Positions 1-32,000 of a stretch of DNA of 32,000 nt are shown here, one piece after another. The notes under the pieces were generated by a model. It worked only from the letters and a program-made list of their open reading frames with translations. It was not told the origin of the DNA and searched no databases. The position numbers and the translations under genes were made by a program. The stretch comes from an uncultured archaeon. GTDB taxonomy: Archaea > Asgardarchaeota > Jordiarchaeia > Jordiarchaeales > Jordiarchaeaceae. The stretch is from positions 4,094 through 36,093 of the forward strand of contig CAZECW010000098.1 in NCBI GenBank assembly GCA_964510585.1, in the 5' to 3' direction. The stretch's first letter is position 1. Each line of letters begins with the position of its first letter.

Positions 1-15
1 TTTTAGAGTTGGTAG

Positions 16-648
16 GTGGGCAATAGTTTGATAGTTGAATCCGTAAGGGTCAGATTGGAGGATGAACTCACACTGGTTAATCGCCTGATTTCTGACCTTA
101 AGCGAGATTTGAGAGAGGGGCAAGATGAGAATCTGGGTTCTATGCTTGTTCGGTTAGAAAAAGCGCGGGAGCATCTGGTAAGAGCACTAATATATGCCAA
201 CGAGGATTTTCAGATACTCCCGAAATACCGAGATAACCCAGACTACATTTTCATTCTAAACCTTTTGTTAAAGTATCTGGAGCCCGACGAATTCCTCCGA
301 GATTTCAGCTTTGGGGATTTTAAAGCAGATTTGCTGATTAGGGAAAAAAACACTTGGGGTTTCCTGTGGATAGTCTATGAGCCGGAAGAGTGCTTTGGTT
401 ATGTTAAAGGGTTACATAAATTTCTGGAAAAGGTAAAAGAGTACAGCAAACCAGACCCAATTATTTACAAAGTCAAAGTTCAAGACAGGGAAGGACTGCC
501 TTTTAAAGCAATACTATGTTTCACAAAGGACATTCCCATAAATCTCCTAGAAGAGATACAAAAGCTATCCGAAAAGAAAATCGTAGTAAAAGCCTACCTC
601 ATAGACTTGGAAAAATTCCCACACATGATCATCGAACCCCTCCTCTAA
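16..648 (+). CDS. Hypothetical protein: N-terminal helical hairpin plus possible degenerate PD-(D/E)xK/restriction-endonuclease-like domain
   Basis: 210-aa ORF; in-frame TAG at 13-15, so the start cannot be further upstream. Residues ~1-62 are heptad-like (LVNRLISDLKRDL...LVRLEKAREHLVRAL). The C-terminal alpha/beta part has FKADLLIRE followed by a beta-strand ending in E, but no clear (D/E)xK. Confidence 0.6.
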   Translation: MGNSLIVESVRVRLEDELTLVNRLISDLKRDLREGQDENLGSMLVRLEKAREHLVRALIYANEDFQILPKYRDNPDYIFILNLLLKYLEPDEFLRDFSFGDFKADLLIREKNTWGFLWIVYEPEECFGYVKGLHKFLEKVKEYSKPDPIIYKVKVQDREGLPFKAILCFTKDIPINLLEEIQKLSEKKIVVKAYLIDLEKFPHMIIEPLL

Positions 649-978
649 AAGCCCCAACAAAGACAAAAAACATTCCATATAGAAACAAGATAAACAGCGC
701 CTTATCCTCTTGTGGGCACTCTTGTGTTGACACAGCCTGCGCTAAGGGGGCAAACCAAAATTAAAATCAAATATCGAGGTCTAAACATCAAAGTGTCAAA
801 ACGAGGAAAACCAAAAAGGAAACTAAAAGGTAAGAGTAAAAATTGGTGACACCACCATCTTTTAAAGACAAATTGGATTAGCCTTTTCCCAGGCAGCTCA
901 GAATAAGATTAAATATCAATATTACTTAGCTTTCTTGTTCACTAAGAATAAATTATCATTAAACACGGGGACAGTGTC

Positions 979-1839
979 TTGGAAAAAAACTACAACATAG
1001 TGCTGGTCGGAGTCGGTGGCCAAGGCATTGTTTTAGCCTCAGACATATTGGCCATGGCGGCTTTGGAGGAAAATTCGAAGAACAAGGTTAGAACTTCGCA
1101 ACTTAAGGGAATGAGCCAACGCTCCGCCTCAGTTATAGTCCATCTCAGGTTTGGTCCAAGCGTGGAAAGCCCGCTAGTAACCAAAGGTTCGGTTGATGCT
1201 CTCCTCTCACTTGAGCTATCAGAAGGCTTACGCTACATGGATTACCTGAACGAAAACTCCATAGCAATTATAAATAATGAAATTAATATTCCCCCAGTCA
1301 TCTTCCGAGAACAAAAGGTAGAAATCGACCCTTCACTGTGTTATGGTTGTGGAAACTGCCTTGCAGACTGTAAAGTTAACTATTATTTTAAGGGAAACCA
1401 CGATTTCTTGGCACTCAATTCTCCGGCTACAAGTGTTATTAATGGGAAGTGTGTGATACAGGACTCCTGCACGGGATGCGCACAATGTTTCCATGCCTGT
1501 CCCCGGTCAGCTAAGAGATTACTGGAAAATGCTGTCTACCCCGAAATGAGTCAAGTTGCCAGCGCAATAAAAAAATTTACGGACAATGTGTTTATAATTC
1601 CAGCGACAGATTGGGCGAGAGAGTTAGGTAATGCCAGAGCAGCCAACATCCTACTTTTAGGAGTACTACTGGGAACCGGTAGGTTGCCCTTGAGTATAAA
1701 AACAGTTGAATCATGCATATTAAAACTAATCCCCCAAAAGTTACTAGATACAAACCTTAAGGCTTTAAGAAAAGGGGTGGAAAAGGGTCAAGAAATCTCA
1801 AGAACAGTCTTCGAAAAACCATTTTTGGAAACAGACTAA
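979..1839 (+). CDS. iorB: Indolepyruvate (2-oxoacid):ferredoxin oxidoreductase beta subunit with inserted 2x[4Fe-4S] ferredoxin domain
   Basis: N-terminal IVLVGVGGQGIVLAS, GMSQR..SV..HLRFG, C-terminal ARELGNARAANILLLG and NLKALRKG. Internal CYGCGNCLADC and CTGCAQCFHACP. Lies next to iorA. Confidence 0.88.
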   Translation: MEKNYNIVLVGVGGQGIVLASDILAMAALEENSKNKVRTSQLKGMSQRSASVIVHLRFGPSVESPLVTKGSVDALLSLELSEGLRYMDYLNENSIAIINNEINIPPVIFREQKVEIDPSLCYGCGNCLADCKVNYYFKGNHDFLALNSPATSVINGKCVIQDSCTGCAQCFHACPRSAKRLLENAVYPEMSQVASAIKKFTDNVFIIPATDWARELGNARAANILLLGVLLGTGRLPLSIKTVESCILKLIPQKLLDTNLKALRKGVEKGQEISRTVFEKPFLETD

Positions 1840-2106
1840 TCCTCACAACATATTGATAAGAAACACTTAGTTGGCCTAATAGATTTGGCAGTTTTGGCTT
1901 CTATGTTAGGCACCACTTTCATGTAGCAACATTTAAACAACTCCCTTTTTAGATCAACTCGAATATTCGACCGTCGAAGACTAACTTTGTATGCCTTATT
2001 TCAAGCATGCGTGCTTGGTTTTCGCTTATATTTAAAAGGGAATTCCAGAAAAATGTTATATTTCTTGGAGATTCTCGTTTGGGTAAAGATTTGTTGGGAT
2101 GATGAA

Positions 2107-3996
2107 ATGAGTAGACCCATATTTGCTCAGGATGCTGTTGGTACACGGGCTATTTTGTTGGGAAACGAAGCCATTGCACGTGGAGCTCTGGAGGCAGGAG
2201 TAAGAGTGGCAGCGGGATACCCAGGAACCCCTGCAACAGAAATAATTGAGACACTTGCCGAGATATCCCGATTTTACCCCGAAATTTATGTGGAGTGGTC
2301 TATAAACGAGAAGGTTGGTTTTGAAACTGCCTTCGCTGCTTCCATGTGTGGAGTAAGATCAATGGCCTGTATGAAGCATGTTGGTCTCAATGTCGCCTTG
2401 GACAGTTTTGTAACCGCGTGTTATGCGGGAGCTAAAGGCGGCTTTGTACTAGTTAGTGCTGATGACCCCGACTGCCACTCAAGCCAGAATGAGCAGGATA
2501 ATCGTCAACTGGCTAAATTGGCTTTTTGCCCTGTGCTCGAACCTGCGAGTGCAAATGAGGCAAAAGAAATGACCAAATATGCATTCGACTTTTCGGAACA
2601 GTACAGAACTCTAGTTATGCTACGCACCACCACGAGATTAAGCCACTCCCAACAGGACGTGACACTGGGAGAAATACCGCCAATAAAGAAGAGGGGGAAA
2701 TTTGACCATGATAAAAGCCGGTGGACATTTCTACCTGTAAATGCGAGAAAACGGAGGAGACTGATGCTTGAACGGATGGAGAAAATAAAAGAAGCGGTTG
2801 AAACTAACCCCTTCAACAAAACGGCGATAAATGAAAAGTCTGTAGTTGGTATAATAGCCTCTGGACTTGCTCACACTTATGTAGTTGAATGTTTGGAGAA
2901 AAACAACCTGGCGGATAAGGTTTCATACTTGAAGCTGGCCACAACATTCCCCCCACCCAAAAAGCTCCTCAGTGAATTCATCTCAAACCTAAACCGAGTA
3001 CTGATAGTGGAGGAACTTGAACCATTCGTTGAAGAATATGTTAACATTTATGCTAAAGAGGCCAACCCATCTCTGCAAATAATTGGCAAGGGACTCATCC
3101 CTCAATATGGGGAACTGACGCCAGAAACAGTCACTGAAGCAATAAACACTTTTCTGGAGAAAAAGAAGCCTAAACCAAAATCTGAACAAAAAGCCAAGAG
3201 CCAACAAGATATTAAAGCTCCACCCCGCCCCCCAGTACTCTGTCCGGGATGCCCACACCGAGCCTTCTTCTACGCACTAAAGTTGGCGGAGGAAAAAAAG
3301 AAAACGAAATTCATATACAGCTCAGACATAGGCTGCTACACCCTAGGGTTTTACCCACCCTTGGAAACCATAGAGACCTGCCTGTGCATGGGTGCAAGCA
3401 TAGGTATGGCAAACGGGTTTTCCAAGGTCGGCGAGGACAACCCCATCTTCGCCATTTTGGGCGATTCAACATTTTTCCACGCCGGTATTCCTGGACTAGC
3501 CAATCTAGTCTATAACAATAGCAAAGTCATCGTCGTCATTCTCGATAATGGCACAACAGCGATGACTGGACATCAACCCCATCCAGGAACTGGCATCCGA
3601 ATAGACGGATCACCCTCCACAAAGATTCACATAGAAAAAATCGCGGAAGGATGTGGGGTGAAGTACATCAGAGTAATAGATCCCTACGATGTGCAAAACA
3701 CGGTAAACATGATTTTGGAAGCCATTTCATTTAACGATGGCCCCGCCCTCATCATCTCTCGCAGAGAATGCGGCTTACTGAGTCAGCGCAGGAAGAAAGA
3801 AATCAAAGAAAAAGTGGTGGTCTACAGGATTGATAATAATAAGTGCACCAAGTGTCGACTGTGCGTTTCCACTCTAGGGTGCCCAGCTTTCCTCATAGAA
3901 GGCGACGAAATCCAGATTCTACCAGACCTTTGTACCGGATGCAAAGTTTGCGAAAAAATTTGCCCAGAGGGTGCCATAGTTGAAAAAGCAGAATAA
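2107..3996 (+). CDS. iorA: Indolepyruvate (2-oxoacid):ferredoxin oxidoreductase alpha subunit
   Basis: LLGNEAIARGALEAG, AGYPGTPATEI, EWSINEKV, MKHVGLNVA, DDPDCHSSQNEQD, LCPGCPHR, DIGCYTLG, TPP motif GDSTFFH...LDNGTTAMTGHQ, and C-terminal ferredoxin CTKCRLC...CP / CTGCKVC...CP. ATG 2107 is preferred over the track start at 1987. Confidence 0.95.
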   Translation: MSRPIFAQDAVGTRAILLGNEAIARGALEAGVRVAAGYPGTPATEIIETLAEISRFYPEIYVEWSINEKVGFETAFAASMCGVRSMACMKHVGLNVALDSFVTACYAGAKGGFVLVSADDPDCHSSQNEQDNRQLAKLAFCPVLEPASANEAKEMTKYAFDFSEQYRTLVMLRTTTRLSHSQQDVTLGEIPPIKKRGKFDHDKSRWTFLPVNARKRRRLMLERMEKIKEAVETNPFNKTAINEKSVVGIIASGLAHTYVVECLEKNNLADKVSYLKLATTFPPPKKLLSEFISNLNRVLIVEELEPFVEEYVNIYAKEANPSLQIIGKGLIPQYGELTPETVTEAINTFLEKKKPKPKSEQKAKSQQDIKAPPRPPVLCPGCPHRAFFYALKLAEEKKKTKFIYSSDIGCYTLGFYPPLETIETCLCMGASIGMANGFSKVGEDNPIFAILGDSTFFHAGIPGLANLVYNNSKVIVVILDNGTTAMTGHQPHPGTGIRIDGSPSTKIHIEKIAEGCGVKYIRVIDPYDVQNTVNMILEAISFNDGPALIISRRECGLLSQRRKKEIKEKVVVYRIDNNKCTKCRLCVSTLGCPAFLIEGDEIQILPDLCTGCKVCEKICPEGAIVEKAE

Positions 3997-4112
3997 TATC
4001 TAATCTCTATAAAAAGGATAAAACCCCTATAAGGAAGTTAGTAAAATACAGGAATTGGTTCACACCCCGACAAATTGTGGGGGATGGAAGTCTAAAAAAG
4101 GGAGATGCAATA

Positions 4113-4541
4113 TTATTTTTGGTTTTGTTTTTTAACATTTTTTTCGAAGTAGTTGTAGATGAAGTCGACAATCTCTTTTGTTGGAGTTCCTGGACCGTAT
4201 ATTTCGGCCACACCCAATTTCTTTAGCGCCTCTATGTCCTCCTTTAGAACTATGGTTCCTCCTGCCAGAACGAGTCGGTCTGATATTCCTCTTTCCTTCA
4301 TCACTTCTAAGACGCGGGGTATGAGAGTCATATGTGCACCGCTCAGTATGGAGAGGCCAATAACATCTGCGTCCTCCTGTATAGCTGCCTCAACTATTTG
4401 TTCCGGGGTTTGGTGAAGACCAGTATATATTACTTCCATTCCCGCATCTCTCAAGGCCATGGAAACTACCTTTGCCCCCCTATCATGACCGTCCAAACCG
4501 GGTTTAGCCATGAGAAAACGGATTTTCGGCTTTTCAGACAT
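4113..4541 (-). CDS. Methylmalonyl-CoA mutase-family C-terminal cobalamin-binding subunit
   Basis: [15 protein letters not shown] (DxHxxG), [20 protein letters not shown] and AGG...GPGT motifs. Stand-alone 142 aa; the large subunit is not in the window. Confidence 0.93.
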
Positions 4542-5021
4542 CTAAACCACCACTAGGATTTAATGTTTCCCATCTCTTTTAAATTATCGTTTCCCTAAAA
4601 GAGGAACAAAACTCTTCCGTTCTTCAGCAATTTTAATAGCTATATAAGCTTAACTACAAGATGGGTGGTTGAAGCAGAACTTTTTACAATTACCATTTTG
4701 GTAAGAGGCGCATTTAAGGCCTTTAATTTTTCAATCAACCCATAGTTCAATACACTTAAATCCTAACAAACCATTTCCCTACTCTTGGCATAAAAAGTCT
4801 CTTCAAAAAGGCTATCTTTTTCAAACACCATCGCTGGGCTGATCTATATCACCAGTTTGATACACCTAATATTGAAATCCGGAAAATGAGCTTCCAGAAA
4901 GTTGATTTTTCATTTTCTTAAAAAAAGGGAAATGCTTAGGTTTAATATCATCCTATCTGATTTGGTGTGATACGTGAGCCATAAAAGGGAGTTTTAAATG
5001 CGTGAGATAAAATATGGGGGG

Positions 5022-5486
5022 TTATTCCTCCGCGATTTCTCGGAATATGACTCTTCCTAGTGTTCGCCAGACATCTTTTACCTTACTTTGCAGGGTTCTG
5101 GTAGCTTCTTCCACTGTTTTATCTAATTCTTTGTCTCCGAGTTTTTCCAGTCTTTTTTTATCATATTCTTCTGCGAGGCTCATTATTAGTTGGTCTGGTT
5201 CTCTTTTACACTTCAGTTTTCTCTGTTTGATTATGTTTTCCAGCCGATCTAGGATTTTTCTCGAATCTTTCTCATAGATGCGGTAGCCTTCAGCTAGAAC
5301 ATGGGCTTGTGATAGTGACAACTCTTCGATGTTGGCTTTGATTTCATCTACGTATTCCTGCCATCTTTCCTTTAAGCTCTCAACTGTGACGACTTCCTCC
5401 CATTTGAAAAGTAGTTTTGAATTCTTTTCGGATACGGTTACGTGAGCGTCTTTTATTTTATTTTTTATCTTCTCAACTAAGCTCAT
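5022..5486 (-). CDS. Hypothetical alpha-helical protein
   Basis: 154-aa ATG ORF, E/K-rich amphipathic helices, coding-like purine bias; no recognisable motif. Confidence 0.7.
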   Translation of the reverse strand: MSLVEKIKNKIKDAHVTVSEKNSKLLFKWEEVVTVESLKERWQEYVDEIKANIEELSLSQAHVLAEGYRIYEKDSRKILDRLENIIKQRKLKCKREPDQLIMSLAEEYDKKRLEKLGDKELDKTVEEATRTLQSKVKDVWRTLGRVIFREIAEE

Positions 5487-5722
5487 AATTCCTCATTCCT
5501 TTCCAAACGTACTTGTATTAATTGAGGTCTAACTAGTTTTACTATTTATTTATTCTATAAAGGTTTCGTCTTAATTATGTCATACAAGATACAGAAATCG
5601 GAAAAAATTAGCCGAAATAAACAAAAAAACAGAAAATTATCTGAAAAAAAATAAGTTGTTTAAGTCTATTGGTTTCCCAAGTTCATAAGGAAAAAGAGAA
5701 AAAAATCCCAAAACAGGAAAAA

Positions 5723-6154
5723 TCAGATATTCTTCTTTAATTCATAGTCCAGAGTTTTGTTCACAAGCCTATCCGCAATCGAATGTTTACCAGTATTTCT
5801 TGGAACATATGAGTACTTAACACTTTCAAATTTCTTCTCTAAATTTTTAACTTCCAAAAATAACTTTTGCAAGTCACTGTCTCGCACCTCGTACTCACCA
5901 TTTAACTGCTTAACAACAAGCTCGCTATCAAGAAAACAATGTATTCTACCCCTAGAATAGGCGAGAGCGTGCTCCAAAGCTTCAATTAACGCTAAATATT
6001 CAGATTGATTATTTGTGTGGATTCCTATGTACTTTCCATAACTCTTTAAAACCTTATCCTTACCATCGCATAAAACAAAACCAATGGCGGAAGGACCAGG
6101 GTTTCCCCTAGAGCCTCCATCGGAATAGATTAAAAGATCATAACCAGCTGACAA
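5723..6154 (-). CDS. rnhA: Ribonuclease HI family protein (archaeal type)
   Basis: YSDGGSRGNPG, TNNQSEYLA, FLDSELVV..LNG.Y.V and ADRLVN give the D-E-D-D catalytic set. Start is uncertain (TTG 6154 chosen; the track start is 6211). Confidence 0.9.
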   Translation of the reverse strand: MSAGYDLLIYSDGGSRGNPGPSAIGFVLCDGKDKVLKSYGKYIGIHTNNQSEYLALIEALEHALAYSRGRIHCFLDSELVVKQLNGEYEVRDSDLQKLFLEVKNLEKKFESVKYSYVPRNTGKHSIADRLVNKTLDYELKKNI

Positions 6155-7023
6155 GGGAACCACTTGAATTATGAGGCTATTGTAGCATTTAATCCTTATT
6201 ATGGATCTCATTCATGTAGTATAATTTCGACGAGTCTAATTGAAAAAAGGTAAGTCCGAACTGCCTCTTAAAGTTACGTAAAACCGGAAATTACAGGGGA
6301 AAAGGGTCTTCCTGCTGCCCCAAGGCAGCGTTAAAGGGTTTATCCCTAAACCACATTCTGATGGTCCCCCACCATTGGTAGGTCACAAAAATCACCTTCT
6401 AGGAAGCATAAAGCTTACCCAAGATAATATCATACAGCACCAGACGCCTCGAAAAGTTGAATGGGATCTTAAACCTCTTACCATGAAGCCTCCCTTTCTT
6501 GAGGCCTTCTACTCACTAGTCTGGTGAATGCGCCGTGGCTAGTGGTGGGCATTTGCCTTTGGGTTGGCATAGGGTTGCTTCGATGTATGCCAGGATCTTC
6601 TGGACGATGATTAGCAACCGGATGTAACCTGGATCATCGCATCTTGGAGAATTTATAACATAACCCCCTTCTATGTATGTTTGCTCTAATGAATTTATAG
6701 CGGCGGAGAAGTCAACTACATGACTCCTATATCAGATTTCTGTTTTTAACAAGGAAGCTAGTTTAAAGTTGTTTTTAGAGAGCCACCTAGAACAATTCCT
6801 CGACGCTTCGGCCCCCGTATAATTTTGACAAGGTTCAGCAAATGCACAGCGACTTTTGATTATTTTGGAAAAAGGCTTATATTCCCCTCAATGAATGTTC
6901 TTAAAAATTAATCTCGAGTATTCTCGCTAATTATTTTTTGTATGCTTCAAAGGTCAGCAAATGTGCTTCTGAAGTTGTTTACTTGCGTGAATCATTAGAA
7001 CGGCGTGGTAGGAAGGTGGAAAG

Positions 7024-8493
7024 TTGATTCAAAGAAATAAGGAGAAGAAGTTTGTTTCTAATAAGGGAGTTACTGAGAATCATTCGAGAATAGCGTTTAG
7101 AAGTGATTTGACTCCGTTTTTTGAGCCGAAAAGCATCGCAATAATTGGCGCCGTTAAAAGCCTCTGGTTTGGAGGCTTGGTTACTCTCAGTAATTTGAAA
7201 AATTTAGGATACAAGAGAAAAGTCTATCTGGTAAATCCTTCATACCCGGAGGTCGAAGGAATAAAGGTTTATCCCAATATAAAGGAAGTCCCGGACAAGG
7301 TGGATTTGGCTGTAATAATCACTTCTGCCAGGGCTGTACCGGTAATAGTCAGAGACTGTGTGGAGAAAGGTGTGAAAGGAGCGGTTATTGTAGCTGATGG
7401 TTTTGCTGAGAGAGACGAAGAGGGAGCGAAGCTTCAGCAAGAAATAGTGAACATTTCCAAGCAGACTGGGATAAGAATATTGGGACCCAACACTATTGGG
7501 GTTGTCAACCCCTATTCAGGCGTTATTACAACGCCTTACCCTCTGGGATACAAAAGTATTAGGAAAGGACACGTAGCACTGGCAGCTCAGACAGGAATTA
7601 TAGGCGCACAAGCATTTCCCTTCGAAGAACTACAGTATGGCGTCAGCAAAATATGCGATTTTAGTAACAAGTGTGACGTTAACGAGACGGATCTATTGGA
7701 ATATCTGGAAGATGATCCAAAGACCAAAGTAATTGCATTGCACATCGAAGATATTAGAGATGGAAAGCGGTTTTTAAAAGTGGCAAAAAGAGTAGTTAAA
7801 AAGAAGCCAATACTAGTATATAAGCCGGGAAGAACCAGCGAGAGCAAAAAGGCTTTAGCATCCCACACAGGATCCATTGCTGGGGATCAGAAGATATATG
7901 AGGCAGCTTTCAGGCAGGCTGGACTAATTCAGGTAAACTCTTTTTCTGAATTATTACAGATAGCTAAAGCCTTTGGATACCAGCCGCTTCCCAAAGGAAA
8001 TAGGCTGGGTATAGTCACCATCACGGGAGGCGCTGGCATTATGGCAATAGACACAGCGGTAGAGTGGGGATTAGTTTTAGCTAAATTGTCAGATGAGAGT
8101 AATGAAAAGTTGTTTAGAATTCACGCCACCATGGTTGGTAACCCCTCAGACATAGGGCCGGCAATGCCCACTCTACAGGATCCCATTACGCCTTATAAAA
8201 AAGCGATTGAGGTTTTCTATCAAGACCCCAACGTTGACTGTTTGCTAATTACATTTTATGCCTTTCCCGGAGTCACTCCAGAACTCTACGTAGATATGCT
8301 CAAGGAAGTTCGAGGCTCTGTGGAAAAGCCAGCAGCAATCTGGATTTACGGACCTAGTAATGAGAGCATCAACAAGATTTACAAAGCTCTTGAAGCTGCG
8401 GATTACCCTGCCTATCTGGATATAGATATGGCTGTCAAAGCATTAGGAGCAATGTACCAATATACCCAGATCAAATCCAAGTGGGGTACCTAA
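7024..8493 (+). CDS. acdA: Acyl-CoA synthetase (NDP-forming), alpha subunit
   Basis: FFEPKSIAIIG, CoA-binding VNP..DLAVI, GFAE, RILGPNTIG, ASHTGSIAG (phospho-His) and GGAGIMAID. No ATP-grasp beta domain. The start could be as late as TTG 7108. Confidence 0.9.
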   Translation: MIQRNKEKKFVSNKGVTENHSRIAFRSDLTPFFEPKSIAIIGAVKSLWFGGLVTLSNLKNLGYKRKVYLVNPSYPEVEGIKVYPNIKEVPDKVDLAVIITSARAVPVIVRDCVEKGVKGAVIVADGFAERDEEGAKLQQEIVNISKQTGIRILGPNTIGVVNPYSGVITTPYPLGYKSIRKGHVALAAQTGIIGAQAFPFEELQYGVSKICDFSNKCDVNETDLLEYLEDDPKTKVIALHIEDIRDGKRFLKVAKRVVKKKPILVYKPGRTSESKKALASHTGSIAGDQKIYEAAFRQAGLIQVNSFSELLQIAKAFGYQPLPKGNRLGIVTITGGAGIMAIDTAVEWGLVLAKLSDESNEKLFRIHATMVGNPSDIGPAMPTLQDPITPYKKAIEVFYQDPNVDCLLITFYAFPGVTPELYVDMLKEVRGSVEKPAAIWIYGPSNESINKIYKALEAADYPAYLDIDMAVKALGAMYQYTQIKSKWGT

Positions 8494-8695
8494 TAAAATC
8501 ATTAAAAAATGGTTCGTCTCTTTGCGATGTGGAATAGGTGTATTTAAAAATGCGAGTTACATAAAAATTCATACTGATTAGAACATTAAACCGTCGGCAA
8601 CGGTTTAGTCGGTGTTTATTTAGACTTAAAATTTATAAATGGTGACAGGGGTAAAAGGGATAGGGAAGGTCATAATGTGATTCGGTGGAGACCTA

Positions 8696-8965
8696 ATGTC
8701 TAAAGAATTTAAAGATGTTTGGGATTATTACTACACCACAAGTATGGGTAGAGAGGGAGAACAAATCATCGTAATCCATGCCACCGCACAAGCGAAAAAG
8801 CTGGCTAAGCTAGGGTTAAACGATTCAGCCAAAATTAAGAAACTCTGGCTCGACGTTATAAAACAAGTTCCCTTTTTCAGCGATAATGCGGTCAGCACAG
8901 ATTTTGAAATAAAAATTGAGGGGGATAGTGTCGAAGCAACCATTACAATAACCCAAAAAACATAA
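8696..8965 (+). CDS. Small hypothetical protein
   Basis: 89-aa ATG ORF preceded by GGTGGAG; normal composition; unknown family. Confidence 0.65.
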   Translation: MSKEFKDVWDYYYTTSMGREGEQIIVIHATAQAKKLAKLGLNDSAKIKKLWLDVIKQVPFFSDNAVSTDFEIKIEGDSVEATITITQKT

Positions 8966-9302
8966 AGAAACTTCGGCGACTCATCCTCGACACTAAGTGG
9001 TGAAGCTTAAATTGGCGGATTTTTTTGCTTTTTCCGAAGGACATTGTAATGTGAGTGCATTTTTGAATAGGTTTACATGTATTCGTCTGTGAAATGAGTG
9101 CAGAGGGCTCCCCTGAAGCCCTATTTCCAGCTAAGTTCTAAAGTAGGGGTGTTAGGACGCCTTTGCATAAAAAAATAGGAAACATCTTATCATGTTCTTT
9201 TCCCAATTGTAAAAACTTAAATAAAACTCATTTACCTAAATTATATTAAGCGGTATACAATTCCGATTCTTAGATTATCTGTAATGGTGGTGCAATGACA
9301 CC

Positions 9303-9917
9303 TTGATACATGGAATATACATAATCGAGGCCTGTAGTGGCATATGTTTAGTCTCGCGAAAGTATGGAGATGTGGAAATAGATGATGGGCTTATAAGTGG
9401 TTTCTTAACAGCATTGCAACAGTTCTCCTCAGAGTTATCTATACGGAAGGATCAACCAGCAATCCTTCGCGAAGTGGAAATGAAGAGTTATAACATAATT
9501 TATGAAAAACGGGGAGAAACCACAGTTGTAGCATGTGTTGACAGGGGGGATAACGAGAAGGTTCTCCGTGAGACTTTGGTCAAAATAGCAGACAACTTTC
9601 TTGAGAGATTCGGCAATTACCTTAAGAACTGGCGGGGCGACACTAAACTCTTTAAAGAGTTTTTGCCCTTGATTGATAAATTGACCTTGGATGGTAAGAT
9701 TGCTGAGCTTGCAGTTCCGAAACCACTCCTAAAAAAGAAAATTCCCAAGTCCATTATTAAAATGGGGGTATTTTTGGAGGAGGACGCTTTTAAAGTGGCT
9801 AATTTTTGTGATGGGACAAAATCCAAAGAAGAAATCGCTGAAGAAACTGGTTTTACTGTAGAAAAAGTAGGTGAAATATTGGAAAAACTGGAAAAAATGG
9901 GCTTGATTGAAATGTAG
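9303..9917 (+). CDS. Longin-like domain protein with C-terminal winged helix (Asgard eukaryotic-signature type)
   Basis: Longin-type beta-beta-alpha-beta3-alpha-alpha pattern (IYII..SGICL; LISGFLTALQQFSSEL; W.GD...F) followed by FCDGTKSKEEIAEETG...V.EIL.KL.KMGLI. Confidence 0.75.
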   Translation: MIHGIYIIEACSGICLVSRKYGDVEIDDGLISGFLTALQQFSSELSIRKDQPAILREVEMKSYNIIYEKRGETTVVACVDRGDNEKVLRETLVKIADNFLERFGNYLKNWRGDTKLFKEFLPLIDKLTLDGKIAELAVPKPLLKKKIPKSIIKMGVFLEEDAFKVANFCDGTKSKEEIAEETGFTVEKVGEILEKLEKMGLIEM

Positions 9918-9955
9918 CGTAGACTTCCCATCCTCGGGGAGGCCAATATTTAAGT

Positions 9956-10795
9956 CTACTCGATTTCTTCGTATCGTATGCCATAGTATATAAGGATCAG
10001 TGCAATCATAGCAAGTGCGGGCGCTAATACTATCGATAACAATGTAGACAAGTATGTTTTAATTAGCGCGGCTTGAAGCACTCTGCCCACATAGTAAATT
10101 GTGAAACCGAATCCAAGAAGGAGGGCTCTTTTTCTAATAGTTCCAATTCCCTGCCAAGCCACATAGAAGAATATCAGGGGAATAATGATTGCGTATATTG
10201 CTGCTAAAACATAGTTTAATGCTATGTAAATTATGCCACTGGGCTGGTAAAGAAACCCTACAATTATGGGAATCTGGGAACTAAAGCCAAAGTTTAGGAA
10301 GGTAATAATAGGATCCTCAAGAAAAATGAATTGTGGCACAAAGTAGTTTAACAACTCAATTTCAAAGGAGAAAAGTAGGTTTTCAGGCACTAAGAGTATG
10401 GCAAAAGCGGCGATGAATGGTAATACGGGAATTGCCCTTTGTAATGTTTTATTTTCTAGTAGAGTCAGAACCATACCTAATGTGAGCCAGCCTAAAGCTA
10501 TCCATTCCCAGAAGGAACCTAAACGCCAGAACCAAGGATTAATCAGGAAGTAGCCGAAGAGGGGATCTTTGGAAAGTAGATATACGCTTGGAACCAGATA
10601 GAAGTCGTAAATTAAGAAAAATATTCTGCCAATGGTTAGAGAAAGGAAAAACACACCTAAGCCAAGCAGGAACATGTTTTTTGTCTGTCTCCATTTAAAG
10701 AAGTAGAGATATATAAACAGCAGGAGATAAAGAGAAATGTTGATAAACCATAAACCTAAACCAAGAGAATCCAAAACATATCCTGAAGGTATCAT
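9956..10795 (-). CDS. Polytopic membrane protein (~7-8 hydrophobic segments)
   Basis: Seven to eight hydrophobic stretches counted by eye. ATG 10795 follows GGTG at 6 nt spacing (the track start is GTG 10804). Confidence 0.8.
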   Translation of the reverse strand: MIPSGYVLDSLGLGLWFINISLYLLLFIYLYFFKWRQTKNMFLLGLGVFFLSLTIGRIFFLIYDFYLVPSVYLLSKDPLFGYFLINPWFWRLGSFWEWIALGWLTLGMVLTLLENKTLQRAIPVLPFIAAFAILLVPENLLFSFEIELLNYFVPQFIFLEDPIITFLNFGFSSQIPIIVGFLYQPSGIIYIALNYVLAAIYAIIIPLIFFYVAWQGIGTIRKRALLLGFGFTIYYVGRVLQAALIKTYLSTLLSIVLAPALAMIALILIYYGIRYEEIE

Positions 10796-11123
10796 TACGA
10801 ACACCTTAATGGATCATTTTTTGATCTGTAAATTTTTCATTTTGTTGGTTAAACTCAAAAACACTAATTAAACAGTTTATATGAAAATAATTATCTCTTT
10901 TAATTTATGAAGGTTTTTATATCAAGCAAAATTGCATAACGTGAAATAAGACTCGGAGTTTTTAAAAAGGTATCATAACTGGTCAAGTGTTAAATTAGGT
11001 TTGTTTCCAGAATCACCAAAAACGGCTGAAAATCCACTCTCACTCAAAGAAAAAGGAGAGAAATAAGGAAAAATGGCTAAAACAAATTTAACGCAGTTAA
11101 TAATAAAATGAACTTTATGAGTT

Positions 11124-11942
11124 GTGGGTAAAATGAGACTGGGATACGCGTCGGGATGCTTTTTGGAAAGGCGAAAAGGTTTTGTTATTCCGCGTCCTAT
11201 TCCAGATGAGTTAAAAAATTATTCGGTTGAACTCCAAGTTGGGAGGGGATACGACTATTCCCATTTTAATAATATAGTTTCAATTCACCTTCCTTTTACG
11301 CATTATAAGGAATCAAGAGTGAAGGGCACTAAAGTTTATGAGAAATTGAGAGAGGTGAACATAGCATCACTAAATCAGGAATTCTGGGCGGAAGACCTAG
11401 CAGTCTTTAAAGAACACATCAAAGAGGCTGCTTGTAGAGGAATAAAGTATGCAGTTTTCCACTATGGTAGCTGTAATTGTGGGAGCCGACTTTTGCGTGA
11501 TGAAAAGCATAGAAAACTCCACTGGAACAGAGAAAAAGAGTTTTTGGAAGAGCTTAACCAGTTGGCTAAAAATAGTGGAATCAGGTTGCTGGCCGAAAAT
11601 CATCCCTATGGTGATGGAGTTTTTTTGAGCCACGTTAAACACATTTCTGAGATAGTTGATAACGGTTATGCAGAGATATGCTTAGATTTTCCTCACGCGT
11701 TTTATCGTTCTGTAAAATTCGGCAATGCCAACTTGGATGAGATTATAAACAAGTTCCGGAATAGCATACAAGAAATACACTTGGCGGACAATGATGGATT
11801 AAGCCATGCCCCTCTGGCACTTGATAGAGGAAGCATTGACTGGAGGAAACTGATTCCCCTTTTCAAAAGTTCCCTTTTAGTCATAATTGAGTTGAGAGAA
11901 AACCCTCTTGAATCACTAAAGAAAGCTTTGGAGGTACTATAA
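11124..11942 (+). CDS. Sugar phosphate isomerase/epimerase / AP endonuclease 2-like TIM-barrel protein
   Basis: Metal-ligand strands LLAENHP, CLDFPHA, IHLADN..H and IIELRE; SIHLPF and VFHYG. Confidence 0.82.
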   Translation: MGKMRLGYASGCFLERRKGFVIPRPIPDELKNYSVELQVGRGYDYSHFNNIVSIHLPFTHYKESRVKGTKVYEKLREVNIASLNQEFWAEDLAVFKEHIKEAACRGIKYAVFHYGSCNCGSRLLRDEKHRKLHWNREKEFLEELNQLAKNSGIRLLAENHPYGDGVFLSHVKHISEIVDNGYAEICLDFPHAFYRSVKFGNANLDEIINKFRNSIQEIHLADNDGLSHAPLALDRGSIDWRKLIPLFKSSLLVIIELRENPLESLKKALEVL

Positions 11943-12008
11943 GAATACGGAATGGAGTAAGTATCCAGATTAATAGTTTTTGGAACAGAACCCCTGGCTA
12001 TTTATGTT

Positions 12009-13268
12009 TTACTTTGACATTATTATGGTTATTTTTTGGAACGCTCGATAAAATACATCCGCCACAGAGAAAAATGCTCGTCCCGCTTTACTTATGGGCG
12101 AGCTCTTTTCAGGGTAGCCCCAATCATACAATGGCTTTCTTAGCAGCATTTCTAGTCCCAATGGTATTTCCAGTTTACAGCTTAGCGAAAGTTCAGAGAA
12201 TTTTTGAATCCCCTTCCGCTGCAAATATTCTTCGGGATCATAAAAACTGTCTCTTCTGAGGTCTGAAACCTTTTTCAGTATCTCATTCACGTATAGTTGG
12301 ATTTCTCTCATTTTTTGTAGCATTTCGGAATCAAATAATTTTGTTGACTCACATTTTTTATATAATGATTTTATTTCGTCGGGAACTTTTTCAATGGGAG
12401 TTCTCCAAAGTATTTTTTCAAGCTTTGAGATTAGGCTTTTCTGCTTAGAATCTTTGCTCTTTCTTTTAAGCTTTGTTAAAATGGAGTCCAAATAAACTAC
12501 GCGTTCAAGGTAACCCTCAAAATCAATATCTAAATTGTCCTTAAATTCTTGGGGTTTAATCAAATAGAACATGTAAAGTTCACGAGTTTCCTCCTCCGCC
12601 CCCGCCTTTTTGAAAAATTCTTTGGCCGTCTGGTACAAATTGGTCAATATTTTGGATTTACTCAAGAACGAATAGATGTTTCTCTTTAATTCGTTGTATG
12701 CCTTGAGCTCCTTATTCCTAATCAAGCCCACCGCATGATCTCCTGGTTTAAAGTAGAATGAGTAGTTTTCAAGTGCCTTCTCAAGAGAATCATATACTCC
12801 CAGATAATCTTTAAACAGTGCGGGGTAACCATGAGCTGCGGTATTAAAACTGTAGTAAGCCCTTTTACCCTTCTGGGAGGGATAGGACAAAATGATGATT
12901 CTTTCCAAATCTCCAGGATGATGCACTGATGAGGGGGCAATGACAAAGCCTTTACTATAGGCCATTAAAACATATATGGTGTATCTCTCCTCGTCCTTTT
13001 TCAATCCGGGTAGCTTAAATATGAAACCAATTTTTTCTACAAGGGCTTCTTCCTGTTTCATCCATTCCTGTGATAATAAATAGTAGGCCTTCCTGTCAAT
13101 TTCTTTGGAGAAGTACTGGAAGATTCCCTTAATGTCTCTACTTTTCGCTAGGGATTCCATCTTTTCAAGGATGGATTCTACTGATTTTGAGAATTTTTTG
13201 GAAACATACTCTAGACTCTTTTTCTCGTATATTTCGTCCTTCCTAGACATATAGACTTTAACTTTCAT
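12009..13268 (-). CDS. Hypothetical protein with Vps62/NPP1-like HxGDxE motif
   Basis: 419-aa ATG ORF containing YTIYVLMAY...HHPGDLERIIIL...YYSFNTAAHG. The ORF itself is solid; the family call is tentative. Confidence 0.7.
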   Translation of the reverse strand: MKVKVYMSRKDEIYEKKSLEYVSKKFSKSVESILEKMESLAKSRDIKGIFQYFSKEIDRKAYYLLSQEWMKQEEALVEKIGFIFKLPGLKKDEERYTIYVLMAYSKGFVIAPSSVHHPGDLERIIILSYPSQKGKRAYYSFNTAAHGYPALFKDYLGVYDSLEKALENYSFYFKPGDHAVGLIRNKELKAYNELKRNIYSFLSKSKILTNLYQTAKEFFKKAGAEEETRELYMFYLIKPQEFKDNLDIDFEGYLERVVYLDSILTKLKRKSKDSKQKSLISKLEKILWRTPIEKVPDEIKSLYKKCESTKLFDSEMLQKMREIQLYVNEILKKVSDLRRDSFYDPEEYLQRKGIQKFSELSLSCKLEIPLGLEMLLRKPLYDWGYPEKSSPISKAGRAFFSVADVFYRAFQKITIIMSK

Positions 13269-13525
13269 ATGCTGTAAACCCTTCGATCTAACTAGTGAAG
13301 TTTACGGTCTGAATATTCAGCTATAGAGAACCTTAACCTAGTGTATAGAATTACTCTGTGGAATTATAAAGATAACTTATTAAAAAACTATATTTGCGAC
13401 TATTATTAAAAAGTTTTAAATAATATGCTGTTTCAAACACTCTTCAACTAGAGAGGAAATAAAAAAGATATTGAAAATATGGAGGAAGCTAAGAAGAATG
13501 TAATTTAGTAATGGAGGCTTATTTG

Positions 13526-14101
13526 ATGAAACTGGAAGTAACGCTATTCGAAAAGGCAGGAATGCAAAATACGGAGGAAACGCTCAAAATCGCGAAAAAA
13601 TTTGCCGAGGAAAACAATATTAGAGATATAGTTATTGCCAGCTCCACAGGAGAAACTGCAATTAAAGCTACACAAATTTTCGACTTGAATAAATTTAACA
13701 TCGTGGTAGTCACCCATGCTTATGGTTTTGTGAAACCGGGATACCAAGAAATGCCTGACGAGACAAGAAAGAAGCTGACAGATAAAGGCATAAAGGTATT
13801 TACAGCGGGCCACGCACTCGCAGGGGCGGAAAGAGCCTTCAGAAAGAGTTTAAACATGTGGTTACCCGTGGAACTAATTGCTCGGTTCCTAAGATCCACA
13901 GTTTGCGACGGTTTCAAAGTATGCATAGAAATCTCCGCTATGGCTGCTGACGCCGGACTTGTTCCAGTAGACAAAGACGTAATAGCTATTGGGGGAACAG
14001 GTAAAGGCAGTGACACAGCAGTGCTACTCAGACCCGCCTACTCCTCAGACCTCCTCGACACAAAGGTGAGAGCAATACTCTGCAAACCGAGAGACTTCTA
14101 A
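13526..14101 (+). CDS. Pyruvate kinase C-terminal (alpha/beta) domain-like protein, archaeal MTH1675-like family
   Basis: FEKAGMQNTEETL, IVIASSTGETA, VVVTHAYGF, GFKVCIEISAMAADAG and IAIGGTGKGSDTA. GGAGG at 13513 supports ATG 13526. Confidence 0.85.
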   Translation: MKLEVTLFEKAGMQNTEETLKIAKKFAEENNIRDIVIASSTGETAIKATQIFDLNKFNIVVVTHAYGFVKPGYQEMPDETRKKLTDKGIKVFTAGHALAGAERAFRKSLNMWLPVELIARFLRSTVCDGFKVCIEISAMAADAGLVPVDKDVIAIGGTGKGSDTAVLLRPAYSSDLLDTKVRAILCKPRDF

Positions 14102-14130
14102 CCAAAGCCGCCATCATTTAGGGGTTACTT

Positions 14131-14973
14131 CTACTCTTTAAAGAACTCTTTTATCGGTCTTCTGCAGCTCGGACACCTTTCATCCTTTTTGAAATGCTCC
14201 ATTAGCTCTTCTCGGCAAGCACTTTCGAAACAGTAGGGACACATGACCTGATCATCGTTTTCAGTGAGGATTCTTCCACAGAGCATGCACCTAGTGATTT
14301 CTTCTTCCATCTCCCCCTCGTAGCTGAAATCGGCTTCCGAAGTTGGAAGATTGGGAGCTCCAATCTCATAGACGCCCTGCTCAATTATCATGTTCCTAAT
14401 TTGTATTTGGACCTCCTTGGGCGTGTGGCTTGCTATGTCCAAAAGTTTGTCCGCTTCTTCTTTTAGAATTGCTGCGTTAGATTTGGAAGCTACAATCTTC
14501 CAGACCTCCCTTAGGAGAGGGAGATTTCCAAGCAGTGGGCTGTAGAGCATGTTGGCAGACTCGTATGTACGACCGTCTTCAAAGTACTTATTTACAGCAT
14601 CTTTAAACATGCCCATTCTTAGAAACTGGATTATGGGATTACTATTTGGCCCCCCTTCCTTCTCGTACTGTTCAATTATCTTGAACACTTGGCGGGTTCT
14701 AAAAATACTATATATCATACTGCCCAATATACAGAAGAGAAACACAAAATCAAAAAGGAGATAAGAATAACTTGGCGTGGGCGGAACATAGGTATTGAAG
14801 TAAACGAAATAGAATAGGGAAGTAAGGTAAAGCATGATTTGTTCCCATGTGCCTGTGGCGAAGTATGAAGCTATCTGCCAAATAAAGTATGCGGATATTA
14901 TGCAGGTGATTAGACAGATTATCAACAATCTTCTTTTTAGTTTGTACTTAATTATTTCAGCCAAAGAAGCCAC
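14131..14973 (-). CDS. Membrane-anchored protein with C-terminal RING-like zinc finger
   Basis: Two to three N-terminal hydrophobic segments; C-terminal CMLC-x12-CPYC-x4-C-x13-CPSC. Confidence 0.75.
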   Translation of the reverse strand: MASLAEIIKYKLKRRLLIICLITCIISAYFIWQIASYFATGTWEQIMLYLTSLFYFVYFNTYVPPTPSYSYLLFDFVFLFCILGSMIYSIFRTRQVFKIIEQYEKEGGPNSNPIIQFLRMGMFKDAVNKYFEDGRTYESANMLYSPLLGNLPLLREVWKIVASKSNAAILKEEADKLLDIASHTPKEVQIQIRNMIIEQGVYEIGAPNLPTSEADFSYEGEMEEEITRCMLCGRILTENDDQVMCPYCFESACREELMEHFKKDERCPSCRRPIKEFFKE

Positions 14974-15437
14974 CTACTCACGTAAATATATTCCTTTACA
15001 CCAATTTAAAGAGTTTCAATCTGACAATGGGCTTCATTATTTTATTTTTTACCCCAATTTGAACATGCACATTCTTAAAAACCTTAGCATTGGAATAATA
15101 AGGAACATAGATTCGTCGTCCTCAAGACAGCCATAATTGGAAAAGAAGGTCTTTAAAAGCTCCTTCGGCAGTTGAAAAGCAGAGGAAAACTAAGTAGCCA
15201 GACGATTTATATTAGGGATATAGTATAATGTTTCATAAATACTTTTAAAGAGACATTTTTAAATGTTAAAACTTTAATTTTGAAACCCTACTTCGAATGG
15301 TCCTCCCCATAAAAAAAATTACTTTGATTCATAAATAATTTAGAAAAATATATATACTAGTAATTATACCTTAATGCATCTCATTCAGCAACTAAAAAAC
15401 GGTACCTACAAAACAAGATATAGCATAGTTCAAGGGG

Positions 15438-16946
15438 GTGAGCCCCATTACAAACAACACCACCAAAACATATGAGGAGATAAATGAGAAAATCAAGCAC
15501 GGGGATGCAGTAGTAGTAACAGCCGAAGAAATGGTAAAAATAGTAGAAGAACAGGGCGAGAAAAAAGCCGCGAAAGAAATCGACGTAGTAACAACAGGAA
15601 CAATGGGTGCGATGTGCTCAAGTGGGGCTTTTCTAAACTTTGGACACAGTGATCCACCCATTAAAATGGAGCAATTATGGTTGAATGATGTCGAAGCCTA
15701 CCATGGCAACGCAGCGGTGGACTGTTACATTGGAGCCACAAAAATGAGCACCATTAAGCCCTTTAAGTATGGGGGTGGGCATGTTATAGAGGATTTGGTG
15801 AGTGGAAAAGAGATAACGCTGAGAGCTAGAGCTTACGGTACGGATTGTTACCCTAGGACAAGCCTTGAAACCACTTTTACAATAGAGGATCTAAACCAGG
15901 CGATTCTCTGTAATCCCAGAAACGCTTATCAAAGATATAACGCTGCTACTAATGGGCGTGACGAAACAATTTACACCTATATGGGTAAACTTTTGGCGAA
16001 TTATGGTAATGTTACATATTCTGGTTCCGGCTGTTTGAGTCCCCTTTATAATGATCCAGATTATGAAACAATAGGTATTGGAACTAGAATATTTCTGGGC
16101 GGCGGGGTGGGTTACGTGATTGGGGAAGGAACCCAACATAACCCCAGAAACCATTTTGGAACCATAATGGTTAAGGGAGACCTGAAACAGATGAGCCCCG
16201 AGTATCTCAAAGGAGCCGCCTTCACCAAGTATGGTACGACCTTGTATGTGGGGTTAGGTATTCCGATACCTATACTGAACGAGGGGCTAGCCAGAAAAAC
16301 AGCTATAAGTGATGCGGACATAACTACGGAAGTTGTAGATTATGGGGTTCCCAGAAGAGATAGGCCTTCCCTCAGAAAAGTCACGTATCAAGAACTTAAA
16401 TCGGGAAGAATTGAACTTAACGGAAAAACAGTTAAGGTCTCCTCGCTCTCCAGCCTAAAAATGGCAAGAAGGGTGGCTCAAACCTTGAAAAAGTGGATAG
16501 AGGAAGGAAGATTCTTTTTAAGTAAACCAGTTGAAACGCTCCCAACAACTAGTGAAGTTAAACCCATGAAAATTACGAAGGAGATCCAGTATGTTAGGAG
16601 TATAATGATTCCTGCAGTGACAACGACCACGGAGGCCAGCATCCACGAAGTAGCCAAACTAATCGTAGAAAAGAACGTCAACCACATAGTCGTGGTAGAC
16701 AACAATAAAATCCTTAAAGGAATAGTCACTTCCTTCGACATCACCCGGGCCGTGGCAAACAATAAAGAAAAACTAGAAGAAATAGTGGTCAGAAGAGTTT
16801 ACACAGCAAAGCCAGACGACCCACTGGACGCAGTGGTAAAAGAACTGGAAACCCATAAGATTTCTGCACTACCAGTAATAGATGAGAAAAAGAAAGTTTT
16901 AGGAATAGTCACCAGCGAAGAAATATCCAAACTGGTGGCCAGGTAA
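15438..16946 (+). CDS. Homocysteine biosynthesis protein (DUF39 + 2 CBS; L-aspartate semialdehyde sulfurtransferase, MJ0100/MA1821 family)
   Basis: VVTAEEM, DVVTTGTMGAMCSSGAFLNFGH, YGGGHVIEDL, YGTDCYPR, NPRNAYQ, GTRIFLGG..GYV.GEGTQH and a C-terminal CBS pair. Confidence 0.92.
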   Translation: MSPITNNTTKTYEEINEKIKHGDAVVVTAEEMVKIVEEQGEKKAAKEIDVVTTGTMGAMCSSGAFLNFGHSDPPIKMEQLWLNDVEAYHGNAAVDCYIGATKMSTIKPFKYGGGHVIEDLVSGKEITLRARAYGTDCYPRTSLETTFTIEDLNQAILCNPRNAYQRYNAATNGRDETIYTYMGKLLANYGNVTYSGSGCLSPLYNDPDYETIGIGTRIFLGGGVGYVIGEGTQHNPRNHFGTIMVKGDLKQMSPEYLKGAAFTKYGTTLYVGLGIPIPILNEGLARKTAISDADITTEVVDYGVPRRDRPSLRKVTYQELKSGRIELNGKTVKVSSLSSLKMARRVAQTLKKWIEEGRFFLSKPVETLPTTSEVKPMKITKEIQYVRSIMIPAVTTTTEASIHEVAKLIVEKNVNHIVVVDNNKILKGIVTSFDITRAVANNKEKLEEIVVRRVYTAKPDDPLDAVVKELETHKISALPVIDEKKKVLGIVTSEEISKLVAR

Positions 16947-16956
16947 GGTGGAAAAA

Positions 16957-17340
16957 ATGAAGATAATGATAATATTTGGTTCCGATAGGGTAGGAGAGCC
17001 CATCACTGCAGATGTAATTCTAGAAAAAAAGGTGCCCTTCAATATTCTAACCGCCAAAATCGATAAAAAAGGCGGTGAAATGCTCATAGAGGCACCAGAC
17101 GACAAAGCAGAGGAACTAATACAAGCGTTCAGAAGCAGAGGAATAAGGGTTGAAACCCGAAAATTTGTAGAAATACTCCCCCACAAGTGTATACACTGTG
17201 GCCAATGTTATTCAATCTGCCCCGTAGACGCAATAATATATGAGGATGATAAATCCATAACCCTAAAACAGGAGAACTGCATCGGCTGCCTACAATGCAT
17301 CGACGCATGTCCCCTAGAGGCTATAACCAAGGTAAGCTGA
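16957..17340 (+). CDS. NIL-domain 2x[4Fe-4S] ferredoxin (MJ0099/MA1822-like partner)
   Basis: EPIT...PFNILTA.ID..GGEMLIE (NIL domain), CIHCGQCYSICP and CIGCLQCIDACP. Begins 10 nt after the DUF39 stop with a GGTGG SD (the track start is 16948). Confidence 0.9.
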   Translation: MKIMIIFGSDRVGEPITADVILEKKVPFNILTAKIDKKGGEMLIEAPDDKAEELIQAFRSRGIRVETRKFVEILPHKCIHCGQCYSICPVDAIIYEDDKSITLKQENCIGCLQCIDACPLEAITKVS

Positions 17341-17456
17341 AAAGGCCTTCAGTAAACGCTTAACCCCCCAAATTTTTTCCGACTCCTTTTTAGAGTAAAA
17401 GTCTAAATATACCTTCTTGATTACATATACTTGTTAAAAATTTTGGGGATGTATTC

Positions 17457-18077
17457 ATGGTTATTGAAGGGGAAGAAATTATAAACTCTGCAATGGAAGC
17501 TACAAAACTGGTGGATAAGAACCTTAATGAGTTAAAGGTGATAATTCAAAACTTCACTGTCAAACTGAATGAGAAAGACCAAGAAATAAGGGTTAGGGAG
17601 GCAAAAATCCAAGAATTAGAAAACGCTAGGAGGGAGAAGGAGGCTCAGATAGAAAAACTTGTCAAGGAACTGGAAATTTCCAAGGAAAAGGTCTCCAAGA
17701 GCGAAGATGAAATTAGAAAGTTGGAAAAGAGCAACATGGAAATGAAACAGGAACTGCAGGGAATCCAAGAACAATTTTCAAAAATAAGCGAAATGTACCG
17801 CGAATTATCCAAAAAGAAAGACGAAGCCATAGGCATAAGAGAACTACTAACAATATATGTCACCCTACTGGAACAGGTTTTCGCAGGAATGCCTCACGCC
17901 AAAATACTCTGGCTACTCCACGGCGCAAAAAACACACTGAAGCGGGAGGAACTCGTAAAAACCTCGGGGGTCCAACCAGCAGTCATCCTAAAAAGCATAT
18001 ACGACCTACAAAATGCAAACTTAGTCACCTACGACATGAACTCCCAAAACGTAACACTAATCAAAAAATTGTACTAA
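17457..18077 (+). CDS. Coiled-coil protein with C-terminal winged-helix-like domain
   Basis: About 110 aa of continuous E/K heptads, then PHAKILWLLHG..LKREELVKTSGVQPAVILKSIYDLQNANLV. Confidence 0.75.
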   Translation: MVIEGEEIINSAMEATKLVDKNLNELKVIIQNFTVKLNEKDQEIRVREAKIQELENARREKEAQIEKLVKELEISKEKVSKSEDEIRKLEKSNMEMKQELQGIQEQFSKISEMYRELSKKKDEAIGIRELLTIYVTLLEQVFAGMPHAKILWLLHGAKNTLKREELVKTSGVQPAVILKSIYDLQNANLVTYDMNSQNVTLIKKLY

Positions 18078-18404
18078 ACCAAATGGAAAAGGAGAAAAAC
18101 GAATTAAGGTTAAATCCCAAAACTATACATTAATGATTACAACTGATATCGTAAGTTAGGCCTATTTCTACTTCCCCTCCAAATTTTTATTCTTCACAAA
18201 TCGAAGGGCCCTTAATGCTTAAAGTGGTTTTGGAAGCCATTCAGGTTAATTGAAGCCATCTTTAGACAGTTATAATGATTTTTTGAATTTTAAGATTACG
18301 GGAAAAAATATTGCGGGGAGTCCTAATCTTTCCGTTTAATTTAAATTCGGGAACAGAATACCGTAGCGAAGAATAGTTAAAACTTTTTGATGAGGTGCAA
18401 AAAT

Positions 18405-19934
18405 ATGGAACCATTTCCTTGGTGGACAGACCAACAAAAAAAGTTCGCAGAAGAACTATATAAATTCGTGAATGAACACATACCAGCGGCGGAAAAGGCA
18501 TTCTGGACAAGAAAATTTCCCATGGATATAGTGAAAAAAGTCCAAGAGAAAGGATACTTTGGGGCAGGCATACCGAAAAAGTATGGCGGGATGGAGCTTG
18601 GTGCCACTGGATGCTGCATAGCAGCTGAACAATTAGGCCGCCTCTACGCAGTGGGACATGTATTCGTTGTAAGTATGTTGGGAGGCTATCATCAGCTGCT
18701 GCACTTCGGCACCGAGGAGCAGAAGAAAAAGTGGCTTACTAAAATGGCTAAGGGCCAATTGGGAGCCGTGTGTATAACTGAACCCTTCGCTGGTAGCGAT
18801 GCAGCCTCCGTTATGACTACTGCCAGAAAAGAGGGCGACGAATGGGTGCTTATGGGCAGAAAAAGGTTCATAACGGGCGCGGGACCAGCAGATAGGTACT
18901 TTGTTTATGCTAAAACAAGTGATGACCCCGAAGTTATAAGAAGGTACGGTCACCTTACAGCCTTCATAGTGGAGAAAGGAACACCGGGATTCTCACTGGA
19001 AAAAATTAATGAACTTATAGGGTTCGAGAATGTTCCTAATGGCTACTTAAACTTTGACGATGTTCGAGTTCCCGATGAAAACAGGGTCGGCGATGTGGGC
19101 GCTGGCTGGGCAGTAATGACAAGCGGACTAAACTTTGAGAGACTGGTGGGTTCCGCCGTGGTTGGCGGCGGATTGGAAGACATTATTAAAATGGTGATTT
19201 ATTATACCAATAGGAGGGTCCAGTTTAAGCAGCAGACAAATAGATTCGTTAATAACCAGTTTAAGATTGCAGACATGATAACTTGGAACAAGCTAGCTAG
19301 GCTTATAACCTATTACACTGCGCTGCTGCTTGACAGTGGACAAAACGCAGCCGTGGAGTCCTCTATAGCCAAACTTTTGAACACGGATTACGCTATTCAA
19401 ACCGGGTTAGATGCGGTGCAGATTATGGCTGGAGATGGATTGACAAAGTTTTATCCTGTGGAACGCCTGGTTAGGGAAGGCAAGATTGGACAGATTGTAG
19501 CTGGCACTAATGAAATTCAGAAGCTGATTATTTACAGGATGGGTGCGCTTAGCTATCTTGATATGCCGTTCAGGCTACGCATCGATCCTGAATTGGAAAT
19601 CCCCATTTTGAGCTTGGACGATAGCCCCTGGAAGGGTAAAGAAATCACCGAGGAGGTTATGCTTAAGATTCTTGCAGAAGATTACAGGGTCAATCCAGGA
19701 TTATACATGACAATCGAGGATTTACAAAAAGAAACTGGTTTAGGAAAGGAAAAAGTCCTAGAACTGGTTTCTGCACTTGAACAGAAGAAGCTGGTAGTCA
19801 ATTTCAGGGACAGTCGTGGAAACATAATAATGTCAAAGGCAAACTATGAAGGACTCAGACGAGCATACCCACCTGAACACTATAGGTACTTCCCCAGCTG
19901 GTTTGACCCCGAGGAGCTTGGATTCTTCGGATAG
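18405..19934 (+). CDS. Acyl-CoA dehydrogenase with ~130-aa C-terminal extension
   Basis: GAVCITEPFAGSDA, GRKRFITGA, TAFIVE, LNFERL, AVQIMAGDG...YPVER..REGKI.QIVAGTNEIQK. GAGGTG SD supports ATG 18405. Confidence 0.93.
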   Translation: MEPFPWWTDQQKKFAEELYKFVNEHIPAAEKAFWTRKFPMDIVKKVQEKGYFGAGIPKKYGGMELGATGCCIAAEQLGRLYAVGHVFVVSMLGGYHQLLHFGTEEQKKKWLTKMAKGQLGAVCITEPFAGSDAASVMTTARKEGDEWVLMGRKRFITGAGPADRYFVYAKTSDDPEVIRRYGHLTAFIVEKGTPGFSLEKINELIGFENVPNGYLNFDDVRVPDENRVGDVGAGWAVMTSGLNFERLVGSAVVGGGLEDIIKMVIYYTNRRVQFKQQTNRFVNNQFKIADMITWNKLARLITYYTALLLDSGQNAAVESSIAKLLNTDYAIQTGLDAVQIMAGDGLTKFYPVERLVREGKIGQIVAGTNEIQKLIIYRMGALSYLDMPFRLRIDPELEIPILSLDDSPWKGKEITEEVMLKILAEDYRVNPGLYMTIEDLQKETGLGKEKVLELVSALEQKKLVVNFRDSRGNIIMSKANYEGLRRAYPPEHYRYFPSWFDPEELGFFG

Positions 19935-20035
19935 AGGAGAACTGTGCTAAAGCCCAAACCCCAAAAAATCATCTACATCCACTTCTTTTTTGGTTCTTCG
20001 TTGAGGTCTAAACTAGTTTAATTAGGTTATGGGCC

Positions 20036-21364
20036 TTATTTTATTTGCATGGATTTTTTGGCTAATTTGAAGGTTCGCTTAGCTAGTTCCGATATTTGGC
20101 TATTGTTATAGCCCACGATGTAGCTTTCTATTCTGTTGTTTAGTGGTTTAATCCATTTTTTGGGCAAGTTTTTAGCGCCCAGAATAACGCCCAGTATTGA
20201 GCCTGTTGTTGCACCGTTGCAATCAGTATCCAAACCCCCCATGACACTCGTTGTAATGCTCTTTTCAAAGTCACCATCACCATAGAGGAGGCCCATTATA
20301 ACCAGGGCTGCATTGTTTATGGTATGAACTGGGCTGTAACCACCATATTTCTCGTTTATCTTGTCCCATACGTTTTTCCATTCGCCATATTTTTTGCTCC
20401 ATTTAACAGTATCCTTCACTGCTTCTGCAAGTCTTGACCGCTTGGGAATCTCGGACAGACCGATCTTAACAATTTTTTCAACATCGTCCGTTGCAAAGGC
20501 GGCGCTAATCATGGCGCTCACGAACATTTCTCCATATATTCCATTTTTTGTGTGAGAGACGCTGGCGTCCCTGTGGACCAGTTCGGCTGCTAGCTCCGGC
20601 CTTCCGGGTGTCACATAGCCCCAAGTGTCAGCTCTAATCTGGGCACCTATCCATTCTCTATAGGGGTTCAGGTGTAGGGCGGTCTGTGGCGGTAGGAGGC
20701 CATTAACGAGGTTTCTGTAGGCTACGCTTTCTGCTGTGTAAACCATATTGTAGGGAAGCAAGCTTAACCATGTTCTGCCAATATCCATTGTGCTAAAATT
20801 GAAGCCTAAGGATTCGAGCATGTGAAGATTTAGGATGGTGTAGTCTATGTCATCATCACGAGGCATGCCCTTTATTTGGCCCAGTAAGACCCCAGGGTTC
20901 ATGAGTCGATATTTCAACCACACTGGAGCATTGCTAGGTAGATTGGGTACTGGTGGAAAATAGTTTTTGAGGGGGTAAGCTTCTGCTATTGTGAGCCACT
21001 CCTTGATTTGCTCCTTATTTAGGAACTCAGCGGGTTTTCCCAGAAGACAGCCCGCACATCTTCCCAGCCAGCCCCCTAAAACTTTGTTTAGAAGTTCCCT
21101 ATCGGATATTTTAAGGTCAATGCTTCTTGGTCCCTGCGGTCTTTCATCTCTTATTGTGGGCAGATCTGAAGGTTCCGTATAGGGGAAGTCGGGTCTTAAT
21201 TTGCATTTTTCCAAGGCCGCCAAAAGACCGCAGAACTCTTCGAAGCTTGCCTCTTCCATGCTACTCCTAAACCTCTTTTCAATTTCAGCGACATCGTAGC
21301 CTTCCTCTCTCTTTTGGATTATTTCCTCACCCAATAATCGCTTAAACTCTTCTAGCCTAACCAT
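20036..21364 (-). CDS. ADP-ribosylglycohydrolase family protein
   Basis: GGWLGRCAGCLLG, RDDDIDYT, IGAQIRAD, DASVSH..NGIYGE and GGLDTDCNGATTGS. Confidence 0.9.
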   Translation of the reverse strand: MVRLEEFKRLLGEEIIQKREEGYDVAEIEKRFRSSMEEASFEEFCGLLAALEKCKLRPDFPYTEPSDLPTIRDERPQGPRSIDLKISDRELLNKVLGGWLGRCAGCLLGKPAEFLNKEQIKEWLTIAEAYPLKNYFPPVPNLPSNAPVWLKYRLMNPGVLLGQIKGMPRDDDIDYTILNLHMLESLGFNFSTMDIGRTWLSLLPYNMVYTAESVAYRNLVNGLLPPQTALHLNPYREWIGAQIRADTWGYVTPGRPELAAELVHRDASVSHTKNGIYGEMFVSAMISAAFATDDVEKIVKIGLSEIPKRSRLAEAVKDTVKWSKKYGEWKNVWDKINEKYGGYSPVHTINNAALVIMGLLYGDGDFEKSITTSVMGGLDTDCNGATTGSILGVILGAKNLPKKWIKPLNNRIESYIVGYNNSQISELAKRTFKLAKKSMQIK

Positions 21365-21671
21365 AATTCTTCAATCCTCTGGGAGGCAGATGGTGCTAAA
21401 TGCTAACTTTTAGGTCTATTTTTTGTGTTATTCCTTCCAACGGATTTTATAACCGAATTAGCTAAAAATAATTCTATCTAATCTGTTTTAGGTATGTCCA
21501 TTCTCTGTCTTGTTAGCCCTTTAGAAAAAAGAACAAGGATATTGACTTTTTGTTTTATTATTATAGGATGCCCTACCAAGATTCCATATTCTAAATGTTG
21601 TATTTTGGGAATTAGGTTTTGAACCATTTCTTCGAGCTAGTGGACAGAAACTCGGCTCAGAAAACAACCAT

Positions 21672-21711
21672 TACAAAATTTCGGCACCCTTTTTGTGGGT
21701 GTAATTTTGTA
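21672..21711. terminator. Imperfect hairpin downstream of the profilin gene
   Basis: TACAAAATT (21672-80) / AATTTTGTA (21703-11) encloses CACCC / GGGTG, about 35-75 nt past the profilin stop. A terminator role is inference. Confidence 0.35.
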
Positions 21712-21746
21712 GACTTTTAGTGGAGGAACAAAAAAAGATGGGAGGC

Positions 21747-22124
21747 TTAGAGCATGGCGCCTAGTTGAGCTGCGGCGCGAGACACATCCACATATGAGCC
21801 TTGAGTGTCGCCTTGTGGTGTTACATACGCCATTAGGAGGGCTCGGTAACGGGCTGTGGCCATTATGATGTGGCCCATTCCTGAAACGTTTGTGGCCACT
21901 AGGCGTTCATCCGTAGCGGATAGGGTTGAATATTTTATTCCCTGCACCAAGATTGCTGGTTGCTTTTCTCTCCATGCCGATATTAAGTTGGGTGCGTCGG
22001 GCACCACATTCCAATTATCGGTTTGGTACATTACTTGACCGTCCAAGGTTAGTATGGCAACGGCGGTCACGTTAGGATTTTTTGCTTGGAGTTGTTGGAC
22101 TATGTAGTCGAAGTTTGAGGACAT
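21747..22124 (-). CDS. Profilin (Asgard type)
   Basis: 125 aa: AVAILTLDGQVMYQTDNW, ISAWREKQPAILVQGIKYSTL...ERLVATN..GMGHII and a C-terminal helix, which is the profilin pattern known from Asgard homologues. ATG 22124 is preferred over GTG 22136. Confidence 0.88.
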   Translation of the reverse strand: MSSNFDYIVQQLQAKNPNVTAVAILTLDGQVMYQTDNWNVVPDAPNLISAWREKQPAILVQGIKYSTLSATDERLVATNVSGMGHIIMATARYRALLMAYVTPQGDTQGSYVDVSRAAAQLGAML

Positions 22125-22238
22125 GGCTTTCCACACCTTTGTTGGATAAAATTCAAAAGGTTCTTTAAGTTAATTATCGTTAATATTGGATAAAAACTTT
22201 ACGTGTATATTAGTAGCTGGTCTCTGGTGGCTTACAAC

Positions 22239-22535
22239 TTGAAAAACGACGCAGTTGAAGAATGTGAGGAGGGTGTGTTAATCCGTGTTCTTGTGAAGGC
22301 GGGGGCACCACGTCTCAGATGTCCTGTGGGATTGGAGGAGGGGCTTGTTATGGTGGAGGTGCACTCTCCACCGGTGGGTGGTAGGGCTAATAGGGAATTG
22401 GTTAAGGCTTTCGCCAAGTTTTTGGGAGTGTCTTCAGGCAGTGTTAGTATTGTTAGGGGTTTTAAGGATAAAGAGAAGGTAATTCGAGTGTTGGGGGTTT
22501 CAGTCGAATCAGTTAGGGGAAAGCTGGGAACTTAG
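22239..22535 (+). CDS. DUF167/UPF0235 (YggU-like) protein
   Basis: IRVLVKAGA, VEVHSPPVGGRANRELV...A..LGV....V.IVRG..DKEKVI. GGTGG precedes TTG 22239 (the track start is 22203). Confidence 0.88.
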   Translation: MKNDAVEECEEGVLIRVLVKAGAPRLRCPVGLEEGLVMVEVHSPPVGGRANRELVKAFAKFLGVSSGSVSIVRGFKDKEKVIRVLGVSVESVRGKLGT

Positions 22536-22563
22536 TGTTTTTGTTACAAAATTTTGGGGTTTT

Positions 22564-24357
22564 TTAAGAGTCACTGTTTTCTTCCTTTTCTTTTTGGGTT
22601 TTGGGTTGGGTTTTTATTTGTGCTTGGTACATTTCTATGATTTCTTTTACTGTGGTGGCTTCTTCGGGGCTTTTGTCGTCTCTCCATTTTCCGGTGAATC
22701 TTGGGAATCTTACTGCGATGCCGCTATCTTTTTTTATTGCGTCTAGGGCGGTGGTGTGTACTTGGCTGAGGGTGTATTCAGAGCCTATGATTTCTATTAC
22801 TTGTCCGGGTGTGAACCATACGTCGGCTTTTAGTTTGGAGTCTACTCGGGGGTGTTTGTGGTCTATTTTGTATTTTTTGAGTCTTTCGGGCATTTCTTCA
22901 AGATCTGTGTCGCTGAAGCCTGTTCCAACTTTGGATATGGTTGTGAACATGTCTTTTTCTTGGTCATACACTGCGACTAGTAGTGCGCCGTATGTTCCTG
23001 CCCTTTTCCCTCTCCCCATGAATGCTCCCACTATTACGGTGTCTATGGTGTCTATCATTTCAGTTTTGTATTCCCGTTTGTACTTTATCCATTTGAATCC
23101 TCGGCTCCCCGCCTCGTATATGGAGTCAGGCTGTATGGATTTAGCCATTAGGCCCTCGCATCCCTCCTCTATCGCCTTCTCAAAGAAGATCTCCATGTCC
23201 TTGGAGTTTTCCACAACTTTGGCTTCTACGGGCTTTATTCTCTCATTTTTCTTGGTTATTTCTTCAAGCTTTTTCCTTCTCTCGGTGTAGGGTTTTACTG
23301 TGTAGTCTGTTTTGTCGACTAGAAGCACATCAAATAGGTTTAGGCTTGCTGGAAACTCTTCCACTGCCTCTTTTATTCCATATTTTCTTCTGCGACGCAT
23401 CAGTGTCTGGAAGGGTAATAGTTCTCCGGTCTGAGGGTCAAAGGCCACTATTTCCCCCTCCACAATGGCCCTGTCGGGTTTGATGTTGTTTTTTATTAGT
23501 TCTGCTATGTCTGGGTACTGTTCTGTGATGTTTTCTAGTCGGCGTGAGAATAAATTGACTTCTCCATTATTTTTGTGTGCCTGCACCCGTTCCCCATCTA
23601 GTTTGTATTCTACAGCGCATCTGCCCCCCATCTTCTCCAGAATTTCCTCCGGCGAGGAGAGCCTCTGTGCAAGCATCATTCTAATAGGACTCCCTACAGA
23701 TATCTTAAAGTTCTTCACCGCCTCCAATCCTTTGGTGGCCACTGTTTTTGCCACCAGTCCCAGGTCGGAACTAATGTTGAAGGCTCTTTCAAGAATGGCT
23801 CGGTTTTCCTTATCTCCAGTGTAAGTGATTGCTAGGGCGTCTAGTATAGTGTATTCAGCAATACCTAACCTTAAAGCTCCTATAACCATGCGGATAATAT
23901 ATTTGGCCTCTTTGGGTGTTCCGTCGAGCAGAAGCCTGGAGAGCAGTTTGAGTTTAGCTTCAACGGATCCCGCTCCCGTAGCCCTTGCTATTTTATCAAG
24001 GGTTTCATATACGTCCAAGACTTCAAGAGGCTTCTGTTGAAGAGACCTTTGCTTCTTGGATTTTAAAATCTGCTCTGTTACTAACCCTAAATCTCCTGCT
24101 TTTTTCAGCTTCTCCTCAACTTCACTAACCTTATGACCCGAAGCCATTGCTACACTCCTAACCGCCAACTTTTCAGCTAATCCTAACTCTATGGGAACGA
24201 ATAAAGGATAAAGTCTGCCAGTAGTGAGATACACTACCTTGTCTATGAGCTCTGTGGGGGTCTCCCTAAAAAGCTGAACTAGGAGATCAGTCATTTCCAA
24301 GCGTTTAGATGTTTCCTCAATTTTTTCGTAGAAATCAGCTATTATTGAGAACTTCAT
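22564..24357 (-). CDS. lig: ATP-dependent DNA ligase (archaeal)
   Basis: N-terminal DNA-binding domain, motif I EYKLDGER, IVEGE, FDVL, EGLMAK, WIKYK and the OB-fold RFPRF. Confidence 0.97.
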   Translation of the reverse strand: MKFSIIADFYEKIEETSKRLEMTDLLVQLFRETPTELIDKVVYLTTGRLYPLFVPIELGLAEKLAVRSVAMASGHKVSEVEEKLKKAGDLGLVTEQILKSKKQRSLQQKPLEVLDVYETLDKIARATGAGSVEAKLKLLSRLLLDGTPKEAKYIIRMVIGALRLGIAEYTILDALAITYTGDKENRAILERAFNISSDLGLVAKTVATKGLEAVKNFKISVGSPIRMMLAQRLSSPEEILEKMGGRCAVEYKLDGERVQAHKNNGEVNLFSRRLENITEQYPDIAELIKNNIKPDRAIVEGEIVAFDPQTGELLPFQTLMRRRRKYGIKEAVEEFPASLNLFDVLLVDKTDYTVKPYTERRKKLEEITKKNERIKPVEAKVVENSKDMEIFFEKAIEEGCEGLMAKSIQPDSIYEAGSRGFKWIKYKREYKTEMIDTIDTVIVGAFMGRGKRAGTYGALLVAVYDQEKDMFTTISKVGTGFSDTDLEEMPERLKKYKIDHKHPRVDSKLKADVWFTPGQVIEIIGSEYTLSQVHTTALDAIKKDSGIAVRFPRFTGKWRDDKSPEEATTVKEIIEMYQAQIKTQPKTQKEKEENSDS

Positions 24358-24384
24358 TTCCTCTCCTCTCCGTTACAAAACGGC

Positions 24385-24400
24385 CCACAAATCTTTGTGG
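24385..24400. promoter_or_regulatory. Inverted repeat CCACAAA-TC-TTTGTGG in the divergent lig / AMP phosphorylase intergenic region
   Basis: Perfect 7-bp arms, 28 nt upstream of the lig start; an operator role is inference. Confidence 0.3.
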
Positions 24401-24595
24401 CTACTGTTTGAGTTTTGATTTAAAATAATTTTCTCTACCTGCGAATAACAATCTATACTTATATAATAGCTTCTATGTTTTCTAAACATCCCAAAAAGGG
24501 GAAATAACACTTAAATTTTGAGAATCACAGTTTGAGAGTAACCACATGACGATTCCAAAAACTTGTATGCGGATATTCTTTTAGAAATGGTTCAC

Positions 24596-26131
24596 ATGAA
24601 GGGAAAAAATTTGAAACTGAAGGTAAAACTGGTAGATATTTTAACAGGCTACAAGGTCGTTATCCTCAACAAAAGTGACGCCATGAACTTCGGAGTCAGA
24701 CCACACGATCGAATAAAGGTTAAAACATCCCAGAAAGATTTAACCGCCATAGTAAACATAACAGACTCCTACGTGGAACAGGGAGAAATAGGAATAACCC
24801 CCGCCATAAAGGAAATATTCAACGCTCAAATAGGAGACACAGTAGAAATAGTAGCCACAAGCATACCTTTATCCATGGAGTATATCCACAAAAAAATGGC
24901 TGGAAAAAGTCTAAACCAAAAAGAAATACATGCCATAATAAAGGACATAGTTGATGGAAACCTAAGCGAACTAGAAATAGCCGCATTCGTGCTCGCACAA
25001 CAATTCCTAGGAATGAGTACAGATGAAATAGAGTATCTCACCCGCTCCATGGTTGAAACAGGAGAAAAAATCGATTTCGACGAGCCAGCATTCGACAAAC
25101 ACAGTATAGGAGGAGTCCCGGGAAACAAGGTTAGCCTTCTAATTGTTCCCATAGTCGCAGCAGCGGGTCTACTAATTCCAAAAACCAGCAGCAAGGCCAT
25201 AACCAGTCCAAGCGGAACAGCAGACACCATGGAAGTCCTCGCCCCAGTGAGCTTTAGTACGGAGGAGCTAAAGGAGATAACTAAAAAGACTAGGGGAGCC
25301 ATCATCTGGGGTGGATCACTGAATCTAGCACCCGCAGACGACTTAATAATACAAGTTGAGCACCCCCTGAGAATAGATCCCACCTCTCAAATGATTGCTA
25401 GTATCATCGCGAAGAAGTACTCGGTAGGAATTGACAACATGGTTCTAGACATTCCAGTAGGGGCGGGAACCAAAATGGAAACCATAGAGGAAGCTGAAAA
25501 ATTCGCAAACCTGTTTGTTGAGATAACTAAAAGATTAAAGATAACAACCTATTGTGCAATCACCTATGCGGGACAACCTGTGGGACACGCTGTGGGCCCA
25601 GCATTGGAGGCCAGGGAGGCTCTGGAAGCACTGATGGGGGGAGGCCCAACCAGCCTGGTTGAGAAAGCTACGGCTCTTGCGGGGCTTCTCTTAGAACTGG
25701 GGGGCGTGGCGCCGGAGAATAGGGGTCAGGAATACGCCAAGGAAATATTGAGAAGCGGAAAGGCGTTGAAAAAGATGCGGGAAATAATTGAAGCTCAAGG
25801 GGGAGACCCAAACATAAAGCCAGAGGACATACCCATAGGCAAATATGTAGCTAGCCTCGAAGCTAAAGCCGACGGCTACGTGACCCAAGTAAACAATAGA
25901 AGCATAACCAGAATTGCCCAAGCCGCCGGCGCACCACGTGATAAAGGGGCAGGAGTTGTTCTGAACCACAAGATTGGTTACAAAGTGTCTAGAGGCGACA
26001 CATTACTCAGTATATATGCAGAAAAGGAGAGCAAACTCCACGAAGCTACTGCCATAGCAACAAGAACTGTACCCATAATAGTTGAGGGTATGCTTCTCCA
26101 AAGATACCCAAAAATTGGAAGAGGAACATAA
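24596..26131 (+). CDS. deoA: AMP phosphorylase (archaeal thymidine-phosphorylase family)
   Basis: N-terminal extra domain with DRIKV, FDKHSIGGVPGNK, KTSSKAITSPSGTADTMEVL, APADD..I.VE.PL.ID, GPALEAREAL and APRDKGAG. ATG 24596 is preferred. Confidence 0.94.
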   Translation: MKGKNLKLKVKLVDILTGYKVVILNKSDAMNFGVRPHDRIKVKTSQKDLTAIVNITDSYVEQGEIGITPAIKEIFNAQIGDTVEIVATSIPLSMEYIHKKMAGKSLNQKEIHAIIKDIVDGNLSELEIAAFVLAQQFLGMSTDEIEYLTRSMVETGEKIDFDEPAFDKHSIGGVPGNKVSLLIVPIVAAAGLLIPKTSSKAITSPSGTADTMEVLAPVSFSTEELKEITKKTRGAIIWGGSLNLAPADDLIIQVEHPLRIDPTSQMIASIIAKKYSVGIDNMVLDIPVGAGTKMETIEEAEKFANLFVEITKRLKITTYCAITYAGQPVGHAVGPALEAREALEALMGGGPTSLVEKATALAGLLLELGGVAPENRGQEYAKEILRSGKALKKMREIIEAQGGDPNIKPEDIPIGKYVASLEAKADGYVTQVNNRSITRIAQAAGAPRDKGAGVVLNHKIGYKVSRGDTLLSIYAEKESKLHEATAIATRTVPIIVEGMLLQRYPKIGRGT

Positions 26132-26375
26132 GCTGAAAAAGATCTTATTTGTGGAGAGCCAAGAAACCACATAAAAATCCATAATATATCATTCCATAGC
26201 CAAGCCTCAAATTAAAGTGAGCAGATCAATATTCCCCCCATTGATGGGAATAGCTTGATTACGCCTCGCAAAAGCTGTTAAACTTTCAGTCTTACCTGTT
26301 TCTAACTCGTGCTAGGGTTGATGTAGAGAAAATTGTTTATACTACTTTCAACTTTAGATGGGAAGGGTGATTGCT

Positions 26376-27326
26376 TTGAAATCTAAGAAGGGAGCCAGAG
26401 TCATTGTGGAAACCTGTATGGGGGTTAAGCCCGGAGAAAGGGTGTTGCTTGTCACTCAGGAAGGTTTTGAGGAAACTGCAGGGATACTTGCTTCTGAGGT
26501 TTCAGTGTTAGGAGCTAAGCCAATTATTAAGGTTGTTAAGGGCTCGGAGATGGAGGTTGAACCCCCAAAAGAAGTTGTGAATTTGATGCTCTCAAGCGAA
26601 GTTATATTGGCTGTGTTAGATTTAAAGTACCTTCAACTATTTGCCCACATGGATGCGCGGGCCAGAGCTACTGATGCGGGGGCTAGAGTGGGCCTTGTGC
26701 CATTTATACTGTGGGATATAACGGAGGAAGATGTTTTAAGAATAAAGGATCTTACCGAAAAGCTTGCCAAAATTATGGGTAAGGGCAAAAAGGCACACAT
26801 AACTACAGCTCTGGGAACGGATGTAACTATGTCTATTGAGGGGAGGCCGATTCAACAGTTGAAGGCGGTTTTTAGAAATCCCGGGGAATGGGGCGCCGTG
26901 CCTTTTTATGCAGAGGCTGCTGTGGCACCAATAGAAGGCACCGCTCAGGGTAAAGCGGTAATAGATGTTTTCTTTGAGAAGATTGGAGCTATAAAACAGC
27001 CTATGGAGTGGACGATAAAAAACGGAAGACTGGTGGAAATAAGTGGGGGGAAGGAGGCTGAGATGTTGAAGCAAATCATTAGGGAAGCAGACGAAAATGC
27101 TACCAATATAGCGGAGCTGGGTGTGGGCACCAACCATATTTTCAAGAACTTCACAGGAACCATTGGAGATAAGATGGTACTGGGCACAGTACACCTCGCT
27201 ATAGGGAAAAGTATCAATATTGGGGGTAAAGTTATGAGCAACATTCACCATGATGCAGTGATTAGCAAGGTGACTCTTGAAATTGACGGAAGAAAAATAC
27301 TTGACAACGGTAAATGCCTAATCTAA
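26376..27326 (+). CDS. M29 / thermophilic metalloprotease-like (leucyl aminopeptidase-like) protein
   Basis: KPGERVLLV, LGTDVT, EAAVAPIEGTAQG, AELGVGTN, GTVHLAIG and SNIHHD. GGTGA precedes TTG 26376 (the track start is 26358). Confidence 0.8.
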   Translation: MKSKKGARVIVETCMGVKPGERVLLVTQEGFEETAGILASEVSVLGAKPIIKVVKGSEMEVEPPKEVVNLMLSSEVILAVLDLKYLQLFAHMDARARATDAGARVGLVPFILWDITEEDVLRIKDLTEKLAKIMGKGKKAHITTALGTDVTMSIEGRPIQQLKAVFRNPGEWGAVPFYAEAAVAPIEGTAQGKAVIDVFFEKIGAIKQPMEWTIKNGRLVEISGGKEAEMLKQIIREADENATNIAELGVGTNHIFKNFTGTIGDKMVLGTVHLAIGKSINIGGKVMSNIHHDAVISKVTLEIDGRKILDNGKCLI

Positions 27327-27612
27327 ACAAACAAGTAGCAGTCCATCACGGTTCCTCTTATACTACCTATTTTTTAAACGAGGAAACAGACACATGCTTA
27401 TTTTTTGTGTGAGGCGTTCTTCCAAACTACTATGTTGGATTTTGGATTTGTGAATAGGGATTCAGAAAGTGCAACCTTCCCATGGCTCAGAAACAAGAAC
27501 ATATGTCCATGGAAAAACAGGTCTATTGCCTTTTCCATTTTTAAGTTGGGATAAAGGTTATAAATTTGAGATTAATTGTCTGTCTGAGATTCTCTGAGCG
27601 GAGGACAATTGT

Positions 27613-28875
27613 TTGGCGGTTGGCATATTTAGATTCAGAGGATTCTACGAAGAATCGGTTTGGGATATCTTCAAGACTTTAGATTTGGAGGACAAGATTT
27701 TCAATTATGATACAATTGTGATTAAACCCAATTTTGGAAGCCTTCACCTTGGCTACCCAGCTCCGATTCAGGAGAGTATAGCAACCGATCCCAAACTGGT
27801 AACCGCCCTTGTCAAAATTTTAAAGAATAACGGCGTGGGAAGAGTGATAGTTGCAGAGAGCGGAATGTATGGAGTTAAAGTAGACAGAGTGTATGAGGCC
27901 TTTGGACTAACAAAGAGTATTCCAGAAATTGGCGGTGAACTATACAATATAGATACGGGAGAATTTGAAAAAGTGGAAATAGGCGGAGTCGAAGTAAATT
28001 TGAGCAAGGTGTTTAGCGACTGCGACTTCATCATTAATGTTCCATCAATGAAAACCCACATCCTATGCACAGTATCCCTCGGAGCGAAAAACATTGCGGT
28101 GGGTTCCATTGATTTTGAGTCAAAGGCCAAAATACATAGAGAGGGAATACACCGCCTAATTGCACTTCTGGCCCAGAAGCTGAATCCCGGACTTACAATA
28201 ATTGATGGAATAGTTAGCCACGAGTTCCTTGGACCAACCTGGGGCCTCCCAAGAAAGACCAACCTGCTAATTGCAGGTGACAACGTCATATCTACAGACA
28301 GTGTGGCCGCAACCATAATGACCATTAATCCCAGGGAGGTTGAGCATCTCAGAATCGCAAGCGAACAAGGATTCGGCGAAGTAGACATAGAAAAAATCGA
28401 GATACGAGGAGAAAAACTGGAAAACGCTATAGTTCCAGATTTCAAACACTGCTGCAGAATAGAAGAAGCAGGAGAGTACTATTCTCGAGCCATGGGAATC
28501 GACGGCAAAATGGAAATATGCGGAACAGATTACTGCTCGGGCTGCCTAAACGCAACAGTAGGCATTGTGTGGGTGGTCACCAACTACACCGAAGGGGAGA
28601 CAGAACCCTTCACACTGGTTATGGGAACAGATGGAGAAGTTCCAAAAAATACCCGTGGAAAAGTATACATTGTGGGAAACTGCCAAGCCAAAAATAAGGA
28701 AAAAGGAGTATTTCTCCCAGGCTGCCCACCAAGTGGACAGGATTTTTACAAGATTTTCTTAGACCAGTGCCTAAGTGAGGAAGCAAGAAGAAAAGCTATA
28801 GAGGGACAAGAAAAAAGGAAAGCCTCCAAAGAGCGAAGGCTGCCCCCCATGAAACACACACTTAAATACTACTAA
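27613..28875 (+). CDS. DUF362 domain Fe-S protein
   Basis: IVIKPN, ATDPKLV, VAES, NVPSMKTH..CTVSLGAKN, IIDGI...GP..G and D.VSTDSVA; C-terminal CSGC...VGNC...GCPP. Confidence 0.85.
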   Translation: MAVGIFRFRGFYEESVWDIFKTLDLEDKIFNYDTIVIKPNFGSLHLGYPAPIQESIATDPKLVTALVKILKNNGVGRVIVAESGMYGVKVDRVYEAFGLTKSIPEIGGELYNIDTGEFEKVEIGGVEVNLSKVFSDCDFIINVPSMKTHILCTVSLGAKNIAVGSIDFESKAKIHREGIHRLIALLAQKLNPGLTIIDGIVSHEFLGPTWGLPRKTNLLIAGDNVISTDSVAATIMTINPREVEHLRIASEQGFGEVDIEKIEIRGEKLENAIVPDFKHCCRIEEAGEYYSRAMGIDGKMEICGTDYCSGCLNATVGIVWVVTNYTEGETEPFTLVMGTDGEVPKNTRGKVYIVGNCQAKNKEKGVFLPGCPPSGQDFYKIFLDQCLSEEARRKAIEGQEKRKASKERRLPPMKHTLKYY

Positions 28876-29110
28876 AAAGAGTGTGTAACACGAAAAGTTT
28901 TCAAAGTTTTGACACTTCCTTGAGCTTTAAGTTGGGGTTATTCTATCTGACGATTTTTTAGGGGGAGTCCACGACTTAATTTATGGTTTAAATTGGATGT
29001 GCTAGCTTAAAAAGTTAAGATAATATTCGATTTTTTCTAATTATCATAGAGAACTTTGGAATTTGTACTAATTTTATTAAGGGTTCTGTAAATATAAATT
29101 CTGCACTAAT

Positions 29111-29240
29111 ATGTAAATTATTATTTAAATATAAAGTAATTATAATGTTATATTTATGTTAAAAATTATATTTTTTAAGTAATTTGAATAAAATATATTT
29201 TTTTATCTTTTTTATAATGATATATTTTAAATAATTTAAA
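29111..29240. other. Extremely AT-rich intergenic tract
   Basis: 8 G/C in 130 nt by manual count. Confidence 0.9.
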
Positions 29241-29333
29241 TATTCTTTTCCCAAAAATATATATATTAAAAACACAATAAAAGAATAAAGCTTCCACCAT
29301 GAAGCTTGAAAAAAGAAGGAGGACAAGAGAGGA

Positions 29334-30722
29334 ATGGCTAAAAAAGCTAAAGAAGTAGTCGAAGCAGCTCCGAAATTCAAGCAGCCATGGCTGGGATTCC
29401 TAATATTCGGAACAGTACTAATGATGGCATACATCGTGTACCAATGGTTCCTCCACCCAGTGTGGGGTCTCGCAACACACATGGTCAAATACAACGCGAT
29501 GGTTATGGCATTAGGGTTGGAGGGCATCCTAGGCGCAGAAGGTTTGAGCCTCGGCCTTCTACTATCACTTAACAATCCAATGTACATTGCCCTTTATCCT
29601 CTGGGTTATATTGTCGACTGGATACCATACTTCATATTCTGCATCGTGTGGGTATTCACTATCGCCTTCCTAACCCTCTGGGTACCAATAGCACCCCTGA
29701 AGAGACAGCCTTGGGCGGGCCTCGGAGTATTAGCCGCCTCAGCGATTCTAGCATTTATAACTTGGTACATATTAGCAATTATTGTGGGAATGAAGGGTTA
29801 CGAAATGATCCTTCTGGGCACTGCAGGCTTCTTAGTATTCCCGATTTGGGTTACGCTCTTTAACTATTGGCCCTTCGCAACACCCAAGAGGATGGGAATG
29901 CATCCACTAATCAAGGGAGCAACCTACGCCACAATATCCTGGATACTCGCCATTGTAATATATCATGTTATAAACAAGATAATCTGGGGAGTATATGGAG
30001 TTCAAAGCGCGTTCACACAGTACGTTATGGGTATACCGTTGATGCCGTTGCTTCCCTTTGAGCCTTATGACTATTGGGTTTCTCTTCTCTTAAGCATCAT
30101 CGTTGGAGCAACAATCATCAGCATCATCAATCCATGGGCAGGAAAAATACCTCAACCTAAGAGAGGTTTACTACTCTTCCTAATCGCAATTGTACTGGGA
30201 GTCGCCATGTGGTTCATCATCACCTTTGCTTTGAATCCCTCATCGCAAACCTTGCTAATTTCGGGAGCCGTACCATGGCTATTCACATTCACATATACCA
30301 GCCATGCGGTGGTTGCGTCTTATGTAGCGTTCCCATTGGTAACACTGTTAGCTGGGCAGCTCGCCTTCCAGATGTGGCCATGGAATAGATGGGGCACTAA
30401 AGGAAACATAGGCCTAGTGATTACTGCTTTCATAGTGGGCACAATAATATACTACCTGTTTATGATTAATCCAGGATGGGCCATCCCACTCATGGGAGGA
30501 AACCTAGTAGTACCAATGAGCGGCCTTGAAGCGCTGTACCTATTCTTCTGGGGAGTTGGTTCCATGATACCAGCATATACGTATCTTTTCATTGTGTTTG
30601 GGCTTTACTTTGAGGGGCTTGCTGAGTTCGTTGGGCACGCTTTACTGTTTGCTTGGCTTTTGACTGTGGTGCTTTTCGGGCTGCTGGCTTACGAGGCCTT
30701 CCATCGCTGGCCGTGGGGATAG
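29334..30722 (+). CDS. Polytopic membrane protein with internal WP/QPxxG repeats, putative transporter
   Basis: 462 aa with roughly 12 hydrophobic segments. GAGAGGA SD. Repeats are FKQPWLG, RQPWAG, WPF...HPLIKG, NPW...QPKRG, WPW and a terminal WPWG. Confidence 0.75.
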   Translation: MAKKAKEVVEAAPKFKQPWLGFLIFGTVLMMAYIVYQWFLHPVWGLATHMVKYNAMVMALGLEGILGAEGLSLGLLLSLNNPMYIALYPLGYIVDWIPYFIFCIVWVFTIAFLTLWVPIAPLKRQPWAGLGVLAASAILAFITWYILAIIVGMKGYEMILLGTAGFLVFPIWVTLFNYWPFATPKRMGMHPLIKGATYATISWILAIVIYHVINKIIWGVYGVQSAFTQYVMGIPLMPLLPFEPYDYWVSLLLSIIVGATIISIINPWAGKIPQPKRGLLLFLIAIVLGVAMWFIITFALNPSSQTLLISGAVPWLFTFTYTSHAVVASYVAFPLVTLLAGQLAFQMWPWNRWGTKGNIGLVITAFIVGTIIYYLFMINPGWAIPLMGGNLVVPMSGLEALYLFFWGVGSMIPAYTYLFIVFGLYFEGLAEFVGHALLFAWLLTVVLFGLLAYEAFHRWPWG

Positions 30723-31081
30723 ACTCACAATACCCCATTTTTTTATTCTTTTTTTCTTTTTTCTGCCTCGTTCCTGACGTATCCCACAATTAGGGATGTG
30801 GATTTTACGTTATACAGGATAGACTCTTTCTTACCGTTGGTTTCTGTATCTTTTTTCGTGTTGGTTGAGCTCTATTTTCTGTTTTTCTTTTTCCGATGTT
30901 TGGATTCTACACGGTTTACCCCACTTTTTGTTGAGATGCGGGAATTTTGCTTGTTTAGTGTAACTTGGGTATTTGTTTTAGGGTTTATGGGAGGGGAACT
31001 GTTTTTAGCCTGTTTATTACTAATAAGTATTAGGTGTATTGTTGTTTTTGGCTTATGAAGGTTTAGGTTGAGGGTTCGTGA

Positions 31082-31825
31082 ATGGTTCAAGCTAAGGGGA
31101 AAAATATTGTCATTGGTATAGATAACAGTTTTAGTATGATTAGGTATGGTGATGTGAGGGTTTCATCGCGTATTTGGGCGCCTGGGGAGGAGAGTGTGTC
31201 GAATATCTTGGAGAAGTATTATGTTCCTCTTTCTTCGGAGGGTGTTAGGCGGTTGAAGGAAATGTTGAGTGTTCCGGATAGGTTGGTTAAGAGGTGTGCT
31301 GGGGCTGTTACTGCTGCTATTTTGACTTTTGATGATATGCTTAGGAAAAAGATCGGTAGTCTTTTTTCGGTTTTCTTTTTTAACGATGATGTTTGGCCGG
31401 ATCGTAAGAATAGGGAATTAGCTATTTTTAAGACTGCTAGGGAGGATGCTCCTGAGGCGATTATTGCTATGCTGGATCGGGGGTTGAATTGTAGGGGTGG
31501 CACCAATCTTAGTGGGGCTGTTGAGAGGGGCGTTGAGCTTGCGGAAATGATGATTGAGGAGAACCATATTGTACCGGTTATTTTTGTTTTGATTTCGGAT
31601 GCCGCGCCCTATGAGAAATCTGGTGATACTCCGGAAAGGTTTCTGAAGACTGTGAAGGATCTTCTGGGAAGGAGGAGGGACATTCATCTTAACTGTCTCA
31701 GCATAGGTAAGGATGCACACCATGACCTATTTAAAGAGGCTGCAGTTATTGCGGGTGGTAAGAGTCTTGCTTTATCTTCGCCGGATCTTGGCCAAATTAC
31801 TAAATGGATGAAAGAACTGTACTAG
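31082..31825 (+). CDS. Stand-alone von Willebrand factor A domain protein
   Basis: MIDAS elements: IVIGIDNSFSM (DxSxS), GGTNLSGAV (T) and VLISDA (D); also LNCLSIG and F.EAA...GG. Confidence 0.85.
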   Translation: MVQAKGKNIVIGIDNSFSMIRYGDVRVSSRIWAPGEESVSNILEKYYVPLSSEGVRRLKEMLSVPDRLVKRCAGAVTAAILTFDDMLRKKIGSLFSVFFFNDDVWPDRKNRELAIFKTAREDAPEAIIAMLDRGLNCRGGTNLSGAVERGVELAEMMIEENHIVPVIFVLISDAAPYEKSGDTPERFLKTVKDLLGRRRDIHLNCLSIGKDAHHDLFKEAAVIAGGKSLALSSPDLGQITKWMKELY

Positions 31826-32000
31826 GGTGCTTCTCCCAAAACTTGGAAAAGCGAGGCTCTCTTTGACACTTGACTATGTTTATTTTAGGGGTTTCCCATT
31901 TAGAGGATAGTGGTCGGAAAAACCCTCCGTGGGGATTTTCGGGCGCCGATTTAGGCGACCCCCATTGACACTTCAATTTAAGGAGGGTAACCGCGCCACC

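Follow-up and report, generated by a model that had tools for sequence, protein, structure and literature searches.

The gene at positions 9303-9917 of the window, i.e. of the whole 32,000-nucleotide stretch of Jordarchaeial DNA analysed here, raises the question whether a small archaeal protein shares the domain architecture of NPRL2 and NPRL3, and which role such a protein would play. GATOR1 is the GAP by which mTORC1 signalling is switched off; NPRL2 and NPRL3 constitute its catalytic core, and where this machinery came from is a question of eukaryogenesis. The first-pass annotation, which was based on the DNA sequence alone, had described a longin-like N-terminus followed by an NPRL2-like winged helix.

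The product of the gene is a protein of 204 residues found in Asgard archaea (Jordarchaeia/Freyarchaeota), in which a longin domain is joined to one small winged helix. Full-length homologues in the Jordarchaeia/Freyarchaeota also comprise 204 amino acids and share sequence identities of 75-96%, while homologues in other Asgard lineages show identities of 37-40%. The closer homologues start with M-I-H/Q-G-I-Y. Since they begin at the same position as the predicted protein and since the putative Shine-Dalgarno-like element is located 10 nt upstream, the TTG start codon is supported (Table 1). The gene is preceded by an A/T-rich spacer of 337 nt and followed by a convergent gene, which suggests that it is probably monocistronic and transcribed from its own promoter. 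An Rfam scan of positions 8400-11200 did not reveal any match.

Table 1. Position of the predicted gene, its domains and the related loci referred to in the text.
Feature	Position	Strand	Details
Longin + winged-helix gene, complete	9303-9917	+	TTG start, 204 aa, TAG stop at 9915-9917 (ORF listing, translation)
GGTGGTG, possible Shine-Dalgarno-like element	9286-9292	+	read from the sequence; 10 nt 5' of TTG
Longin domain, residues 1-130	9303-9692	+	β1 2-9, β2 15-20, α1 28-45, β3-β5 57-80, α2 85-108, α3 115-128
Conserved basic segment, residues 138-156 (A-V-P-K-P-L-L-K-K-K-I-P-K...)	9714-9770	+	predicted N-terminal strand of the winged-helix module
Winged-helix core (three helices and terminal strand), residues 157-204	9771-9914	+	helices 160-166, 175-182, 186-198; strand 202-203; C-D-G 169-171; AF2 models
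282-aa multi-TM protein, no Pfam family	9956-10804	-	convergent, 38 nt downstream of the longin gene
332-aa longin-Ras/Rab-like GTPase fusion	L003:1148-2146	-	same genome, contig C118
286-aa longin + two winged-helix repeats	L004:1089-1949	-	same genome, contig C76
Tandem paralogous longins, 215 and 194 aa	L005:1015-1662 and 2061-2645	+	same genome, contig C113
TPR-fused family member	L012:2983-4197
rtcB/archease-adjacent loci	L016:548-3579, L018:1315-4204, L023:244-3138, L026:2992-5891, L027:822-3738, L002:3359-7165

A phmmer search against 1.8 billion cluster representatives retrieved 517 of them at E≤1e-3. About 25-30 of these clusters consist of full-length proteins of about 200-220 aa with both domains, whereas most of the others have only residues 1-128 in common with the query. 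According to a profile of the C-terminal module (A3, E≤1e-8) this module is present in 127 of the 201 Asgard genomes sampled (64 of 86 if only those of high quality are counted), mostly within an open frame of 205-220 aa. Its distribution over family-level groups is uneven, ranging from 41/41 or 41/43 genomes in some groups to 0/21 or 0/10 in others. Named records of the family originate from Jordarchaeia, Freyarchaeota, Sigynarchaeum and Borrarchaeum as well as from MAGs labelled Hel-, Hermod-, Thor- and Hod-. Taking into account the 517 representatives and the 127 genomes with the C-terminal module, the pattern of the open reading frame is not due to chance and the two-domain gene is real.

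The AF2 model of the protein, calculated from an alignment of 31 sequences, reached a mean pLDDT of 87.9 and a pTM of 0.74. Its N-terminal part of about 130 residues, for which the annotation had assumed about 135, shows the element order β-β-α-β-β-β-α-α of longin domains, in agreement with Foldseek. In a search of the PDB sequence set the family profile detected Bet5 (3e-5), VAMP7 (2e-4) and the AP2 sigma subunit (4e-4) as well as Sec22b, so that the domain belongs to the longin superfamily both by the order of its fold and by significant similarity to solved longins. Its nearest relatives are Fuzzy, Mon1, Sec22, VAMP7 and AP-sigma, while NPRL2 is less close. Searching Pfam and NCBIfam with the single sequence gave faint longin matches and sub-threshold HTH matches only, and neither NPR2 nor NPR3. 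The prediction of a homodimer resulted in a score of 0.32 compared to a mark of 0.42, for which the tool gives no verdict.

Among the ESM Atlas clusters, bacterial proteins of the OmpA/BON family (Cyanobacteriota, Acidobacteriota; 484-802 aa) were found to have an N-terminal region that resembles the model over about 146-150 residues (TM 0.61-0.62). It may be a domain of the longin or roadblock type within envelope proteins of bacteria.

Behind the longin domain the annotation had noted a VP-containing linker, which was found as A-V-P-K-P at residues 138-142, ahead of the motif D162-x3-V-A-N-F-C-D-G171, I178-A179, V189-x2-I-L193-x2-L196-x3-G-L-I202. The motif itself is present, although two of its spacers had been counted one residue too short (x6 instead of x5 between G171 and I178, x9 instead of x8 between A179 and V189). 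Within the winged-helix core G171 and I178 are each conserved in 28 of 31 relatives, A179 in 25 and C169 in 22. Conservation extends to the basic segment at residues 138-156 (net charge +6), in which P141 is retained in 28 of 31 relatives and K144 and K146 in 22 each. DSSP assigns a strand to residues 142-143 of the AF2 model, and a strand ahead of three helices corresponds to the layout of the circularly permuted winged helix of Pfam HTH_47.

Residues 126-204 were folded alone (pLDDT 73), and the resulting model was searched against 48,161 PDB representatives, no Foldseek prefilter being applied (Table 2). The closest structural match of the C-terminal module is the unit located directly behind the longin domain in eukaryotic NPRL2/NPRL3, and both yeast Npr2 and human NPRL2 outrank the generic regulators in this comparison. 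The match to NPRL2/NPRL3 is longer because the conserved basic segment with P141, K144 and K146 shares one structural unit with the helices; this segment lies inside the match to NPRL2 172-235.

Table 2. Structural matches of the separately folded C-terminal module.
PDB match	Score	Deviation	Aligned residues	Residues of the match
Yeast Npr2, 8adl_S (chain identity confirmed)	8.7	1.7	64	242-305
Human NPRL2, 8fw5_B	8.5	1.9	64	172-235
3k9t (HTH_47)	8.0	7.0	76	203-433
Generic Lrp/AsnC and MarR regulators	≤6.3	about 1.6-2.2	about 48 (limited to the three helices)
RRE/PqqD-type domains (MccB, TigE, PbtF, PqqD)	5.3-6.3	2.2-3.0	51-68

The matches to NPRL2 at the sequence level are weak and share the register of the structural one. 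With the A3 profile NPRL2 is reached only marginally (E 0.036, residues 194-235, rank about 33). Using the profile A4, built from a paralogous subfamily whose members have two or three winged helices, NPRL2 was the best natural protein of the PDB, with a weak E-value of 1.4e-3 over residues 172-266, and yeast Npr2 followed at E 0.07. In the profile alignment the basic segment lies opposite Y-D-V-P-V-F-T-K of NPRL2, its P-x-L-K-K pattern pairing with V-P-V-F-T-K, and the (C/I)-D-G turn together with the hydrophobic pattern of the third helix pairs with I-D-G ... L-L-Y-Y-G-V-V. The NPRL2 motif given in the annotation was indeed located at about residues 194-235 of the tool-derived NPRL2 sequence (Q-I-L-P-Y-I-D-G-F-R-H-I-Q-K-I-S ... 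L-L-Y-Y-G-V-V). The single sequence of residues 138-204 returned nothing useful from the PDB by phmmer, and by sequence the protein is a member of neither Pfam family NPR2 (PF06218) nor NPR3 (PF03666), both being absent from the 20 Pfam matches at E≤10. For HTH_47 the protein scored 20.3 bits at a cut-off of 27.1, and 17 of 31 relatives match this family (best E 5.9e-10).

The domain order proposed by the annotation, longin followed by an NPRL2-like winged helix, is thus borne out. The opposite case, a C-terminal domain resembling generic MarR/PqqD-like helices without any preference for NPRL2 or an N-terminus other than a longin, did not hold in view of the structural preference for NPRL2/NPRL3 and the sequence links in the same register. 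The models show the two domains to be a longin and an NPRL2/NPRL3-type winged helix. What the comparison newly demonstrates, in quantitative terms, is a specific likeness of the post-longin module, together with its conserved basic strand, to NPRL2/NPRL3.

Indications of the function come from related longins. Longin and roadblock dimers are known as platforms for small GTPases (PMC3747258), and the same longin subfamily was found fused to Arf/Ras/Roc/Rag-like GTPase domains (P0018, P0028, P0041, P0046, P0052, P0055). The closest longin paralogue in the same genome (E 1.6e-44) is a fusion to a Ras/Rab-like GTPase, which contains the P-loop GDQSVGKT and also an NKSD motif. Contigs C81 and C27 (two) encode at least three more longin-GTPase fusions, and adjoining longin and GTPase genes occur on contigs C117 and C193. 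The genome furthermore contains 24 matches to the Arf model and three strong Gtr1/RagA-like GTPases, located at C11:7869-8540, C76:24418-24963 and C62:5870-6247; a GTPase-encoding neighbour of the gene at 9303-9917 was detected neither in the window nor in the related loci.

The C-terminal module presumably serves the contact with a further protein. Its core is acidic (net charge -7; family mean -2.8), and the C-lobes of Npr2/Npr3 make protein-protein contacts in SEACIT/GATOR1 (PMC9646525). HTH_47, the circularly permuted winged helix of CA_C2195, has also been suggested to recognise peptides or proteins (PMC4000134).

Based on the longin-GTPase fusions and gene pairs, the acidic core and the contacts of the Npr2/Npr3 C-lobes, we infer that the two-domain protein rather probably serves as an adaptor or GTPase-binding platform whose winged helix contacts a protein, a role that is derived from the association of its domains. 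The small cytoplasmic Asgard protein would combine a canonical longin with a single NPRL2/NPRL3-type winged helix, the small sheet of which would be completed by the conserved strand ahead of the helices. The longin, probably as a dimer, would provide the docking platform for one of the many Ras-superfamily GTPases of the genome, and the acidic winged helix would bind a protein and not DNA, as its equivalent does in the Npr2/Npr3 C-lobes.

In the genome, which is 96% complete, a longin profile (A2) gave 36 matches, nearly all of them longin-domain paralogues. One is a 286-aa protein with a longin and two winged-helix repeats (C76:44343-44930), and the sequence link to human NPRL2 is strongest for its subfamily (E 1.4e-3); P0100 and P0138 carry two or three such repeats, apparently three. 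The single-copy protein of about 200 aa with a longin and one winged helix, which is present in most sampled Asgard lineages, might accordingly be regarded as the minimal ancestral core of the NPRL2/NPRL3 pair, to which winged-helix repeats were added later, and as a protein which, as a dimer, already regulates the Rag/Arf-like GTPases of Asgards in the manner of a GAP or GEF; the adjacency of rtcB and archease in most non-Jordarchaeial lineages might then mark a link between such a scaffold and RNA ligation. We regard this scenario as doubtful.

Further architectures were observed in the longin family. Two tandem longins on contig C113 end in a Cys-rich segment without winged helix, and behind them an unrelated multi-TM protein of 274 aa is encoded. 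P0010, P0013, P0014 and a protein encoded at locus L012 belong to the same family (67-70% identity) and carry a TPR array C-terminal to the winged helix; the plain and the TPR-fused copy are both encoded on one Freyarchaeota chromosome. Fusion partners of the same longin subfamily also include a TIR domain (P0039) and a prenyltransferase α-α toroid domain (P0071).

It seems unlikely that the protein is a transcription factor, the winged helix of which would bind DNA while the longin would act as a modulating sensor or partner-binding domain. Such a function would agree with the sub-threshold Pfam matches to TrmB, HTH_24, Crp and MarR-type HTH domains and with PDB profile matches to ZitR/MarR, LrpA and TFE (E 1e-3 to 1e-2); both single-sequence and profile searches also detect many DNA-binding winged-helix regulators at similar E-values. 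The strongly basic segment ahead of the helices and the head-to-head orientation with rtcB in some lineages, an arrangement typical of local regulators, would fit as well. However, MarR, Lrp/AsnC or TrmB proteins are recognised by an HMM score above cut-off together with a basic or polar recognition helix, and neither was found. The acidic helical core also speaks against binding to DNA, as does the third helix, in which only hydrophobic core positions are retained while basic or polar residues are not conserved.

More improbable still appears an early GATOR1 catalytic subunit, i.e. a homo- or heterodimeric GAP which would supply a Rag/Gtr-like GTPase with an arginine finger in the manner of Arg78 of NPRL2 and Arg84 of Npr2. 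The domain order, the NPRL2/NPRL3-like module behind the longin and the Gtr1/RagA-like GTPases of the genome would be compatible with it, and longins with a GP motif, which is described for GAP-type longins, or with an arginine finger have been reported from other Asgards (PMC12290439). However, no arginine is conserved in any column of the family alignment; according to the column counts, R19 (65%) and R89 (61%) are the most frequent. The GP motif is absent because G13, which precedes strand 2 and is kept in 30 of 31 sequences, is followed by I, M, V or N and not by proline. The lack of a conserved arginine finger and GP motif leaves a GAP activity unsupported, and without the finger an NPRL2-style catalytic GAP is less likely than a scaffold, an adaptor or a GEF platform. 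The Pfam model of IML1 (DEPDC5/Iml1) found no match in the genome, and none in any control genome either. The annotation had overstated its case in presenting the protein as a compact prokaryotic precursor of GATOR1/DENN regulators, such a role being a putative one.

The gene neighbourhood differs between lineages. In the window the gene is surrounded by genes predicted to encode an ADP-forming acyl-CoA synthetase-like protein, an 89-aa orphan, the 282-aa multi-TM protein and a xylose-isomerase-like TIM barrel, a context conserved within Jordarchaeia/Freyarchaeota only, and the convergent pairing with a multi-TM protein of about 280 aa was found in all Jordarchaeia/Freyarchaeota loci examined. 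No relative or second copy of the 282-aa protein was detectable elsewhere in the genome, and it shows no similarity to the 274-aa membrane protein on C113. A comparison of the Jord and Loki loci showed their small upstream ORFs to be unrelated, and two neighbours of 203 aa in Loki locus L002 turned out not to be paralogues.

Among 80 loci from different Asgard species rtcB was located within 3 kb of the family member in 60 and the archease gene in 62, the family member lying co-directionally upstream of rtcB, between rtcB and archease, or head-to-head with rtcB. The adjacency is absent from the Jordarchaeia/Freyarchaeota, Borrarchaeum and Helarchaeota loci, and in the genome studied here rtcB and archease are located on contigs other than that of the longin gene, namely C58 and C72, respectively. 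Since unrelated housekeeping genes (CutA1, nucleotidyltransferase, CarS) surround the adjacent genes in a longer block that is itself conserved, their proximity may be inherited synteny. The three recurring arrangements could suggest a regulator or adaptor of the GTP-dependent RNA ligase RtcB and its activator Archease in tRNA splicing or RNA repair, instead of small GTPases, but given the housekeeping block and the lineages lacking the adjacency, and as we know of no biochemical link between a longin domain and RtcB, this has a very low probability, and the adjacency is considered an unexplained association.

The annotation is therefore partly supported: its claim on the architecture holds, but those on novelty and on a GAP/GEF precursor do not. 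No new question is raised by the protein, as NPRL2-like proteins of Asgards have been published before and its own role is a proposed one. It is, however, close to the minimum size of a natural protein in which the longin and the NPRL2/NPRL3-type post-longin module are both retained, and being small, soluble-looking, single-copy and widespread in Asgards it represents a convenient object for work on the structure and on the partners of the module. This minimal form with one winged helix is widespread in Asgard archaea and, judged by the conservation of residues, is without the catalytic hallmarks of the GAP subunits of eukaryotes.

Roadblock/MglB systems and the actinobacterial conservon (CvnB roadblock, CvnC DUF742 wHTH, CvnD GTPase) employ separate genes, an operon with a sensor kinase and a roadblock topology. 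The Jordarchaeial protein differs from them in its longin topology and in the lack of an operon with a GTPase. None of the longin GEF subunits (Fuzzy/Inturned of CPLANE, Mon1-Ccz1, TRAPPC1/Bet5) and SNAREs (Sec22b, VAMP7) has an NPRL2-type winged helix directly behind a single longin; they carry SNARE motifs or multiple longin repeats, neither of which is present in the 204-aa protein. In the HTH_47 protein CA_C2195 (PF16221; PDB 3k9t) the winged helix is fused to a bacterial metallopeptidase-like enzyme instead of a longin.

The pairing of the two domains, which the annotation had considered potentially novel, has already been reported by Liu et al. (2020/2021), who described Asgard "NPRL2-like" proteins with a longin and a C-terminal domain besides many other NPRL2-like longin fusions, and the asCOG label "NPRL2-like longin domain" has been applied to Lokiarchaeum ossiferum (PMC9834061). 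The Jordarchaeial gene thus adds to a known kind. The fusions to GTPase, TIR, TPR and prenyltransferase domains fit the description of Liu et al., whereas the family is broader here (127 of 201 genomes, including Jordarchaeia and Sigyn-, Borr-, Hel-, Hermod- and Thor-labelled MAGs), the two being compared by their described architectures.

NPRL2 and NPRL3 consist of a longin domain and repeated winged HTH domains (Levine et al. 2013, PMC3747258). Compared to these proteins and to Npr2/Npr3, which comprise 380-1146 aa and share identities of 12-19%, the 204-aa protein ends after one winged helix at residue 204 where they continue into a C-lobe of multiple repeats that heterodimerises with a paralogue, it has neither a conserved arginine finger (R78 of NPRL2, R84 of Npr2) nor the GP motif, and its longin is not specifically NPRL2-like. 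What it shares with them is an N-terminal longin and, behind it, the first of the winged-helix modules that make up the C-lobe.
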